Part shown: piece after piece, positions 1 to 64,000 of the stretch
How the letters are laid out: each line of letters opens with the position of its first letter
Numbering within the stretch: the first letter of the stretch is position 1
Assembly (NCBI GenBank): GCA_018062205.1
Contig: JAGOSP010000001.1
Span: 34,810 to 98,809 of the forward strand
Origin: Candidatus Moraniibacteriota bacterium
GTDB taxonomy: Bacteria; Patescibacteriota; Minisyncoccia; Moranbacterales; UBA1568
DNA: 64,000 nt
Direction: 5' to 3'
Notes under the pieces: model-generated
Seen by the model: only the letters and a program-made list of their open reading frames with translations
Databases searched by the model: none
Told to the model about the DNA's origin: nothing
Translations under genes and position numbers: made by a program

Positions 1-168
1 CTTGAGGCAATCACGGAATGGTTTGAGCGACAAGAATCGATTGACGTGGAAGCAGCACTTGAAAAAGTCAAAGAGGGCGTGCTGCTTCTCAAGGAGAGTA
101 AAGCCCGCCTTCATGAGGTGGAGAATGAGTTTGAAATAGTGAAAAAAAGTCTTAAGAAGGAGGGATGA
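1..168 (+). CDS. xseB: Exodeoxyribonuclease VII small subunit, C-terminal part (5' end lies outside the window)
   Basis: Frame 1 translates to LEAITEWFERQESIDVEAALEKVKEGVLLLKESKARLHEVENEFEIVKKSLKKEG*, typical of the XseB C-terminal helical region. Stop at 166-168. Confidence 0.55.
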   Translation, partial: LEAITEWFERQESIDVEAALEKVKEGVLLLKESKARLHEVENEFEIVKKSLKKEG

Positions 169-189
169 ATTGAGTGGAGGGAGTGTGGT

Positions 190-218
190 ATTGACAGCTT
201 TTGGTGTCTTTGGTAAAA
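190..218 (+). promoter_or_regulatory. Sigma70-like promoter: TTGACA, 17-nt spacer, TAAAAT
   Basis: TTGACA at 190-195, a 17-nt spacer, then TAAAAT at 213-218. Seen directly. Confidence 0.5.
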
Positions 219-268
219 TTTTTTCAGAGTTCTTTTGTAGCTGATTTCATTTGATGGTAGGCAGGGTT

Positions 269-332
269 CGATTGGGCGCCGAGTATTGTTTCGGGGGAGA
301 AATCCAAAGAAAAAATACTGTGCGCCCAATCG
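269..332 (+). promoter_or_regulatory. Long imperfect hairpin or palindrome in the leader region (cgattgggcgc ... gcgcccaatcg), a candidate structured RNA or operator
   Basis: 11-bp perfect inverted repeat at 269-279 and 322-332, extended by agtatt/aatact. Roughly a 26-nt loop. Lies downstream of the promoter and upstream of the small ORF and korA. Confidence 0.35.
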
Positions 333-404
333 GAATGACGGCTTGCTCTGATGTCTTTCGATCGTTGGGCCTTCCCTCCCACTGCCTGAAATAGGAGATA
401 TCAC

Positions 405-560
405 ATGAAACAGCTTCCCGCCTCCGCCTCCGCCACTGGCCTGCCCGTCTACGACTGCCAGCACATTTCGAGCCAAGGTGACGACCACATCGGCCTCAAC
501 GGATCTCCGGTCATCACGTGTGCCGCAACGTCACCGGCGACATCGATCACCTACAGCTGA
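405..560 (+). CDS. Small hypothetical protein (51 aa) in a GC-rich segment, not in the supplied ORF track; possible leader peptide
   Basis: AGGAGA Shine-Dalgarno 7 nt upstream of ATG at 405. ORF MKQLPASASATGLPVYDCQHISSQGDDHIGLNGSPVITCAATSPATSITYS. An intrinsic terminator follows. Local GC is clearly higher than the flanks. Confidence 0.3.
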   Translation: MKQLPASASATGLPVYDCQHISSQGDDHIGLNGSPVITCAATSPATSITYS

Positions 561-581
561 TCCCACGGCGAAGCAGTACCC

Positions 582-630
582 CCACCAGAGCAACCCTCTT
601 CTCAAGAGAATTCTGGTGGGGCGTTTTTTT
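582..630 (+). terminator. Rho-independent terminator (ccaccaga...tctggtgg followed by a T-run)
   Basis: Inverted repeat 582-589 and 612-619, followed by gcgttttttt. Confidence 0.55.
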
Positions 631-690
631 ATTTCGGCGTTTGTCATGTGGTATACTCAGAAGAGACAAAAACCAATACACAAAGTTGCT

Positions 691-2394
691 ATGAAACATT
701 TTTCTGGGGATATTTCTATCGTGCTTGGCGGGGCAGCTGGTCAGGGGATTCAGACGGTTGAGGCAATGCTCGTCTCAGTGCTCAAGGCAGAGGGGTATCG
801 TATTTTCGCGTGCAAAGAATACATGTCTCGTATCCGAGGCGGATCAAATTCGACAGAGATTCGCATTGGTCGCCATGAGCCGAAAGCATATGTACACCGT
901 ATAGATTTTCTGCTTGCTCTCGATAAGGCAGTCATCGAACATCTTGCCGCGCGTATCAGCAGGCACACCATTCTTCTTGGGGAAAAAGAAAAAATAGCGC
1001 GTGATGATATTCATGTTATCGATGTTCCTTTCACACGATTGTCATCCGAACTGGGGAATCCAGTTTTTGCCTCAACGATTGCGGTGGGAGCAGTGCTGGG
1101 TATGTTGGGAGCAGAACGGGGACCATTTGAAGAGTATCTTCGTGGGCATTTTGCACGAAAAGGAGAGGATATTGTGGCAAAAAATCTGGAAGCAGCAGCT
1201 CGCGGTATGGATCTCGGCAAGCACATTGCTTTCATGGAAGGATTTGAGGTGACGCTCAAAAAAGATGAGTCAGTTTGCGAAGAATTGTTGCTAGATGGAA
1301 ATACAGCGCTCGGTTTGGGAGCGCTAGCTGCTGGTTGTAATTTTATTTCTTCGTATCCGATGTCTCCTGGCACGGGCGTCCTTACTTTTTTAGCGGGGAA
1401 GAGTCGAGAATTTGGAGTCGTAATTGATCAGGCAGAAGATGAAATAGCCGCAATAAATATGGCCATAGGCGCTTGGTATGCTGGAGCACGAGCGCTCGTG
1501 ACGACTTCGGGCGGTGGTTTTGCGCTGATGTGTGAAGGAGTGAGTCTTTCGGGCATGATTGAGACGCCAGTTGTTGTGCACATTGGACAGCGTCCTGGTC
1601 CAGCAACAGGACTTCCGACACGTACCGAACAGGCAGATCTCAATCTAGTACTCTATGCCGGGCATGGTGAGTTCCCACGAGCGATATTTGCTCCTGGGAC
1701 ACCCGAACAAGCTTTTCATGCAATGCAGCAGGCTTTTGAAACAGCTGATACCTTTCAAGTGCCGGTATTTGTGTTGTCTGATCAGTATTCTCTGGATTCT
1801 CTTTCCACGATTCCCAAGGAAAAATTGGAACTTCTGCCGATAATCAATCATGTTGTGGAAACCCAAGCAGATTATCGACGGTATGTGATCACTGAAGATG
1901 GTGTATCACCACGCGGTGTGCCGGGGTTTGGGCTTGGTTTGGTTGGGGTGGATAGTGATGAGCACGATGAGTCGGCCCATATCACCGAAAGTGCGACTGT
2001 GCGTATAGCGATGCATGAGAAGCGCCTACGGAAATTAACATTATTACAAGAAAGAGCCTTGATGCCTGAATCGATTGAGGCGGTGAAGGGAGCACGGACG
2101 CTTGTTGTGACTTGGGGGTCTAATTATGGAGTGCTCGAGGAAGCATTGGCACATATCAAAGATTCTTCTATCGCCGGATTGCATTTTTCCCAAGTATATC
2201 CACTTAATCCAGCAGTGAAAAAAATATTCACACGCAAAAAAATTGTCGTGATGGAAAACAATGCCATCGGGCAATTCGCCAATCTTCTTGAGCAAGAACT
2301 CGGTATCGAAGTCTCTGAGCGAATTTTGAAATATAACGGCACGCCGTTTTCGGTAGAAGAAACCATTGAAAACATAAAAAAAGTGAGCGTTTAA
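691..2394 (+). CDS. korA: 2-oxoacid:ferredoxin oxidoreductase, alpha (KorA/PorA-type) subunit
   Basis: GGAAGQGIQT nucleotide/CoA-binding motif near the N-terminus. The size and the TPP-binding beta subunit directly downstream fit the two-subunit KOR/OFOR type. Start chosen at MKHFSGDISIV; the ORF-track start at 478 is unlikely. Confidence 0.85.
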   Translation: MKHFSGDISIVLGGAAGQGIQTVEAMLVSVLKAEGYRIFACKEYMSRIRGGSNSTEIRIGRHEPKAYVHRIDFLLALDKAVIEHLAARISRHTILLGEKEKIARDDIHVIDVPFTRLSSELGNPVFASTIAVGAVLGMLGAERGPFEEYLRGHFARKGEDIVAKNLEAAARGMDLGKHIAFMEGFEVTLKKDESVCEELLLDGNTALGLGALAAGCNFISSYPMSPGTGVLTFLAGKSREFGVVIDQAEDEIAAINMAIGAWYAGARALVTTSGGGFALMCEGVSLSGMIETPVVVHIGQRPGPATGLPTRTEQADLNLVLYAGHGEFPRAIFAPGTPEQAFHAMQQAFETADTFQVPVFVLSDQYSLDSLSTIPKEKLELLPIINHVVETQADYRRYVITEDGVSPRGVPGFGLGLVGVDSDEHDESAHITESATVRIAMHEKRLRKLTLLQERALMPESIEAVKGARTLVVTWGSNYGVLEEALAHIKDSSIAGLHFSQVYPLNPAVKKIFTRKKIVVMENNAIGQFANLLEQELGIEVSERILKYNGTPFSVEETIENIKKVSV

Positions 2395-2405
2395 AGTACA
2401 AGGGT

Positions 2406-3269
2406 ATGATCGACAAAAAACTCTATGATATGCCACATGGGACAGACAATGCCTGGTGTCCGGCTTGTGGCAATTTCCCTATTTTAACTATCGTCAAAAC
2501 AGCATTGGCGGAGCTAGGCAAAGTTCCAGAAGAAGTCGTGATTACCTCGGGTATTGGTCAGGCGGCGAAAACCCCACACTATTTACGTGTAAACTATTTC
2601 AACGGACTGCATGGTCGGGCATTGGCGCCAGCAATTGCGACCAAAATTGCCAGTCCAAAATTGACGGTGATTGCAGAATCAGGAGATGGTGATACATACG
2701 GTGAAGGGGGAAATCATTTTCTGCACACGATTCGTCGCAATCCAGATATCACCAATATCGTGCATAACAATATGATTTATGGCCTGACTAAAGGACAAGC
2801 TTCCCCGACTTCTGAACAAGGTCTCGTAACACCGCTTCAGCCAGGGGGAGTTATTGTTGAGCCATTCAATCCGATAGCGGTAGCGATTTCTCTTGGAGCT
2901 ACCTTTGTTGCTCGTGCCTATGCGGGGAATATCCCACAGGCGGTAGCGATTGTGAAGCAGGCCATTGAACACAAAGGATATGCTCTTGTAGATATTTTCC
3001 AGCCATGTGTAGTCTTCAATAAGCAGAATACCTATCAGTGGTTTATGGAGCACACATATCTTTTAGATGAAGCGCATGATGCAACGGATCAGGCAGCCGC
3101 TTGGAAAATTGGCATGGACCAAGAGCGGCTTGCGCTTGGAATTATTTATCGAGAGACTGGCCGGCCAACGTATGAAAGTCTCGTGCGAGAAGGAGATGAT
3201 ATGCTTCTACACCGGAATCGAGATGATGGGAAGGTTCGCGCACTCGTTGATTCGTATGTGAAGAAATAG
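2406..3269 (+). CDS. korB: 2-oxoacid:ferredoxin oxidoreductase, beta (TPP-binding) subunit
   Basis: CPGCG motif, a GDGD...G TPP-binding region, and adjacency to the alpha subunit. Confidence 0.88.
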   Translation: MIDKKLYDMPHGTDNAWCPACGNFPILTIVKTALAELGKVPEEVVITSGIGQAAKTPHYLRVNYFNGLHGRALAPAIATKIASPKLTVIAESGDGDTYGEGGNHFLHTIRRNPDITNIVHNNMIYGLTKGQASPTSEQGLVTPLQPGGVIVEPFNPIAVAISLGATFVARAYAGNIPQAVAIVKQAIEHKGYALVDIFQPCVVFNKQNTYQWFMEHTYLLDEAHDATDQAAAWKIGMDQERLALGIIYRETGRPTYESLVREGDDMLLHRNRDDGKVRALVDSYVKK

Positions 3270-3275
3270 ATAAGA

Positions 3276-3305
3276 AAAAATCGCCAAGCTAGGCGATTTT
3301 TTCTT
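3276..3305. terminator. Bidirectional intrinsic terminator (AAAAAATCGCC-aagcta-GGCGATTTTTT)
   Basis: Perfect 6-bp stem flanked by an A-run and a T-run, between convergent korB and the sufT-like gene. Confidence 0.6.
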
Positions 3306-3339
3306 ATCTCATTACGAGGAGAAGGGGAGTAAGTCTGTC

Positions 3340-3657
3340 TTAATCCCAACCGAGACGGATTTTGGTTTCCTCGTTCATCTTGTCGGGTGTCCAGGGTGGA
3401 TCAAAGACCAGATTAATCTTCACTTCCTCAATGCCATCAATCTCCATAAGTCGATCCTCAATATCTTTTTGAATAACAGGGAACAGTGGGCAGCCGATAG
3501 TTGTGAGCGTCATGGTAATGGTGGCGACGCCTTCCTTAGAGAGAGAGGTTTCGTAGACGAGGCCGAGATCATAAATAGACACACCGAGCTCTGGATCAAG
3601 GACGAGCTTGAGTTTTTCGATGATTTCAGTCGTCAGTTTTGTGGCTGATTTTTTCAT
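3340..3657 (-). CDS. sufT: Fe-S cluster assembly protein of the DUF59/MIP18 (SufT-like) family
   Basis: Motifs LGLVY...TMTLTTIGCPLFPVI...DPPWTPDKM, typical of the DUF59/PaaD-like domain. Start taken at MKKSATK, which is M21 of the track ORF. Confidence 0.75.
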   Translation of the reverse strand: MKKSATKLTTEIIEKLKLVLDPELGVSIYDLGLVYETSLSKEGVATITMTLTTIGCPLFPVIQKDIEDRLMEIDGIEEVKINLVFDPPWTPDKMNEETKIRLGWD

Positions 3658-3809
3658 AGTTGAGTATGAGTACGTGTTCAAAAACAAAAACCAGACAAAA
3701 CAGGAGATTGGAAACACGCTCTGTCTTTTTCGTTCCTGTTCTGAAAAGTAAGACCTGTGTTTTCTCGTTTCGACTGGTTTTTATTTCGAAAGAATGTTTC
3801 CTGAAAGAT

Positions 3810-4079
3810 TTATTCCGGAAAAACTTGTTTGCCGGTTTCATCTTTGAGAATGATGGCAGCAACTGGACAGGCGCGTGCGGCATTCAAAATGGTTTCGGTA
3901 TCATCTTCATCGGCGGTCGAGAGGACAGCGGCCTTGCCACTTTCATCGAGAGCGAACGTTTTCATTGCGATAGCTGTGCAAGGAGCAGCGCCGATGCAGA
4001 CATTGGCATCAACTTCAACAGTCCAACCATTTGCGAGTTTTACTGGTCCATAAGGACGGGCTTCATCTTTCCATGCCAT
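3810..4079 (-). CDS. Ferredoxin (small cysteine-containing protein with CxxxC...CP motifs)
   Basis: 89 aa with CIGAAPC...ACP cysteine motifs. Embedded in the suf cluster and close to the ferredoxin-dependent KOR genes. Confidence 0.7.
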   Translation of the reverse strand: MAWKDEARPYGPVKLANGWTVEVDANVCIGAAPCTAIAMKTFALDESGKAAVLSTADEDDTETILNAARACPVAAIILKDETGKQVFPE

Positions 4080-4083
4080 AGCA

Positions 4084-4449
4084 TTAACATTTATTGTTTA
4101 GCGTTTTTTGGAGGGTTTCAAGTGAGAGCAATGCGCATTTCAGACGATTGGGAGAAAGAGAGACCCCGAGGAGTGCCAGTATTTCCTCCTTGTTTTTGGT
4201 GCTTGCTGCCAGAACCGTTTGCCCGATTAGGGATGCGGAGAGGAGCGAAGCTGATGCCTGAGAAATAGCACAACCAGAACCTGAAAACTTCACGTCTTCT
4301 ATAATATCATTCTTTACAAGAAGCTGCATCTCAAGACGGTCGCCACAGGTCGGATTATGTGCGGTGGCAGCGTGGGTGGGGGCGGTCAAGACTCCCTGGC
4401 AGCGTGGGTTTCGGTAGTGATCAAGGATAAGTGCTTGGTAGAGTGACAT
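4084..4449 (-). CDS. sufU: SufU/IscU-like Fe-S cluster scaffold or sulfur-transfer protein
   Basis: DHYRNPRCQG, NPTCGD and GSGCAISQASAS motifs. Sits downstream of sufS. Confidence 0.85.
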   Translation of the reverse strand: MSLYQALILDHYRNPRCQGVLTAPTHAATAHNPTCGDRLEMQLLVKNDIIEDVKFSGSGCAISQASASLLSASLIGQTVLAASTKNKEEILALLGVSLSPNRLKCALLSLETLQKTLNNKC

Positions 4450-4488
4450 AGGGATATGCTCAACTGTTTGGGAAAGACATTTGCTGGT

Positions 4489-5706
4489 TTATGTAAGGAG
4501 GAGCTGCTGTGCTTTTTGGAGTCCTTTAATGAGTTTTTCGATATCATCTTCTGTATTATACAAACCAAAGCTGATGCGGGCAGTAGCTGGGAGATCGAGA
4601 GCTCGGTGAAGCGGAGCAGCACAATGTTCACCGGCACGAATGCAGATGTCTTGCTCACCGAGAATGTGTGCGAGGTCATGCGGATGAACATGCTGAAGCG
4701 TAAAGGAAATCAGTCCACTCCGTTGCTCAAGAGTATTCGGTCCGAGAATCTGAATACTCACGCCACAGGTTTCTTTGAGTTTTGTGAGCGCTAGATCGAG
4801 AAGGTGTTTTTCGTGTGTGCGTATGGTCTCAAATCCAATAGTCTCAAGAAATTGAATGGCTGCACCGAGGCCAAGAACGCCAGAAATATTTGGGGTGCCG
4901 GCCTCGAAGCAGAAGGGATTTGGTTTATATTCAGTTGGATATGAACAAGCATCGAGGACCATGCCGCCGCCAAAGGTGACCGGGGTAAATGTCTCAAGGA
5001 GAGCTTGTTTCCCGAAGAGCACACCGATGCCTGTTGGGCCATACATTTTGTGTCCCGAGAAAGCGACAAGGTCAGCATCCCATTCTTGTACACGAAGAGG
5101 ATGATGTCCGGCCACTTGGGCGGCATCAACCACAATGATAATGTCAGGATTTTTGGCGCGTATTTTTTGTATAATAGGAGCTATTGGATTGATGACGCCG
5201 AACACATTTGAGAGGGCCGAGAGAGCTACTATTTTGGTTTCAGCGTTGACGAGCGAGAGAAGGGCTTCAGTATCGATACAACCATCTTGCGTGAAGGGGG
5301 CGAGATGAAGGCCGATATTTTGAGTGCGAGCAAGTTCGATCCAGGGCAAATAATTGGAATGATGTTCAAGTGCGGTAGTGATGATATGATGCTCGGAACG
5401 AAGAGTGGGAGTTAGAAGCATGGCAGCGAGATTAAGAGAAGCAGTGGTTCCGGATGTAAAAATAATTTCATTTTCACTGGTGGCCCCAATAAAATGAGCC
5501 ACTTGTGAGCGGACTGTTTCGAAGCGAGAAGTGGTTTCTTCGGCAAGGGGATAGAGCCCACGCCCGACATTGGTGGAGAGGGTTTCTTCATATTCCCGTT
5601 CAGCCAGCATAACTGGCTTTGGCTTCGGGCAGGTTGCGCCTGCGTCCAAATAAACCAGATGGGAACGCTGATCAAAGAGTGGAAAATGGTGCTTGAAATT
5701 GTGCAT
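4489..5706 (-). CDS. sufS: Cysteine desulfurase (class V aminotransferase, SufS/NifS type)
   Basis: SGHKMYGPTGIGVL PLP-lysine motif, RAGEHCA near the C-terminus, 405 aa. Confidence 0.9.
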   Translation of the reverse strand: MHNFKHHFPLFDQRSHLVYLDAGATCPKPKPVMLAEREYEETLSTNVGRGLYPLAEETTSRFETVRSQVAHFIGATSENEIIFTSGTTASLNLAAMLLTPTLRSEHHIITTALEHHSNYLPWIELARTQNIGLHLAPFTQDGCIDTEALLSLVNAETKIVALSALSNVFGVINPIAPIIQKIRAKNPDIIIVVDAAQVAGHHPLRVQEWDADLVAFSGHKMYGPTGIGVLFGKQALLETFTPVTFGGGMVLDACSYPTEYKPNPFCFEAGTPNISGVLGLGAAIQFLETIGFETIRTHEKHLLDLALTKLKETCGVSIQILGPNTLEQRSGLISFTLQHVHPHDLAHILGEQDICIRAGEHCAAPLHRALDLPATARISFGLYNTEDDIEKLIKGLQKAQQLLLT

Positions 5707-5895
5707 ATCTTGCAGAGAAATGAAAATAGACTCAAAAAGTCCACATTAATACTTCCTCTGTATACCACACAGAGGGGATATTGCCAAGGGCCAGACTATC
5801 TGCTACAGTATCTGGTCATTGTGCTCTTGCGTGAAGGGTAGAGGGACCGCCTTCTTTCTGGGCGAATCAGAAACGTTCTTTGGAGGGAAAAGGAA

Positions 5896-6558
5896 ATGGA
5901 GAGTACCAATCAGATGGCTGTTTTGTTGAGCGAGTTTTTGCGTGCAATAGAGGGGCTTCCTCCTCATATCAAGGATGCGTGGGTTCGGAATCCTGTTGAG
6001 TTGTACGACTCCCTGACGGACACCTTGGACCCGCTCAAATGCGGGCGTCGTATGATTCCAATGCGCTCCAGCGGGGAACGGTCGGCACCCAATCACTTGG
6101 GGCTGTATGAGCATGACCCTCTTGGCGGAGAAATATATACTGTCGGGAGATTTTCGCTGATAAATCAAATAACAATCGGCATCATTAGCCCCCGATTGTT
6201 TCTTTCGGAGGTAAGGGTAACTCAGGAATTGGTACGTGGCGTAGCGGCGAGATGGGGATGGATTGCTCCACCAGTTGAGACGGGGCAGTTGATCGCGGAG
6301 AATCTTTCGCCACAGATACTAGAGCTTCTCGGGCTTCAATCGGTGCTCGTGATGCATGACCCTGTAGTGCAGAGCGATGGTTTCACAGAAACACCGATGC
6401 TTCTCTGGTTGCGACGGGCTTGCCCTTCTGACGGCTCGGAAGCAGAGGCGGATATGCCTGACGAGAGCTGTGCGGATGCGTATCCCCTGTATCAGTCTGG
6501 GAACACGCACCTTCCCGATTATGCGGCTTTCCTTTTCGTGGTTCCGGACGGGGTATAA
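5896..6558 (+). CDS. Hypothetical protein (220 aa) with no recognisable domain, GC-richer than its neighbours
   Basis: Long ORF on the strand opposite the two suf operons. GGAGGG purine-rich stretch upstream of the ATG. No motif recognised. Confidence 0.4.
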   Translation: MESTNQMAVLLSEFLRAIEGLPPHIKDAWVRNPVELYDSLTDTLDPLKCGRRMIPMRSSGERSAPNHLGLYEHDPLGGEIYTVGRFSLINQITIGIISPRLFLSEVRVTQELVRGVAARWGWIAPPVETGQLIAENLSPQILELLGLQSVLVMHDPVVQSDGFTETPMLLWLRRACPSDGSEAEADMPDESCADAYPLYQSGNTHLPDYAAFLFVVPDGV

Positions 6559-6628
6559 AACTTTTTTGCGAAGCAGCTGTTTTGCTCTTGGAAATCTTTC
6601 CGAGAGCATTCTTTTTTTAGAGAGATAT

Positions 6629-7204
6629 CTATTTCAAAATATTGACTCCAAGCGCGCGGATTTTTTCGAAGAGTGTATTGGTAAATCCATCGGCAATGAG
6701 CGAAATAGCGAGAGCCTGAGAAAGGCCACGACTCTGGAGAAAGAAAATCTGTTCGGGATCAGGAGCACTCATGGTAGCGGCGTGTCCGCAGCGCACATCA
6801 TCATTTTCGATTTCAAGTGAAGGAAAAGAAGAAGCCCTTGTCTCTGGAGAGAGAAGGAGATGGTGCATTTCTTGGTGTCCACTGGACTGTGCAGCATTTT
6901 TGGTAATAACGAGGGATCCTTCCCAGTCGCAAGTTGCTTGTCCAGAAAGAACGCTTCGTCCGGCAAAAGAGGAAATGGTGTGGGGGGCGAGATGGACCTG
7001 GTGTATTTGGCTCCGAATTTTTGTATCCCTAGAGAGATTAAAAAGAGCAAAAATATGCGCTTCGGCACCTGATTCTGTCAGTTCAAAAGTAATTTCACCT
7101 CCGCGATCACGAAGCAAAAACACCGCATGCTCATGAGCCTTGAGGCGGTATATGGTTTGTGTATCGTGTGTGATGTCGTGAAATTGCATAATGGAATTTT
7201 TCAT
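6629..7204 (-). CDS. sufD: SufD-like Fe-S assembly protein, short (C-terminal domain only)
   Basis: FLQSRGL and surrounding SufB/SufD C-terminal beta-helix motifs. 191 aa versus about 420 for a typical SufD. Follows sufB. Confidence 0.7.
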   Translation of the reverse strand: MKNSIMQFHDITHDTQTIYRLKAHEHAVFLLRDRGGEITFELTESGAEAHIFALFNLSRDTKIRSQIHQVHLAPHTISSFAGRSVLSGQATCDWEGSLVITKNAAQSSGHQEMHHLLLSPETRASSFPSLEIENDDVRCGHAATMSAPDPEQIFFLQSRGLSQALAISLIADGFTNTLFEKIRALGVNILK

Positions 7205-7315
7205 TTTCAGTTGAAAGAAAAAAAAGTAGCCCCGCGTTCTCCTTATCTGGAAAATACCAGAAAAGAGAGGAAGCTTGGTTTTAATATCGAGTTGTTAACC
7301 TCTGTGTTTTCTGTA

Positions 7316-8719
7316 TTACCCAACACTGCCTTCCATATTGAGTTGCATTAGACGAGTGAGTTCGACGGAGTACTCGAGAGGAATTTCTTTGAGAACTGGT
7401 TCGATAAAGCCATTGACGAGGAGCCCTTCAGCATCAGACTTTTTAATACCACGAGACTGAAGATAAAAGAGTTTTTCGGCGGAAATCTTTTCTACGGTTG
7501 CCTCGTGTTCGACTTGAGCCGTTGGTTCTTGAATACGCATAGTTGGATAGGTATCAGAACGTGAATGGTCATCGAGAAGAAGCGCATCACAGACGACTGA
7601 TGTTTTGGCTCCGGTGGCACCTCGGCCGATGTGTACCAGACCACGATAGCTTGTTCGTCCACCATCCTTGCTGATGGATTTGGAGATGATACGCGACGTT
7701 GTGTTTGGAGCCTGGTGAATCATTTTCGCTCCCGCGTCTTGATGCTGATTCGTACCAGCATAGGCGATAGAGAGGACTTCACCGTGTGCACCACGACCAG
7801 CCAGATAAACCGCTGGATATTTCATTGTCACGCCAGATCCGATATTGCAATCAATCCATTCCATAGTAGCTCCTTCTTCAGCTCGGGCACGTTTGGTAAC
7901 GAGGTTGTAGATATTTTTACTCCAGTTTTGAACGGTTGTGTATCGTACGCGGGCATTTTTTTTGACAAAAATTTCCACAACAGCAGAATGGAGTGAGCTT
8001 GTGCGATAAATGGGCGCGGTGCATCCTTCGCTGTAGTGCACAGAACTTCCTTCATCGGCGATGATGAGTGTTCGTTCGAACTGACCAAAGGCTTCCGAAT
8101 TAATACGGAAATAGGCCTGAAGAGGAAGATCAACCGTAACGCCTTTTGGAACATAGACGAAAGATCCACCAGACCAGACGGCTGAATTGAGTGCCGCGAA
8201 CTTGTTGTCATGTGGAGGAATGAGGGTGCCAAAATATTCTTTGACGAGTTTGGGGTATTTGCGAACAGCGGTGTCCATATCACAAAAAATCACTCCTTTG
8301 GCCGAAAGAGTTTTTTCGATGCTTTCGTAGACAACTTCACTTTCGTATTGAGCTGAAACACCAGCCAGAAATTTTTTTTCAGCTTCGGGAACACCGATGC
8401 GGTCATAGGTTTCTTTGATTTCTGGAGGCAGTTCATCCCAAGTTTTTGACTGCTCATCTGTGGCTCGGAGATAGTAGGTGATTGCGTCAAAATCAATGGG
8501 AGAGAGATTCGCTCCCCAGCTTGGCATAGGTGCCTTGATGAACAGTTCATAGGCGCGTAAGCGAAGAGTCCGCATCCAGGCGGATTCTTTTTTGATGGCT
8601 GAAATTTCCGAAACGATATCTGCTGAGAGTCCAAGTTTGGTTTTGTTGACTGATCGTTCGGGCATAGCAAAACCATACTGATATTCTCCCAAGTCGATTT
8701 TTTTTGAACGTGAGGACAT
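7316..8719 (-). CDS. sufB: Fe-S cluster assembly protein SufB
   Basis: 467 aa. Strong SufB-family similarity throughout, including the C-terminal GRGA...FYLQSRGI motif. Confidence 0.92.
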   Translation of the reverse strand: MSSRSKKIDLGEYQYGFAMPERSVNKTKLGLSADIVSEISAIKKESAWMRTLRLRAYELFIKAPMPSWGANLSPIDFDAITYYLRATDEQSKTWDELPPEIKETYDRIGVPEAEKKFLAGVSAQYESEVVYESIEKTLSAKGVIFCDMDTAVRKYPKLVKEYFGTLIPPHDNKFAALNSAVWSGGSFVYVPKGVTVDLPLQAYFRINSEAFGQFERTLIIADEGSSVHYSEGCTAPIYRTSSLHSAVVEIFVKKNARVRYTTVQNWSKNIYNLVTKRARAEEGATMEWIDCNIGSGVTMKYPAVYLAGRGAHGEVLSIAYAGTNQHQDAGAKMIHQAPNTTSRIISKSISKDGGRTSYRGLVHIGRGATGAKTSVVCDALLLDDHSRSDTYPTMRIQEPTAQVEHEATVEKISAEKLFYLQSRGIKKSDAEGLLVNGFIEPVLKEIPLEYSVELTRLMQLNMEGSVG

Positions 8720-8725
8720 AGGTGA

Positions 8726-9445
8726 TTATGAGGAGAGCGATTCAAATCCAGAACGTTCAATGCGAGCAGCAAGCTCTTGGTCACCTGTAGCAATGAGTCG
8801 ACCCTCTTTCATCACGAGGACATGATCCGGTCGCATGTACTTGAGCAGTTTCGCTGAATGCGTAATGAAAACAAGTGTGCTTTCTTTCGGCAAAGATTGT
8901 TTAAGGAAAAGCGTGATAGCCTTCAGGGCATCGACATCGACGCCGGTATCGATTTCATCAAAGAGCACGAATCGTGGTTCGAGTAAGGCTATTTGGAGTG
9001 CTTCGAGTTTTTTCTTTTCGCCACCCGAGAATCCATCGTTAAGTGAACGAGAGAGGAGTTCTTCCTTGATATGAAGCGCCTTGGCAGCTACTTGGATTTT
9101 TTGATAGAGCACGATGACATCATATTTTTTTTCTAGAGCAAGACGAAGAAGGTCTCGAGCAGAAACGCCAGCGAGCGCAAGGGGGTTCTGAAAAGTCATG
9201 CTTATGCCAAGAGCCGCTCGTTTGTCAGGGGAAAGATTTTTGATATTTTTTTCATTCCACAGGATTTTGCTGGCACGGGAGAGAACCAGGTTTGGGTGTC
9301 CCATGATGGCGCTTGAAAGAGTCGACTTGCCAGAACCATTTGGTCCGAGTATGGCGTATGTTTTTCCGGCTGCGAATGAAAAAGAGATATCGTGAAGGAT
9401 TTTTTTCTGGTCGATAGAGGCGGAAAGGTGTTCGATAGCGAGCAT
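8726..9445 (-). CDS. sufC: Fe-S cluster assembly ATPase SufC
   Basis: Walker A GPNGSGKSTL, ABC signature LSGGEKKK, Walker B VLFDEIDTGVD. Start at MLAIEHL, which is M29 of the track ORF. Confidence 0.9.
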   Translation of the reverse strand: MLAIEHLSASIDQKKILHDISFSFAAGKTYAILGPNGSGKSTLSSAIMGHPNLVLSRASKILWNEKNIKNLSPDKRAALGISMTFQNPLALAGVSARDLLRLALEKKYDVIVLYQKIQVAAKALHIKEELLSRSLNDGFSGGEKKKLEALQIALLEPRFVLFDEIDTGVDVDALKAITLFLKQSLPKESTLVFITHSAKLLKYMRPDHVLVMKEGRLIATGDQELAARIERSGFESLSS

Positions 9446-9479
9446 AAGAAATTGATTGAGAAAAATGAGAAAAAAATGA

Positions 9480-9908
9480 TTATTCCTTGGGAGCACTGTC
9501 TTTGTGCGAGGAAGAAAGAAGTTGTGCAAGTGTCATCTCGGCGAGAGTGTCCTCGATACTTTTTTCAAGAGCTTTCCAGATTTGATTTGTCTGGCAATGG
9601 GTCAGCTTGGGGTAGGGAGAGGAGCGAGTTAGTTTTGGCGGAGAGAAATTTTTGAAGCCACTATCGAGGGCAATGACGACATCCAAAACGGAAATGTCCG
9701 CGGTATCTCGAGCGAGAGCATACCCACCTCCCTGACCTTTGGCAGCAGTGACGAGACTGGCTTTTCGGAGAGACTGGAGGATCTTATGGAGGTAATCTTC
9801 AGGCATATCCTCAGTATGTGCGAGTTCGTGGACAGAGAGCTCCCCACCGTTTCTGGCAAGGGCTGCTGCTGCTCGGAGGCCATAGTAAGCTTTTTTTGAG
9901 ATACGCAT
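9480..9908 (-). CDS. Rrf2-family transcriptional regulator (IscR/SufR-like; apparently lacks the 3-Cys cluster ligands)
   Basis: N-terminal wHTH MRISKKAYYGLRAAAALA...SVHELA, 142 aa. First gene of the sufCBD operon. Confidence 0.8.
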   Translation of the reverse strand: MRISKKAYYGLRAAAALARNGGELSVHELAHTEDMPEDYLHKILQSLRKASLVTAAKGQGGGYALARDTADISVLDVVIALDSGFKNFSPPKLTRSSPYPKLTHCQTNQIWKALEKSIEDTLAEMTLAQLLSSSHKDSAPKE

Positions 9909-9911
9909 AAT

Positions 9912-9926
9912 AGTGGACTTATTAAG
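9912..9926. promoter_or_regulatory. Near-perfect palindrome GGACTTA(t)TAAGTCC overlapping the rrf2 start region; candidate autoregulatory operator
   Basis: 7-bp arms with one central base, located 4 bp from the Rrf2 ATG. Confidence 0.3.
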
Positions 9927-10037
9927 TCCATATTATAGGAGAATGGGAGAGAAAGTCAAGGGAAATATGAATATTGGACAGAATACGAAAATTATGCTAT
10001 AATAGAAATGTTTGATACAGAATAATACTTCAGATAT

Positions 10038-10829
10038 ATGGGAACATCAGGACCACTTCTTATGGTGCAGTTTCGAACTGATGCACGAGGGATTGAACTT
10101 GAACAAAGAGCCTTCAGAGAGAAATTTTCGTCAGTGGAGAACTTTACGCAGGAGATTATTTTCCTGAATGCTTTTGATGCGGAAAATGAGATTTATCTTT
10201 TGCAGCCAGCAACGCTTTTGACTGGCGTGCAAGGAGTGATTCTTGGTGGATCAGCAGAATTTTATTTTGGTGGCAATCTCTCTCCAGAGAATGAGGAACA
10301 GCATCAGTCTATGCTTCAGCGCATGCGGCCGTTTGTTTCTTATCTTTTCGAACAGGATATTCCGACACTGGGTATTTGTTTTGGGCATCAGCTTTTGGCC
10401 ACCTTTCTTGGCGAAACCGTTGTAAATGATCTTGAGCAAGCGGAGGCTGGATCTTTTTCAGTTCGCATGACGCTCGATGGACGACAAGATCCTTTGTTCG
10501 CTGGTGTGCCTGATGATTGGAAAGCATTTTTTATGCATCGAGACAGCGCGTTTGAAGTGCCACGAGAAGCGATATTGCTGGCAAGCGGAGAGCGTTCGCG
10601 AGTCGGAGCTTTTCGCTATAAAACTCGAGTATATGGAGTGCAATTTCACCCAGAACTAGATCGACAAGATCATGAAGAACGACTCCGATTGCATCCGGAA
10701 TATATTTCGGGCAACATGGAAGATTTTTTTGCGTCGCTTGAATGGGTGCCACATGCACGGAAGATTCTCTGGAACTTTTTGGCTATCACGGATGAGTTCG
10801 CTTTTGAAAGAGTGAAGACTCTGGAGTAA
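10038..10829 (+). CDS. Class I glutamine amidotransferase-like protein
   Basis: GICFGHQLL catalytic Cys motif and a downstream HPE motif (FHPELD). Confidence 0.7.
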   Translation: MGTSGPLLMVQFRTDARGIELEQRAFREKFSSVENFTQEIIFLNAFDAENEIYLLQPATLLTGVQGVILGGSAEFYFGGNLSPENEEQHQSMLQRMRPFVSYLFEQDIPTLGICFGHQLLATFLGETVVNDLEQAEAGSFSVRMTLDGRQDPLFAGVPDDWKAFFMHRDSAFEVPREAILLASGERSRVGAFRYKTRVYGVQFHPELDRQDHEERLRLHPEYISGNMEDFFASLEWVPHARKILWNFLAITDEFAFERVKTLE

Positions 10830-10924
10830 GAGAGATCTCTCTTCGCAGAAAATGGGAGAAGATGCGAAAAGGTACTTCTGCATATCCTTGTTCATCACTC
10901 AGAAGTACGGTACACTGTTTTCTT

Positions 10925-11884
10925 ATGCGAAATTTTTTGACACAATTGCCGAAGCCGTTTTTTGCGATGGCGCCGATGGCTGATGTTACTGACGCGGCTT
11001 TTCGGCGTTTGTTTGCCAAATATGGCAAACCGGATGTAACGTGGACGGAATTCGTTTCGGCTGATGGTCTTTGCCATCCCGTGGGGCGTCAGGTACTAGT
11101 GACAGATTTCCTTTACACGGAAGCTGAGCGACCAATTGTGGCCCAGGTATTTACAGCACATCCAGAAAAAATGCGTGAAGCAGCCGCTTTTATTGCTGAG
11201 CTTGGTTTCGATGGACTTGATATCAACATGGGCTGTCCTGATAAAAGTATTTTGAAACAGGGAGCAGGAGCCAAGCTCATACAAAATCCATCACTTGCAC
11301 AAGAGCTCATTGCTGCGGCGAAAGAGGGTGTTGAGAATACCATTCCGGTTTCTGTAAAAACACGCATTGGGTTTTGTCACAATGAAATTGAAACGTGGGT
11401 ACCAGCACTCCTCGCAGCGAAGCCAGCGGCGATTACGGTGCATGCTCGAACCAAGAAAGAGCTTTCACTCGTACCGGCTCGATGGGAGCATGTTACGCGG
11501 GCAGTCGAGCTGGCGCGGGGGACGGGAGTCTCTATCATTGGAAATGGTGATGTGAAGAGTATGGAAGAGGCCCGAGCACGAGCGAACGAAACAGGGTGTG
11601 ACGGTGTGATGATTGGACGCGGACTTTTTGGCAATCCCTGGTTTTTTACGGAATCATTTCCTGAGTCAGTCGAAGAACGACTTCGGGTGATGTGTGAGCA
11701 TACAGAAATATACGAAGAACTTTTTTTGGGGAAGAAAAGTTTTGCGCTGATGAAGAAACACTATCAGGCATATGTGCATGGTTTCGACGGAGCGAAAGAA
11801 TTACGGACCGCTCTCATGGACTGCGAGGATGCGGTCGCGGTGCGAAATTGTACGCAAATATTCCTGGAAAAAAGAACTTTTTAA
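10925..11884 (+). CDS. dus: tRNA-dihydrouridine synthase
   Basis: FAMAPMADVTDAAFR N-terminal motif, DINMGCP, TIM-barrel FMN enzyme. Start at M22 of the track ORF. Confidence 0.85.
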   Translation: MRNFLTQLPKPFFAMAPMADVTDAAFRRLFAKYGKPDVTWTEFVSADGLCHPVGRQVLVTDFLYTEAERPIVAQVFTAHPEKMREAAAFIAELGFDGLDINMGCPDKSILKQGAGAKLIQNPSLAQELIAAAKEGVENTIPVSVKTRIGFCHNEIETWVPALLAAKPAAITVHARTKKELSLVPARWEHVTRAVELARGTGVSIIGNGDVKSMEEARARANETGCDGVMIGRGLFGNPWFFTESFPESVEERLRVMCEHTEIYEELFLGKKSFALMKKHYQAYVHGFDGAKELRTALMDCEDAVAVRNCTQIFLEKRTF

Positions 11885-12036
11885 TGGAATATATTTCGGA
11901 TATTTTACCATTGGTTTCTCTTGGGAACAAAAAAAGAGAGCGACTTTTTTTCCCTGCGAATACAGAAATTCGTATGGTCCAAAAGAAGTCCTGTTCCTTC
12001 TTTGTAGAGCAAATTTCTGCTCTATGAAAAAAAAAG

Positions 12037-12068
12037 AAAAGCCCGCCTCTTGGGGGAGGCGGGGTGAG
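12037..12068 (-). terminator. Intrinsic terminator downstream of pyrC (GCCCGCCTC...GAGGCGGG with a T-run on the minus strand)
   Basis: 9-bp GC-rich stem with an A-run on plus, which is a T-run on minus, immediately after the pyrC stop. Confidence 0.6.
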
Positions 12069-12100
12069 CCATGAGAAATATAAGCGCCGATGAGTTCGAA

Positions 12101-13165
12101 CTAGGTGTTCTGGACTTGCCAGAACACCTGCTCTTCGGCGCGGAGCGGAACCAGAACGCTTTCCCCGAATGGGTAGGTTGCAGGGACAATCCAGGGTTCC
12201 TGGATGAGTGTCACGGTATCTGTATTGTGCGGAAGACCGTAGAAGTCAGCACCAAAGAAACTGGCGAAGCCTTCGAGTCGATCGAGTCGGTTGACACTAT
12301 CAAAGGCCTCAACATAGAGCGGGAGGGCAGCATGAGCGGTGTAGCATCCTGCACATCCGCACGCTGCTTCCTTTGCGCCTTGCGCATGGGGCGCCGAGTC
12401 CGTACCGAGGAAAAACTTCGGATTACCGGAAGTGGCAGCGCGGAGGAGTGCTTGGCGATGTTTTTCCCGCTTGAGCACCGGCAGACAGTAGTGGTGTGGA
12501 CGAAGGCCTCCCTGGAAAATGGCATTCCGGTTGTAGAGGAGGTGATGCGCTGTGATTGTCGCAGCGACATTGGGGCCGGTCTTTTCCACGAACTCGACGG
12601 CTTCACCCGTGGTGATGTGTTCCAGCACGATGTGGAGATTGGGGAACTTTTCGAGCAGCCATTCGAGGGTCTCCTTGAGAAAAACCGCTTCCCGATCAAA
12701 GATGTCGACATCCCCTTGGTCATTCCTGAGGGTTTCGCCATGAAGGGAGAGAACCAGACCGTGTTGCTCCATAGCCGAAAAAACCGGCTGGAGCCGTTTG
12801 ATATCGGTCACGCCATCGGCGGAATTGGTGGTGGCATTCGCTGGATAAAGCTTGGCTGCCAGGATGCAATGGTCACTTGCTGCCAGGTTGATATCCGCCA
12901 CAGAAGTGCGGTGAGTGAGATAAATGGTCATGAGCGGCCCAAATCGGCGGGCGACGCCAGTCTTGTCACAAAGAGCCGAAAAAATTCTGCGGCGGTAACT
13001 GTGAGCTTCGGATGTGGATGAAATCGGCGGCTTGAGATTGGGCATGATGAGCGCCCGTCCGAAAACATTCGCGGTATGTCCCAGTACTGCTCGCATGTTT
13101 TCTCCATCCCGAAGGTGCAGATGCCAGTCATCCGGCCGACAGAGCGTAATGGTTTTTTTGGTCAT
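12101..13165 (-). CDS. pyrC: Dihydroorotase (class II, homodimeric E. coli-like type)
   Basis: N-terminus MTKKTITLCRPDDWHLHLRDG with the DxHxH metal-binding motif. About 350 aa. A notably GC-rich ORF. Confidence 0.85.
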   Translation of the reverse strand: MTKKTITLCRPDDWHLHLRDGENMRAVLGHTANVFGRALIMPNLKPPISSTSEAHSYRRRIFSALCDKTGVARRFGPLMTIYLTHRTSVADINLAASDHCILAAKLYPANATTNSADGVTDIKRLQPVFSAMEQHGLVLSLHGETLRNDQGDVDIFDREAVFLKETLEWLLEKFPNLHIVLEHITTGEAVEFVEKTGPNVAATITAHHLLYNRNAIFQGGLRPHHYCLPVLKREKHRQALLRAATSGNPKFFLGTDSAPHAQGAKEAACGCAGCYTAHAALPLYVEAFDSVNRLDRLEGFASFFGADFYGLPHNTDTVTLIQEPWIVPATYPFGESVLVPLRAEEQVFWQVQNT

Positions 13166-13191
13166 GGTGATACCTCCTGTTTCGGTTGTTG

Positions 13192-14178
13192 TTACGTAAA
13201 GATCTCGTGTGCTGCTCTGATGATGGTTGGCATGCGCCAGGGCATGACGACTGCGAGTGACCCAACAAAGACAGCGTCACAACCAGCTTGGTAAAGCTGT
13301 CTGAGATCGTGAACGGTTCGAATACCATTGCCGCCGACGATCGGTACGATGACACCACTGTCTCGGAGTTCGTGTACTTTACGCATGGTTATCGGTAAAC
13401 ACTCCGGACTCGAGAGTCCTCCGTCGGCCGCTATACCACGTCTCCGAATGGGCGACGTCGTCCCGAAGCGTGCCCAATCAATGTCTTGGCTAGCTGCCTG
13501 GTCTCCGAAGGGGATGGTGTTTCCGATCCAGAGGGCATCGGCAACACGGGCGGCCTCGATGAGTACGGCCGTTGGCATGAGGGCATTGGTGTTGATGACA
13601 ACGGGGATACCAAGTGCTGCCTTGGCTTGCTCAATCAGGCTGCATATCTCCGCGTAAAATTCCGATGGATCGTGTCCGCTATTCGGGCAACCGAAATTCA
13701 TTTGCAGGGCAACTGGGGCCCTGAAGGGGAGATGCCGCCCGAAGAGTTGGCAGAACAACTGAAGCTCCGCTTCGCGTCCACTTTTGTCTTCGGCGACAAG
13801 CATGACGGAAATGAAGAAAGGCTGCTGAATTTGGTGGTAACGGCCCGTACGGAGGTAAAAATCAGCTCCGAAGTTCGAGAGTCCAACCGCATTGATCATT
13901 TCGCCACCATGACGGAAGCTTGCCCAAATGGATTGAGGGAAAAGCTCTACCGGAGTAGTTCCATCATTTTGGAGAGGCATATTGCCTGCTTCGCCGAATT
14001 CCTTTCCGCGTCTTGGATCGAGGGTGAGTGTTTTGCCGGCGAATCCAGTACCCTGCCACGTCATGCCGGCGTACTGCCAGTATTTATGAAATGGGTATCC
14101 TTCTCCGAAAAATCCTCGAGATCCTGTGGCACAAAAGATGGGGTCGAACACGTTCTGTTCTTTTCCAAGTCTGAACAT
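13192..14178 (-). CDS. pyrD: Dihydroorotate dehydrogenase-like FMN-dependent TIM-barrel oxidoreductase
   Basis: NFGCPN and VGGNGI...DA...FVGS motifs. AAGGAG Shine-Dalgarno 6 nt upstream of ATG at 14178. GC-rich. Adjacent to pyrC. Confidence 0.6.
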   Translation of the reverse strand: MFRLGKEQNVFDPIFCATGSRGFFGEGYPFHKYWQYAGMTWQGTGFAGKTLTLDPRRGKEFGEAGNMPLQNDGTTPVELFPQSIWASFRHGGEMINAVGLSNFGADFYLRTGRYHQIQQPFFISVMLVAEDKSGREAELQLFCQLFGRHLPFRAPVALQMNFGCPNSGHDPSEFYAEICSLIEQAKAALGIPVVINTNALMPTAVLIEAARVADALWIGNTIPFGDQAASQDIDWARFGTTSPIRRRGIAADGGLSSPECLPITMRKVHELRDSGVIVPIVGGNGIRTVHDLRQLYQAGCDAVFVGSLAVVMPWRMPTIIRAAHEIFT

Positions 14179-14289
14179 CTGTTTCTCCTTTTCCTCGATC
14201 AAATTGTTAAGGTATGAAAAAATCGGAATGATTCCGATTTTGGCTAGTATAAAAGATAATAACCGATATGTCAATCGGTAACGTCGGTA

Positions 14290-15495
14290 TTACTTATATC
14301 GAAGGGCTTCAAGCGTGTCGATGCGAGAGGCTTTGCGGGCTGGAAATATACCCGTCGCAAATCCAACCCCCGCGCCAAACAAGATGACGGTCGAGACAAA
14401 CCAGAAGGGACTAAAGAAGAGATCTACTGATTCGCCGCCGAAGCGGGTGGCAATCATATTGATAAGTATATTAAGCACCTCGCCTTCAAGAAATCCAAGG
14501 ATAACTCCTCCCAGGGCGCCAAGGAGACCCATAATGGTTGATTCTGTAAGAAACATAAGAGCAATGCTGCGTTTGGCGGCCCCGATGGCCTTCATGATGC
14601 CGATTTCTTCTGTGCGTTCAAGTAGAGCGATAGTCATGGTATTAAACATACCGATAGCGGAAACGATCAGGGCGATAAGACCGAAAATCATGAGAACGAC
14701 TTGCACGGCACCGAAGACCTTATTGGCCTGATCAACTGTTTCAGATATAGAGGACGCAGCGAGACCGAGCTCTTCAATTTGTGTTCGCACGCTATCAAGA
14801 GTGCTTGTTGAGGAGCATTTCACTTTCAACTTAGTATAGGAGGTAAGCGGGAATCCATCGAGCGAATCGAGTGAAAGATAGACGATGTTTTCCTCTCCCT
14901 GCACAACACCCACAATGGTATAGGATTCTTTGAGAGCGAAGGCGCTTCTTTTTTGTGAACGTCCACTCGTATCAGTTTGAAAGAGGGTAATCGCAACTGG
15001 CTTGCCAATCATTTCTTCGGGAGTGAGATTGAATACCTTGGCCACTGCTTGGGTAATAACGATGTTTGTTGTTTCCTCTTTGGTAAAGAAACGCCCGGTA
15101 CTGATCTTGAGACCTTCGCTTTTGAGAAAAGAGGCTGGAGCGCTGACGGTATTGATATCGAGAGTCACCGTATCAAATTTTCCTTGGCCGGCAAGCTCAA
15201 GAACGGGGATTGTATCGGTGACATTCGGGAGAGACTGAAGCGTTTTGAGCGTCTCATCGTTGAGGGGAATCGTATTTTCGTCCGAGGTCTGAGTAACATC
15301 AAGGCTGACCAACGCATCAGAAGTAGTGATTTTTTGGAGGAGGGTTCTTTGGAGTCCATAGCCAAAAGAAACCAGAAAAATAATTGCAGCAATACCGACG
15401 CTCATACCAAGGACGGTCAAAAAGGTTCTCATGGCTCGAGCCTTGAACATACGAAGAGACAGCTTAATAAGGTCAAAAATCCGCATAGTTACCAA
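14290..15495 (-). CDS. ABC transporter permease of the FtsX/MacB family
   Basis: N-terminal TM helix, a large periplasmic domain, then C-terminal TM helices with an FtsX-like GIMKAIGA motif. Confidence 0.8.
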   Translation of the reverse strand: MVTMRIFDLIKLSLRMFKARAMRTFLTVLGMSVGIAAIIFLVSFGYGLQRTLLQKITTSDALVSLDVTQTSDENTIPLNDETLKTLQSLPNVTDTIPVLELAGQGKFDTVTLDINTVSAPASFLKSEGLKISTGRFFTKEETTNIVITQAVAKVFNLTPEEMIGKPVAITLFQTDTSGRSQKRSAFALKESYTIVGVVQGEENIVYLSLDSLDGFPLTSYTKLKVKCSSTSTLDSVRTQIEELGLAASSISETVDQANKVFGAVQVVLMIFGLIALIVSAIGMFNTMTIALLERTEEIGIMKAIGAAKRSIALMFLTESTIMGLLGALGGVILGFLEGEVLNILINMIATRFGGESVDLFFSPFWFVSTVILFGAGVGFATGIFPARKASRIDTLEALRYK

Positions 15496-15507
15496 AGACG
15501 ATAGAGA

Positions 15508-16815
15508 TTAGCTAAACTTAAGGAGCATGATGATTTCAATTTCTCGCGCAACTTTTTCGACAGTATTTTTGTGGAGTCCAACACCATCCTGAATCATTGG
15601 GGCATCAAGGCGTTTACGAAGTTCAATCTGACCGATTTGGCTTTCGATACGGAGCTTGAGGGTTGCTTGGAATCGGAGTAATCTTTTTGCATCGAGCTTG
15701 AGATGGAAATGAGTAATAAGATAGCTTGCGAGTAAAATCGGAGCATGATCAGCATCGGTTTTCATGGATTGAGCGAGTGAGAGTATTTCTTCAGTCCGAG
15801 CTGAGAAGGATTCGGCGCGCATATGATTCCAGCCGGCACCACCTTTTTCTAGATCTAAGTCAAGCCGTTCGACAAAAGTAGCGTTGTTAATGTTCTTGAA
15901 AAGGAGTTCTTTAAGGAAGGCCTCAGCCATGGAGACCTGCTCTTCGTTGAGTTCGGAAAGAAGATGGGAGATAAGTTGTTTTGCTTTGAAAGGAACCAAG
16001 AGCACATCAACTTGTTGAGGTAAGAGGCTCTTGAAGGAGGCCATGAGCATTTTGAGTTCAGGATTCGTTTCGTCGGGCTCTTCTTCCTCGTCTCGTTTAT
16101 GATGAACAATAGCACGTTTTTCCTTGTGGATTTCTTCCTTGATGATGCGCCCGTCTTTCATGTGAATGACGCGATCGGCATATTGAAGATGCTCGGGATT
16201 ATGCGTGACCATGACGATGGTTTTTTGGTCAACTTCATTGAGTTCTTTCAGGATTTTCAAAACATTCTCAGCGCTTTCGCTATCAAGGTTTCCGACTGGT
16301 TCATCAGCAAGAATGATATCAGGGTTATTTACAAGCGATCGAGCAATAGCAACACGCTGTTTTTGTCCGCCGGAGAGTTGATTGGGGAATTTATCTGCTT
16401 GTTCGGCAATACCAAAACGGCGAAGGAGTTGATATCCGACCTCAAGTCGATCTTTCGGTGCTTCCCCACGGAATACCTTTGGAAGAACGACGTTGTCAAT
16501 GATATTGAGAGAAGGAATCAAATAGAAAGCTTGGAATACCATGCCAATAGCGGTCTGATGAAGTTCGAGTTCTTCGAGTTCGTTCATCTGCGCGATTGAT
16601 TTCCCTTTGACACTGACATCTCCGTAGGTTGCTGATTGGAGCCCGGAAAGCGAGTACAGGAGGGTGGATTTTCCGCAACCCGATGGACCAAAAATAATCA
16701 CATATTCATGCGGGTAGATAGTCAGGCTGGTTTCCTCAAGAGCACGCGATTCATTGGATTTCCCCTGATTGTAGACAATCCGAAGTTTATCGACAGAAAT
16801 AATTGGCTCGCTCAT
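15508..16815 (-). CDS. ABC transporter ATP-binding protein (MacB-like ATPase with an about 200-aa C-terminal extension of unknown function)
   Basis: Walker A GPSGCGKSTLL, signature LSGGQKQRVAIARSL, Walker B ILADEPVGNLD. The C-terminal half has no recognised domain. Confidence 0.85.
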   Translation of the reverse strand: MSEPIISVDKLRIVYNQGKSNESRALEETSLTIYPHEYVIIFGPSGCGKSTLLYSLSGLQSATYGDVSVKGKSIAQMNELEELELHQTAIGMVFQAFYLIPSLNIIDNVVLPKVFRGEAPKDRLEVGYQLLRRFGIAEQADKFPNQLSGGQKQRVAIARSLVNNPDIILADEPVGNLDSESAENVLKILKELNEVDQKTIVMVTHNPEHLQYADRVIHMKDGRIIKEEIHKEKRAIVHHKRDEEEEPDETNPELKMLMASFKSLLPQQVDVLLVPFKAKQLISHLLSELNEEQVSMAEAFLKELLFKNINNATFVERLDLDLEKGGAGWNHMRAESFSARTEEILSLAQSMKTDADHAPILLASYLITHFHLKLDAKRLLRFQATLKLRIESQIGQIELRKRLDAPMIQDGVGLHKNTVEKVAREIEIIMLLKFS

Positions 16816-17101
16816 TATTTTTGATTTTGAAAGCAGAATATCTTTTGTAAGAATAGCATAGGCAGGGCATTTTTCTCAATTCTTGTTGAGGTATTGTTTG
16901 TGGTGGAAGTGGCTTTGCTTGTGTGGTTTTCATAGGGTATGATACAGAAAGGTTTTTTTGCATAGCATTATGAAGTCACCTCTTTTTGTCTTACTTGGGT
17001 TTATACATATTATTCTCTTAACACTGATCCTTCTTTGGTTTTTGAAATAAGGAGGGACGAGATATCTTATGTAGAAGGGTATTTTTTGGGCAAGCTCGAA
17101 G

Positions 17102-17851
17102 ATGTTTTTTATGGAAATACACAAAAATACCAGGGCGTATCTTGACCGAATATTTACTCTCGGGTTTTTCTGCCATGATGAATTGGTGAGAATGCTTTCA
17201 CGATATTATTCTCTCGTAAAACGGCTATTGCTCGTGGTCGCTTCTTCAGTACTAGTTTCCTTTTTTTTGCCGATATTTACTTCGTTGCGCGGAGACTTTG
17301 GGGAAATTGCGGGAAATATATTGATTTTCATTCTTTTCCTCAGTCCGATCTCTGTAATTTTTCGTACACGACTACTCTTTTTGTTAATGGGTCTGCGTAG
17401 AGAGCTGGGTATTCTTATGGGGTATCTTGCTCTCGTGCATGGTATGGGATATTTTATTACTCCACATTTTTTTTGGGTGACTCATGGCAGTTTTTGGACT
17501 GGCATGAGTGTTTCTTGGGAAAAAGGAATTGTGACTGGATTGATTGGTCTTCTCCTTATCTTGCCACCTCTTCTGACATCGAATAATTTTTCGGTACGTG
17601 TATTGGGAGGGAAACAATGGAAGCAATGGCATCGTCTTGTATACCCAGCCTTTTTCTTTATTGTATTTCATCGGTTTTTTATGAGCACATCCGATTGGTT
17701 TGGAGTTCCTTTTTTTGAATCGATTCTCTTGTTGATCGGATACGTGATAGTGAAATTTCTTGCCTGGCGACCGGCAGCTTTTCCGTGGCTTCGGGAGAAT
17801 ATTGTTTGGATGAATCTTCGTTATCAACAATATCAGAATACGAAGTCTTGA
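17102..17851 (+). CDS. Ferric reductase-like transmembrane protein (MsrQ/YedZ-like heme-binding membrane subunit)
   Basis: Multi-TM protein with RRELGILMGYLALVHGMGYF and KQWKQWHRLVYPAFFFIVFH motifs, which resemble the His-containing helices of YedZ/MsrQ. Confidence 0.5.
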   Translation: MFFMEIHKNTRAYLDRIFTLGFFCHDELVRMLSRYYSLVKRLLLVVASSVLVSFFLPIFTSLRGDFGEIAGNILIFILFLSPISVIFRTRLLFLLMGLRRELGILMGYLALVHGMGYFITPHFFWVTHGSFWTGMSVSWEKGIVTGLIGLLLILPPLLTSNNFSVRVLGGKQWKQWHRLVYPAFFFIVFHRFFMSTSDWFGVPFFESILLLIGYVIVKFLAWRPAAFPWLRENIVWMNLRYQQYQNTKS

Positions 17852-17943
17852 AGCGATTGGGAATTTGATTGTTTGCATTGCGCGTAATCATATACTGCAG
17901 AGCAGTGTAAAGAGGACTTATTTCTGAAAATCTGTCGAAAACA

Positions 17944-17990
17944 AGAAAACACCGTTCATCTCCTGAACGGTGTTTTCTTGTTTTGATTCG
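17944..17990. terminator. Bidirectional intrinsic terminator (AACACCGTTCA...TGAACGGTGTT)
   Basis: 10-bp perfect stem flanked by an A-rich and a T-rich run, between convergent genes. Confidence 0.65.
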
Positions 17991-18005
17991 TGACCAGCGT
18001 TTTGT

Positions 18006-18350
18006 TTATTTCACGCTGTTGACGAATGCTGTGAAGGTTGCGGGCTCGTTAGTAGCCATTTGGGAGAGCACCTTTCGATCAAGCTCAATATTCTTTTCTT
18101 TCTCTAAAGCAATGAAGGCGCGGTAGGTGATGCCGTGTTCACGCAAAGCGTTGTTGAGGCGGATAATCCACAAAGAGCGAAAGGTTCGCTTTTTGGCACG
18201 TCGATCACGGCGAGCATAGACACCGGCCTTGATGACAGCCTCTTTTGCTTTGGTGAATAATTTTTTTCGTCCCCAACGAAAGCCCTTGGCTTTCTCAAGA
18301 ATATTGTTGTGGCGCTTTTTGGTCATGACGCCACGCTTGACTCTGGTCAT
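18006..18350 (-). CDS. rplT: 50S ribosomal protein L20
   Basis: MTRVKRGVMTKKRHNNILEKAKGFRWGRKKLFTKAKEAVIKAG... is the canonical L20 sequence. Confidence 0.95.
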   Translation of the reverse strand: MTRVKRGVMTKKRHNNILEKAKGFRWGRKKLFTKAKEAVIKAGVYARRDRRAKKRTFRSLWIIRLNNALREHGITYRAFIALEKEKNIELDRKVLSQMATNEPATFTAFVNSVK

Positions 18351-18462
18351 AAAATAGTGTGTTTACTGTGGATAAATAAGCAGAAGTTTTTTCTTTGTGG
18401 AACCGAAATGTCAGGGTAGCAGGTCTTTCTCTGGAAAGTCAACTCATCGAGGAACAAGTTCT

Positions 18463-18660
18463 TTAAACGTATGGCATGACGCGGAGGAGATTCTTTTCGT
18501 CAGCACGGACAGCAATACCGGCATCAGAGCGCTTGTTGCGAGTTGCAACTCCCGTGTCACGAACATTGTAGTGGTTGTGGCCAGTTGAACGACGAGTAAC
18601 TTTTCCTGATCCAGTGACTCGGAATTTCTTGCTGACAGATTTGTTCGTCTTCTGTTTCAT
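18463..18660 (-). CDS. rpmI: 50S ribosomal protein L35
   Basis: MKQKTNKSVSKKFRVTGSGKVTRRSTGHNH matches the L35 pattern (KxxxxxKKRFKVTGSGK). Start at M15 of the track ORF. Confidence 0.85.
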   Translation of the reverse strand: MKQKTNKSVSKKFRVTGSGKVTRRSTGHNHYNVRDTGVATRNKRSDAGIAVRADEKNLLRVMPYV

Positions 18661-18707
18661 AAACTTGCTTGATTCAGGGATAATTATTGATTGATGCTGC
18701 AACGTGA

Positions 18708-19256
18708 TTATTCTGGTGCGATAAGAGCGGAAAATCCTTTGGGTGCACGTTTGATTTCTTCTTCGAACTTAAACGGGGTGGTGAGACTTTTGAGAAAGAC
18801 ATTCATATTTTCTTTCGCTTTGTCTCCGAGAGCCTTTTCGCGACCATGAAGGACTAGCTCAACTCGTATTTTGTGTCCCTTGGCCATAAATCCTTCAGCC
18901 TGAGCTTTTTTGAAGGAGAGATCGTGTGTGTCGGTGTTGAAGCCGATACGAATACCCTTGATGTCAATTTTCTTTTGCTTTGCTTTGGCCTGTTGCTCTT
19001 TTTTGGCTTGCTGGTAGACGAGCTTTCCGTAGTCAGTAATCTTACAGACAGGAGGTTTGGCAAGAGGAGACACTTCAACGAGGTCTGCATCCCGTTCAAG
19101 TGCAAATGCAATGGCCGCATCAAGTGCCATGATGCCATGATTTTCACCTGCTTCATCAATGACGACGACTTCGGTCGCAAGAATTTGCTCATTGATACGC
19201 ATGGTATCCTTTGGGCGGATCTTTGGTTTGGGTCGATTGTGCCTTCTTCGTCTCAT
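18708..19256 (-). CDS. infC: Translation initiation factor IF-3
   Basis: RINEQILATEVVVIDEAGENHGIM...VEVSPLAKPPVCKITDYGK is IF3-like. The start is uncertain: ATG at 19256 was chosen, and IF3 often uses atypical start codons. Confidence 0.8.
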   Translation of the reverse strand: MRRRRHNRPKPKIRPKDTMRINEQILATEVVVIDEAGENHGIMALDAAIAFALERDADLVEVSPLAKPPVCKITDYGKLVYQQAKKEQQAKAKQKKIDIKGIRIGFNTDTHDLSFKKAQAEGFMAKGHKIRVELVLHGREKALGDKAKENMNVFLKSLTTPFKFEEEIKRAPKGFSALIAPE

Positions 19257-19282
19257 GAGAACTGTATTTAAAAACAAAATTG

Positions 19283-19715
19283 TGGAGCTGATGGGTATTG
19301 CACCCATGTCCAGTCATATTCCTTCAAAATAGTCTACAAGCATAGTCCGCTGTGGATTCCTTCTCTCATAAACAGCAGACAAAAGAGGAGAGAAGACGAG
19401 TCTTTCGCAAAAGGAAACCGAAGAAGAAAAACAAGAAGAAAGTCCTCGGACCTTCTCGAAGTATAGCACCGGTGTTTCTCTATCGAGAATTGAGAGACCG
19501 ATGGTCCAGCCTAGCCGAGTAAGCAACACCGAAGTGTGGCTCCAAGGGGATTAGGCATGGGCGAAAGCGTAAGACGGAGTAAACGCCGAAGCGAGTGCCG
19601 ACTTGGCCTTTGAGATAAAGTTTGCACTTATCAGTTGATGGAAGTGTTTGCGATCGTACCATCATGATCGGCTTGCATATTTTGAAAGTACGTCCTGTCG
19701 AATCGAGACAGCCCC
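19283..19715 (-). ncRNA. ssrA: Transfer-messenger RNA (tmRNA, ssrA)
   Basis: On the minus strand the 5' end reads GGGGCTGTCTCGATTCGACAGG, matching the tmRNA consensus GGGGCUG...GAUUCGAC. The 3' end reads GGACATGGGTGCAATACCCATCAGCTCCA, a T-arm plus an acceptor 3' strand CAGCTCC. That strand pairs with the 5' GGGGCTG including the G3:U70 wobble used for alanine charging. The gene lies immediately downstream of smpB. CCA is not encoded; the gene reads ACA. Confidence 0.8.
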
Positions 19716-19744
19716 AAGGTGTACCCATTTTTTTGGTGGGAATT

Positions 19745-19775
19745 CCAAATTCCAAACTCCAAATTCCAAAAAAGT
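19745..19775. repeat. Four tandem heptamers (ATTCCAA/ACTCCAA) just upstream of the tmRNA 5' end
   Basis: aattccaa attccaa actccaa attccaa aaaa, seen directly. On the minus strand this is TTTGGAA repeated four times in the ssrA promoter region. Confidence 0.5.
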
Positions 19776-19813
19776 GAAATTATAGAGACTGGATCTTAGA
19801 ATCAGAGGGTTGT

Positions 19814-20263
19814 TTAGGAATGATCGCGTAGGGCTCGTCTGATGCGTCGATCAGACTCTTTTTTCCCGATATCAGCACGTTTGTCAAAATCTTTTTTCCC
19901 TTTGCCCACAGCAAACTGGAGCTTCACGAGTTGTTTCCGAGTATACAATCGAATTGGCACCAATGTCAAGCCTTGAACGCGGACTTTTCCTATCAAGGAG
20001 CGGATTTCAGAGCGTCTCAGAAGGAGTTTTCGCGAGCGAGTATCTTCGTGCGGAGTCTCTTTGTAGGCGTGGAGGTAGCGAGGGATAAAGGCATTCGTGA
20101 GGAAGAGTTCTTCACCATGAACGGTGACGAAAGCTCCTTTGAGGCTAATGTGTCCGGTTTTGACGCTTTTGACTTCTTCGCCGGACAATACCAAACCAGC
20201 CTCGTATTGGTCTCCAAGGGTGTAATCAAAACCAGCTCGTTTATTGGTAGCAAGAGTAGTCAT
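19814..20263 (-). CDS. smpB: SsrA-binding protein SmpB
   Basis: 149 aa, GFDYTLGDQYEAGLVLSGEEVKS...KGKKDFDKR is the canonical SmpB sequence. Confidence 0.92.
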   Translation of the reverse strand: MTTLATNKRAGFDYTLGDQYEAGLVLSGEEVKSVKTGHISLKGAFVTVHGEELFLTNAFIPRYLHAYKETPHEDTRSRKLLLRRSEIRSLIGKVRVQGLTLVPIRLYTRKQLVKLQFAVGKGKKDFDKRADIGKKESDRRIRRALRDHS

Positions 20264-20383
20264 AGTGCTTATAGTATGCCGTATCGGGCGAGAGGTATCA
20301 AGTTTTTTTGAGAAAAAAATACTCCGAGATGCCGGCGAGACATATTCGGAGTTAATGGTGGCAAGCGCCCGAGAATTTTTGGA

Positions 20384-20500
20384 TCAGTGGTCTTTTTTGG
20401 TAAAACCCTGTCCTTTCGTTGTGCTCCAAAAGGACATGAATCCTACCCCGAGCAACACGAACACGATGATCGACGCGATAAAGTAAAGCCAAGACGACAT
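20384..20500 (-). CDS. Small membrane protein (38 aa), hypothetical
   Basis: Perfect AAGGAGGT Shine-Dalgarno 7 nt upstream of ATG at 20500. Sequence MSSWLYFIASIIVFVLLGVGFMSFWSTTKGQGFTKKDH has a single TM helix. Confidence 0.45.
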   Translation of the reverse strand: MSSWLYFIASIIVFVLLGVGFMSFWSTTKGQGFTKKDH

Positions 20501-20946
20501 GAGTGTGACCTCCTTGTAGGGTTGTAGAGCGGGACAGAGGAAGCGGTATTCAGTTTCCGTTGCTCTCGAATAGTGTGGTGAAGATTTCTTCACCCATTGG
20601 CAGTTGGTTAAGGGTACCGCTTAGAGCCGCCTTATTTGTCGGATTCATCTGGCGCAGTAAGGATGGGTCATTGACGAAGGCTTGTCCGCAGTTGCGACAA
20701 AACTGTACAGCGAGGCTGCCCGTATCGCCAGACAAGAGTAGAATACCATTGACAATTAGTGCTATGTTACCAGAGACATGCGAACAACGTGTCAATCGAT
20801 TACCCTTCCTTTGTAGTTACGCCGCGTAGGGCGGGTTGAGAAGCAGGAAAAAATATCCTGATTGGAGTATAATGAGCATGTTAAAGAAGTGCTTTAGAGT
20901 AAGCAATTTTTTCTACTTTGTCAAACTAGTTAGCTCTCAAAAATAT

Positions 20947-23673
20947 ATGCCAGAAAATCGACCATTCTATCAGTATGAGCCAGAGGAAATACTTACTCTC
21001 TTTGGTACGGGAGTGAAGGGTCTTTCCGAAGAGGAAATATTGGCACGCCAACTTCAATACGGAAAAAATACGATAGAAAAAAAACGAGATTACTGGGTGG
21101 TGAAACTCTTTCTCCGTCAATTCAACGATGTCTTTGTCTGGATTCTCGGGGTGGCGGGTCTTTTAGCAGTTATTGTTGGAGAATCACGGGACGCAATAGT
21201 GATTGGCATCATCATTATGGTGAATACGCTGATGGGTTTTTTCCAGGAGTTCAAGGCCGAACGAATTTTGGAGAAACTTGCACAGTATATGACTGACCGC
21301 GCTATTGTGATTCGTGGCGGAGAAAAACATGAAATCGATGCGAACGATATCGTTCCGGGAGACGTTGTTTTCCTGGATGGAGGATCAAGTGTCCCAGCTG
21401 ATGGGTATATCTTAGAGGCATATAATTTAAAAGTGAATAGTTTTATTTTTTCTGGAGAATCAGTACCCGAAGAGCGTCATTCTGGGGCAATGCAGGGAGA
21501 AATTAGACAGAATGATATAGAGAATATGCTGTTCACTGGTGAGTTAGTCGTGGCCGGTGAAGGACGCATGGTCGTGGTTGGTACCGGTACAGAAACTGAG
21601 CTGGGAAAAATGGCGCAGATGACAGCTGATATCAAACAAGAACCAACACCTCTGCAAAAAAAGATGACACGATTTGGACATGTGGTTGCTCTTCTTTCTG
21701 TGGGTATGGGAATTATCGTGTTGACCGTAGGACAACAAGCCGGACTTTCTTTGTATGAAAGCTTTTTGCTCGCCCTCGCTTTATCTGTCTCAGTGGTTCC
21801 GGAGGGATTACCAGCCGCTGTTTCTGTGGCCTTTGCTCTCGGTATGCGGAGATTGCTTAAACATAATGTATTGGCAAAAAAGCTCTCGGCCGTTGAGACG
21901 CTTGGCTCAGTTTCTATCATTTGTTCTGATAAAACAGGAACCATCACGAAAAATGAATTAACGGTGACGCAAGTGGTTCTCGGTACGACCGCGTATCAGG
22001 TGAGCGGTGTCGGATATACCCCAGAAGGAGAATTTTCTTTGAATGGAAAACCGATCAATGCCACGGTGCTACCTGGAGGAGAGATGCTTTTTCGGATTGG
22101 AGCACTTTGTAATAGCTCAAGTCTTGTTGTTGAAAAAGGAGTGTACTCGATTCTTGGTGATCCGACAGAGGGCGCTATTCTTGTTGCGACTCGAAAATAC
22201 AATGAGAAGCAGGGATTTTTTGAGATAGGAAATCACAAGATATTTGAATTACCTTTTGCTTCTGAGCGGATGCGCATGAGTGTCGTGTATCAAAATGGAA
22301 TAACGGCATCGTATGTGAAAGGCTCTCCGGATGCGTTGTTTGAGCTCTCGACGCATTGGATGACACCAGAAGGGAGGCTCCCTTTTACGATAGAGGACAA
22401 AGTTTTTGTGAGATCTCTCTATGACAAACTTTCTTCTCAGGCCTTGCGTGTCTTGGCATTTGCCTATCGTGATCTTGAGGGAATTGATGCATCTACTTAT
22501 ACCGATGAAGCGGAAAATCGGCTGACTTGGGTGGGGATGATGGCAATGATTGATCCGCCGCGCGCAGGAACAAAAGAAGCGATACAGCAGTGTCGCGAGT
22601 ATGGTATTCGGGTGGTGATGATGACAGGAGATTATGAAAAAACAGCACTTGCGATAGCGCGCGAAATTGGATTTTTTTCCTCAAACGAAAAAGAAGGAGT
22701 AGTGAACGGAGCGGTGGTTCCGGGTATGACTGATCAGGCGCTTTTGGAGTTACTCAAACAAGATATTATTTTTGCGCGTATTGCTCCAGCAGAGAAGCTG
22801 CGTATAGCCGCCTTGCTTCAATGTGAAGGACATATTGTCGCGATGACCGGGGATGGTGTAAATGATGCTCTCGCTCTAAAAAAAGCCGATATCGGCATCG
22901 CCATGGGGATTATCGGAACAGACGTATCGAAAGATGCTGCTGATATGATTCTTCTGGATGATCGCTTTGCCTCAATTGTTTCTGGAATTCGAGAAGGGAG
23001 AACTATTTTTAGTAATTTGAAAAAGTTTGTTCACTACGTGTTTACTTCAAATGCGAGTGAATTATTCACAGTTTTAATTGGATTTTTGCTGCACATTCCA
23101 ATGCCAATTACCGCAATACAAATTCTGGCGACTGATTTGGCGACTGACTTGCTCCCATCGTTTGCTCTCGGTATGGAGCCGGAAGAGCCGGGGACACAAC
23201 AAGGGAAGACGTCGAACAGGAAACAGCGCGTGATGGAGTGGGAGGGTGTTTGGCGCATTGTTATTCTCGGACTTATGATGGCCTCTGGTGCAGTCACCAC
23301 TTTTCTCTTGTCACTTTTGCGTGACGGTTGGGTGTTCGGAGAGAGCCTTCCTCTTGATGGACCTCTGTATGTTAAGGCGACCACAGCGGCCTATATCACG
23401 ATTGCTCTCACGCAAATGGCGAACCTCCTTCAATCACGGAGTGCGACTACGCCATTTTTCAAAATGCGAATCTTTTCGAATCTCTATGTATGGGGAGCGA
23501 TGACCATCTCAATTGCGATGATGATCTCGTTTACCAATCTCCCATTTTTTCAGTCTGCACTCGGGATGACGGAGATTGGAGGCATTGATTGGCTTACCGC
23601 GCTTACGTTTACTCTACTGATTTTCTTCTACGAAGAGGCGCGCAAAACGCGATTGTGGCGAAAAGCGAGTTGA
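20947..23673 (+). CDS. P-type cation-transporting ATPase (type II, Ca2+/Mg2+-like)
   Basis: ICSDKTGTIT phosphorylation motif. PEGLPA in TM4. Hinge motif MTGDGVNDALALKKADIGIAMG. Ten predicted TM segments. Start is uncertain; alternatives are 20836 and 20872. Confidence 0.9.
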   Translation: MPENRPFYQYEPEEILTLFGTGVKGLSEEEILARQLQYGKNTIEKKRDYWVVKLFLRQFNDVFVWILGVAGLLAVIVGESRDAIVIGIIIMVNTLMGFFQEFKAERILEKLAQYMTDRAIVIRGGEKHEIDANDIVPGDVVFLDGGSSVPADGYILEAYNLKVNSFIFSGESVPEERHSGAMQGEIRQNDIENMLFTGELVVAGEGRMVVVGTGTETELGKMAQMTADIKQEPTPLQKKMTRFGHVVALLSVGMGIIVLTVGQQAGLSLYESFLLALALSVSVVPEGLPAAVSVAFALGMRRLLKHNVLAKKLSAVETLGSVSIICSDKTGTITKNELTVTQVVLGTTAYQVSGVGYTPEGEFSLNGKPINATVLPGGEMLFRIGALCNSSSLVVEKGVYSILGDPTEGAILVATRKYNEKQGFFEIGNHKIFELPFASERMRMSVVYQNGITASYVKGSPDALFELSTHWMTPEGRLPFTIEDKVFVRSLYDKLSSQALRVLAFAYRDLEGIDASTYTDEAENRLTWVGMMAMIDPPRAGTKEAIQQCREYGIRVVMMTGDYEKTALAIAREIGFFSSNEKEGVVNGAVVPGMTDQALLELLKQDIIFARIAPAEKLRIAALLQCEGHIVAMTGDGVNDALALKKADIGIAMGIIGTDVSKDAADMILLDDRFASIVSGIREGRTIFSNLKKFVHYVFTSNASELFTVLIGFLLHIPMPITAIQILATDLATDLLPSFALGMEPEEPGTQQGKTSNRKQRVMEWEGVWRIVILGLMMASGAVTTFLLSLLRDGWVFGESLPLDGPLYVKATTAAYITIALTQMANLLQSRSATTPFFKMRIFSNLYVWGAMTISIAMMISFTNLPFFQSALGMTEIGGIDWLTALTFTLLIFFYEEARKTRLWRKAS

Positions 23674-23974
23674 GCGATATTATTAAAATGGGCATAAAAA
23701 AAGCCGCGGTAGAGTGCTACGCACGGCGGTGAGAGGGACAAAAAAGACGACTCCTATTTTTTTTCGGCAGTGTCCTTCCTGACTCTCCTGTAGTACAGAA
23801 AACAGAGTCCGAGAAAACAAACCAGAATATATGCCATAATACCTTTCCTTTCTGAGTTGCGACCGGAGTCGCAGGGTGGGAAAAAGCTTGAAAGACAGGG
23901 AAAAACCCTGTACGATGAACTTGTTAAAGAAAATATATACTTTACTCTAATTAATCAATTTTGTCAATACTTCT

Positions 23975-25390
23975 ATGGCTGAAAAAACTCCAGATCTTAT
24001 GGAAAAAATAGTGTCGCTCTGCAAGCGCCGTGGCTTTGTCTTTCCATCGTCGGAAATTTATGGTGGTTTCGCAGCGGTGTACGATTTCGGTCCCTATGGC
24101 GTGGAGCTAGCCAAAAATATCCGCGAGGCTTGGTGGCAGGCCATGGTGCGCGATCATGAAAATATCGTGGGGCTTGATAGTGCTATATTTATGCATCCAA
24201 AAGTTTGGGAAGCGTCTGGCCATGTCGGAGGCTTTTCCGATCCGCTCTCTGAGTGCAAGGATTGTCACTCGCGGGTGCGTGTAGATCATGTACTCGAGGA
24301 AGTCGGTGTGTCTGCTGACGAAAAAATGAATGACGAAGAAATCAATCAGTTGTTTGACTCCGTGAGAGACAAAGTGGTTTGTCCAAAATGTGGCAAGAAA
24401 AATTTTACCGAAGTAAAAAAATTCAATCAGCTCGTCCAGTCAAATCTCGGCAACTTCACGGGGGATTGGACCAAAGAACCGACCTATCTTCGGGGTGAGA
24501 CCTGTCAGGGAATCTATGTCAATTTCAAAAATGTGCTCGACTCTTCTCGGGTCAAAGTGCCGTTTGGCATCGCTCAGATTGGTAAGGCCTTCCGAAACGA
24601 GATTACCGCCAGGCAGTATATTTTCCGTACTCGAGAATTGGAGCAAATGGAACTTCAGTATTTCGTGCGTCCCGAGGAAGCAGCGACCGTATACGAAGAG
24701 TGGCGGGCCAAGCGCTTCCAGTACTATATTGACCTCGGTATCAAGCCAGAAAATCTCCGATGGCATCAGCATGAGAACCTGGTTTTTTATGCCAAAGCAG
24801 CCTGGGATATCGAATACAACTTTCCGTTCGGGTTCAAGGAATTAGAGGGGGTGCATAATCGGAGCGACTATGATTTGACCCAGCATTCGAAATTTTCTGG
24901 AGTCGACCTCTCCTATCGGGACCCGCAGACCAATGAAAAATATACACCTTGGATCGTAGAAACTTCAGTCGGAGTGGGGCGGACGTTTCTCATGGTTATG
25001 ACTGAGGCGTATACGGAAGAAAAACTGAGTGAGGACGACACGCGTATCGTTCTAAAATTTCCTAAAAAATTAGCACCAGTACAAGTAGCGGTGTTCCCGC
25101 TCATGAAGAACAAGCCGGAGTTGGTAGAGAAGGCACGTGAAATATATCTCACACTGAGAAAATCATTTCGAGTGGAATTTGATGACAATGGTAATGTCGG
25201 GAAACGTTATCGTCGGCAGGATGAAATCGGCACGCCATATTGTATCACCGTAGACTTTGATACCATCGGGCAGGGAGATAATGTCGCGCTCGCTGATACC
25301 GTCACCATCCGTGATCGTGATAACATGCAGCAGGAACGGGTAAAAATTACAGTGCTCCCTGAATATTTGAAAGAAAAATTTTCGGTATAA
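23975..25390 (+). CDS. glyQS: Glycine--tRNA ligase (dimeric alpha2 type)
   Basis: N-terminus MAEKTPDLMEKIVSLCKRRGFVFPSSEIYGG...YDFGPYG, class II aaRS motifs, 471 aa. Confidence 0.9.
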   Translation: MAEKTPDLMEKIVSLCKRRGFVFPSSEIYGGFAAVYDFGPYGVELAKNIREAWWQAMVRDHENIVGLDSAIFMHPKVWEASGHVGGFSDPLSECKDCHSRVRVDHVLEEVGVSADEKMNDEEINQLFDSVRDKVVCPKCGKKNFTEVKKFNQLVQSNLGNFTGDWTKEPTYLRGETCQGIYVNFKNVLDSSRVKVPFGIAQIGKAFRNEITARQYIFRTRELEQMELQYFVRPEEAATVYEEWRAKRFQYYIDLGIKPENLRWHQHENLVFYAKAAWDIEYNFPFGFKELEGVHNRSDYDLTQHSKFSGVDLSYRDPQTNEKYTPWIVETSVGVGRTFLMVMTEAYTEEKLSEDDTRIVLKFPKKLAPVQVAVFPLMKNKPELVEKAREIYLTLRKSFRVEFDDNGNVGKRYRRQDEIGTPYCITVDFDTIGQGDNVALADTVTIRDRDNMQQERVKITVLPEYLKEKFSV

Positions 25391-25403
25391 TTCACTGCCG
25401 AAT

Positions 25404-25991
25404 GTGGAAATGAATATGATATCGCAGGGGAAACCAAAAGAGAAGACATATATTATCGTTGCATCGATGAATCCAGTGAAGAAGCAAGCGATTTTTGAGG
25501 GATTTCAATCGGTATTTGGAACGCAAGGAATATTTGTATGTGAGGGGCTTCCATCTGATTCGGGTGTGAAGGATCAACCGGAGGGTAACCAAGAGACGCT
25601 TCGGGGGGCATATAACCGTCTTGCGGCAGCGCGTCTGGCATACCCAGAAGCAGCATACTATGCAGCACTTGAGGGCGGTGTGGAACGTATTGGTGAGAAG
25701 TTGTTTGCCTTTGCTTGGGTTGTGATCGAAGATCAGGCGCGGAAACGAGGGGAAGCGAGGACAGGTACCTTCGAATTGCCCTCAGCGATTACACAGCTTA
25801 TTACTTCTGGTATGGAACTCGGACATGCGAATGATCAGGTCTTTGGAGTGGAAAATTCGAAGCATACGAACGGAGCTTTGGGGATTTTGACAGGTGATTT
25901 AATCACACGCACATCCGAATATGCTTCGGCAACGATATTGGCACTTATTCCTTTTGCTCGGCATGCTGTGATGTATGATGACTTGGCTTGA
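25404..25991 (+). CDS. yjjX: Inosine/xanthosine triphosphatase (YjjX family, non-canonical purine NTPase)
   Basis: AFAWVVIEDQARKRGEARTGTFELP and ILALIPFARHAVMY closely parallel E. coli YjjX. Confidence 0.8.
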   Translation: MEMNMISQGKPKEKTYIIVASMNPVKKQAIFEGFQSVFGTQGIFVCEGLPSDSGVKDQPEGNQETLRGAYNRLAAARLAYPEAAYYAALEGGVERIGEKLFAFAWVVIEDQARKRGEARTGTFELPSAITQLITSGMELGHANDQVFGVENSKHTNGALGILTGDLITRTSEYASATILALIPFARHAVMYDDLA

Positions 25992-26036
25992 ACTCACAAA
26001 TCGGGTATAATTCACCCTTAATAATCGAATGAACAA

Positions 26037-27314
26037 ATGACTATGAAATACGAAAAAATGACACTTAAGAACGGACTGCGTATAGTGCTTGCGCCGATGG
26101 CAGAAGCAGAGACGGTGACCGTGTTGGTGATGACTGGTGTTGGATCGCGCTATGAATCAAAAAAAGAAAATGGTATCGCGCATTTTTTGGAGCATATGAT
26201 GTTTAAGGGAACAGCCAAACGACCAACAGCACATGATATTTCAGCTGAATTGGATGGTATTGGTGCAGAATATAATGCGTTTACTGGGAAGGAATGCACG
26301 GGTTACTATGCCAAAGTTGCGGCATCACACGCGAAGACGGCGCTTGATATCGTGAGTGATATTTTTATGAATGCCAAGCTTGAGCAAGAAGAGATCACCC
26401 GAGAGAGCGGAACCATTGTCCAAGAACTGAGTATGTATGAGGATATGCCGATGCGACATATCAATGATATCTTTGAGTCGCATTTATACGGAGATCATCC
26501 GCTCGGTTGGGAAATCATTGGAACGAAAGAAAATATTTGCTCATTTAAGCGAGCAGATTTCGTGCGTTATATGAAGCGTGGGTATGTCGCGGAGAATGTC
26601 GTTGTTGGTGTAGCAGGAAAATTTGATGCCAAGCAAATACAAAAGGATATTGAATCACGATTCGCACATATTGGGCATGGAGTGAAGCCGGCCTGTAAAA
26701 AAGTTTCTGATAAGCAATCGTCGCCAAGCCTGTTCATTCAGAAGAAAAAAACAGATCAAACACACATGCTGCTTGGCGTACGAGCATTTGATATGTTTCA
26801 TCCAGATCGATATGCGCTGGCAGTTCTGGCAACCATTCTTGGGAGCGGTATGTCGAGCAGGCTTTTTATTCAGGTGAGAGAGCGGCGTGGCTTGGCTTAT
26901 AATGTGCATACCAGCGTTGAGGCCTATCGTGATGCGGGATATTTGGCGACCCAGTGTGGTGTTGAGCACGGCAATCTTGAAGAAACAATCCGGGTTATTC
27001 TTGATGAATATCGAAACATTGCGACTCATCTCGTGACAGACCAAGAACTCACGAAGGCTAAAGAATATATCAAAGGGAAAATGGCAATGGGATTTGAGGG
27101 ATCGGACGATGTGATTGAATATTTGGTTGGACAAGAAGTATCACGTGACAAGATAGTACTGCCAGAGGAAAAAATAGCATTACTTGAAGCCGTAACACCC
27201 GAAGATATTTTGCGGGTGGCGAAGAGTGTGTTTGTGAATAAGAAACTGAATCTCGCGATTATCGGTCCTCATGCTGGGAAATCCAAGCTCGAAAAAATGT
27301 TGAACGTGGAATAG
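26037..27314 (+). CDS. M16-family zinc metallopeptidase (insulinase-like)
   Basis: Inverted zincin motif HFLEHMMFKGT, about 425 aa. Confidence 0.85.
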   Translation: MTMKYEKMTLKNGLRIVLAPMAEAETVTVLVMTGVGSRYESKKENGIAHFLEHMMFKGTAKRPTAHDISAELDGIGAEYNAFTGKECTGYYAKVAASHAKTALDIVSDIFMNAKLEQEEITRESGTIVQELSMYEDMPMRHINDIFESHLYGDHPLGWEIIGTKENICSFKRADFVRYMKRGYVAENVVVGVAGKFDAKQIQKDIESRFAHIGHGVKPACKKVSDKQSSPSLFIQKKKTDQTHMLLGVRAFDMFHPDRYALAVLATILGSGMSSRLFIQVRERRGLAYNVHTSVEAYRDAGYLATQCGVEHGNLEETIRVILDEYRNIATHLVTDQELTKAKEYIKGKMAMGFEGSDDVIEYLVGQEVSRDKIVLPEEKIALLEAVTPEDILRVAKSVFVNKKLNLAIIGPHAGKSKLEKMLNVE

Positions 27315-27328
27315 GATAAGAGGAAAAT

Positions 27329-28354
27329 ATGACTTCAAATGAAAAAGTCGATATTGGCAACAGACTGCTTTTACGAGCAGCTTTGTTCGTGGGAGGAGCG
27401 TATCTCCTGTATCTTCTTCAGGACGTGGTAATAGTAGTTCTATTTGCGGTATTAACTGCTGCTGTTTTGGTTCCAGCCATCAATAAATTGCAGGAGTGGG
27501 GACTCTCGAGGACAGTATCTGTTATTTTGGCTTACACGGTACTCTTTTTCGGAGGAGTAGCCTTGGTAGGGGTTTGTATACCGGTATTGTTCACTGAAAT
27601 TAAAGAGTTTTTGAATCATTGGCCGAAATATACCGAGCAACTGGAAGTTCTCCTTTCCGGGCTGGATACTTACGCACAAACTATTGGCTTTTCTTTCGAT
27701 AAGCAGACATTGTTTCATAATTTTGAGGGTTCATTGTCAGAATGGCTTGGCAGTTTTTTTTCCACGACTTTGGATTTCTTCCAGGGATTTATACATGTGA
27801 TTGGTTTCTTTTTTCTTGCCCTGTATCTTTCGCTTGAAGAAAAGGGTATTGAAAAATTTTTCCTCATGCTCACACCAGAGGAATACCATGCTCACGCTCG
27901 CTCGCTCGCTTTACGCATGCAAGGAAAGGTAAGCCAGTGGCTTTTTGGGCAGGTCCTTTTGATGATTATTGCGTTCATTATTTACTACATTGGACTGCTT
28001 ATTATTGGTGTGCCCTATGCACTTGCGATCGCCTTTTTTGGTGGATTGATGGAAATTATTCCTTATATCGGTCCTGTATTGGCAGCGGTTCCAGCTATTC
28101 TGATTGGGTTATTGTACTCTCCAGGACTTGGATTGGCTGCACTTATTTTCTATTTAATTGCACATCAGGTGGAAGCACATGTTATTGCTCCACAGGTAAT
28201 GAAACGTTCAGCGAATTTGAATCCAGTAGCTCTCATTATTGCGATTCTGATTGGGATTGAATTAGGGGGTCTGTTTGGGGTTATTTTGGCGGTACCAATA
28301 ACTATGGTCCTCTCGGTTTTTGTGGAGGATATTTTTGAGAAAAGACGGGGCTAA
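27329..28354 (+). CDS. AI-2E family transporter (PerM/UPF0118)
   Basis: Eight-TM membrane protein with a characteristic C-terminal half (GLLYSPGLG...VPITMVLSVFV). Confidence 0.8.
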   Translation: MTSNEKVDIGNRLLLRAALFVGGAYLLYLLQDVVIVVLFAVLTAAVLVPAINKLQEWGLSRTVSVILAYTVLFFGGVALVGVCIPVLFTEIKEFLNHWPKYTEQLEVLLSGLDTYAQTIGFSFDKQTLFHNFEGSLSEWLGSFFSTTLDFFQGFIHVIGFFFLALYLSLEEKGIEKFFLMLTPEEYHAHARSLALRMQGKVSQWLFGQVLLMIIAFIIYYIGLLIIGVPYALAIAFFGGLMEIIPYIGPVLAAVPAILIGLLYSPGLGLAALIFYLIAHQVEAHVIAPQVMKRSANLNPVALIIAILIGIELGGLFGVILAVPITMVLSVFVEDIFEKRRG

Positions 28355-28446
28355 CAACGACCTCGTAAAAGAGACTCTTTTGTGCTCAAGAATCAGGGAA
28401 GACAGGGTTCGCGGAAAATATCGGGGAGTGACGAGAAAAATATTGA

Positions 28447-29139
28447 TTGATAATTCATAGATGTATGCAACAATCAGGAACTTTATTCATAGTCGCAACA
28501 CCCATCGGTAATTTGGGTGATATGACCTTACGCGCTCTCGAGACGCTCAAGTTGGTCGACGCGATTTTGTGTGAAGACACTCGGGTAACGAGCCGGCTGC
28601 TCGCGCACTATGAGATCAAGCGGCCGCTGGTTTCCTGTCACGAACACACGGACGACAGCAAACTCAAACAGTTGATTGGGCGTCTTGAGCAGGGTGAGTC
28701 ATTGGCCTTTGTGTCGGATGCTGGAACGCCGGGGCTTTCGGATCCGGGGAACAAGCTGGTTTCATTGGCGCTTGAGGCTGACATCGCGGTTGTCCCTATT
28801 CCGGGAGTATCAGCTTTGGCGACACTCGTGTCGGTAGCGGGAATCGATATGCGGGAATTCGTGTTCCTCGGTTTTCCACCGCACAAGAAAGGCCGGGAAA
28901 CATTTTTTAAGAAAGTAGCTGCCACCGAAATGCCCGTGATGTACTATGAATCGCCACATCGGGTATTGAAGAATCTCGAATTACTCGCGTCGTTTGCCTC
29001 CGGAAAAAGAGTTATCATCGGGCGGGAATTGACGAAACTGTTCGAGGAAATCGTGCGTGGTACCATAGAAGAAGCACTTGTGTATTTCAGCGAGCATCCG
29101 GGAAAAGTGAAGGGAGAATTCGCGGTGATCGTTTTTTGA
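28447..29139 (+). CDS. rsmI: 16S rRNA (cytidine1402-2'-O)-methyltransferase RsmI
   Basis: LFIVATPIGNLGDMTLRALETLKLVDAILCEDTRVTSRLL is the canonical tetrapyrrole-methylase-fold RsmI N-terminus. Confidence 0.9.
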   Translation: MIIHRCMQQSGTLFIVATPIGNLGDMTLRALETLKLVDAILCEDTRVTSRLLAHYEIKRPLVSCHEHTDDSKLKQLIGRLEQGESLAFVSDAGTPGLSDPGNKLVSLALEADIAVVPIPGVSALATLVSVAGIDMREFVFLGFPPHKKGRETFFKKVAATEMPVMYYESPHRVLKNLELLASFASGKRVIIGRELTKLFEEIVRGTIEEALVYFSEHPGKVKGEFAVIVF

Positions 29140-30515
29140 TTCCGGTGTGTAAGGGAGTCCATGATAAGGCATATATGGTATCTTTCGAACAATCATCTTT
29201 GGTTTCTGGAAAACAGGAAAAAACAGCACCGAAGGGAGCGGAGCATTTTGACGATGGGAAAAAAGTCAGGAAAGAAAATCCTGCTAGTCCGCATTTCGGA
29301 GTCGAGGAAGGAAACGTTTCTTCGGATATGGCTGTACCGGAGCAGAGGGCTACGACATCGCATCGGACTTTTCTTGCACAGCATGATACCGGGGCGCTTT
29401 CGACGATGCTCCGGCGCGAGGTGGAGATCAAGGCGCGACTGCGCGAAAAGCTTGAGAAAGAGTTTCGAGAAAAGGATGTCTCAAAACCTCCGAAATTGAG
29501 ACATGAATCTGTAGCGGGAATTGATCGGGCTTTAGCTTTAGCGGAGCCAGCGCGAGAAAAGCCTATTCATCCACAAGTATTTCGTGAGGCACGTGGGAAA
29601 TTGGTGGATCTTTTGGAAAAGCGGAACAAGTTTGTACTCTCAAAGAAAGGTTATGAACAATACTTTACCGATAAGCATTTGGAACGTAAAGGATTTCGTC
29701 AGGGGAATGTGGGTGATTGCTATGCAGTGGCCGCACTCCATGCCTTGAGTGAGTCGCCGAATTTCGAGATGCTTGTACGTTCCTCGTGCCGGCGTCTTCC
29801 GGATGGGACCTGGAAGGTGCGGATTCCACTTCTGGATGAGCGGGGTGCGATGATATCAATTTCTCCGGAAGAGATTTCGAGTCAGCGAAATACCGGCTTT
29901 TTGAAATGGGATGATACCCGAGGTCTGGATAGACGAAAGGTCCTTCATCCGCTCCAAGGGAGCGAAGGGATGCGCGTTTTGGAAGCGGCGTATATCAAGG
30001 CGAAATTCGGATCGGTGAACCGGCTTGCCGCGGAAGGTGGATATGGAAATGAAGTGCTCACTCATCTCTTGGGAAAAAAACAAGTCATTGACACGAGTTT
30101 TCAGATGGTACCTTCAGATAGCAGAGGCCAGCAATTTCAGGGAAAAGCCGAAGGAGACACGATTCCGTCGATTGATCGGTTCCTGCGAGAATTCGATCTT
30201 GAGACTTCTCTGGTGACGGTGAACTCACGTGCATTCACTCCTGGGCGATGGGATAAGATACGTCAATCATTCGGTTTTCCAAGAAGAATATATTATCGGG
30301 GGAGAGGGATAGAGAAAAGGTTTGTAAGAAATCATGTGTATTCACTTCTGAAAGTCGATCAGAAGAAGAGGGGAGTTATCCTTACGAATCCTTGGGATAC
30401 AGCCGAACCAATAGAGCTTTCTTTCGATCAATTGCGGGAGAACTTTAGGAGCGTCAGTGCTGTTCGTCTCAATCATGCGAAACTCCTTGAAAATGCAGCC
30501 TCTCGGGCGGAATAA
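29136..30515 (+). CDS. Calpain-like cysteine protease (papain-superfamily CysPc / peptidase C2-type catalytic core) with an N-terminal region of about 180 aa of unknown function
   Basis: FRQGNVGDCYAVAALHAL matches the calpain active-site consensus Q-G-x-x-G-D-C-[WY]-x-x-A-A, with Cys at codon 195 (nt 29718-29720). NHVYSLL matches the catalytic-His motif GHAYS. TNPWD matches the catalytic-Asn motif NPWG. Start overlaps the rsmI stop (ATGA). Confidence 0.6.
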   Translation: MIPVCKGVHDKAYMVSFEQSSLVSGKQEKTAPKGAEHFDDGKKVRKENPASPHFGVEEGNVSSDMAVPEQRATTSHRTFLAQHDTGALSTMLRREVEIKARLREKLEKEFREKDVSKPPKLRHESVAGIDRALALAEPAREKPIHPQVFREARGKLVDLLEKRNKFVLSKKGYEQYFTDKHLERKGFRQGNVGDCYAVAALHALSESPNFEMLVRSSCRRLPDGTWKVRIPLLDERGAMISISPEEISSQRNTGFLKWDDTRGLDRRKVLHPLQGSEGMRVLEAAYIKAKFGSVNRLAAEGGYGNEVLTHLLGKKQVIDTSFQMVPSDSRGQQFQGKAEGDTIPSIDRFLREFDLETSLVTVNSRAFTPGRWDKIRQSFGFPRRIYYRGRGIEKRFVRNHVYSLLKVDQKKRGVILTNPWDTAEPIELSFDQLRENFRSVSAVRLNHAKLLENAASRAE

Positions 30516-30559
30516 AAAAGGAATAGTGAGAAGAAAAAATAATTCTTACGAAAAGTTAT

Positions 30560-30829
30560 ATGGATTTACCATTGAAAGTGCCGAATGAACTTGCTTCTGA
30601 ATATGAACCCGCGATCAAGTCTGCACTGGTCGCGGAATTCGCTCTTGTTCCAGATACTCTCCATCTTTTGCTTGAGGATGAAGATGGGGCATACTGGAGC
30701 CGGGAGGAGCCAGGAACACTCTGCGTTCTGGTCCTTGGTCAGGAGAACGGACACCTCTATCTGGTGACAGGAAGATGGGATGAGGAGCAAGGGTGTTTGC
30801 AGGATTTCAAGTGTGGTATGCTCGGGTGA
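30560..30829 (+). CDS. Hypothetical small acidic protein (89 aa) directly downstream of the calpain-like gene
   Basis: ORF with a terminator immediately after it. No recognised motif. Confidence 0.4.
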   Translation: MDLPLKVPNELASEYEPAIKSALVAEFALVPDTLHLLLEDEDGAYWSREEPGTLCVLVLGQENGHLYLVTGRWDEEQGCLQDFKCGMLG

Positions 30830-30840
30830 GAATGAAAAAA

Positions 30841-30867
30841 GCTCAGCTGTGGTGGGCTGAGCCTTGG
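30841..30867. terminator. Bidirectional intrinsic terminator (GCTCAGC-tgtggtgg-GCTGAGC)
   Basis: Perfect 7-bp stem with an A-run upstream on plus, which is a T-run on minus. Lies between convergent ORFs. Confidence 0.6.
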
Positions 30868-30891
30868 GTGAAGAGGGGTGAGCGCGTCGGT

Positions 30892-31083
30892 TTAGCGCCG
30901 AGTCCACCGGAGCGGGTCCTCTGATGAAAGAGGCCGCAATGCCGTAGCGACGTGAGTGAAGAGGTCGCCGTTGGACCAGGTGCAGTCGCCGCCAGTAGCG
31001 CAGTCGGCTGAGAGGAGTAGTCTTACTAACAGGAACAGGGCAAGTGCGCCACCGGCCGAAGCGATATATCTTTTTTTCAACAC
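30892..31083 (-). CDS. Small secreted cysteine-containing peptide (63-aa precursor with a signal peptide)
   Basis: GTG start with an AAAGGAG Shine-Dalgarno 5 nt upstream. Signal peptide MLKKRYIASAGGALALFLLVRLLLSA, then a mature region DCATGGDCTWSNGDLFTH... An intrinsic terminator follows. Confidence 0.45.
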   Translation of the reverse strand: MLKKRYIASAGGALALFLLVRLLLSADCATGGDCTWSNGDLFTHVATALRPLSSEDPLRWTRR

Positions 31084-31169
31084 GGGAACTCCTTTCTGTA
31101 AGGTACGACGAAAAAAAAATAACTTAAATTTATTATATACCTAAATAATGAATTTGTCAATACTCATAT

Positions 31170-32615
31170 ATGAATACTACTTTAAATAAGCCATTTTATA
31201 TCACAACAGCTATTGATTATGTCAATGCCCGACCACATGTTGGGCATGCGACCGAGAAGATTCTCGCGGATGTGATTGCCCGGTATCACCGGGATATTTT
31301 GGGGGATGAAACGTATTTTCTCACGGGGTCGGATGAGAATAGTCTGAAAAATGTTCAGGCGGCTGAGAAGGTGGGCCAGCCGACCCAGGCTTTCATCGAT
31401 GAGCAGACGCATTTTTTTCAGGAGCTGGCTTCGTCGCTCCAGCTTTCATTTGATCAATTTATCCGGACGACTGAGGCGCGGCATTTTGCTGGAGCACAGA
31501 AAATGTGGAAGGCTTTCGATTCATCAGACGTCTACAAGAGGGCTTACCGCGGCTTGTACTGTGTGGGCTGCGAAGAGTTCAAGGGCGAGAAGGATTTAAT
31601 TGATGGGAAATGCGCGGATCATCAGAAGGAGCCAGAAGTAGTTGATGAAGAGAATTATTTTTTTCGCTTGTCGGCATATCAAGAAAAATTACGAGAACTC
31701 ATTTCGAGCGATAAGCTTCGGGTGTTTCCAGAATACCGAAAAAATGAAGTACTGGCTTTTATTGATAGTGGACTAGAAGACTTTTCGATTTCTCGAAGCG
31801 TGATGCGCGCCAAGAATTGGGGAGTATCGGTACCGGGTGATGCTGAGCAGATCATGTATGTTTGGGTGGATGCTCTTTCGAATTATATTACTGCGCTTGA
31901 TTATGCAACGGAAGGAGCTCTCTATCAAAAGCTCTGGTCTGGAGATGGCGAGCGAGTGCATGTGATTGGGAAGGGGATACTTCGTTTTCATGCAATCTAT
32001 TGGCCAGCGATGTTACTTTCGGCTGGGTTGCCGCTGCCGACGCAGATTTATGCGCATGAATACCTGACTATTGGGGGACAGAAAATGTCGAAGACGCTGG
32101 GGAATGTGATTGCACCAAGCGAATTAGTTGAACGCTACGGTATCGATGGAGCGCGCTACCTTCTTATTTCAGCCTTACCGTACACGAAAGACGGAGATCT
32201 TTCTTGGGAAAAAATGACTGAGAAATATCATGCTGATCTCGCCAATGGACTCGGAAATTTGGTGTCACGTCTTATCAAATTGAGCGAAAAGCTGGAGACA
32301 TCGTTTGAAGTTTCTGTTACAGAAAAAATATATCCATCAGAATTGCAAACATTATTTGCGGAGTACCGTTTGTGCGAGGCACTCGAATGGATTTTAGATC
32401 GGACACGTGTGTTGGATCGACGTATTGCTGAAACAAAACCTTGGATTTTGGTAAAGACGGATGGGAAAGAATTTGAAGTGGTCATGCGAGAATTTCTTGA
32501 GGAGCTTGCGTTCATTGCTTATTGTTTACGACCATTTCTTTCTGAGACAAGTGAAAAAATAGAGCGAGCATTGAAAGAAAGACAAACAGAGGTGTTGTTT
32601 CGACGAGTAGTGTGA
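31170..32615 (+). CDS. metG: Methionine--tRNA ligase
   Basis: HVGH (HIGH-class) motif and KMSKT motif, 481 aa, no C-terminal tRNA-binding extension. Confidence 0.92.
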   Translation: MNTTLNKPFYITTAIDYVNARPHVGHATEKILADVIARYHRDILGDETYFLTGSDENSLKNVQAAEKVGQPTQAFIDEQTHFFQELASSLQLSFDQFIRTTEARHFAGAQKMWKAFDSSDVYKRAYRGLYCVGCEEFKGEKDLIDGKCADHQKEPEVVDEENYFFRLSAYQEKLRELISSDKLRVFPEYRKNEVLAFIDSGLEDFSISRSVMRAKNWGVSVPGDAEQIMYVWVDALSNYITALDYATEGALYQKLWSGDGERVHVIGKGILRFHAIYWPAMLLSAGLPLPTQIYAHEYLTIGGQKMSKTLGNVIAPSELVERYGIDGARYLLISALPYTKDGDLSWEKMTEKYHADLANGLGNLVSRLIKLSEKLETSFEVSVTEKIYPSELQTLFAEYRLCEALEWILDRTRVLDRRIAETKPWILVKTDGKEFEVVMREFLEELAFIAYCLRPFLSETSEKIERALKERQTEVLFRRVV

Positions 32616-32753
32616 AATCCTCTTTCTTGCAAATTTTTTCAACTGTATTTTTTGAAGAGATGTGTTAAAATATCCTTGCTTCTTTCTTGAGGGGAATAGT
32701 GCTGGCAGAGTGCTATCAAGAGAAAATTTCTTAAAAAAATAGCATACAAATAT

Positions 32754-33548
32754 ATGCCTTTTGAAGGACGAGCGCTTCATACGAGAGGACAGGAAAAACC
32801 ACGAACGTCGACGGATTTGCCGGATTTCGAAATGCCTGGATTTACAGGATATACTGACCTTGACGGAAAACTATCTACTGGGTCGGTGCAAGAAGCACAA
32901 AGGCAGTTCGAAGCACTCCGGGGGTTTTCTTCTGTGAAGGAAGAGGAACCAGTTGTTCAGAAAGCAGCTTCTCAGAAGAGTCCAGAAACACAGAAGGTTG
33001 AGCCGATTGTCCTTGATGAAGATACAATTCTGGCGCGACAAAAAGCACTTGAGATGCCACGTGATCTCTCAGAAGAGATGTTGCTTCAGGCACTCGAAGC
33101 AAAATTAGAAGAATTTAAGGTGTACTTTGATCAAAAATGGAAAGGGCAAAATTTATTCCAAACGCATGCTGCAAAAGACGCTGATTTGGAGTGTCTAGCG
33201 ACTCTTCAGGGGCGTATTGCTGCCCAGCGCAGGACGACACGGAATGTAGTGGCCCATACTGAGCAGGAGAAAAAGAGGCAGGAGGAATTAGAGAGGATAG
33301 CGCAAGTAGAATTGGCACAAATTCGCGGAGATGTTTTGTTGGCGCAAGAGAAATTACTTGCGGAGTGGAATGGAGCACCGACAACTGCTGTATACCAGCG
33401 CCGTCGCATATATGATCAAATGAAGAGGTTAGGAAGCCTTTTGAAACCAGAAAATGAATTAGCTTTACGTGCCTGGTGGAATGAGGGGGCGTATATATCG
33501 GAAGATTTTTTTTCTGAGAATGATAAGGATGGCTTTAGTTATGTTTAG
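32754..33548 (+). CDS. Hypothetical protein, predicted coiled-coil, 264 aa
   Basis: ORF only. Charged and helical composition, no recognisable motif. Confidence 0.4.
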   Translation: MPFEGRALHTRGQEKPRTSTDLPDFEMPGFTGYTDLDGKLSTGSVQEAQRQFEALRGFSSVKEEEPVVQKAASQKSPETQKVEPIVLDEDTILARQKALEMPRDLSEEMLLQALEAKLEEFKVYFDQKWKGQNLFQTHAAKDADLECLATLQGRIAAQRRTTRNVVAHTEQEKKRQEELERIAQVELAQIRGDVLLAQEKLLAEWNGAPTTAVYQRRRIYDQMKRLGSLLKPENELALRAWWNEGAYISEDFFSENDKDGFSYV

Positions 33549-33652
33549 GATGAGGCAGGATATACCCCGATTTTTTTCATGGGGTGTGCGAGATATTTTG
33601 TGAATAGACAGAATTCGTTTAATGCGAAAATGAAGAGGATACCCGTAAAAGT

Positions 33653-34522
33653 GTGTCGAGTATGATAGATGCACACGCACACGTGCATGATGAAGCCTTT
33701 GATCAAGATCGGGATCTGGTTATTGAGCGAGCGCGACTCGCTGGTGTTGAAGCCTTGATTACTATAGGAACCGATCTTATCGAGAGTCAACAGGCGATTG
33801 CCTATGCGGAGTCTTCTTCTTTCGTATGGGCGAGCGCGGGTATTCACCCGCATGTTTTTTGTACTCATCAGGATGAAAGAGAAGTATCAAAATTAATAGA
33901 AGAGCTCAAAAAAATTGCCCAGTCTTCTGATAAGATCGTAGCGATTGGAGAATGCGGCTTGGATTATTTTTCGCATGATGCTACACAGAGTATCACTGAG
34001 CAACAAAAGGATACACAAAAAAATGGCTTTCTTTCTCAGGCGGCTCTTGCGCGAGAACTCTCTCTCCCAATGATTATTCACACCCGTCCAGCTCTTGGTA
34101 GTATGGATGCATATGAAGATATGTATGCTTTGCTCCAGTCTTTTTTTTCGGAGCAGGCGGATTTGGACCAAAAGTATCCACCAGTGATTCTCCATTGCTA
34201 TATGGGCGATGCGCGAATGACAGAGAAGTTTTTGGGTCTTTCGAAGGTGTATTTTTCATTTACAGGGAATATCACGTATAAGGCGTGTGCTGGTTCGGAT
34301 ACCGAACAGGTGATTGGAATGATTTCGGTTGAACGACTGATGGTGGAGACTGATTCTCCATATCTTGCCCCAGTGCCATATCGAGGGAAGCGCAATGAGC
34401 CAGCCTATGTCACTCGAGTAGCTTCGTCTATCGCTCAGACTAAAAAAATACCGTATACTCTGTTTGAGGAACAGCTCCGAAAAAATATGCTTGAGGTTTT
34501 CCCTAATATATTGGACATGTAA
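33653..34522 (+). CDS. tatD: TatD-family metal-dependent hydrolase or DNase
   Basis: MIDAHAHVHD N-terminal HxH motif, GECGLDYF, and downstream His/Asp ligands. Classic metG-tatD adjacency. Confidence 0.88.
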   Translation: MSSMIDAHAHVHDEAFDQDRDLVIERARLAGVEALITIGTDLIESQQAIAYAESSSFVWASAGIHPHVFCTHQDEREVSKLIEELKKIAQSSDKIVAIGECGLDYFSHDATQSITEQQKDTQKNGFLSQAALARELSLPMIIHTRPALGSMDAYEDMYALLQSFFSEQADLDQKYPPVILHCYMGDARMTEKFLGLSKVYFSFTGNITYKACAGSDTEQVIGMISVERLMVETDSPYLAPVPYRGKRNEPAYVTRVASSIAQTKKIPYTLFEEQLRKNMLEVFPNILDM

Positions 34523-34525
34523 AAA

Positions 34526-35008
34526 ATGTTTATGGGATTTTTTGACAAATTACGATCACAAACAGCCGCATCGAAGGAGCAAGCGAGGCTCACGGCTGAG
34601 GCAGAAAAAAATCGGCAATGGGAAGAGGCGCGGCGTAAAGCAGTAGGAAATAGAGATGTTTGGGGGGGATCAACACAAACGACGTCGTCTGCTGCGGGGA
34701 AAGTACCGATGGGTCAAAATGATGATTCGGATCCGTATGGCCGAAAAGAACAAGAGAACCTTAATCGTCTGGCGATGGGCTTTCCAGTAGACGATGGAAG
34801 CATCACCCCCCCATCCACAAAAAAGCAGGATGCTTTGAATCCAAATGCTATGGGGAGCGCCCGGATTACAGGGAGTACTACTGAAGATATGCAGCAGGAG
34901 GGGATTGTCGACCCGCAGATGGATACCTATATTCAAACCCTGATGGCAGAGGAAGCAGCAAAGGAAGCGGCGAAAGATCAGGACCGGAAGCCGGTAGAGA
35001 AAGATTGA
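34526..35008 (+). CDS. Hypothetical low-complexity protein, 160 aa
   Basis: ORF only. Rich in Ala, Glu, Lys and Gln. Confidence 0.35.
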   Translation: MFMGFFDKLRSQTAASKEQARLTAEAEKNRQWEEARRKAVGNRDVWGGSTQTTSSAAGKVPMGQNDDSDPYGRKEQENLNRLAMGFPVDDGSITPPSTKKQDALNPNAMGSARITGSTTEDMQQEGIVDPQMDTYIQTLMAEEAAKEAAKDQDRKPVEKD

Positions 35009-35095
35009 CTTTTTTATCGAATTAAGGGTAAAATTGGCTTGGGTTTGTCATTTTTGGAATAGGCGCAAGACGCCTTTTTCTGGTGAGAGGAGTTT

Positions 35096-35875
35096 TTGAT
35101 ACAAGCGACGACTGGCATGGAAATTTCAATCGCAGCAGAAAAATTATTTATGCTCGGCACCTTACCCGTGACGAATGCTTTGCTTATTGGCATGCTTGTC
35201 AGTGTGTTGCTGGTACTTTCTACGCAGGTATTGCTTACGCGATGGCGGTCAGTGCCTCGGGGGTTTCAAAATGTTTTTGAAATGGTTATCGATGGAGTGT
35301 TGGGACTTCTTGAAAGTATTCTGCAGGATCGGAGCATGGCAAGGAAGTTTTTTCCACTTATTGCCACTCTTTTTCTCTTCATTTTGCTCTCGAATTGGAT
35401 TGGACTTTTGCCTGGACTCGGTACCGTTGGCCTCGCACATGAGAGCACAACGGGGCATGCGACTATCATTCCGTTTCTACGAAGCACCTCAGCCGATTTG
35501 AATTTTACACTCGGACTTTCGCTTTTTGTGGTCATTACCATCCAAGTAACCGGTATTCTTGCACTAGGCATTCGTGGGTATGCAAGGAAATTCTTGGTGA
35601 GTCCGTTTCAGAAGCCCTACGTTGTTGGGACGCTCATGGGAGCACTGGAACTGGTTTCTGAATTTGCTAAAATTCTTTCGTTTGCCTTTCGATTATTTGG
35701 GAATGTTTTTGCCGGGGAAATTCTTTTGACGGTGATGCTTCATTTGGTGCCATACTTTATTCCGCTCCCTTTTCTCTTTTTGGAGATTTTTGTGGGATTC
35801 ATTCAGGCAGCAGTTTTTGCCATGCTCGTGGCAGTTTTTCTGAAGATGGCTACAACGTCCGCTGAGCATGCGTGA
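35096..35875 (+). CDS. atpB: F0F1 ATP synthase subunit a
   Basis: FRLFGNVFAGEILL, the conserved Arg-containing TM helix. First gene of the atp operon. Confidence 0.9.
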   Translation: MIQATTGMEISIAAEKLFMLGTLPVTNALLIGMLVSVLLVLSTQVLLTRWRSVPRGFQNVFEMVIDGVLGLLESILQDRSMARKFFPLIATLFLFILLSNWIGLLPGLGTVGLAHESTTGHATIIPFLRSTSADLNFTLGLSLFVVITIQVTGILALGIRGYARKFLVSPFQKPYVVGTLMGALELVSEFAKILSFAFRLFGNVFAGEILLTVMLHLVPYFIPLPFLFLEIFVGFIQAAVFAMLVAVFLKMATTSAEHA

Positions 35876-35970
35876 ATGTGTGGATAAGGAGAGAGTATTT
35901 TCGAAGTTTGGACAAAGAGGCGTTTTTGCTTTATAGTAAGTAATTGTGAATTATAATTTATCAATAATAG

Positions 35971-36204
<234 letters not shown>

Positions 36205-36248
36205 ATATTTTTTTACTTCATTTGGTGGTAAGAAAAAAATAAGAGTCT

Positions 36249-36734
36249 ATGGAAGCACTCGCCAATCTCGGTATTGACTGGAAGCTCCTCCTCGCGCAGG
36301 TGGTGAACTTTGTGATTGTTCTTTTGGTACTCAAGCGTTTTGCGTATCAACCAATGCTCAAGTTACTTGATGAGCGTACGGCGAAGATAGAAAAAGGTTT
36401 AGCTGATGCTGAGCATGCTGGACAAAAGTTGAGTGAGATAGAAACAAAAGAAAAGGCCGTACTTGCTGAAGCCCGGACAGAAGCGAAGCGTATTTTGGCA
36501 GAGACAGATGAAGTGGCTAAGAAGCGCGATGCTGCTCAAATGAGAGAGACTGAAATGAGAGTCAAAAAACTGCTTCATGAGTCAGAGGTCAAAATAGCTA
36601 CGGATCAGAAAAAAATGCTCGAAGAAGCCAAACACGAGCTTGCTGAAACAGTGCTTTTAGCGGTTGAAAAAGTTTTGCATGAGAAGATGAGTGCCGCAAA
36701 AGAAAAAGAATTAATCGAACGACATCTGAATTAA
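36249..36734 (+). CDS. atpF: F0F1 ATP synthase subunit b
   Basis: N-terminal TM helix then a long charged helix, at the b-subunit position in the operon. Confidence 0.85.
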   Translation: MEALANLGIDWKLLLAQVVNFVIVLLVLKRFAYQPMLKLLDERTAKIEKGLADAEHAGQKLSEIETKEKAVLAEARTEAKRILAETDEVAKKRDAAQMRETEMRVKKLLHESEVKIATDQKKMLEEAKHELAETVLLAVEKVLHEKMSAAKEKELIERHLN

Positions 36735-36736
36735 GT

Positions 36737-37138
36737 ATGCGACTTTCGATACGACAATACGCACAAGCGCTTCTTGATTTAGAGCGAGAGCAGGCGGCAG
36801 GAGAAGCAGCGAAAGGAAGTGCACGATTTTGCGCATGGCTATCACGTCGAGGTGAGACAAAGAAATTGGGCGGAATCATCCGTGAGGCAGAGCGTTTAAT
36901 ACGAGAGCAATCTGGAGTCACTTTGATTCATATCACAACTGCATACCAGACGGACGAGGCGCTTCGTATGACCTTGAAGAAGCAGGCGGCAGCGGTGTTT
37001 GCTGGGAAGACAATCGAAGCATTTTTCGGAGTAGATGCGCGTTTGATTGGTGGGGTAAAGATGCAGAGTGAGGAAATTTTTTATGATGCCACACTGGCAA
37101 CTCGTTTCAATCAGTTTGGAAAAAATCTACGAGGGTAG
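36737..37138 (+). CDS. atpH: F0F1 ATP synthase subunit delta (short, 133 aa)
   Basis: Position between atpF and atpA, with OSCP-like N-terminus MRLSIRQYAQALLDL. Confidence 0.7.
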   Translation: MRLSIRQYAQALLDLEREQAAGEAAKGSARFCAWLSRRGETKKLGGIIREAERLIREQSGVTLIHITTAYQTDEALRMTLKKQAAAVFAGKTIEAFFGVDARLIGGVKMQSEEIFYDATLATRFNQFGKNLRG

Positions 37139-37232
37139 TCTAGAAAAAAAATCCATATGGAATATGGAATATAGTATGGAGTTGATGCAGAAACTCAATG
37201 GTAGATTCTAAATTCGATATTCTGAAAATTAT

Positions 37233-38732
37233 ATGCCAAATCCTCTTATTGAAGAATTAAAAAAACAGATTAGCGAATTTCATCATGAACCAAAAGCGGA
37301 GGCGATTGGTACTGTGCTTGAGGTGGGTGATGGAGTAGCTCGCGTGTCGGGTCTCTCTGGGGTCATGGTTTCTGAAATGATTGAATTTGAGAATGGCGCT
37401 TACGGAGTTGCGTTGAATCTCGAGGAAGGAGAAGCGGGTGTGATGCTCTTGGGCGAAACGGGAGATATTCGAGAAGGAACCATCGCCAAATCAACCGGAC
37501 GTATTCTTTCAGTGCCAGTATCTGATACGGTGATTGGGCGAGTCGTGAATGCGCTTGGGGCTGCTATTGATGGAAAAGGAAAAATTGAAGCAGCTCAATA
37601 TTATCCAGTAGAAAAAATTGCGCCAGGGGTAATTACTCGACAGTCGGTTAATCAGCCACTGCAAACCGGTATTAAAGCTATAGATGCCTTGATTCCGGTT
37701 GGTCGTGGTCAGCGTGAGCTCATTATCGGTGATCGCCAGACCGGTAAGACCGCTATTGCAATTGATACAATTATCAATCAGCGTGGTCAAGATGTGATTT
37801 GTATCTACGTTGCTATTGGACAAAAAGAGTCGAAAGTAGCACGCATTGTTGCTGAACTCGAAAAGGCAGGGGCAATGGAATATACCGCTATCGTGGTAGC
37901 TGGGGCGTCGGAAGCCGCTGCGCTTTCTTTTATTGCTCCGTATGCAGGGTGTGCATTGGGGGAATATTTTATGGATCAAGGGAAAGACGTTCTTGTGATT
38001 TACGATGACCTTTCGAAGCATGCGGTTGCCTATCGCCAAATTTCCCTTATTCTCCGTCGTCCACCAGGACGCGAAGCATATCCGGGAGATGTCTTTTATC
38101 TTCACTCGCGCTTGCTTGAACGGAGTGCCAAACTGAACAAAGATTTTGGTGGAGGATCGATTACCGCTCTTCCTATTATTGAAACGCAAGCGGGTGATGT
38201 CTCAGCTTATATTCCAACCAATGTTATTTCTATCACGGATGGGCAGATCTATTTGGAAGCAGATCTTTTTTATAAGGGTGTGCGTCCAGCATTGAATGTC
38301 GGGCTTTCGGTCTCGCGCGTAGGTTCGTCAGCACAAATCAAAGCAATGAAGCAGGTGGCTGGAACACTCCGTCTTGACCTCGCACAGTTCCGTGAGCTGG
38401 AAGCTTTCGCGCAATTTGGCTCGGATCTCGATGAAAAAACTCGCTCGCTTATTGAACGTGGTCGTCGGGCAGTGGAGATTTTGAAGCAGCCTCAATATGC
38501 GCCGTTGCCGGTTGAAAAAGAGGTGGCTATTCTTTACGCGCTGACTCGCGGGTATCTCGATGATGTGAAAGTGGATGACCTCGCACGTTTTGAGCGAGAG
38601 TTTGTCGCCTATTTTGAGACACTTGGAAAAGAAGCTATTGATGGCATCATAAAGGAGCGAGCTTTGACACCCGAGGTAGAGGAATCGCTGAAGAAGCATA
38701 TCGGAGAGTTTAAGCAAACGTTTGCAGCGTAA
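37233..38732 (+). CDS. atpA: F0F1 ATP synthase subunit alpha
   Basis: Walker [10 protein letters not shown], 499 aa, highly conserved alpha-subunit sequence. Confidence 0.95.
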
Positions 38733-38789
38733 GAATTTTTCTCGAAAGAGCATTTCTCAATCAATCTCTTGCATAATCAATAGCACTGT

Positions 38790-39707
38790 ATGGCTTCAAT
38801 ACGAGACATTCGAAGACGTATTAAAGGGGTGAAGGCCACCGGAAAGATTACACGCGCGATGGAGATGATTTCGGCGGTCAAAATGCGTAAAGCTGTTACT
38901 TCAGTTTTGGCTATTCGTCCTTATGCAGAAAATGTTATTCAGGTGCTTCACCAATTAGCGGTAGTTGGAGAAGATCACCCGCTTCTTGAAGAGCGTCTGG
39001 TTTCCAAACAATTGTATGTGGTTATTACATCCAATCGTGGATTGTGCGGGGCATTCAATTCGCAAATTATCAAACGCGTTCGAGCCATTCTTCATGAGGA
39101 TGCTGGTCGACAAGCGGAATTCATTACTATCGGAAAAAAGGGAGATGCAGCAGTGCGACGGCTGTTGTCTACCCCTGCCAATTCTGGAGTAGGCAGTGAA
39201 ATCATTGCCTCGTTTCCAGATGTGCTCGGAACACCTTCAGCAGAAGGCGTTCGCCCAATTGCAAAAATACTCATCGAAGCTTTTGAGAGCAAACGTATTG
39301 ATCGCGTTGTTATGATTTATACGGACTTCAAGTCAATGTTGTCACAGGAGGTAAAAGTGCGCGCACTCCTGCCTGTTGTTGAAAAAGATGTCCAGAAAGC
39401 ATTGAATGAGATTGAACACGGTGCTATCAAAGAGCGCGTGTTGACTTCAGAATATGTGATTGAGCCATCACCGAAAAAGGTACTCTGGAAAATGATTCCG
39501 CGCTTGCTCGAAATGGAACTCTACCATGCCTTGCTTGAGAGCAATGCTTCTCAGGAGTCTGCACGCATGATGGCCATGCGCAATGCAACCGATGCGGGCA
39601 AGGAAATGGCCGCGAATCTTACGCTTATGTACAACCAGATCCGTCAACAGAAAATTACTCAGGAAATTGCTGAGCTTTCAGCAGGGATGGCAGCGGTGTC
39701 GAAGTAG
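38790..39707 (+). CDS. atpG: F0F1 ATP synthase subunit gamma
   Basis: N-terminal MASIRDIRRRIKGVKATGKITRAMEMISAVKMRKA and C-terminal ITQEIAELSAG. Confidence 0.92.
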   Translation: MASIRDIRRRIKGVKATGKITRAMEMISAVKMRKAVTSVLAIRPYAENVIQVLHQLAVVGEDHPLLEERLVSKQLYVVITSNRGLCGAFNSQIIKRVRAILHEDAGRQAEFITIGKKGDAAVRRLLSTPANSGVGSEIIASFPDVLGTPSAEGVRPIAKILIEAFESKRIDRVVMIYTDFKSMLSQEVKVRALLPVVEKDVQKALNEIEHGAIKERVLTSEYVIEPSPKKVLWKMIPRLLEMELYHALLESNASQESARMMAMRNATDAGKEMAANLTLMYNQIRQQKITQEIAELSAGMAAVSK

Positions 39708-39748
39708 TGCAAAAAAATGATAATTTGAGAATATATCCAAACCACTAA

Positions 39749-41152
<1,404 letters not shown>

Positions 41153-41163
41153 GAGCAAAATAT

Positions 41164-41604
41164 ATGCCTATCAAATTTAAAATTGTGACTCCCGAAAGGA
41201 CAGTTTCCGAAGAGGAAATCTATCAAGCGACCCTGCCGATTGAGGGCGGTGAGGTGACCTTGCTTCCAGAGCACATGCCGTATATTGGTTCGCTTCAAGC
41301 TGGGGAAATCCTTTTGCGCCATGAGATGAACGGAGAAGAGACATTGCTGGCTACTTCTGGTGGTTTTGTTGAGTTTCATGACAACATATTGGTGGTTTTG
41401 GCCGATACAGCAGAGCGGGCCGCAGATATCGATCTCGCTCGAGCAGAGGAGGCGCAAAAACGCGCACAGGCCCTCATGGCAGAGCGTGTGCATATTGATG
41501 ATGAAGAATATGCTCGTGTGGCTGCTGCTTTGCAAAAAGAAATGGCACGTGTTCGCGTGGCACGCAGACACCATAGTCAGGGCGGGCAGATGCAGAGTCT
41601 CTAG
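41164..41604 (+). CDS. atpC: F0F1 ATP synthase subunit epsilon
   Basis: Position after atpD, N-terminal beta-sandwich MPIKFKIVTPERTV. Confidence 0.85.
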   Translation: MPIKFKIVTPERTVSEEEIYQATLPIEGGEVTLLPEHMPYIGSLQAGEILLRHEMNGEETLLATSGGFVEFHDNILVVLADTAERAADIDLARAEEAQKRAQALMAERVHIDDEEYARVAAALQKEMARVRVARRHHSQGGQMQSL

Positions 41605-41687
41605 ACTTTTTCTCTGTAATTGTCTTTGTGGTTACTGCGCTCGCTTGCCTTTTCCTGGTTCGCATGTTATCCTCTTTTGACAACTAA

Positions 41688-41762
41688 GAAAGTCCGACGT
41701 GATTCCCGCCTGGTTTCTTGAGAACAGGATTAGGAATCACAATACTCCGTCCCGAGACTTTC
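41688..41762 (+). promoter_or_regulatory. Nested inverted repeats in the rpsF 5' leader; candidate S6:S18 autoregulatory leader structure
   Basis: GAAAGTC...GACTTTC enclose GTGATTCC...GGAATCAC, about 75 nt, lying 60 nt upstream of the rpsF ATG. Confidence 0.3.
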
Positions 41763-41821
41763 TTTGTTGGCGGAGCTTTCGTTTGTTATAAGAGAGTTTT
41801 ATTTCTTTAAGGAAAAACAGT

Positions 41822-42331
41822 ATGGCGCTGGAATACGAGTTGTTTTATTTGGTCGGGGAGAAGAAGGAGGCAGAGCTGCCGCAGATTAAGGAAACGGTTG
41901 CTAAATTAGTCACGGATTTTGGAGGAACATTTCTTGAGCCAGCCACTGAAGAGGCTCGGAAATTGGCGTATGAAATTCAGGGTGAAATTCGGGGAACCTA
42001 TATTGCTCGTCGTTTTACACTTCCAGATCATGATGAAATAGAACGTGGGATAGATGAAATTCATCCATTGAAGAGCATTGAGAGAGCACTGATGCTTTCT
42101 AAGCAAGTGCTGAGATTTATTATTTTACGTGCTGATGATTTGCCTGAGCTGAAGGCGATCGAACGAGAAGAAAAAACAGTAACCGATAAGAAACTTGGTC
42201 GCGGAGAGCGTTTTCGAAGCGCTGGTCGACCAGTGAAGGATACGCCGGTGATTCAGGCTAAGCCAACTCCAGCAGCTCAAGCGGTTTCCGAAAAAGATAT
42301 TGATCAGCAATTGGAATCATTGGGTATATAA
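41822..42331 (+). CDS. rpsF: 30S ribosomal protein S6 (with C-terminal extension)
   Basis: MALEYELFYLV...GEIRGTYIARRF...LRFIIL. Classic rpsF-ssb-rpsR arrangement. Confidence 0.9.
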   Translation: MALEYELFYLVGEKKEAELPQIKETVAKLVTDFGGTFLEPATEEARKLAYEIQGEIRGTYIARRFTLPDHDEIERGIDEIHPLKSIERALMLSKQVLRFIILRADDLPELKAIEREEKTVTDKKLGRGERFRSAGRPVKDTPVIQAKPTPAAQAVSEKDIDQQLESLGI

Positions 42332-42377
42332 GGGAGTGGTGGTGTGTAAGCCAAAATTCATAAACAACAATATACTT

Positions 42378-42875
42378 ATGAACGTCAACAAAGTTATTCT
42401 CGTTGGTCGTCTGACTCGTGATCCAGACATGAGAACAACTCCAACCGGGCAGTCCGTTGCGACCATTGGAATGGCAACGAATAATCACTGGACCGATAAA
42501 TCTGGGCAGAAACAAGAGAAAACAGAATTCCATACCGTGGTATTGTGGGGGAGATTGGCTGAGATTGCTGGGCAATATCTGACGAAGGGGCAAGAGTGTT
42601 TTGTGGAAGGGCGTCTTCAGAGTCGTGCTTATACCGATAAGGCCGGGCAAGAACGGAAGACGACAGAAATTATTGGTGAGACTATGCAGCTTGGCTCACG
42701 AGCTCAGAGCGGAGGGCAGGGAAGCGGGAGTTATTCGCCAGCATCGAATGCTTCGCGACCAACTGCGGCAACGAAGCGTCCGGCGTCCGCAGCATCTTCT
42801 ACGATGGAAGAAGAAATCCCGACTATCAATCTCGATGATGAAAAGGAAATTCGTATTGAAGATGTTCCTTTTTAA
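42378..42875 (+). CDS. ssb: Single-stranded DNA-binding protein
   Basis: OB-fold N-terminus MNVNKVILVGRLTRDPDMRTT...FHTVVLWGRLAE, Gly/Ser-rich linker, acidic tail DDEKEIRIEDVPF. Confidence 0.92.
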   Translation: MNVNKVILVGRLTRDPDMRTTPTGQSVATIGMATNNHWTDKSGQKQEKTEFHTVVLWGRLAEIAGQYLTKGQECFVEGRLQSRAYTDKAGQERKTTEIIGETMQLGSRAQSGGQGSGSYSPASNASRPTAATKRPASAASSTMEEEIPTINLDDEKEIRIEDVPF

Positions 42876-42949
42876 ACCTCAATACGAAAGAAGTTCAAAA
42901 ATAGTAAGAAGAGAAGATTTATAAATCACCAGAGAATATTTTCATATCT

Positions 42950-43150
42950 ATGACACTAGAAACGAAGCAGCTGAAAAAGCTCGCACTTATTGACTACAAA
43001 GATGCTTATTTCCTTCGAAAGTTTATGAACTCACAAGGGAAAATGTACCCGCCGAAGAAGCATGGCCTTTCTGCAAAGCAGCAGCGTCATCTCGCTCAGG
43101 CAGTGAAGCGTGCTCGTTTTATGGCGCTTGTCCCATATGTCGTCAAATAA
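42950..43150 (+). CDS. rpsR: 30S ribosomal protein S18
   Basis: 66 aa, IDYKDAYFLRKFMNSQGKMYPPKKHGLSAKQQRHLAQAVKRARFMALVPY. Confidence 0.95.
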   Translation: MTLETKQLKKLALIDYKDAYFLRKFMNSQGKMYPPKKHGLSAKQQRHLAQAVKRARFMALVPYVVK

Positions 43151-43200
43151 AAAAACTGAAGAGAAACTCTTTTGAGTTTTTTTGACTAGTATCTTTCTTT

Positions 43201-43758
43201 ATGTTGAATTTGACTGAAATTAAAACAGGAAAACGGATTCTTTTTAATGAAGAACCGTATGTCGTACTCGATTACCAGCACTCGAAAATGGGCCGAGCCG
43301 GAGCCGTGCTTCGTACAAAATTGAAAAATCTTCTTTCTGGATCAACTATCGACCATACTTTTCAAGGATCAGATAAAGTCGATGAAGCTGAAATGGGTCG
43401 CGCGAAAGCACAATACCTCTATCGAGAGAGTGATGGTTTTGCGTTTATGGATATGTCGAACTACGATCAATTCTCATTACCGACAGATGTTATCGGTGAT
43501 TTGGCATTGTATCTTATTGAAGGAGTTGAAGTAGCTCTTTTGACATGGAATAGCACTCCAATTAATATCGAAATTCCGGTTAAAGTAACACTCAGAGTGA
43601 CAGATGCTCCTCCGGGCATTAAAGGAGATACCGCTTCAGGTGGAGATAAAATGGTGACACTCGAAACTGGTCTTCAGGTGACGACACCACTTTTTGTGAA
43701 AGAGGGGGATTCTATTGTTGTGAATACCGAAAAAGGGACATACGTTTCTCGTGCCTAG
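43201..43758 (+). CDS. efp: Elongation factor P
   Basis: 185 aa, KTGKRILFNEEPYVVLDYQHSKMGRAGAVLRTKLKNL. Confidence 0.92.
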   Translation: MLNLTEIKTGKRILFNEEPYVVLDYQHSKMGRAGAVLRTKLKNLLSGSTIDHTFQGSDKVDEAEMGRAKAQYLYRESDGFAFMDMSNYDQFSLPTDVIGDLALYLIEGVEVALLTWNSTPINIEIPVKVTLRVTDAPPGIKGDTASGGDKMVTLETGLQVTTPLFVKEGDSIVVNTEKGTYVSRA

Positions 43759-43914
43759 GGATTTTTTGGAGATACCGAGACAGTCTCTTTCTTTTCTGTG
43801 TTTTCATGATAGATGGTTGTTTTTTTTTTGTGAAAATGGCTCGTACATTATCCGTTGCGTTTTTACCAAAAAGAGGCTATAATGGACAGAGAAAGGCTTT
43901 AAAAAAGAAGAAAT

Positions 43915-46372
<2,458 letters not shown>

Positions 46373-46501
46373 AGCAAAAGAATTTCGACGATTGGGATTT
46401 TGTAAGCAAAGGAAGAGGATCTCTTCTCTAGTTGACGGAACAGCCCTGAAATGATAGGGTGGGGTTACTCTTTTTTCTGCTCTTTGAGCTATTTTTAAGC
46501 T

Positions 46502-46828
46502 ATGCCGCTTCCTCTGGAACAATTGGAGCCGCTCGCGCGCTGTCCGGTGTGCAATAAGAAGCATCGTCGTGGGTTGCGTATGCTCCCAATTGCCGAAGAA
46601 GAGAAACGTACGATGTTGCATCTGACTTGCGAACACTGCGGTGGGAAGACATTGGTAGCAATATCAGTGACGCAATTTGGGATGGTGAGTCTTGGTGTTC
46701 TGACCGATCTCGATCAATCAGAAGTCAAACAAATTTTCTCTTCCGAACCAATCTCGGCGAATCAGGTTATTGACGCACATCAGTTTTTCAAGCAATACCA
46801 GGGTGGTGTTGAGGAATTGATTGGGTAG
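46502..46828 (+). CDS. Hypothetical zinc-ribbon protein (108 aa)
   Basis: CPVCNKKH ... CEHCGG, two CxxC pairs. Confidence 0.45.
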   Translation: MPLPLEQLEPLARCPVCNKKHRRGLRMLPIAEEEKRTMLHLTCEHCGGKTLVAISVTQFGMVSLGVLTDLDQSEVKQIFSSEPISANQVIDAHQFFKQYQGGVEELIG

Positions 46829-46874
46829 AAGAAAAAAGATATTTTTATACTAATAATCGTTTGGAAATAATTGT

Positions 46875-47552
46875 ATGGCCGACACACTTTCTCTCTCAGT
46901 GCTTCCTCGTGAAGCAGCTGGAAAAAATCTGAATAGCTCCCGGAAGTCTGGTTTGATTCCAGCGGTGTTGTACGGGCGCGGTATTTCACCGAAGATGTTT
47001 TGGGTAAATATAATTGAGTTCGGTAAAGTTTTGCACGTGACTGGTGAGAGCACAATTTTTTCTTTGGTTGCCGGAAAGAGTGCTGCTCTTAATGTGTTGG
47101 TACATGATGTTCAATTGGATCCAATCTCAAATCGTGTCTCGCATGTAGATTTCTATCAGGTCGATATGGATGAAGAATTGGAAACTGATATTCCACTCGA
47201 ATTCATCGGTGAGGCGCCTGCAGTTCGTGAATTAGGGGGTATCCTCGTGAAGACGCTTGAGAGTATCGGAGTTCGTTGTTTGCCAAAAAATCTCCCACAT
47301 TCTATTGCAGTCGATATTTCAACTCTGGTGACTTTCGATGATCAGATAAAGGTTTCAGATCTCGCTCTTGGTGAGACGATTGAAATCATGACAGATGTCG
47401 ATACGGTACTTGCTTTGGTTGAGGCTCCGCGTACAGATGCCGATATGGCGGCCCTTGAAGTGAAAGCCGAAATGGACGTGACCAAGGTCGCTGGTGTCGT
47501 GAAAGAATCCGCTCCAGCAGTTGAGGTTGATAAGAAGGACAAGAAGAAATAG
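46875..47552 (+). CDS. rplY: 50S ribosomal protein L25 / general stress protein Ctc
   Basis: L25 beta-barrel N-terminal domain (LSVLPREAAGKNLNSSRKSGLIPAVLYG) plus a Ctc C-terminal domain. 225 aa. Confidence 0.88.
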   Translation: MADTLSLSVLPREAAGKNLNSSRKSGLIPAVLYGRGISPKMFWVNIIEFGKVLHVTGESTIFSLVAGKSAALNVLVHDVQLDPISNRVSHVDFYQVDMDEELETDIPLEFIGEAPAVRELGGILVKTLESIGVRCLPKNLPHSIAVDISTLVTFDDQIKVSDLALGETIEIMTDVDTVLALVEAPRTDADMAALEVKAEMDVTKVAGVVKESAPAVEVDKKDKKK

Positions 47553-47580
47553 ACTAACTTACTCAAAAAAACACAAAAAA

Positions 47581-47608
47581 CCATCCGTAAGAACGGATGG
47601 TTTTTTTA
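47581..47608 (+). terminator. Intrinsic terminator (AACCATCCGT-aaga-ACGGATGGTT followed by a T-run)
   Basis: 10-bp perfect stem followed by TTTTTTT, just after rplY. Confidence 0.7.
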
Positions 47609-47636
47609 TTGAGCTGCTGATCCTCTTAAAAAACTC

Positions 47637-47665
47637 TTGACTTTATAAAATAAGCGTGATATTAT
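47637..47665 (+). promoter_or_regulatory. Sigma70-like promoter TTGACT, 17-nt spacer, TATTAT for the orphan gene
   Basis: Seen directly. Followed by a UTR of about 110 nt containing the palindrome CAGAGTGCTCTG and an AGAGGAGGG Shine-Dalgarno. Confidence 0.5.
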
Positions 47666-47780
47666 ATTTTTTTCATACTAAGAGTGTATGATACAGAGTG
47701 CTCTGTTGAGACAGATTTAAAAAATAAGTAAATTCAAGAAAGAGGATGTAGAAAATTTCACTGAAAGAGGAGGGCTCGAT

Positions 47781-48227
47781 ATGGTATTTGTGAATGATCT
47801 TCCAGAAGAGGTTTTAGTGGCCATGAACGATCCTCACGCGGTCAATCTCGGCATAGCAACAAGTTTTGCTTGGTGGGGACCTCCAACGTCTTCACGTTGG
47901 TTCCATCCGGGAATAGATCTGATACGCAGACATATACCGGTTGCTGTTGTTGTGGAGACTCTGAATACGTATGACAGTTCAAAAAAACTCAGACGATCTC
48001 CATTGCAGGTGACCAGCTGGGCGCAGTTCAAGGCAGGAACAACGAAAAAAAGACTGTACCCGGTTTTCGGAGAACTTCTCTGCTATCTCGCGCAAACATT
48101 GGGAAGGAAGATTTATGTCACCCATGTGCAAGGAGCTGGTTCTCCTAAGTCATTTCTGGCGGACCGGGTATTTTGCTATCTTCCTGATGGGGCGGAGGAA
48201 ATTATTTTTCGTGCCCCTGATCAATAA
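47781..48227 (+). CDS. Hypothetical protein (148 aa), orphan transcription unit
   Basis: Strong Shine-Dalgarno AGAGGAGGG, its own promoter and terminator, no recognisable motif. GC-richer than the flanks. Confidence 0.45.
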   Translation: MVFVNDLPEEVLVAMNDPHAVNLGIATSFAWWGPPTSSRWFHPGIDLIRRHIPVAVVVETLNTYDSSKKLRRSPLQVTSWAQFKAGTTKKRLYPVFGELLCYLAQTLGRKIYVTHVQGAGSPKSFLADRVFCYLPDGAEEIIFRAPDQ

Positions 48228-48261
48228 AAAGGTTGTCTCAAAAAAGAAGACCTCCTGGGCA

Positions 48262-48298
48262 TGTCCACTGGCTAGCATAGCAATGCGCGCCAGTTTTT
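48262..48298 (+). terminator. Intrinsic terminator (CTGGC...GCCAG followed by T8)
   Basis: Hairpin followed by tttttttt, downstream of the orphan gene. Confidence 0.5.
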
Positions 48299-48370
48299 TT
48301 TATCACAAAATGAGATGCCTTTTGTTTAAAAAGAGAGTGCACTTCAAGATTGAATCTACAGCTACAAACA

Positions 48371-48399
48371 TTGACAGAAATTATAATATACGCTATAAT
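48371..48399 (+). promoter_or_regulatory. Perfect-consensus sigma70 promoter TTGACA, 17-nt spacer, TATAAT
   Basis: TTGACA at 48371-48376 and TATAAT at 48394-48399, with an exact 17-nt spacer. Confidence 0.65.
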
Positions 48400-48406
48400 A
48401 GATATT

Positions 48407-48568
48407 CAAGAAAGTGGATTCAGATTTCTGCCCGAGGGTCCGATGGAGGAACCCTCCTACCTCCCAAGGCTTAATTGTGGGAAAGACAGCTTGCTGTTTG
48501 ACACACGCCTTCCGGGCGGAAATCCGAATCTACTTGAAAAAAACTGTCCGCAAAAGGACGGTTTTTTT
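48407..48568 (+). ncRNA. Unassigned small structured RNA of about 160 nt, delimited by a consensus promoter and an intrinsic terminator (candidate 6S-like or novel sRNA)
   Basis: An 18-bp terminal helix is possible between 48416-48434 (GGATTCAGATTTCTGCCCG) and 48513-48530 (CGGGCGGAAATCCGAATC). Internal hairpin GAGGGT...ACCCTC. Terminator CTGTCC-GCAAAA-GGACGG followed by T7 at 48544-48568. No plus-strand CDS downstream. Confidence 0.5.
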
Positions 48569-48596
48569 GTTGCCTTTTTTTATGCGCGTTTCGCAG

Positions 48597-49190
48597 TCAA
48601 GAGATTCTTTGCGAAGTACCCAGTTGTCCAGAAGAAATTTTGGCGATAAGACCGGGGAGGGAGGAGAAGAGAGACTCAAGAAGGATTCTTTCGGCGGCTG
48701 GAAATTTTTCGAGAACGTAATCATGAGTTGATTGGCAGGTAGACGGCGCGATATTTGGTGATTGTGACGATGTTAATGGTCGACCAATACCTAGGCGAAT
48801 ACGGAAAAAATCTTGAGTACCCAATTGGTCGATAATATTTTGGACACCATTGTGTCCTGCGGCACGGGAAGACGCAGTGGTTTTTGTGAGACCAGGGGCG
48901 ATATCAAGGTCATCGTGAAGGACAATGATATCGTTTGGAGTTAATTTGTAGTACTGCATGAGCAAATGGACAGTTTTTCCGGATTGGTTCATGAAGGTAT
49001 TTGGCTTGATAAGCAAATACTTTTCTCCATGGACAGTCCCGATGGACATCTCGGCATGGAAACGGCTTTCTTGATGAAAATTTTCAAATTTGAAGTGTTC
49101 GCAAAGGAAATCAAGTGCCCGAAAACCAGCGTTATGACGTGTTTGCAAATATTGTTTGCCCGGATTTCCAAGACCAATAATGAGTTTCAT
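48597..49190 (-). CDS. pth: Peptidyl-tRNA hydrolase
   Basis: MKLIIGLGNPGKQYLQTRHNAGFRALDFL is the canonical Pth N-terminus, with catalytic His in HNAGF. Confidence 0.92.
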   Translation of the reverse strand: MKLIIGLGNPGKQYLQTRHNAGFRALDFLCEHFKFENFHQESRFHAEMSIGTVHGEKYLLIKPNTFMNQSGKTVHLLMQYYKLTPNDIIVLHDDLDIAPGLTKTTASSRAAGHNGVQNIIDQLGTQDFFRIRLGIGRPLTSSQSPNIAPSTCQSTHDYVLEKFPAAERILLESLFSSLPGLIAKISSGQLGTSQRIS

Positions 49191-49220
49191 AGTGTAGGAA
49201 ATCTAGTATCAAGAAGATGA

Positions 49221-50834
49221 TTAGCGTTTTTTCTTTTTCTTTGGGGGTTCTTGAGGAGGGAGAATCTCACTGGTTATTTCTTCGGGCGTAGCACCTATTT
49301 CTCCAAGAAACGCACTTTCCTCCATGTCCTCACCAATGGTAAGAATGAAATCGGGTTTCGGACTTGGTAAACGATCACTGGAAGCGGAAGACGAATTTGT
49401 TTGATTGAGATTAAAACGAGAGAGGATCGCATTGTAGCTGTAGAGTTTTTGATCCTGAACACGCTCTTCAATGGTACTGTGTTTTGGGGTATCTTCCAAG
49501 TTTGTAGAAATGGAAACTTTTTCAAAACCAAGTTCATCGATGAGGAACTGTTTTAGGGTATTAGCGAGCGTGTTTTGGTCAGGTGAACTTCGGATGAGAA
49601 GGGAAGCGCGTTCGTTGACAATCCGCATTCGTTCTTGCTGGAGACTTTCGATGGAGAAAATTTGGTGTGCAAGTGAATGTATTTCTTTCCAATTTCCAGT
49701 TCGTGGTAAAAGAATAAAAGCATTGCCGTTTGATGTTGGAACATGTGAAACTCGGAGCAGACTCTCTTTTTTCCAGGCATCAATAACAACAGTAGTGATA
49801 TTTTTTGTATCCAGCGTACGAATAAGCAAAAGAAAACTTTCTATTTCATCGGTGGTGATGTCAGTTTTGATACTAGCTCCAAGCGCATCAAGAAAGTGAG
49901 AGAGAGTGAAGATATTAAGAAAAGTGCCGGTAGAGAACACTTTATCTCGTACGGCTTGCATGACTTGCTGCTGGCGTTTTGCTCGACCGAAATCACCCTC
50001 TGGATCGGAATGTCGCTCCCGAACGTATTTAAGGGCCGTGGCCCCATCAAGTTTTTGCCAACCTTTCTTTATCTCAAAGGTTTCATAGCTGTAATTTTTT
50101 CCTGGATAACGAGTATCGAGAATGTCTCGTTGTACATCGACTGAAATACCGCCAAGAGCATCAATTGTTTTTTCAAATCCGTCAAAATCAACGATGATGG
50201 AGTAGTGGATTGGTTCGCCAGAAATTTTTTCTACCGTTTCTCGGAGCAGAGAAATGCCATCCTGAGTATCAAGTCCAATTTGATAAATAGCGTTGATTTT
50301 TGTGTAATTAGTACCTTGACCGATGGGTACATACAAATCGCGTGGAAATGAAAGGAGCGCTACTTGATGGGTTTTCGTATCAATGCTGGCGAGCATTATT
50401 GTGTCAGTAAGATTTTTCCCCGGGTAGTGTTCGCCGGCGCGTCCGAGAAGGAGTATGTTGATACGATTTCTATCTGTCTGTTGTAAGGGGGTGCGTTTTG
50501 AGAAAAGGGCGCGAGCAGCATCTGTTATTTCAAGAAAAAACGAGCTATCGGTTTGACTCTCAAAAGAGAGAGTTTTGCTAATATGCGCAACCTTAGCAAA
50601 GAGAAAGAATGCCCATCCGAGGAATAGTATGCCGATGATAATGCCCGTATGGAGGAATATTCGGCGGTATCGATGATGTCTTATCGGATGATTATCTGAT
50701 TTTTTGTATAAGGAAGGTTCTTTTTTAGGGAGGAAAACTGGTTCTGAGCCAAGATCAAGAGGTTGCCGATTGGGAGTCGAAGATATCTTTTTGCGAAGAG
50801 GAGGGTGTGTCTTTTTTGGCTGGAGGCTGTCCAT
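49221..50834 (-). CDS. LCP-family (LytR-CpsA-Psr) cell-envelope phosphotransferase
   Basis: NILLLGRAGEHYPGKNLTDTIMLASIDTKTHQVALLSFPRDLYV is the LCP core, preceded by a TM helix and a basic N-terminus. Confidence 0.8.
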   Translation of the reverse strand: MDSLQPKKTHPPLRKKISSTPNRQPLDLGSEPVFLPKKEPSLYKKSDNHPIRHHRYRRIFLHTGIIIGILFLGWAFFLFAKVAHISKTLSFESQTDSSFFLEITDAARALFSKRTPLQQTDRNRINILLLGRAGEHYPGKNLTDTIMLASIDTKTHQVALLSFPRDLYVPIGQGTNYTKINAIYQIGLDTQDGISLLRETVEKISGEPIHYSIIVDFDGFEKTIDALGGISVDVQRDILDTRYPGKNYSYETFEIKKGWQKLDGATALKYVRERHSDPEGDFGRAKRQQQVMQAVRDKVFSTGTFLNIFTLSHFLDALGASIKTDITTDEIESFLLLIRTLDTKNITTVVIDAWKKESLLRVSHVPTSNGNAFILLPRTGNWKEIHSLAHQIFSIESLQQERMRIVNERASLLIRSSPDQNTLANTLKQFLIDELGFEKVSISTNLEDTPKHSTIEERVQDQKLYSYNAILSRFNLNQTNSSSASSDRLPSPKPDFILTIGEDMEESAFLGEIGATPEEITSEILPPQEPPKKKKKR

Positions 50835-50951
50835 TTTTGAGTATTTTGGCTTTTTAGAAGGAAGGGATTGCTCTTGTATTTGAGCAAAAAATCTGTTAGA
50901 ATATGAGTGTTTTCTTTCTCTCTTGATGCGAAAGAGGAGAGTGTTTAGTGG

Positions 50952-51608
50952 GTGTCATGCTCTTTGGATACCAACATGTCAACAGAAGTACCGAAAATTG
51001 AAAATGAATTTGAAGAAACCCTGACAACGGGGCAACTTTTTTTTGAATTAGTCAAGGTTATCTTGTTAGCATTTATTATTATTATACCGGTTAGAGCATT
51101 TCTCTTCCAGCCGTTCTTTGTTTCGGGGCAGAGTATGGAACCAAATTTTGATGAAGGACAGTATTTGGTTATCACTGAATTCGGATATAAGACCACGGAT
51201 AGTCTTTTGGGCATTCCTTTTGGTTTTACTGTTCGTCCTTACAAGGATTTGTACCGGGGAGATGTAGCGGTATTTGAAGTTTCAAAGAATCCAGAAACAT
51301 ATTATATTAAACGCGTCATCGGTCTACCGGGAGAATCAATTGAAATAAAACGTGGACGGGTGGTTATTTATAATAATACCAATTCCGAGGGAATGTTTCT
51401 TGATGAGAGCGAATACTTATCTCAGGAGGCCTTGTTGAGTCTTCAGGATATGTCGAGAGTTACTCTTGGAGAAAATGAGTATTTTTTTATGGGAGATAAC
51501 CGAAACCATAGTCATGATTCGCGTTCCATTGGACCAGTGAAGCGAGGACAAGTTACCGGGAGAGTTCTCTTCCGTGCGTGGCCGCTCGATACAGCAAAAA
51601 TTTTTTAA
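50952..51608 (+). CDS. lepB: Signal peptidase I
   Basis: SGQSMEPNF (catalytic Ser box B) and GDNRNHSHDSR (box E) motifs. Confidence 0.9.
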   Translation: MSCSLDTNMSTEVPKIENEFEETLTTGQLFFELVKVILLAFIIIIPVRAFLFQPFFVSGQSMEPNFDEGQYLVITEFGYKTTDSLLGIPFGFTVRPYKDLYRGDVAVFEVSKNPETYYIKRVIGLPGESIEIKRGRVVIYNNTNSEGMFLDESEYLSQEALLSLQDMSRVTLGENEYFFMGDNRNHSHDSRSIGPVKRGQVTGRVLFRAWPLDTAKIF

Positions 51609-51640
51609 GACGTGTTTTTTATTGGGTAGAGAAATAAATT

Positions 51641-53086
51641 TTGAAGAAAGATTTTTCCGAAGGGGATGATTCAATAGAAACTCGTAAATCAGATAAATCA
51701 AGGAATATGGCAAAGACTACAGTGGCGAAATCAACAGGGAAAACAGCGGTAAGCCTGAAAACAACTAAAAAATCAGACAAGCCGCTAAAGGGAGAGGAAG
51801 AGATTCTTCTTCAGGCGCTTCGTGGGATGCGCGATATCTTGCCAGATGAACAGCCTTATTGGGAGCGAGTACGTCGAGTATTGACGCATGCGCAGCAAGA
51901 ATATGGTTTTCAACGTATTGATTTACCCATGGTTGAGTTTTCACATTTGTATCTTCGCACTATCGGAGAGGGCACAGACATTGTAGACAAAGAAATATAT
52001 ACTTTTACAACCCGGGGTGGTGACAAAGTAGCTCTTCGTCCAGAAATGACGGCTGGACTTTGCCGGGCGTATATTCAGCATGGGATGTCTGTTTTGACGA
52101 AGCCGGTAAAGCTGTTTTCTCTTGGATCATTGTTTCGATATGATCGTCCTCAGGAAGGACGCTATCGTGAGCACACACAAGCAAATTTTGATATGTTTGG
52201 TGAAGAAGATCCAATTTTAGATGCTCAGACTCTTCAGCTTGCATACCGGGTAGTTCGCGAGCTTGGTTTAAAGCATATTGAATTTCAGGTAAACAGTATC
52301 GGTACACCAGAGTCGCGAAAGGATTATGAAAAAGCATTATTGCGTTATCTTGAATCACAAAAGCATCGGCTTTGTCAGAATTGTCGAGAACGTTTTGAAA
52401 ATAGTCCTATGCGTATTCTTGATTGTAAAGAAGACAAATGTATCCAGTTGACGGCGCATGCTCCGCAATCAGTGGACTATCTTGACCAGGAATCACGAGA
52501 TCATTTTAAGCGATTGCTTGAGTATTTAGATGAATTAGAATTGCCGTATGTGATTAATTCTCGATTAGTACGAGGGCTTGATTATTATACCCGAACTGTT
52601 TTTGAGATTTGGTCGAGTGATCAGGAAGGAAAAAAGTATTCACTTGGTGGAGGAGGAAGATACGATCGTCTCGTACAAATGTTGGGCGGCGAATCGACTC
52701 CAGCCATTGGATTCGGTCTTGGCATTGATCGTGTTGTACTTGAGATGAAACGGACTCAGGTAAAACCCTATGAGATGCCAAAGCCAAAAGTGTTTCTTGC
52801 GCAACTCGGTGATTTGGCAAAAAAGAAGAGTTTGCGTATTTTTGCTGACCTCGAAAAAAATGGGGTATTGCTTGCGGAGAGTTTTGGACGAGGAAGTTTG
52901 AAATCGCAGATGCGCGTCGCAAATCGTATTGGGGCTGAGGTGACTGTGATCATTGGTCAGAAAGAGGCGCTGGATGAGACAGCTATCGTAAAGGATATGA
53001 TTTCTGGTACTCAAGAAACAGTGACACAAGAGCGTCTTGTAGATGCAGTGAAGAAAATTCTCAAGGCAAATCAAGCACTGATCTAG
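51641..53086 (+). CDS. hisS: Histidine--tRNA ligase (with an N-terminal Lys-rich extension; start uncertain)
   Basis: LRGMRDILP motif 1 region, class II aaRS motifs, C-terminal anticodon-binding domain. A possible alternative start lies at 51707. Confidence 0.88.
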   Translation: MKKDFSEGDDSIETRKSDKSRNMAKTTVAKSTGKTAVSLKTTKKSDKPLKGEEEILLQALRGMRDILPDEQPYWERVRRVLTHAQQEYGFQRIDLPMVEFSHLYLRTIGEGTDIVDKEIYTFTTRGGDKVALRPEMTAGLCRAYIQHGMSVLTKPVKLFSLGSLFRYDRPQEGRYREHTQANFDMFGEEDPILDAQTLQLAYRVVRELGLKHIEFQVNSIGTPESRKDYEKALLRYLESQKHRLCQNCRERFENSPMRILDCKEDKCIQLTAHAPQSVDYLDQESRDHFKRLLEYLDELELPYVINSRLVRGLDYYTRTVFEIWSSDQEGKKYSLGGGGRYDRLVQMLGGESTPAIGFGLGIDRVVLEMKRTQVKPYEMPKPKVFLAQLGDLAKKKSLRIFADLEKNGVLLAESFGRGSLKSQMRVANRIGAEVTVIIGQKEALDETAIVKDMISGTQETVTQERLVDAVKKILKANQALI

Positions 53087-53088
53087 GA

Positions 53089-53463
53089 TTGAAAATGAAT
53101 TTGAAGTTTATGGAAACTATTTTTTCAAAAATTATTCGGAAGGAAATTCCTAAGGATATTCTTTATGAAGACGAGATGGTTATCGTCTTTGAAGATATAC
53201 ATCCAATAGCGCCGGTACATGTTTTGGTTATTCCAAAGAAGCCAATTGAGAGTATTGCTACTATGGAAGATGAAGATGCTCTCATAATTGGGCACATGTT
53301 CTTGGTAGCCCGTAATATGGCAAAAAACTTGAAAATTTCTGATAAAGGGTATAAGCTGCTTATCCGGGTTGGTCATGATGGTGGGCAGGAAATTCCTCAT
53401 CTGCATCTCCACGTGGTGGGTGGAGCGCGTTTATCTGAAAATATTCATCCGATAACGAAGTAA
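53089..53463 (+). CDS. HIT-family (histidine triad) nucleotide-binding protein
   Basis: HLHLHVVGG histidine triad, 124 aa. Confidence 0.88.
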   Translation: MKMNLKFMETIFSKIIRKEIPKDILYEDEMVIVFEDIHPIAPVHVLVIPKKPIESIATMEDEDALIIGHMFLVARNMAKNLKISDKGYKLLIRVGHDGGQEIPHLHLHVVGGARLSENIHPITK

Positions 53464-53582
53464 AAGCTTTTTTAGCTATCAAAGTGCACCTGTTGTATCG
53501 TGAAAAAGGGAGTATTCGTGAGACAACAAGTGCACCTGGATTCATTTCAAGGTTGTTCTCTAGAGAAAGGAGGTTGGGAAAT

Positions 53583-53837
53583 ATGATACAAGTAAAACGA
53601 AAAGAACGCGAAACTGCCGAAGGTCTTATCCGGCGTTTTTCTCGCCGTGTCCAACAAAGCGGCGTTCTTCGTCGAGTCCGAAAGCTCCGTTTTCGTCAAG
53701 GAGAAAAGAGTAAAGATGAACGACGAAATGAAGCGCTCTATAAAGTGAAAATACGCAAAGAGATAGATCGTCTGAAAAAAATGGGTAAATTTGACGAGAA
53801 TGCGCTTCAAGAAATTAAGAAGCGACTGAACTCTTAG
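53583..53837 (+). CDS. rpsU: 30S ribosomal protein S21
   Basis: AAGGAGGT Shine-Dalgarno 7 nt upstream. MIQVKRKERETAEGLIRRFSRRVQQSGVLRRVRKLRFRQGEKSKDERRNEA fits the S21 pattern. Confidence 0.88.
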   Translation: MIQVKRKERETAEGLIRRFSRRVQQSGVLRRVRKLRFRQGEKSKDERRNEALYKVKIRKEIDRLKKMGKFDENALQEIKKRLNS

Positions 53838-53859
53838 TGCAGGTGAGTAAGATGATACA

Positions 53860-53905
53860 GAGAATTGTCCGAGGCGTGGTCATTGGGCCAGAAGGCCTCG
53901 GACTT
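53860..53905 (+). terminator. Intrinsic terminator (GTCCGAGGC...GCCTCGGAC followed by TTTTTT)
   Basis: 9-bp stem and a T-run immediately after rpsU. Confidence 0.65.
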
Positions 53906-53975
53906 TTTTCTTTCAGAGAGGATGAAGGGTTTTCGGATATTTTTTGAGGATAACTTGCTATAACACAAATGATGT

Positions 53976-54431
53976 ATGGGATTAACAACTGTGTTTCAAG
54001 ATGAGATCAAAATAGCTATGAAGAATGGGGATACGGAGCGGCGAGATGCAATCCGTTTTTTACAGAGCGCTCTCAAAAATACGGCTATTGATCTTCGGAA
54101 GCCAGTGACTGATATGTCTGATGAAGAAGTGCAATCAGTAATGAAAAAGTTAGTGAAACAACGGAAGGAAAGCATTCTTCAGTATCGTGCTGGATTTCGT
54201 GAAGACTTGGTAAAACGAGAAGAAAGAGAATTACAAATTCTTTCTGAATTTTTGCCAGCGGAAATGGAAGAAGAAGAGGTACGAAAAATAGTGAGCGAAT
54301 CGCTGAAAAAATGCGGGGCGGTGTCCCGTAAAGATCTTGGAAAAGCAATGGGATTTGTTATGAAAGAAATAGCAGGGCGGGCATCAGGAGATGTGGTGAG
54401 GCGTATGGTGACGGAGCTTTTGCCGGAATAG
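53976..54431 (+). CDS. GatB/YqeY domain-containing protein
   Basis: 151 aa with the conserved YqeY C-terminal helical domain. Typical rpsU-yqeY linkage. Confidence 0.8.
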   Translation: MGLTTVFQDEIKIAMKNGDTERRDAIRFLQSALKNTAIDLRKPVTDMSDEEVQSVMKKLVKQRKESILQYRAGFREDLVKREERELQILSEFLPAEMEEEEVRKIVSESLKKCGAVSRKDLGKAMGFVMKEIAGRASGDVVRRMVTELLPE

Positions 54432-54592
54432 AGAATCAGATAGCATTGCTTCTTGATTGGGGAGAAAAGAAAATGATGCTACTCTACAGAGAGATTGAAA
54501 GATGAGCTGATTCGAATTTTTCTTGTAAATGGATTTTGAAGTATCGGTAATTTTTCGAAAAAAAGAGGGGGGCTGCCTCTTAAAAAATATCT

Positions 54593-54949
54593 ATGAAGGT
54601 ACGTATTTTGTTCAAAAGTATTCGACATGCTGTAAGTGGTATTGTTTTCGCTTTAGCACGAGAACGAAATTTTCAAATTGAATGCGGTGTCGCGATGGTC
54701 GTTATTATTTTTGCTTTTTGGTTTCCCTTGCTTCCTTTTGAATGGGCGCTCCTAGTACTCGTTATCGGTTGGATATTAACATTAGAGCTTATTAACACGA
54801 TTTTTGAGCGTATTCTTGATATTGTGAAACCGAATGTTCATCCATATGTTCGTGTTGTGAAGGATATGGCCGCAGGAGCAGTGTTGATCGCAGCATTTGT
54901 TGCAATTTTAGTGGGAATTTTTATTTTCCTCCCACATCTTATCGGATGA
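54593..54949 (+). CDS. dgkA: Diacylglycerol kinase / undecaprenol kinase (DgkA family)
   Basis: 118 aa, 3 TM helices, ELINTIFE motif (ELxNTAIE in DgkA). Confidence 0.85.
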   Translation: MKVRILFKSIRHAVSGIVFALARERNFQIECGVAMVVIIFAFWFPLLPFEWALLVLVIGWILTLELINTIFERILDIVKPNVHPYVRVVKDMAAGAVLIAAFVAILVGIFIFLPHLIG

Positions 54950-55061
54950 AATTATGAAAGTAAGGGGATATGGGTTATAATTTTAATGCTGCCAATGGCG
55001 GTGGATTTTTTCTGATTTTTCCAAAAATTTTTTCAAATACAAAATAGAAAACGAGATTATT

Positions 55062-56324
55062 ATGTCGAAAAATCGTCTTCTTGTTGGTCTGGATATCGGG
55101 TCGGCAAATATCCGAGTAGTTATTGCCGAAGAAGCATCGGAAGATGCTTTGTTGCGTGTGATTGGAGTTGGTGAAACACAATCAATGGGCGTTCGTCGTG
55201 GAGCGGTGGTTGACACTGAGGCGGTAGCGAAGGCTTGTCATATTGCGCTTGAGCACGCTGAGCGTATGTCTGGACATGCGTCTGAGCGGGTTTCCATTTC
55301 TCTCTCGGGTGCGGATATCCTTTGTCAAGAAGCGAACGGCGTTGTGGCAGTGAGTCGTCCTGATGGAGAGGTTGGGGAGGATGATGTTGCGCGTTGTTTG
55401 AATGAGGTTGAGGCTCGTTTATCTCTTCCTCTGAATCGTGAAGTGATACACGCTCTTCCGAAAAGTTATCGATTAGATGATCAAAAGGATATCAAGGACC
55501 CTGTTGGTATGAGAGGCGTTCGTCTTGAGGCAACAGCATTAGTGGTGACCGGGAGCACTGCCCAGCAGAAGAATATTGGGCGAGCCCTTGAGCAGGCGGG
55601 TACCCAGGTAGATTCATTGATTGTCGAGCCTCTGGCTGCCTCAGAAGCAGTATTACATCAGAAACAGAAGGAGTTGGGAGTTGTTCTGATAAATATTGGC
55701 GGAAGTACAACATCGATAGCGGTATATGAGGATGGGAATTTGTTGCATTTAGCGGTTCTTCCTGTAGGAAGTGGCCATATTACGAATGATATTGCTATTG
55801 GTTTGCGAACCTCCATTGATGTAGCAGAGGCTGTTAAACTTCAGTATGGCACCGCCGATCCTCGTGAAGTTGGAAAGCGGGAGGAAATTGATCTTGGTTT
55901 ATTTGATGCGCATGAGGAGGGGTTGGTTTCTCGTTATCATATAGCCGAAATCATTGAGGCTCGTATGGAAGAAATATTCACTTTTACGAACACCGAATTG
56001 AAATCTATTAATCGTGACGGACTTCTTCCGGGTGGGGCGGTGTTAACAGGCGGAGGAGCTCTTTTGCCAGGAACTGTTGATCTGGCGAAGAGAATACTTC
56101 GACTTCCAGCGCAGATTGGGCATCCAAAGCCTTTGGGGGGGATATTGGATCAGGTTGATACTCCACAATTCGCGACCGTTGTCGGGCTGGTGCTTTTGGC
56201 AGAAGAGAGTATACTAGGGAAGACAGGTCGGTTACGAGGATGGAAATCCGAACGATTAGTACCTGAATGGATGAGTCAAACCTTCGCAAGTACGCAGAAA
56301 TTTGCGAAACGCTTTCTTCCATAG
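55062..56324 (+). CDS. ftsA: Cell division protein FtsA
   Basis: Actin-fold N-terminus LVGLDIGSANIRVVIAE, 420 aa, immediately upstream of ftsZ. Confidence 0.92.
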   Translation: MSKNRLLVGLDIGSANIRVVIAEEASEDALLRVIGVGETQSMGVRRGAVVDTEAVAKACHIALEHAERMSGHASERVSISLSGADILCQEANGVVAVSRPDGEVGEDDVARCLNEVEARLSLPLNREVIHALPKSYRLDDQKDIKDPVGMRGVRLEATALVVTGSTAQQKNIGRALEQAGTQVDSLIVEPLAASEAVLHQKQKELGVVLINIGGSTTSIAVYEDGNLLHLAVLPVGSGHITNDIAIGLRTSIDVAEAVKLQYGTADPREVGKREEIDLGLFDAHEEGLVSRYHIAEIIEARMEEIFTFTNTELKSINRDGLLPGGAVLTGGGALLPGTVDLAKRILRLPAQIGHPKPLGGILDQVDTPQFATVVGLVLLAEESILGKTGRLRGWKSERLVPEWMSQTFASTQKFAKRFLP

Positions 56325-56509
56325 GAAGGAGAGAGCACACAAATTTACGGTATTTCCATAAAAAATCAAAAAACGAAAATAAAAACGTTCCTTGAGTGGA
56401 GAGTGCATTACTTGATGCTTTTTTCTATCGTATGATAGAGTAAAGTCTCTGGTGAGCATCCTTTGCCGGGGCGTTTTTTTGTGGAGTGACGTAAAATAAT
56501 ACTTTTTTC

Positions 56510-57781
56510 TTGAGCAAGAGAATTATGGCAGAGATCAAGCCCGATTTAGAGACTTTCGCAAAAATAAAGGTAGTGGGTGTGGGTGGTTCTGGCGGAAACG
56601 CAATCACACGCATGATAGACGCTAAAATTCGTGGCGTAGAGTTCGTGGCGATCAATACTGATGCTCAGGCCCTGCATCATTCAAAAGCACAAGAAAAAAT
56701 CCATATTGGGAAAAACCTTACGAAGGGGTTGGGTGCCGGTATGAATCCTGAGATTGGTCGGCAGGCGGCAGAGGAAAACAGGGATGAAATTCAAGAGGTA
56801 TTGAAGGGAGCGGATATGGTTTTTGTTACTTGTGGATTGGGCGGTGGAACTGGATCTGGCGCAGCGCCCATTGTTGCTGAGACAGCCAAAGAATTAGGCG
56901 CATTGACTGTTGGTGTTGTGACGCGGCCATTTTCCTTTGAAGGTTCACAGAGACGCTCTATTGCAGATGAAGCGCTCGCCAATCTTCGGGAACGCGTAGA
57001 CACCATTATTACCATTCCAAATGATAAACTTTTGTCGATTATTGATAGAAAGATGACGCTGATTAATGCATTTCGTATTGTGGATGATGTATTGCGTCAG
57101 GGAGTCCAAGGAATATCGGATTTGATTACCAAGAAAGGTGAAGTTAATGTTGACTTCGCGGATGTACGCGCAGTCATGCAGGATAGCGGGAGTGCTTTGA
57201 TGGGTATTGGTATTGCTTCTGGAGAAAATCGTGCCGTAGAAGCAGCGAAGGCAGCTATTAATAGTCCACTTCTCGAGCTATCAATTGATGGAGCAAAGGG
57301 CGTGTTGTTTAATATTTCTGGATCAAATGATCTCACTATGCTGGAGGTGAATGAGGCCGCCAACGTGATTACCGAAAATATTGATCCAAATGCGAAGGTC
57401 ATTTTTGGTACGGTTGTTGATGATCAGGTGCGCAAGGGCGAAATACAGGTGACGGTAGTGGCAACCGGTTTTGATGATGGTTCAAGTCAAGAGTCCCCGG
57501 TTGGGCTCGTGAATGTTGTGCGTCAGCCAGTGATTAATAGACCACCCAATCGATCTCTTCCAATGAGAAGTGTTGAAACAGAGGAAATAAAAGAAGAAGT
57601 GATGGATGATGATCTTGAATCAGAATTTGTATTCACCACTCGGCACATGGAGCCATCCCCGATGATTATTGAGGAAAAAATACAGCCAAGACCAGCGGTG
57701 CAACGGCATGAAGCCAAGGAGTTGGCCGAAGAAGATGACTTGGAAATCCCTGCTTTTATTCGGAGAAAGATGAAGAAATAG
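56510..57781 (+). CDS. ftsZ: Cell division protein FtsZ
   Basis: [10 protein letters not shown] tubulin signature, [10 protein letters not shown], and a C-terminal conserved peptide IPAFIRRK. Confidence 0.95.
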
Positions 57782-57791
57782 GAGTGAAAAA

Positions 57792-57826
57792 AAGTGCCCC
57801 ATATAGAAGGGGCACTTTTTTATTAT
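57792..57826 (+). terminator. Intrinsic terminator (GTGCCCC...GGGGCAC followed by a T-run)
   Basis: 7-bp stem followed by ttttttattatttttt, after ftsZ. Confidence 0.7.
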
Positions 57827-57888
57827 TTTTTATGTTATAATTTCTCATGCAAAATAGAAGAAATAAAAAAGAAATAAAATAATTATAT

Positions 57889-60800
57889 ATGAGAGTCTCA
57901 TTCTTTGTTCTCGTCGGTTTGTTTTTTGTTTCCTCTTCCAGTTTGGCATCAGAAGTTCCGGCGAACCTTAAGGCTCTTCTCCAGAAAGATCCGCAGACTC
58001 TTACCGAAGAAGAGAGAATACAGGCTGAGATGCTTCGCCCTATTGTCATTCCGGCAGAACCCGATATTCAGGTGGACACTCCCGGAGCGATTAACTGCTT
58101 TGATCGTTATAAGTTTGGTTCTGTCCAAGTTGATCTTTCCCCATCTCTTGAACAAACGGTGCCAGGAGCAAGTATGACTTTTTCTGGGACTATTAAAAAT
58201 GTAAACCCATATCCAATTGTGAATGGGAATGTGTATGTCAAAATTTTCCGACGAGATGAAATAAGTGATGATCTTGCTCACCAGAATGGTTATCCGCTTG
58301 TCGATCAGTTTTCTTTGCCAGATACCTATGATCTTGGATCAAATGGAGAAAAACCAATTTCATTTTCTTGGAAAGTCCCAGTTAATGCAAAAGGAGGCGA
58401 ATACTACGCTGCCTTTTTCTTTCAATCAGCTTATCGTTACAATCTTCTTGGGCTTTCATTCACAGATGATATAACAGGAAATCAGGCGCAATTTTTAGTG
58501 ACAAATCCAAATGAATCACAGTTAGTCGCTTTTGAAAGAAATACTACCACCTTAAATGGTAACGAATATCAGTTTGCAAGTTTTCCACCACACTTCAAAC
58601 AAAATGAAGTGGTCACTGCGAGGATGGAAATCAAGAATCCGAAAGATGAAAATGTGACAGTTGCTTTAATTTTTAAGCACTATGCTTGGGATGCGTTACG
58701 CCCGGAAGCTCTATTCGATACAAAAACCGAACTCGTTGAAGTCAAAGCACATGAAACAAAAACCGTTGAGTATGTTGTTAACCCAGTTAATGTATCGGTT
58801 TCTTACATTGTAGCTGAAATAAGAGATGGGCAATCCTCATCTTTTCTTGATATTCGTTTTGTTCGGGACGGTATTGATGAAACGCGCATCAATTTTCCGA
58901 GTATAGAAACATATCCACTCCAGGCTGGACAAGAAGCTAGTCTCTTCTCGTGCGTGCAGAGTACGAATCAGCCAGTAGTCAGAGATAATATTTTAACACT
59001 AACTCTTCGTGATGAAGATGGAAACATTATTCATACGTATTCTTATCAAGGGGATGTCACTGGGAAAATGATGGCTGTTGCCGATAGTTTTGTTCCCAAA
59101 AAAACACACACACGCTTTACCTTGACGGCAACGCTGGAGCGGAATGGGCAAGTGTTTGAAAGTGTGACGCAAGAATATGATTGTGACCGGATCGATCCGA
59201 ATCTTTGCCCGAAATCAGAAGGTGATATGTTTAGTGCTATGGAAGAGGACTCTTCTTTGACTACCGGACTTGCAATTATTGCGTCAACAGTTGTACTTGG
59301 TTTGGTGTTCGTGGGTGTGTATCGATGGAAGAGAAGGCGTGGCGCGCTGATGACTTTTTTGAGTATAATTTTCCTTGGAGGGATTCTTTGTGGAGGAACC
59401 GCTGAAGCAAAAAGTGTTGCCGTATCAATCGGTGCTTCTGGTGGAGGGTACAATGATGGCGCGCACTTTTCTGCGAATGTTATCTATAGTGCTGTGGTTA
59501 AGGGTAAGGGTGGTATGCAACTATACGATGGAGATAGTGTTCCAGTTGGTCAAAATGTCTATTTTCGACCCGGAAAAAAGTTTGAATTTACTGACCTCAG
59601 CTATTTTATTCCTACACCACCAATGGATTCACCCTACGGATGGTGGATTGAGGATCTCTGGGAAAAGGGTATTGATCCGGATTGGGCATATGGTGTTCAG
59701 TTGCATAAGCCTACCATTACCATTTCCCAAATCGGGACAGCTGGTCTCTCATGTTGGAATGATGGGTATGATTGTACAATCACTTCCCCCGGAACAATTA
59801 AACCTCAAATGACTTTTTCGGCTATAAATGGGCGTGCAAGATTTTCGAGAGCAAATCCGCATGGCGGAGATATACTAGTGGAATATCCTCTTGCTATTTC
59901 GGCACAAAAGATCTCCTTTAGTCTTCATGCGTATCAACCTAATAAGCCTCCAAAAGCGCCAACCTTGAGTGGTCCTGCTTCTGGCAACCAAAATGCTCTT
60001 CTTACTTTTTCTGCTAAAGCCACTGACCCGGATGGTGACAATGTCCGCTATCTCTTTGATTGGAATCGTGACGGGCTATGGGATAATTGGAGTGGGGGTG
60101 GAGCATACGTAGCATCTGGTACCTCGCAAAGTCTTCCATACACTTGGTCAATTCCTGGCACGTATACTTTTCAGGCAAAAACCCAAGATTCAAAGGGAAG
60201 TCTGTCTGGCTGGACATCAAAAACCGTCACCATTAACGCTTTCACTGACGGTGCTTGTGGAGTCGCTTCAACGAATGTAAGTGGCATCGAGCTTTCGTCT
60301 GCCCCGACAAGTGGTTTCTGTAATGCTGGTAATGCGACTGTCGTTTCTGGTACCGGTCCTTGGACTTGGAGTTGTAATGGCATCGGAACAGGGGCAACAA
60401 ATGCTTCCTGTCAGGCCGATCTCTTTGTTCCTGCCCCAGTCGTGAATCTTACTATCAGTCCAGCGAGTGTTGATCTTGGAGGTTCTGCTGCTTTGACATG
60501 GAGTGTTTTGAATCCAGCTGATACCTGTACTGCCTCCTCGGTTATTTCAACAAGCTGGAACGGAGTGCGGCCAACCTCTGGTTCGGAAGTCGTTGTGCCA
60601 ACTGCTTCGGGTCAATACACGCTCACCTGTACTAATACCGCTAAAGGGAAATCCGGGACGAAGACTGTTGGAATTACTCTGAATAATAAATTGAAAATCT
60701 GTGAGAATAGTTGCGATAGCGCTCTAGATCGTACCGGACAGACTTTCACGGTGAATCACGGTGCGGACCGTCATTTGAAAGCATGTTTTAACCCTTACCC

Positions 60801-61146
60801 AAGCTGTACGAATGCTTTGGGCAATGTGACGCCTTTGGCTCTCTGGGATGATACCAATGTACCAAGCAATGCCTTCTCTTTCCCAACGAAAGGTGAGCTA
60901 CATCCGTTGCCGTTCAATGCCACGGAAGGTTTTGATGTTACCTATAGTGGGGTGACAAAATCTGCGGTTGTGCAAGTTGTTTGTATTCCGAATACCTGTT
61001 CGATACCAGCCGCTAAAGAAATAACCGATACCTATTGTTCGGAAACGATACAGGATACGCATGTACCTACTGGTTGCGATGGACTTACTTTGATTTGTCC
61101 GGGAACTAGAAATTGTAATTACAATGTAAAGGAAGTGGCTCCGTAA
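57889..61146 (+). CDS. Large secreted or cell-surface protein (1085 aa) with an N-terminal signal peptide, an internal two-helix membrane hairpin, a PKD-like domain and a Cys-rich C-terminal region
   Basis: Signal peptide MRVSFFVLVGLFFVSSSSLAS. TM-RWKRRRG-TM hairpin encoded at about nt 59270-59400. PKD-like segment TDPDGDNVRYLFDWNRDG...YTFQAKTQD. Multiple Cys-rich and Ig-like segments. Confidence 0.75.
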   Translation: MRVSFFVLVGLFFVSSSSLASEVPANLKALLQKDPQTLTEEERIQAEMLRPIVIPAEPDIQVDTPGAINCFDRYKFGSVQVDLSPSLEQTVPGASMTFSGTIKNVNPYPIVNGNVYVKIFRRDEISDDLAHQNGYPLVDQFSLPDTYDLGSNGEKPISFSWKVPVNAKGGEYYAAFFFQSAYRYNLLGLSFTDDITGNQAQFLVTNPNESQLVAFERNTTTLNGNEYQFASFPPHFKQNEVVTARMEIKNPKDENVTVALIFKHYAWDALRPEALFDTKTELVEVKAHETKTVEYVVNPVNVSVSYIVAEIRDGQSSSFLDIRFVRDGIDETRINFPSIETYPLQAGQEASLFSCVQSTNQPVVRDNILTLTLRDEDGNIIHTYSYQGDVTGKMMAVADSFVPKKTHTRFTLTATLERNGQVFESVTQEYDCDRIDPNLCPKSEGDMFSAMEEDSSLTTGLAIIASTVVLGLVFVGVYRWKRRRGALMTFLSIIFLGGILCGGTAEAKSVAVSIGASGGGYNDGAHFSANVIYSAVVKGKGGMQLYDGDSVPVGQNVYFRPGKKFEFTDLSYFIPTPPMDSPYGWWIEDLWEKGIDPDWAYGVQLHKPTITISQIGTAGLSCWNDGYDCTITSPGTIKPQMTFSAINGRARFSRANPHGGDILVEYPLAISAQKISFSLHAYQPNKPPKAPTLSGPASGNQNALLTFSAKATDPDGDNVRYLFDWNRDGLWDNWSGGGAYVASGTSQSLPYTWSIPGTYTFQAKTQDSKGSLSGWTSKTVTINAFTDGACGVASTNVSGIELSSAPTSGFCNAGNATVVSGTGPWTWSCNGIGTGATNASCQADLFVPAPVVNLTISPASVDLGGSAALTWSVLNPADTCTASSVISTSWNGVRPTSGSEVVVPTASGQYTLTCTNTAKGKSGTKTVGITLNNKLKICENSCDSALDRTGQTFTVNHGADRHLKACFNPYPSCTNALGNVTPLALWDDTNVPSNAFSFPTKGELHPLPFNATEGFDVTYSGVTKSAVVQVVCIPNTCSIPAAKEITDTYCSETIQDTHVPTGCDGLTLICPGTRNCNYNVKEVAP

Positions 61147-61272
61147 AAAGAAGAAAAAAAGAAGGAAAATCCTTTTTTAGGATCTGAATATTTGGAGACT
61201 TACCAGTCTAAGCCTCCCGGGAAAAGCAAGAGAAGTTTCTGTTTTGATCGATGTACGAATAGCAAAGATATT

Positions 61273-61731
61273 ATGCTGTGTCCTTACTGCCATTATTCTG
61301 AAACAAAAGTTGTTGATTCTCGCTTGACTCAAGAGGGGAAGAACGTTCGTCGGCGTCGTGAATGTGAACAATGCCAGACGCGCTTCAGTACACACGAAGA
61401 GCCAGATTTTTATCGAGTGACTGTGATCAAAAAAGATGGTCACCGAGAAATTTTTGATCGAATGAAATTACGGATTGGACTTGAGCGTGCTTTTGAAAAA
61501 CGTCCTCTTGGTGATGAAAAAGTGGCATATGTTCTTCGAGATGTTGAGCGGCTTATTCGCGATCGCGGACTGAAAGACATTACGAGCCGTGAAATCGGTC
61601 GCTTGGTGATGGAGCAACTGCGTGGAGTCGATGAAGTAGCGTATATTCGATTTTTAAGCGTCTATAAGTCTTTTGGGAGTGCGCAGAGCTTTCGGAAGGC
61701 TATCGAAAGTCTTGATGATGAAAAAACATGA
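61273..61731 (+). CDS. nrdR: Transcriptional repressor NrdR
   Basis: MLCPYCHYSETKVVDSR...CEQCQTRFSTHEE zinc ribbon plus an ATP-cone. Start at M28 of the track ORF. Confidence 0.9.
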   Translation: MLCPYCHYSETKVVDSRLTQEGKNVRRRRECEQCQTRFSTHEEPDFYRVTVIKKDGHREIFDRMKLRIGLERAFEKRPLGDEKVAYVLRDVERLIRDRGLKDITSREIGRLVMEQLRGVDEVAYIRFLSVYKSFGSAQSFRKAIESLDDEKT

Positions 61732-63188
61732 GACGTTTTTTGTTGTTGGGTCTCTCGATTGCTTTTCTGCTTGGAATAAGTGCGGGGCTCTTTCTTGATT
61801 GGGGAGAAGCTCGGATTTTGGTTTTCCTGTGTGTGGGAATGATCATTGCTTGGAGCGTCTCTTTCCAAAGAAAAGATGTTTTATTTGTGAGTTGGCTTGG
61901 ATGCTGTGTGATAGTAGGGATGCTGATAGCGACTCATTCAGTCAGAACCTATCAATTATTGGAAGGGAGGACGAATGTGCAAGGTATAGGAGTCGTTCGT
62001 GGGGAGATGTCATTTAGTAGTTTCCATGCTAATTTTGTTACGGAGCTACTTGATTGTGGGCAGGAGATGTGTCCAGAGGAATATGTACTGGTTCGAACAA
62101 GTCGGTACAGGCAATTCTCAGATGGAATGCGAATTCATTTTGGGCCATGTGATTTGCGGCGTCCCGAACAATTTGATCCAAATTTTAATTATTCGATGTA
62201 TCTTGCGAAGGAGGGGGTAGGTTTTATCGCTACCGACTGCCCCTTTGAGTTGATACCTGATCAGAGCGATTGGCTGCGTGGAAAACTTCACCGGGTAAGA
62301 ATCTTCGTGTCCTCTGTTATTGGAGAACGAATATCAGAACCAGAAGCAGGATTGGCCCGTGGATTGATTTTGGGTGGGAGTGATGAACTTCCTGAGTCTT
62401 TGGCTCATGATTTCCGTGTAGTTGGACTTTCTCACATTGTTGCCGTATCGGGGTATAATATTTCAGTTTTAGCGGGAGGATTTTTCCTCATTGGCATTGG
62501 ACTTGGTTGGTATCGAAAGAGAGCGATCTGGATAGCTCTTCTCGGGACGGTACTTTTTGTTTTTTTGGTAGGCGCTCCGGCATCGGCAGTGCGAGCGGCT
62601 ATTGTTGCTATAGCAGGATTTTTGGCCTTTTCGGTATCGCGACCGATGCCCATATTTTCTCTGCTTTGTTTCGCTGCAGTACTCATGCTTTTTGGAAATC
62701 CGCTCCTCCTTCGATATGACATTGGTTTCCAGCTTTCATTTTTGGCCACTTTTGCGATTCTTTTCTCTGCTCCATGGAGAAATCGTTTTAAGAATACGTC
62801 CTGGTTGCTGAGGAATTTTCTTGAAATTTTTCTGACGACATTTTCAGTATTGCTTTTTGTGATGCCGATTACGCTGGTTTATTTTGGAACACTTTCCCCT
62901 TATGCGCTTCTAGCGAATGTCATCATACTTCCTCTTGTCCCCATTGCTTTTTTGCTCACTCTCGGAGTGGTAATTTTCGGTTGGATACCTGGAATAGGTG
63001 CATTTATTGGATGGATTACATATGGTATTCTGCATAGTCTTGTTGTTCTGACAGAGATAATTGCTCGTTTTCCGGGAGCAGACGCATCATATACAGGTGT
63101 TCATTGGTGGGGTGTTTTTGCGTGGTATGGATTTTGTCTTACCTTTTTTCTCTGGCAAGGAAGACGAGCTTCTAAAGGAAAGGAATAA
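61728..63188 (+). CDS. comEC: ComEC/Rec2-family DNA-uptake channel protein, membrane (competence) domain
   Basis: Multi-TM protein with the ComEC core GLARGLILGGSDELPESLAHDFRVVGLSHIVAVSGYNISVL. Confidence 0.85.
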   Translation: MRRFLLLGLSIAFLLGISAGLFLDWGEARILVFLCVGMIIAWSVSFQRKDVLFVSWLGCCVIVGMLIATHSVRTYQLLEGRTNVQGIGVVRGEMSFSSFHANFVTELLDCGQEMCPEEYVLVRTSRYRQFSDGMRIHFGPCDLRRPEQFDPNFNYSMYLAKEGVGFIATDCPFELIPDQSDWLRGKLHRVRIFVSSVIGERISEPEAGLARGLILGGSDELPESLAHDFRVVGLSHIVAVSGYNISVLAGGFFLIGIGLGWYRKRAIWIALLGTVLFVFLVGAPASAVRAAIVAIAGFLAFSVSRPMPIFSLLCFAAVLMLFGNPLLLRYDIGFQLSFLATFAILFSAPWRNRFKNTSWLLRNFLEIFLTTFSVLLFVMPITLVYFGTLSPYALLANVIILPLVPIAFLLTLGVVIFGWIPGIGAFIGWITYGILHSLVVLTEIIARFPGADASYTGVHWWGVFAWYGFCLTFFLWQGRRASKGKE

Positions 63189-63210
63189 TACAAGAGTATA
63201 CTGGTACTAT

Positions 63211-64000
63211 ATGCGTATTCGTACCCTGAGTATTATCGCGCTTCTTTGTTTCTCGGTTCTTTCGGGAGCATTTCTTGTTGTTACCGAGAGATCTTTTTCT
63301 CCCCTGCGGGTTATTTTTTTGGATGTTGGACAGGGTGACGCAATATTGATTTCTCAGGGTCAAACACAAGTATTAATTGATGGCGGTCGGGATGGGAAAA
63401 CATTACTCGGAAAATTAGGACAGCAAATGCCATTTTGGGATAGACAGATTGAATTAATCTTAGCAACGCATCCGGATGCAGATCATATTGGGGGTTTGGC
63501 AGCAGTAATCAGGCGGTATCGTGTGGCGACTTATCTTTCGAATGGAGTTGAAGGTGAAAGTGAAGTTTTTCGCGACTTGAGACAAGCTCTTGATTTAGAT
63601 CGTATGGTAAAGCAATCGGTTGTCGGAACAGGATCAAAAATTATTTTTCCAGGAGGAGCAGAATTACAAGTATTGTTCCCGAAAAATGGTGCAGCTAACA
63701 CGATACGTGAGACGAATGAAGGGAGCGTTGTTGCTCGGCTGGTATCTGGTAATGAGAGTTTCCTTTTGACTGGAGATCTTCCTCGTGAAGAGACGGTTCT
63801 TCCGGGTATTCCACCTACACAAGTGTTGAAAGTAGCCCATCACGGATCGAAGTATTCGACGAGCGAAACATGGCTTACCAAGGTCCGTCCGAAAGCGGCG
63901 GTGATATCTGTGGGAAAGAATCGGTATGGGCATCCGTCGGAGGAGGTACTCTCTCGACTACAAGAGAAAGGAATACGTATTCTTCGGACTGATGAGCAGG
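63211..64000 (+). CDS. comEC: ComEC-associated metallo-beta-lactamase domain protein (3' end lies outside the window); a separate ORF from the ComEC membrane domain
   Basis: ATG at 63211, an ORF open to the window end and absent from the track. Motifs FLDVGQGDA and ATHPDADHIGG (the HxHxDH motif), and HHGS near the end. Confidence 0.75.
   Translation, partial: MRIRTLSIIALLCFSVLSGAFLVVTERSFSPLRVIFLDVGQGDAILISQGQTQVLIDGGRDGKTLLGKLGQQMPFWDRQIELILATHPDADHIGGLAAVIRRYRVATYLSNGVEGESEVFRDLRQALDLDRMVKQSVVGTGSKIIFPGGAELQVLFPKNGAANTIRETNEGSVVARLVSGNESFLLTGDLPREETVLPGIPPTQVLKVAHHGSKYSTSETWLTKVRPKAAVISVGKNRYGHPSEEVLSRLQEKGIRILRTDEQ

Follow-up and report, generated by a model that had tools for sequence, protein, structure and literature searches.

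A predicted divergent calpain-family protease and its small acidic partner gene in Patescibacteria

The genomes of Patescibacteria are very small, and these organisms presumably live attached to a bacterial host. We analysed a stretch of 64,000 nucleotides from a genome of Candidatus Moranbacteria (hereafter the window), in which a preliminary description had recognised a gene for a calpain-like cysteine protease, translationally coupled to rsmI and followed by a small acidic ORF. This locus raises two questions: whether the gene encodes a calpain-type protease with an intact active site, and what the small neighbouring gene contributes to it. The features of the locus are listed in Table 1, and residue numbers of the protease follow the 459-aa reading frame that begins with the TTG at 29136.

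Table 1. Features of the protease locus (positions in the window).
Feature	Position	Strand	Remarks
Calpain-like (peptidase C2) gene	29175..30515	+	446 aa from conserved ATG
Variable N-terminal region	29175..29585	+	Disordered, with K/E-rich helices
Conserved catalytic domain	29586..30515	+	Papain-like, closest to the calpain protease core; residues ~151-459
Gln189 to catalytic Cys195	29700..29720	+	Motif RQGNVGDC; Gln189 (oxyanion hole) CAG 29700-29702; Cys195 TGC 29718-29720
Catalytic His400 to Asn418-Pro419-Trp420	30333..30395	+	His400 CAT 30333; Asn418-Trp420 30387-30395; Asn418 AAT 30387
Small acidic partner protein	30560..30829	+	89 aa, unannotated family
GC-rich hairpin	30838..30865	.	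Between convergent genes; 10-bp stem, then T-run on the minus strand
63-aa ORF	30892..31083	-	Convergent; looks like a real gene

The three motifs on which the calpain assignment had been based follow each other in the order first described (FRQGNVGDCYAVAALHAL, then NHVYSLL, then TNPWD), and the codon read for Cys195 was confirmed as TGC. The catalytic Cys and His are 205 residues apart. Gln189 stands six residues before Cys195, as the calpain family requires, and the order Cys, His, Asn is kept. The match of the window protein to the peptidase C2 profile (PF00648) was short, covering only residues 175-210, and scored 24.7 bits, where 23.8 is the cut-off. Its homologs scored 26-40 bits against PF00648, and some of them (36-40 bits) matched across profile positions 47-244. 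In an alignment of 31 homologs with 31-91% identity, Gln189, Cys195, His400 and Pro419 were invariant, and Asn418 was kept in at least 90% of the sequences, with Asp in a few. Searches of the PDB with the single protease sequence returned only noise (crotonase, bL36m), and hence a family profile was needed. With family profiles, all matches in the PDB were calpains (13 of 13 and 14 of 14; best E-value 3.4e-4). Both the Cys motif and the His/Asn motif aligned to calpain in these searches (QGGLGDC in calpain-8; HAYS...NPW).

The AlphaFold model gave the catalytic domain a pLDDT of about 90, with most residues above 90. When this region was compared with the PDB by Foldseek, the best 15 matches were all calpain protease cores, with E-values of 5.9e-7 to 6.4e-5 and target-normalised TM-scores of 0.44-0.50 for isolated calpain cores. 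Other papain-like or clan-CA folds appeared only at E > 0.01. In the model, helix 195-205 starts with Cys195, and the catalytic His and Asn are placed on the adjacent strands 401-408 and 413-418. Profile searches, with PF00648 above its cut-off and only calpains among the PDB matches, conservation and the predicted papain-like fold concur in assigning the protein to the calpain C2 family with a full Cys-His-Asn set, as the preliminary description had proposed. We regard as solid that the gene encodes a calpain-family cysteine protease with intact active-site residues, an identity on which sequence profiles and predicted fold agree.

The protease is a very divergent member of peptidase C2. It shares with the calpain core (C2, PF00648) the equal order of the Gln...Cys...His...Asn-Pro-Trp motifs, and its best structural matches were the cores of calpains 5, 3, 1, 8 and 2. 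In contrast, its sequence similarity to solved calpains is marginal (14-17% identity in structural alignments, beside the best profile E-value given above), and it has neither the calpain III domain nor the EF-hand domain of calpains, from which its Cys-His spacing also sets it apart. As in other bacterial calpain homologs, the peptidase domain is joined to unrelated extra regions (Rawlings 2015, PMC4631099). Beside the calpain core and these surveyed homologs, Tpr of Porphyromonas gingivalis is among the closest known systems. Bacterial calpain homologs are stated to lack the calcium-binding sites that classical calpains have in the protease core (Rawlings 2015, PMC4631099). A profile of the catalytic domain aimed at sequences outside Patescibacteria returned only the same family, which by this search appears to be confined to Patescibacteria, and neither NCBIfam nor PADLOC matched the protease or the small protein. 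The family thus differs from known bacterial calpains both in this confinement and in always having a dedicated small partner gene; a dedicated partner protein is not mentioned in the survey of bacterial calpain homologs (Rawlings 2015, PMC4631099) or in a further paper on bacterial calpains.

The ORF 29136..30515 (plus strand, 459 aa) is real, but its start has to be revised. NCBI models the gene of the identical protein with 446 aa, which places the start at the ATG at 29175. In a relative with 85% identity (L009), 34 nt separate the rsmI stop from this ATG, against 35 nt in the window, and as a result the TTG is out of frame there. In another relative (L002), the called rsmI and protease genes are 35 nt apart. 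The NCBI model and these two spacers imply an intergenic spacer of about 35 nt without overlap between rsmI and the protease gene, and the TTG at 29136 is, on these comparisons, an unlikely start. The upstream gene is indeed rsmI (TIGR00096, E-value 4.5e-64). The ATGA overlap with its stop codon, from which translational coupling had been deduced, reads TTGA in the sequence, and with the conserved ATG lying 35 nt past the rsmI stop the claim of coupling falls with it. The raised GC content ascribed to the gene did not hold either. Its GC content of 0.482 compares with a mean of 0.458 (sd 0.031) for the 47 window ORFs that reach 150 aa or more (z = +0.8, rank 8 of 48), and rsmI itself has 0.505; hence, there is no anomaly.

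The first 180 residues of the protease are rich in Lys and Glu (K 11.7%, E 10.6%) and free of recognisable domains, in line with their first description, and are predicted to be helical or disordered. The predicted disorder extends over residues 14-73 (pLDDT <50 for 6-73), and K/E-rich helices follow within residues 74-141 (74-112 and 127-141). Pfam found no significant domain in the N-terminal region (only DUF6375 with an E-value of 0.22, far below the cut-off). Furthermore, this region contains no signal peptide or membrane segment, with a maximum 19-residue Kyte-Doolittle hydropathy of 0.71. The homologs range from 361 to 866 aa, and the differences in length lie N-terminal to the catalytic domain. 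None of 65 homologs had a hydrophobic segment or signal peptide. When nine long members were searched for trafficking domains with Pfam, the only other match was one to Apolipoprotein in a single member, far below its cut-off, and two members had no match at all. A divergent homolog from Peribacteria has 1639 aa and a hydrophobic stretch.

In each of the 12 distinct loci with clear matches, the small gene followed directly downstream of the protease gene on the same strand, at a distance of -4 to about +60 nt. Roughly 30 such pairs are known. These loci cover at least nine different neighbourhoods, including rsmI/metG, ileS/recO, rbfA-infB, a CLC channel, a CCA-adding enzyme, FemAB/Mur ligase, a release factor, the S10 operon and hypothetical genes; UvrB was also found among the neighbours. 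No third gene was constant across the loci. A fixed link to translation genes was considered and rejected as not significant, because such genes are abundant in small CPR genomes, and other neighbourhoods hold UvrB, the CLC channel or the Mur ligase. The adjacency of the two genes in 12/12 clear loci, kept across different neighbourhoods, strongly supports the earlier suggestion of a cognate partnership between the 89-aa ORF and the calpain-like gene.

The two genes were also duplicated together. Tandem arrays repeat the protease gene and the small gene as one unit, and one genome carries an array of at least five pairs within the S10 ribosomal-protein operon, between rplB and rpsS. The gene order of the S10 operon is usually well conserved. 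In the long-read data set concerned (ERZ25070786, contigs ctg150230c and ctg150435l), a fragment within a Fic gene may be chimeric. Among the paralogs of the arrays and a nearby cassette, identity was 90% for the small proteins, 75% for the catalytic domains and 52% for the N-terminal regions; in the array paralogs, the N-terminal regions measured 234-563 aa. These identities suggest that it is the conserved catalytic domain at which the partner is directed. Judged from gene order, the protease gene and the small gene appear to be a self-contained cassette that is inherited, moved and duplicated together.

The 89-aa acidic protein of the window, already noted as an ORF in the preliminary description, has a pI of 4.17 and a net charge of -12 (family median pI 4.7). 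The pI of the protease catalytic domain is 9.85 (family median 8.9), and this charge contrast is consistent with binding. The family of the small protein was found almost only in Patescibacteria, with a typical length of about 92 aa. The structural model of the 89-aa protein consists of helix 8-27 followed by a five-stranded sheet (alpha+beta). Its C-terminus is strictly conserved in the family (...[LF]K[SC]D[IV][IV]S), with the final Ser in 107 of 120 sequences, and Cys55, Gly43 and Tyr45 are invariant.

Several assignments of the small protein were tried and rejected. A Foldseek search with its model gave nothing significant (best E-value 0.22). The PDB profile search returned AbrB-type regulators only, which were not significant (E-value 0.4), and no cystatin. 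Pfam searches on 52 family members likewise yielded no cystatin, only noise at E > 0.01 (TIMP, Chaperone_III), and hhalign against stefin A gave a probability of 0.16%. The cystatin motifs QxVxG, PW and the N-terminal Gly are absent. With no motifs and no profile match, the protein is not a member of the cystatin family, and any likeness would be one of fold only. A detached propeptide of the Spi type was likewise rejected, since the small protein showed no similarity to the N-terminal region of the protease itself when the profiles of both families were aligned with hhalign. A ubiquitin-like modifier was rejected because the fold is not a beta-grasp and the C-terminus has no Gly-Gly. Fusion proteins gave no hint of function: among the long matches of the representative search, P0210, P0212 and P0217 were repeat-protein artefacts, and P0218, a coiled-coil protein, matched weakly at its C-terminus and lacked the protease domain.

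The convergent 63-aa ORF on the minus strand exists, as reported earlier, but its association with the protease module was not borne out. It is conserved only with the local gene order and has no counterpart in non-syntenic cassettes, and was therefore rejected as a third component. The hairpin between the convergent genes lies 9 nt beyond the stop of the 89-aa ORF. From its sequence it looks like a terminator of the minus-strand ORF, and it possibly also marks the end of the plus-strand transcript.

Papain-like proteases that are co-transcribed with small cytoplasmic inhibitors provide a precedent for this gene pair (PMC3462683). In staphopain/staphostatin (C47/I57), SpeB/Spi (C10) and the Bacteroides pairs Bfp/Bfi and Btp/Bti, a clan-CA protease gene adjoins a small gene (PMC3462683), and these pairs share with the Patescibacteria cassette a small gene product of about 90-140 aa without signal peptide, tight spacing or overlap, and paralogous pairs per genome. 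The I57-type arrangement, in which the small gene is adjacent to and co-oriented with the clan-CA protease gene, recurred in each of the 12 clear loci. Conversely, the proteases of the known pairs are secreted zymogens, whereas the Patescibacteria protease has no signal peptide, and for this reason the staphostatin logic of guarding a secreted enzyme is not directly transferable. Spi resembles the SpeB propeptide, unlike the partner described here, which is unrelated to the N-terminus of its protease. The lipocalin-like fold of staphostatin is an eight-stranded beta-barrel. From this fold (I57), the partner model with its single helix and five strands also differs; to judge from the title of a reference cited in PMC3462683, staphostatins are lipocalin-like rather than cystatin-like. 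Loosely like cystatins and stefins (I25), the partner is a small protein, with a predicted helix on a five-stranded antiparallel sheet, that is paired with a papain-like protease. Unlike them, it has neither their sequence motifs nor a Pfam cystatin match. Cystatin domain 2 of kininogen is a known calpain inhibitor.

We give about even chances to a lineage-specific cassette that combines a divergent calpain-type protease with a small binding partner or inhibitor. The gene of this member of the Patescibacteria/CPR would then encode a catalytically competent divergent calpain, and the small acidic protein, which probably binds or inhibits the protease, would bind its basic catalytic domain one-to-one. 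In this way, the small protein may keep a protease that has no signal peptide in an inactive or properly folded state until release or delivery. The logic would be the same as in staphopain/staphostatin and SpeB/Spi, with a partner of loosely cystatin-like predicted fold. The analysis establishes the family membership, the conserved triad, the predicted fold, the obligatory pairing of the genes and their charge complementarity; physical binding, inhibition and the substrates are inferred.

Other roles of the pair have to be weighed against this cassette of protease and inhibitor. The protease might be an effector that an epibiotic CPR bacterium delivers to its host or a competitor, with the N-terminus serving delivery or targeting and the small protein protecting the producer. 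In polymorphic toxin/immunity cassettes, too, the N-terminus varies, the C-terminal enzymatic domain is conserved and a small gene adjoins directly downstream, and such cassettes occur in tandem arrays and varied locations, as do the pairs described here, whose tandem paralogs differ in the length of N-terminal regions with only 52% identity and whose cassettes sit in many different neighbourhoods. Moreover, toxin/immunity pairs typically join an acidic small protein to a basic enzyme, the 1639-aa Peribacteria homolog has its hydrophobic stretch, and a calpain homolog of Salinispora is fused to the toxin domains Tox-PL and YwqJ-deaminase (Rawlings 2015, PMC4631099). However, neither the 65 homologs nor the long members tested showed a signal peptide, a membrane segment or a recognised trafficking or secretion domain, defence-system models gave no match, and no secretion genes were consistently nearby. 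The putative immunity proteins are nearly identical (about 90%) among the compared paralogs while the proteases have diverged, and diversification of cognate immunity would give the opposite. We consider delivery as an effector unlikely. A partner more conserved than the protease would be compatible with a cofactor or substrate as well, and the small protein might be an obligatory subunit, folding chaperone, activator or dedicated substrate instead of an inhibitor. The small subunit of calpain, and SVBP in the case of vasohibins, provide precedents for such a required partner. The identities of 90% for the small protein and 75% for the catalytic domain, the strictly conserved C-terminus with its final Ser, the three invariant residues and the absence of inhibitory cystatin motifs all point in this direction, and a folding role has been proposed for staphostatin (PMC3462683). 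We nevertheless find such a role distinctly unlikely: the best, albeit non-significant, matches of the small-protein fold were protease inhibitors, the fold is not ubiquitin-like and lacks the Gly-Gly terminus, and the lack of similarity to the protease N-terminal region speaks against a detached propeptide.

Two further explanations concern the protease gene itself. The protein could be a non-catalytic calpain homolog that acts as a binding scaffold, so that the likeness of its motifs overstates its function. Its Pfam match is short and marginal, its His motif reads NHVYS where the consensus is GHAYS, and many non-peptidase calpain homologs were counted by Rawlings 2015 (PMC4631099). Yet the invariance of Gln, Cys and His and the near-invariance of Asn in sequences down to about 31% identity are the signature of selection on catalysis, and in the predicted structure Cys and His are placed on secondary-structure elements as in papain-like enzymes, which makes a pseudo-protease very improbable. 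A functional link to rsmI, together with translational coupling, is more improbable still. The two genes lie on a common strand, which with the 35-nt spacer makes co-transcription plausible, and the order rsmI-protease recurs in the relatives L001, L002, L009 and L010. The overlap reads TTGA, the conserved start is the ATG at 29175, and the cassette occurs without adjoining rsmI in at least eight other neighbourhoods; comparative data thus already contradict the link.

A broader extension of the protease-partner cassette, which we think doubtful as a whole, is that Patescibacteria possess a calpain system of their own with an endogenous inhibitor of cystatin-like fold. Such a system would be an independently arisen prokaryotic counterpart of calpain/calpastatin, expanded in arrays within the S10 operon in some genomes, with hypervariable N-termini that might aim the protease at host-cell targets or at the translation apparatus.

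Arguably, none of the bacterial calpain homologs has been characterised biochemically (Rawlings 2015, PMC4631099). The pair described here is compact and strongly conserved, with about 310 aa in the catalytic domain and about 92 aa in the partner. It offers a tractable system in which to study the control of a calpain-type protease that lacks calcium-binding domains. The unannotated family of the small protein could be named and modelled. A protease cassette that Patescibacteria have kept, moved and amplified is likely to matter for their biology.

The preliminary description had read the gene as a calpain-like protease from three motifs; its reading frame, the motifs, their order and the codon positions were all confirmed in the window sequence. 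Both profile searches that bear on this identity pointed to calpains. The only significant Pfam family in the protein was Peptidase_C2 (PF00648), which reached 24.7 bits (cut-off 23.8), with a match to the Cys motif alone. Relatives scored 26-40 bits, some covering profile positions 47-244, from the Cys to the His/Asn. Family profiles searched against all PDB sequences matched calpains only (13 of 13 and 14 of 14 matches; best E 3.4e-4), and in these profiles the catalytic motifs of calpain-8 aligned with both protease segments (Gln-x5-Cys and HAYS...NPW). Among 31 aligned homologs (31-91% identity), Gln189, Cys195, His400 and Pro419 were invariant; Asn418 was kept in at least 90% and was Asp in a few.

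The AlphaFold model was confident for residues of about 150-459 (pLDDT mostly >90), with residues 6-73 disordered and 74-162 helical. It places Cys195 at the N-terminus of a helix and His400 and Asn418 on adjacent strands, as in papain-like enzymes. The best 15 Foldseek matches in the PDB were without exception calpain protease cores (E 5.9e-7 to 6.4e-5), from calpains 5, 3, 1 and 8 and m-calpain, and other papain-like folds (e.g. phytochelatin synthase, C39 peptidases, cathepsins) appeared only at E >0.01. Hence, Pfam, family profiles, conservation and predicted fold bear out a calpain-type protease with intact Cys/His/Asn. One homolog already bears the NCBI name 'C2 family cysteine protease', so the protease by itself belongs to a known family, as a new and very divergent member. 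None of 65 homologs contained a hydrophobic stretch fit for a signal peptide or membrane helix, and the N-terminal regions of the long members tested gave a sole, sub-threshold match to Apolipoprotein in one protein.

In the window, the gene is preceded by rsmI (TIGR00096, E 4.5e-64) and followed by metG. An ATGA overlap with the rsmI stop had been described, but the four common bases read TTGA, and the translational coupling to rsmI that had been claimed is not supported. The true start is almost certainly ATG 29175. The NCBI model of the identical protein, on record from Candidatus Moranbacteria metagenome-assembled genomes, has 446 aa. Between the rsmI stop and this ATG, a relative with 85% identity (L009) has 34 nt rather than the 35 nt of the window, and the TTG is therefore out of frame there. 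The called rsmI and protease genes of locus L002 are 35 nt apart, and in L001 and L002 the rsmI frame closes a few dozen nt 5' of the protease ATG, with TAA or TAG. The noticeably high GC content that had been reported did not hold up: at 0.482, against a mean of 0.458 (sd 0.031) for the 47 window ORFs of at least 150 aa, the gene has z = +0.8 and is therefore compositionally ordinary; rsmI has 0.505. A homologous record (P0227) of 201 aa, a fragment that shares 99% identity with the window protease and covers 63% of the catalytic-domain query, lies on a 740,691-bp contig. This contig may represent the nearly complete genome of the window organism, in which the gene call was truncated or split.

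Coordinates of the cassette, its neighbours and related loci (window positions unless a fetched locus, L, is named; residues counted from the TTG)
Feature	Location	Strand	Remark
Protease ORF	29136..30515	+	459 aa counted from TTG
Gln189	CAG at 29700	+	codon check
Cys195	TGC at 29718	+	codon check
His400	CAT at 30333	+	codon check
Asn418	AAT at 30387	+	codon check
Small protein	30560..30829	+	89 aa
63-aa ORF	30892..31083	-	promoter 31160..31132, hairpin 30865..30838
264-aa K/E/Q-rich ORF	32754..33548	+	between metG and tatD
GIY-YIG-nuclease-like frame, stop-interrupted	L002:6990-7250	+	between small-protein gene and metG
Tandem cassette array	L020:10001-22166, L019:1-9646	operon's strand	between rplB (L2) and rpsS (S19); ENA ERZ25070786 ctg150230c, ctg139434l
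Small-gene copy in apparently split Fic-domain gene	L008:5525-7454		ENA ERZ25070786 ctg150435l
1639-aa Peribacteria protein	L018:38-4957		
86-aa Peribacteria ORF	L018:4970-5230		
rsmI/metG neighbourhood	window, L002, L009, L010		
ileS/recO neighbourhood	L004		
Hypothetical-gene neighbourhood	L006		Falkowbacteria contig
rbfA-infB adjacent	L007		
CLC channel, CCA-adding enzyme, FemAB/Mur ligase, release factor neighbourhoods	L011, L012, L013, L016		

The acidic small-protein gene begins 44 nt after the protease stop. HMMs of the two families were run over all fetched loci. In all 12 distinct loci that reach beyond the protease gene, the small gene lies directly downstream on the same strand, with spacings of up to a few tens of nt and, at the other extreme, a 4-nt overlap (L004), while the surroundings of the cassette vary; the suggestion of a cognate neighbour is thereby strengthened. 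Carriers in a species-level genome scan were labelled Moraniibacteriota, Falkowbacteria, Vogelbacteria, Elulimicrobium, 'Saccharibacteria' and Peribacteria, and one contig, labelled Bdellovibrionales, has a gene order identical to the window's. In the most divergent homolog, the 1639-aa protein, the C-terminal calpain domain is preceded by repeated modules and by a hydrophobic stretch that resembles a membrane segment. The 86-aa ORF 12 nt past its gene gives a full-length alignment to the small-protein profile, at a non-significant level (28% identity, E 0.09).

The small-protein family comprises at least 146 clusters at 90% identity and had no match in Pfam, NCBIfam or PADLOC. A search of 1.84 billion representatives (clusters at 50% identity) gave only 43 matches (E up to 0.001), several of the weakest being spurious. 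Members have about 92 aa, with Ala12, Gly43, Tyr45 and Cys55 invariant and a conserved C-terminus ...[LF]K[SC]D[IV][IV]S, whose final Ser is present in 107 of 120 sequences. The model (pLDDT 87.3) consists of a helix (8-27) followed by five strands. Foldseek returned no significant match for it, with cystatin-fold entries ranking first and third, and the protein shares no sequence similarity with stefin A or with the protease's own N-terminus. With a pI of 4.17 and a net charge of -12 it is acidic (family median pI 4.7), whereas a pI of 9.85 and a net charge of +15 make the catalytic domain basic (family median 8.9).

On a 728-kb CPR contig, at least five pairs stand head to tail between rplB and the remaining S10 operon, and on a related contig four pairs are followed directly by rpsS-rplV-rpsC. 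Insertion between rplB and rpsS seems very unusual. The same contig has a sixth cassette (L007), about 40 kb from the array. Across the eight array pairs that were compared and this cassette, identity averaged 90% for the small proteins, 75% for the catalytic domains and 52% for the N-terminal regions (234-563 aa). Hence, the pair is the unit of duplication and the N-terminal region its variable part. In L008, the final ~17 codons of a calpain-like gene (...NASLLLNMREADREVG) are followed by a further small-gene copy, on a 4.19-Mb contig of a high-GC non-CPR genome (about 63% GC) from the same sample as the 728-kb contig. Local GC drops to ~0.55 there, and either a chimeric assembly or transfer of a fragment could account for the copy.

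Other genes near the cassette were also inspected. The 63-aa ORF looks like a real gene from its sequence signals: its promoter (TTGACA-17-TATAAT) is perfect at 12/12 positions, its ribosome-binding site reads AAGGAG, and a hairpin followed by a T-run lies past the stop. L002/L003 carry a 54-aa ORF in the equivalent place, which matches it with 49% identity over 47 aa, and both share LSADCxTGGxC after a hydrophobic N-terminus. Because it has no relatives beside cassettes in other neighbourhoods, we place it outside the module. The 264-aa ORF had no match in Pfam, NCBIfam or PADLOC; syntenic relatives have an unannotated ORF at its position (161 aa in L002). The nuclease-like frame of L002 is absent from the window.

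We propose that the small protein would form a stoichiometric complex that covers or controls the catalytic domain, since obligatory adjacency, occasional reading-frame overlap and the conservation pattern all fit. The same control logic has been described for staphopain/staphostatin, SpeB/Spi and Bacteroides C10 protease/inhibitor pairs (PMC3462683), and binding or inhibition is what we infer as the probable role of the small protein. Variable N-termini, tandem arrays and scattered locations also fit a protease acting as effector with the small protein as its immunity protein, but neither a secretion signal nor a trafficking domain was found, and the small proteins are near-identical although the paralogs diverged. 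A subunit, chaperone or substrate fits as well, given the high conservation and fixed C-terminus of the small protein. A pseudo-protease is unlikely because the catalytic residues are invariant, and a functional tie to rsmI is contradicted by the occurrence of the cassette in other neighbourhoods.

Bacterial calpain homologs are rare, patchy and varied in architecture, and only Tpr of Porphyromonas gingivalis has been studied, with a doubtful result (Rawlings 2015, PMC4631099). That source describes them as lacking calcium sites, and the terms 'Parcubacteria' and 'candidate' are absent from its text. A paper on cyanobacterial calpains nowhere mentions a partner inhibitor, and a full-text literature search for calpain with Patescibacteria returned nothing relevant. 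The CPR-C4 protease is a vasohibin-like enzyme, unrelated to the window protease. In the literature searched, neither the conserved family of partners nor the behaviour of the cassette appears to have been described. The window locus is rightly seen as pairing an intact protease of the calpain type with a small cognate neighbour, whose function we infer, and the pair offers a clean, testable system in a poorly understood lineage.

Follow-up and report, generated by a model that had tools for sequence, protein, structure and literature searches.

The small RNA 6C/B11 of Actinobacteria functions through C-rich hairpin loops that pair with G-rich or Shine-Dalgarno (SD)-like mRNA sites (PMC12395582), and the UCCC-loop small RNAs RsaE/RoxS of Staphylococcus and Bacillus use unpaired C-rich motifs to occlude the SD sequence in trans (PMC9266662). 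In OLE RNA, a CCUCCU mimic of the anti-SD (ASD) sequence binds the ribosomal protein bS21, and mutations at this site abolish binding (PMC12054373). The anti-SD itself is sequestered by bS21, bS18 and bS6 in Flavobacteriia, where rpsU is autoregulated via its SD; in Flavobacteria, no ribosomal gene other than rpsU is led by an SD (PMC7797042, PMC9976891). Here, we analyzed an RNA gene in a stretch of 64,000 nucleotides from a Candidatus Moraniibacteriota bacterium (GCA_018062205.1, contig JAGOSP010000001.1; the whole stretch is called the window for simplicity). It belongs to a covariation-supported RNA family found across several lineages of the CPR/Patescibacteria, and the single conserved element of this family copies the ribosomal anti-SD tail. 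The CPR/Patescibacteria account for a large share of bacterial diversity and have tiny genomes with few known regulators. Translation in these bacteria is already known as unusual and, to our knowledge, essentially no small RNAs have been described in them beyond the universal ones. Literature searches for a CPR RNA of the type reported here found no description.

The initial annotation had proposed a stand-alone structured RNA at 48371-48568 with a perfect promoter and a classic terminator, and both elements were recovered. The promoter, TTGACA-17 nt-TATAAT at 48371-48399, matches the sigma-70 consensus at 12 of 12 positions and is the only perfect site between 47500 and 49500. Judged from the promoter spacing alone, transcription would start at approximately 48406-48408, which places the gene at 48406-48568 on the plus strand with a predicted transcript of about 160 nt and a core of about 130 nt; given the strength of the promoter, transcription is probably high. 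The proposed GC stem with its T7 tail corresponds to an intrinsic terminator of the form A7/GC stem/T7 with 13 pairs (48537-48568), which is bidirectional and hence ends the RNA on the plus strand and also pth on the minus strand. Upstream of the RNA gene lies rplY (L25, 46875-47552). On the other side, the convergent pth gene (48597-49190, minus strand, stop codon ending at 48597) is followed by a LytR/CpsA/Psr gene (49221-50834, minus strand). Both were confirmed by Pfam and, as the annotation had stated, the RNA is not followed by a plus-strand coding gene. The two overlapping open reading frames (48350-48649 and 48414-48731), which had been judged not protein-like, gave no match in a Pfam search. 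Coding for a small protein was rejected, as any stop-free frame of the RNA strand is kept in just 23 of 55 homologs; the core lengths of these homologs spread evenly over the three mod-3 classes (18/19/18). Folding of 48407-48568, which had been suggested as a check, gave -74.3 kcal/mol compared with -42.6 +/- 3.9 kcal/mol for 200 dinucleotide shuffles (z = -8.2), none of which was as stable as the native sequence. The 18-bp helix described between the two ends of the RNA exists and contains the A-C mismatch and the U-G wobble, but it is longer than claimed and the coordinates of its outer end were off by about one base. The elements of the locus, including a candidate target outside the RNA gene, are as follows.

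48371-48376, plus strand: -35 hexamer TTGACA, from the promoter with all 12 consensus positions (12/12) and a spacer of 17 nt; close relatives show an aligned TTGACA-like -35.
48394-48399, plus strand: -10 hexamer TATAAT, from the promoter score and the alignment with close relatives.
48412-48439, plus strand: 5' strand of the closing helix P1, about 26 modeled pairs, from the RNAalifold consensus with the model columns mapped to the window.
48444-48465, plus strand: hairpin P2, with stem UGGAGG/CCUCCC and loop AACCCUCCUA at 48450-48459.
48453-48458, plus strand: CCUCCU, the anti-Shine-Dalgarno-like motif, each position of which is 94-98% conserved over 54 distinct homologs.
48466-48476, plus strand: linker J2/3, AAGGCUUAAUU, which holds a conserved U (83%) and a conserved A (94%).
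48477-48506, plus strand: hairpin P3, with an internal loop and a CUUG apical loop; shape kept, sequence variable.
48507-48535, plus strand: 3' strand of P1, from the RNAalifold consensus, covariation and column mapping.
48537-48568, both strands: bidirectional intrinsic terminator, A7/GC stem/T7, 13 pairs with a T7 tail.
53568-53837, plus strand: rpsU (bS21), coding sequence 53583-53837, with the extended SD GAAAGGAGGU; candidate target outside the RNA gene.

Relatives of the window pth protein were all found in Patescibacteria (CPR), mostly in Moranbacteria, and the identical protein with the same gene order is present in GCA_017991955.1 and in a 740,691-bp JGI contig. Using blastn and nhmmer, the RNA was detected in six close relatives, where it likewise lies downstream of pth and the promoter aligns as well. 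A covariance model built on the close-relative sequences (R1) retrieved 11 distant copies, and a second model, R2, for which only these distant copies were used, matched 45 of 80 genome loci, the window copy and 16 metagenome loci, the latter taken around the neighboring HisRS gene. In total, the covariance models yielded 55 homologs (54 distinct), whose hosts include Moranbacteria, Doudnabacteria, Candidatus Elulimicrobium and unclassified Parcubacteria and Patescibacteria. All homologs lie on the strand opposite to pth, 0-3 kb beyond the pth 3' end. The 110 nt upstream of the RNA contain a near-consensus promoter, defined as a TTGACA-like -35 with at most one mismatch, a 16-18-nt spacer and a TAnnnT -10, in 47 of 53 homologs, while no control window has such a site. 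The 5' leader ahead of P1 varies in length and is among the shortest in the window copy. In 40 of 55 homologs, the 70 nt downstream contain a run of five or more T residues, often behind a separate hairpin; such a separate hairpin terminator is seen for the window copy and for at least 22 of the 55 homologs, while some lineages have none and P1 directly adjoins the pth stop codon with its 3' strand. That the RNA is universal at the pth locus was rejected because many relatives carry rplY, a terminator and pth without a CCUCCU element in between; the RNA is lacking in 35 of 81 genome loci and in 27 of 43 metagenome loci. The upstream neighbors vary by lineage (L25, FtsX/MacB, a type I R-M S subunit, a kinase, DprA, DsbA), which led us to reject a conserved adjacent protein partner. 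A phage origin was likewise discarded, as a pattern scan of viral contigs returned one chance match inside a large ORF that had no covariance-model match.

The consensus structure is a three-way junction consisting of the closing helix P1 and the hairpins P2 and P3, and independent single-sequence folds gave the same three-way shape. In the window, 48412-48439 pairs with 48507-48535, interrupted by the A48422/C48525 mismatch and including the U48429.G48518 wobble. Across the family, P2 has a 6-10-bp stem and a 10-14-nt loop, J2/3 is purine-rich in the consensus, and the 3' side of the junction (J3/1) comprises 0-6 nt (0 in the window). The compensatory changes that the annotation had named as a test of the structure were observed in all modeled pairs, i.e. 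44 of 44 pairs showed double changes in an alignment of the 54 distinct sequences (A5). By element, this applies to 26 of 26 pairs in P1 (91.9% of cells paired), 6 of 6 pairs in the P2 stem (96.9%) and all 10 pairs of P3 (92-95%). Standard pairs occupy 91.8% of the A5 cells compared with 37.6-49.2% when the partners are slid by 1-3 columns; A5 was fitted to the model, which favors the pairing score, and even so the margin is very large. The covariation score of A5 was 0.95 versus 0.27 for the shuffled alignment, and smaller sets of sequences agreed. G.U cells outnumber A.C cells by 272 to 29, which fixes the strand of the RNA and excludes the pth strand. An H-type pseudoknot between GAGGGU (48434-48439) and the ACCCUC of the P2 loop looked good in seven close sequences. 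It was rejected in view of more distant homologs, whose 5' element covaries with P1 (3' strand) instead (e.g. GGAAGU/ACUUUC in locus L040). That conservation, covariation and a conserved promoter recur in dozens of genomes confirms that the observation is beyond chance. With its own promoter in 47 of 53 homologs, 55 homologs and compensatory changes throughout, the locus is supported as an independent, structured RNA gene running from promoter to terminator and neither a 5' leader nor a protein gene, as had been proposed.

Rfam 15 was searched at the gathering score with the window and 17 loci, and at E <= 10 with three divergent copies (window, L019 and L047). No match was obtained for the RNA body in either search; the hits returned were terminator look-alikes and plant miRNA hairpins only. 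The covariance scan suggested in the initial annotation thus assigned no family, and the exclusion of SRP RNA, tmRNA and RNase P RNA made there is borne out at E <= 10, with the tmRNA located elsewhere in the window (19280-19715). A 6S-like RNA and a novel small RNA had been left as candidates. 6S RNA is characterized by a large central bubble between the closing and terminal stems which mimics an open promoter. No such bubble exists here, as P2 sits on the 5' side and J3/1 has 0-6 nt, so 6S RNA was excluded; the conserved CCUCCU hairpin loop, the three-way junction and the missing Rfam 6S match likewise speak against the 6S candidate. SRP RNA, whose domain IV is nearly invariant in sequence, was excluded since P3 contains no conserved sequence: none of its positions is conserved at 70% or more, and the apical loops vary (CUUG, AUAAUU, UUCG and others). 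The 5S rRNA has a helix I of about 10 bp and was excluded based on the negative covariance-model search and the length of P1 (26 modeled pairs). The novel small RNA was the candidate that stood, with no Rfam 15 match, 55 homologs, covariation and conserved promoters. The RNA family is new, absent from Rfam 15 and spread through several Patescibacteria lineages.

Among the 54 distinct sequences, the positions conserved at 90% or more are solely the CCUCCU of the P2 loop and one A in J2/3, with a U nearby that is conserved at 83%. CCUCCU is predicted to be unpaired with a median probability of 0.98 across the family, compared with 0.30 for the whole RNA. The loop variants ACACCCUCCUUAGU, AUCAUCCCUCCUAUU, CAUCCUCCUUAG and CAACCUCCUUUG, as well as AACCCUCCUA of the window, resemble the 16S rRNA 3' tail, GAUCACCUCCUUUCU, and the likeness extends 5' beyond the SD-pairing core (AUCA...; AUCAUCCCUCCU versus GAUCACCUCCU). 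A subgroup around the window differs in that the 5' strand of P2 reads GGAGG, which allows an alternative register with a GGAGG:CCUCC duplex and a 3-nt loop. In this subgroup, CCUCCU can be masked by the GGAGG of the P2 stem (probability of being unpaired 0.06-0.48), and in the window the alternative register would free a second CCUCC at 48461-48465. Such SD-like:ASD-like pairing is possible only in the window subgroup and in loci L094 and L111 (probability of being unpaired 0.03-0.48 over these copies), whereas about 45 other homologs display a free loop.

The genomes carrying the RNA hardly use SD initiation. SD-like 4-mers precede 18.5% of the window genes versus 12% of random 17-mers, and only 7% of 287 genes in RNA-bearing loci; the leaders of the window genes are A/U-rich with a U at -1. 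GGAGG recurs at the start of one gene family only, rpsU, where it was found in 52 of 52 loci, and the extended SD of this gene is kept in approximately 70 related loci. In the window, 53583-53837 encodes an 84-aa product that was missed by Pfam and NCBIfam; all 26 PDB sequence matches of this product are bS21 (best E = 1.6e-4), and rpsU is followed by yqeY. The rpsU SD, GAAAGGAGGU, can form 10 bp with the canonical 16S tail, ACCUCCUUUC, compared with 6-7 bp with the CCCUCCU of the RNA loop, which indicates that rpsU is tuned to the ribosome and not to the RNA. The better match to the 16S tail further implies that a 16S ASD is present in these lineages. The RNA loops show no counterpart to the rpsU SD variants GGGAGG and GGGGG; both cores are invariant, and covariation between loop and rpsU SD is therefore invisible. 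Since the rpsU SD persists where the pth locus contains no RNA, regulation of rpsU does not need an RNA at that locus. Computed duplex energies between the loop and the translation initiation regions were -15.8 kcal/mol for an orphan ORF just upstream of the RNA (47781-48227, 148 aa), -12.6 kcal/mol for ORF220 (5896-6558) and -11.4 kcal/mol for rpsU, and close to 0 for most genes. The 148-aa ORF is without homologs and is not shared by close relatives.

The reading we tentatively favor, at somewhat below even odds, is that of a trans-acting RNA whose exposed anti-SD mimic would pair with rare SD-like sites, rpsU first, and modulate their translation. An invariant, exposed 6-nt motif on a helical scaffold of which only the shape is kept is the pattern of an RNA presenting a seed for pairing in trans. 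According to this model, P2 would display its 10-14-nt loop with CCUCCU as a copy of the 16S ASD tail, the loop would pair in trans with a few GGAGG sites, and translation from these sites would be blocked or modulated. The extended SD of rpsU would be the obvious conserved site, and the ORFs at 47781-48227 and 5896-6558 may be further candidates in the window. The role of P1 and the junction would be to stabilize the RNA and perhaps to offer a platform to a protein or to RNase III. The seed-like conservation, the exposure of the loop, the scarcity of SD sites, the recurrence of a strong SD on rpsU alone and the loop duplex energies all point in this direction, and 6C/B11 (PMC12395582) and the UCCC small RNAs of S. 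aureus (PMC9266662) provide a precedent. The rpsU SD prefers the 16S tail and no target covariation is visible, both of which count against the trans-acting reading. The same may be said of the loci that keep the rpsU SD but have no RNA next to pth, of the predicted masking of the motif in the window subgroup, and of the 16S likeness located 5' of the SD-pairing core, which fits protein mimicry. Finally, a P1 of about 26 bp and a three-way junction exceed what a simple seed-presenting small RNA needs and hint at a protein partner.

Taken together, the 16S fit, the missing target covariation and the presence of P1 and the junction make a protein decoy or scaffold the main rival. Here, the CCUCCU loop would mimic the 16S 3' tail and be bound by a protein that holds this tail, with bS21 (possibly together with bS18 and bS6) as the prime candidate. 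The RNA may act as a buffer for free bS21 or control which fraction of the ribosomes can read SD-led mRNAs, and P1 would be a second protein platform. We regard this explanation as possible, though on balance unlikely to be the right one. It has a precedent in the binding of bS21 by OLE RNA (PMC12054373) and in the sequestration by bS21, bS18 and bS6 known from Flavobacteria (PMC7797042, PMC9976891), whose signature of an SD-poor genome and an SD-led rpsU is found here as well. The likeness of the loop to 16S rRNA beyond the SD-pairing core (AUCAUCCCUCCU versus GAUCACCUCCU) would be in keeping with it, as would the conserved length of P1 and the three-way junction, which suggest a protein scaffold, and the intramolecular GGAGG:CCUCC duplex accessible to the window subgroup, similar to P6 of OLE. 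Against a decoy stand the facts that no protein gene is consistently adjacent and the upstream neighbors vary, that sequestration of the ASD by bS21 is known from Flavobacteria and not from CPR, and that the OLE mimic is a duplex whereas most members of the present family show a loop. Era, another protein binding the 16S tail, has been lost in most CPR (PMC10582724), for which reason the idea of an Era decoy was dropped.

There is a minor yet appreciable chance, roughly one in five, that the function lies outside all readings considered here. The trans-acting and the bS21-decoy readings would both place the RNA in an anti-SD/bS21 circuit. A more specific proposal, which we consider improbable, makes the RNA part of an anti-SD/bS21 switch, either as an abundant decoy of the 16S tail that captures bS21 or docks on the 30S platform, or through an SD-ASD duplex with the rpsU SD that is seen by bS21. 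Such a switch would set the number of 'SD-blind' ribosomes and would supply an anti-SD where the 16S rRNA has no CCUCCU.

The latter function taken by itself, i.e. a ribosome-associated RNA that supplies or replaces the ASD in trans where the 16S rRNA has no CCUCCU, or that docks on the 30S platform, appears very unlikely. A subgroup of Parcubacteria does have 16S rRNA without CCUCCU at the 3' end, with a detection in Parcubacteria of 48% (PMC9297842). The close match of the loop to the 16S tail and the position of the gene among translation genes (rplY, pth) would agree with this explanation. The RNA has no likeness to h44 or h45, however, it is missing at the locus in many close relatives, and the canonical 16S tail is a better partner for the rpsU SD than the loop is.

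It is hardly conceivable that the element is no trans-acting RNA at all and represents a bidirectional terminator or insulator, or a cis element such as the 3' UTR of pth or the 5' leader of a downstream ORF. Its constant position at the pth 3' end, the lineages in which the 3' strand of P1 abuts the pth stop and locus L025, in which a same-strand 75-aa membrane ORF with the SD GAAGGAGGG follows downstream, would be accounted for in this way. A conserved promoter of its own, pointing away from pth in 47 of 53 homologs, would not, and the excess of G.U over A.C cells rules out the pth strand. The conserved loop and the covarying junction go far beyond the needs of a terminator, the window copy and at least 22 of 55 homologs have a separate hairpin terminator, and no same-strand gene follows in the window and at most of the other loci examined, the exceptions being small ORFs in L025 and L040. 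The narrower version, an intrinsic terminator or palindromic element only, was rejected, being contradicted by the promoter, the strand bias and the conserved loop. A divergent housekeeping RNA (6S, SRP/4.5S, 5S or Y RNA) missed by the Rfam models would explain the approximately 130-nt core, the transcript of about 160 nt, the paired ends, the strong promoter, the wide distribution and, for 5S rRNA, the three-way junction, but is largely refuted and every bit as remote in view of the negative Rfam searches, the unconserved P3, the missing 6S bubble, the 26 pairs of P1, the absence of the RNA from many related loci and a CCUCCU loop that is foreign to 6S, SRP, 5S and Y RNA.

If the RNA indeed acts on SD-like sites or on bS21, small-RNA control would be linked to ribosome heterogeneity in the CPR, and should the proposed anti-SD/bS21 switch be correct, no small RNA known to date would have acted in this way on the element with which the ribosome itself docks mRNA. 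SD-poor genomes combined with rpsU as the consistently SD-led family are a signature reported to date for Bacteroidetes. The function can be approached experimentally through a single loop, a single candidate mRNA and a single candidate protein. The family and its covariance model are useful for the annotation of CPR genomes even if the mechanism differs.

In terms of known systems, the RNA shares with 6S RNA (RF00013 and relatives) the transcript size, the long closing stem formed by the paired 5' and 3' ends, the stand-alone gene and the strong promoter, and differs from it in the absent central bubble and in a conserved loop sequence, which is not a feature of 6S RNA and is not accompanied by an Rfam 6S match. 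With the small SRP (4.5S) RNA (RF00169) it has a similar core length and a long terminal helix in common; the SRP RNA is a single hairpin with conserved domain IV loops and a GNRA tetraloop, whereas the present RNA is branched and lacks these elements. The topology of a three-way junction is all that is shared with 5S rRNA (RF00001), as the 5S motifs loop E and loop C are not found here.

Closer parallels exist with RNAs and circuits that involve the ASD sequence. Like 6C/B11, the RNA is a stand-alone small RNA conserved across a phylum-level group and carries a C-rich loop (PMC12395582), and its conserved motif, predicted to be unpaired, is complementary to SD sites as in the class of C-rich-loop small RNAs. 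While 6C has two short hairpins with C-runs, a single CCUCCU loop, a three-way junction and a closing helix of about 26 bp are seen here; there is no similarity in sequence or to the covariance model, the host clade is different, and the likeness would be one in the mode of action only. RsaE/RoxS act in SD-rich Firmicutes on many mRNAs. In contrast, SD sites are rare in the genomes studied here, which would leave very few targets; the architecture also differs, again with no Rfam match. The rpsU/anti-SD circuit of Flavobacteriia resembles the present case in its SD-poor genomes and in the extended SD on rpsU, but it consists of the ribosome and the rpsU mRNA, with no small RNA known in it. With P6 of OLE the family has in common that a non-coding RNA holds an exact CCUCCU copy of the 16S tail within a conserved structure. 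OLE is a membrane-associated RNA of about 600 nt from Bacillota whose mimic is paired with an SD-like strand, as opposed to about 130 nt and a mostly free loop in the RNA described here. By analogy, and set in an unusual host context, the family would appear to be most like the C-rich-loop anti-SD small RNAs or the anti-SD mimic of OLE, with an architecture distinct from both.

The start of rpsU, the gene of ribosomal protein bS21, carries a perfect extended Shine-Dalgarno (SD) sequence, GAAAGGAGGU, in genomes whose other genes otherwise lack SD sequences.

Window 53568-53837 (+): rpsU (bS21) with its SD, perfect and extended (GAAAGGAGGU)

The extended SD was found before rpsU in the window and in about 70 related loci (L081-L160, L015, L022, L044, L051, L069 and L071), and among gene families rpsU was the only one with a recurrent GGAGG at the gene start (52 of 52 loci). 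By analogy, this pattern is a signature of the Flavobacteria type, indicative of anti-SD sequestration and bS21 autoregulation; no description of it in CPR was found in the literature searched. The bS21 of the window was matched by neither Pfam nor NCBIfam models.

Within the window, the RNA loop, i.e. the P2 loop with its conserved, anti-SD-like CCUCCU, has its best predicted partner in the strong SD AGAGGAGGGCU of an orphan ORF located in an insert between rplY and the RNA gene.

Window 47553-48370: insert of about 0.8 kb
Window 47781-48227: orphan 148-aa ORF inside the insert
Window 47575-47606: second bidirectional terminator, A/T-flanked, 14 pairs, immediately 3' of rplY

The insert is not present in the close relatives L001, L003 and L004; at about 48270-48300 it contains a hairpin that resembles a terminator and carries a T8 run. 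The ORF has its own promoter-like site at 47637-47665, and a search of 5.8 billion proteins gave no homolog of its product, which neither Pfam nor NCBIfam matched. In relatives that have neither the insert nor the RNA, a terminator like that 3' of rplY is all that separates rplY from pth.

In two related loci, L025 and L040, small predicted membrane proteins are encoded directly 3' of the RNA and on the same strand.

L025 4608-4853 (-): small predicted membrane protein gene
L040 6424-6777 (-): small predicted membrane protein gene

The SD of the L025 gene, GAAGGAGGG, is strong and its sequence is complementary to that of the RNA loop, which makes cis or co-transcriptional regulation conceivable at this locus.

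Three further genes of the window were annotated.

Window 46502-46828 (+): 108-aa protein with two CxxC pairs, between gyrB and rplY
Window 51641-53086 (+): histidyl-tRNA synthetase ORF, also in 21 related loci
Window 19280-19715 (-): tmRNA (Rfam, 94.6 bits, full length)

The 108-aa protein is 74-92% identical in close relatives, with its position unchanged; it belongs to no Pfam family and its zinc-ribbon match is weak, below the cutoff. The synthetase ORF opens at a TTG codon, and roughly its first 55 aa form a Lys-rich extension. In 21 loci the conserved domain begins at an internal ATG that follows GGUGGAGG, which leaves the true start uncertain. Over the whole 64-kb window, neither a tmRNA nor any tRNA was reported by ARAGORN.

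An SD-like 5' strand of the P2 hairpin (GGAGG or GGGAGG) is confined to a subgroup comprising the window copy (48444-48465), L001-L004, L081, L094 and L111, and P2 is therefore predicted to be able to shift into a register in which this strand pairs with CCUCCU, which in the window copy would free a second CCUCC (48461-48465). The intramolecular duplex between SD and anti-SD-like strands predicted for the switched P2 of this subgroup would resemble P6 of OLE RNA, where an anti-SD mimic pairs with an SD-like strand.
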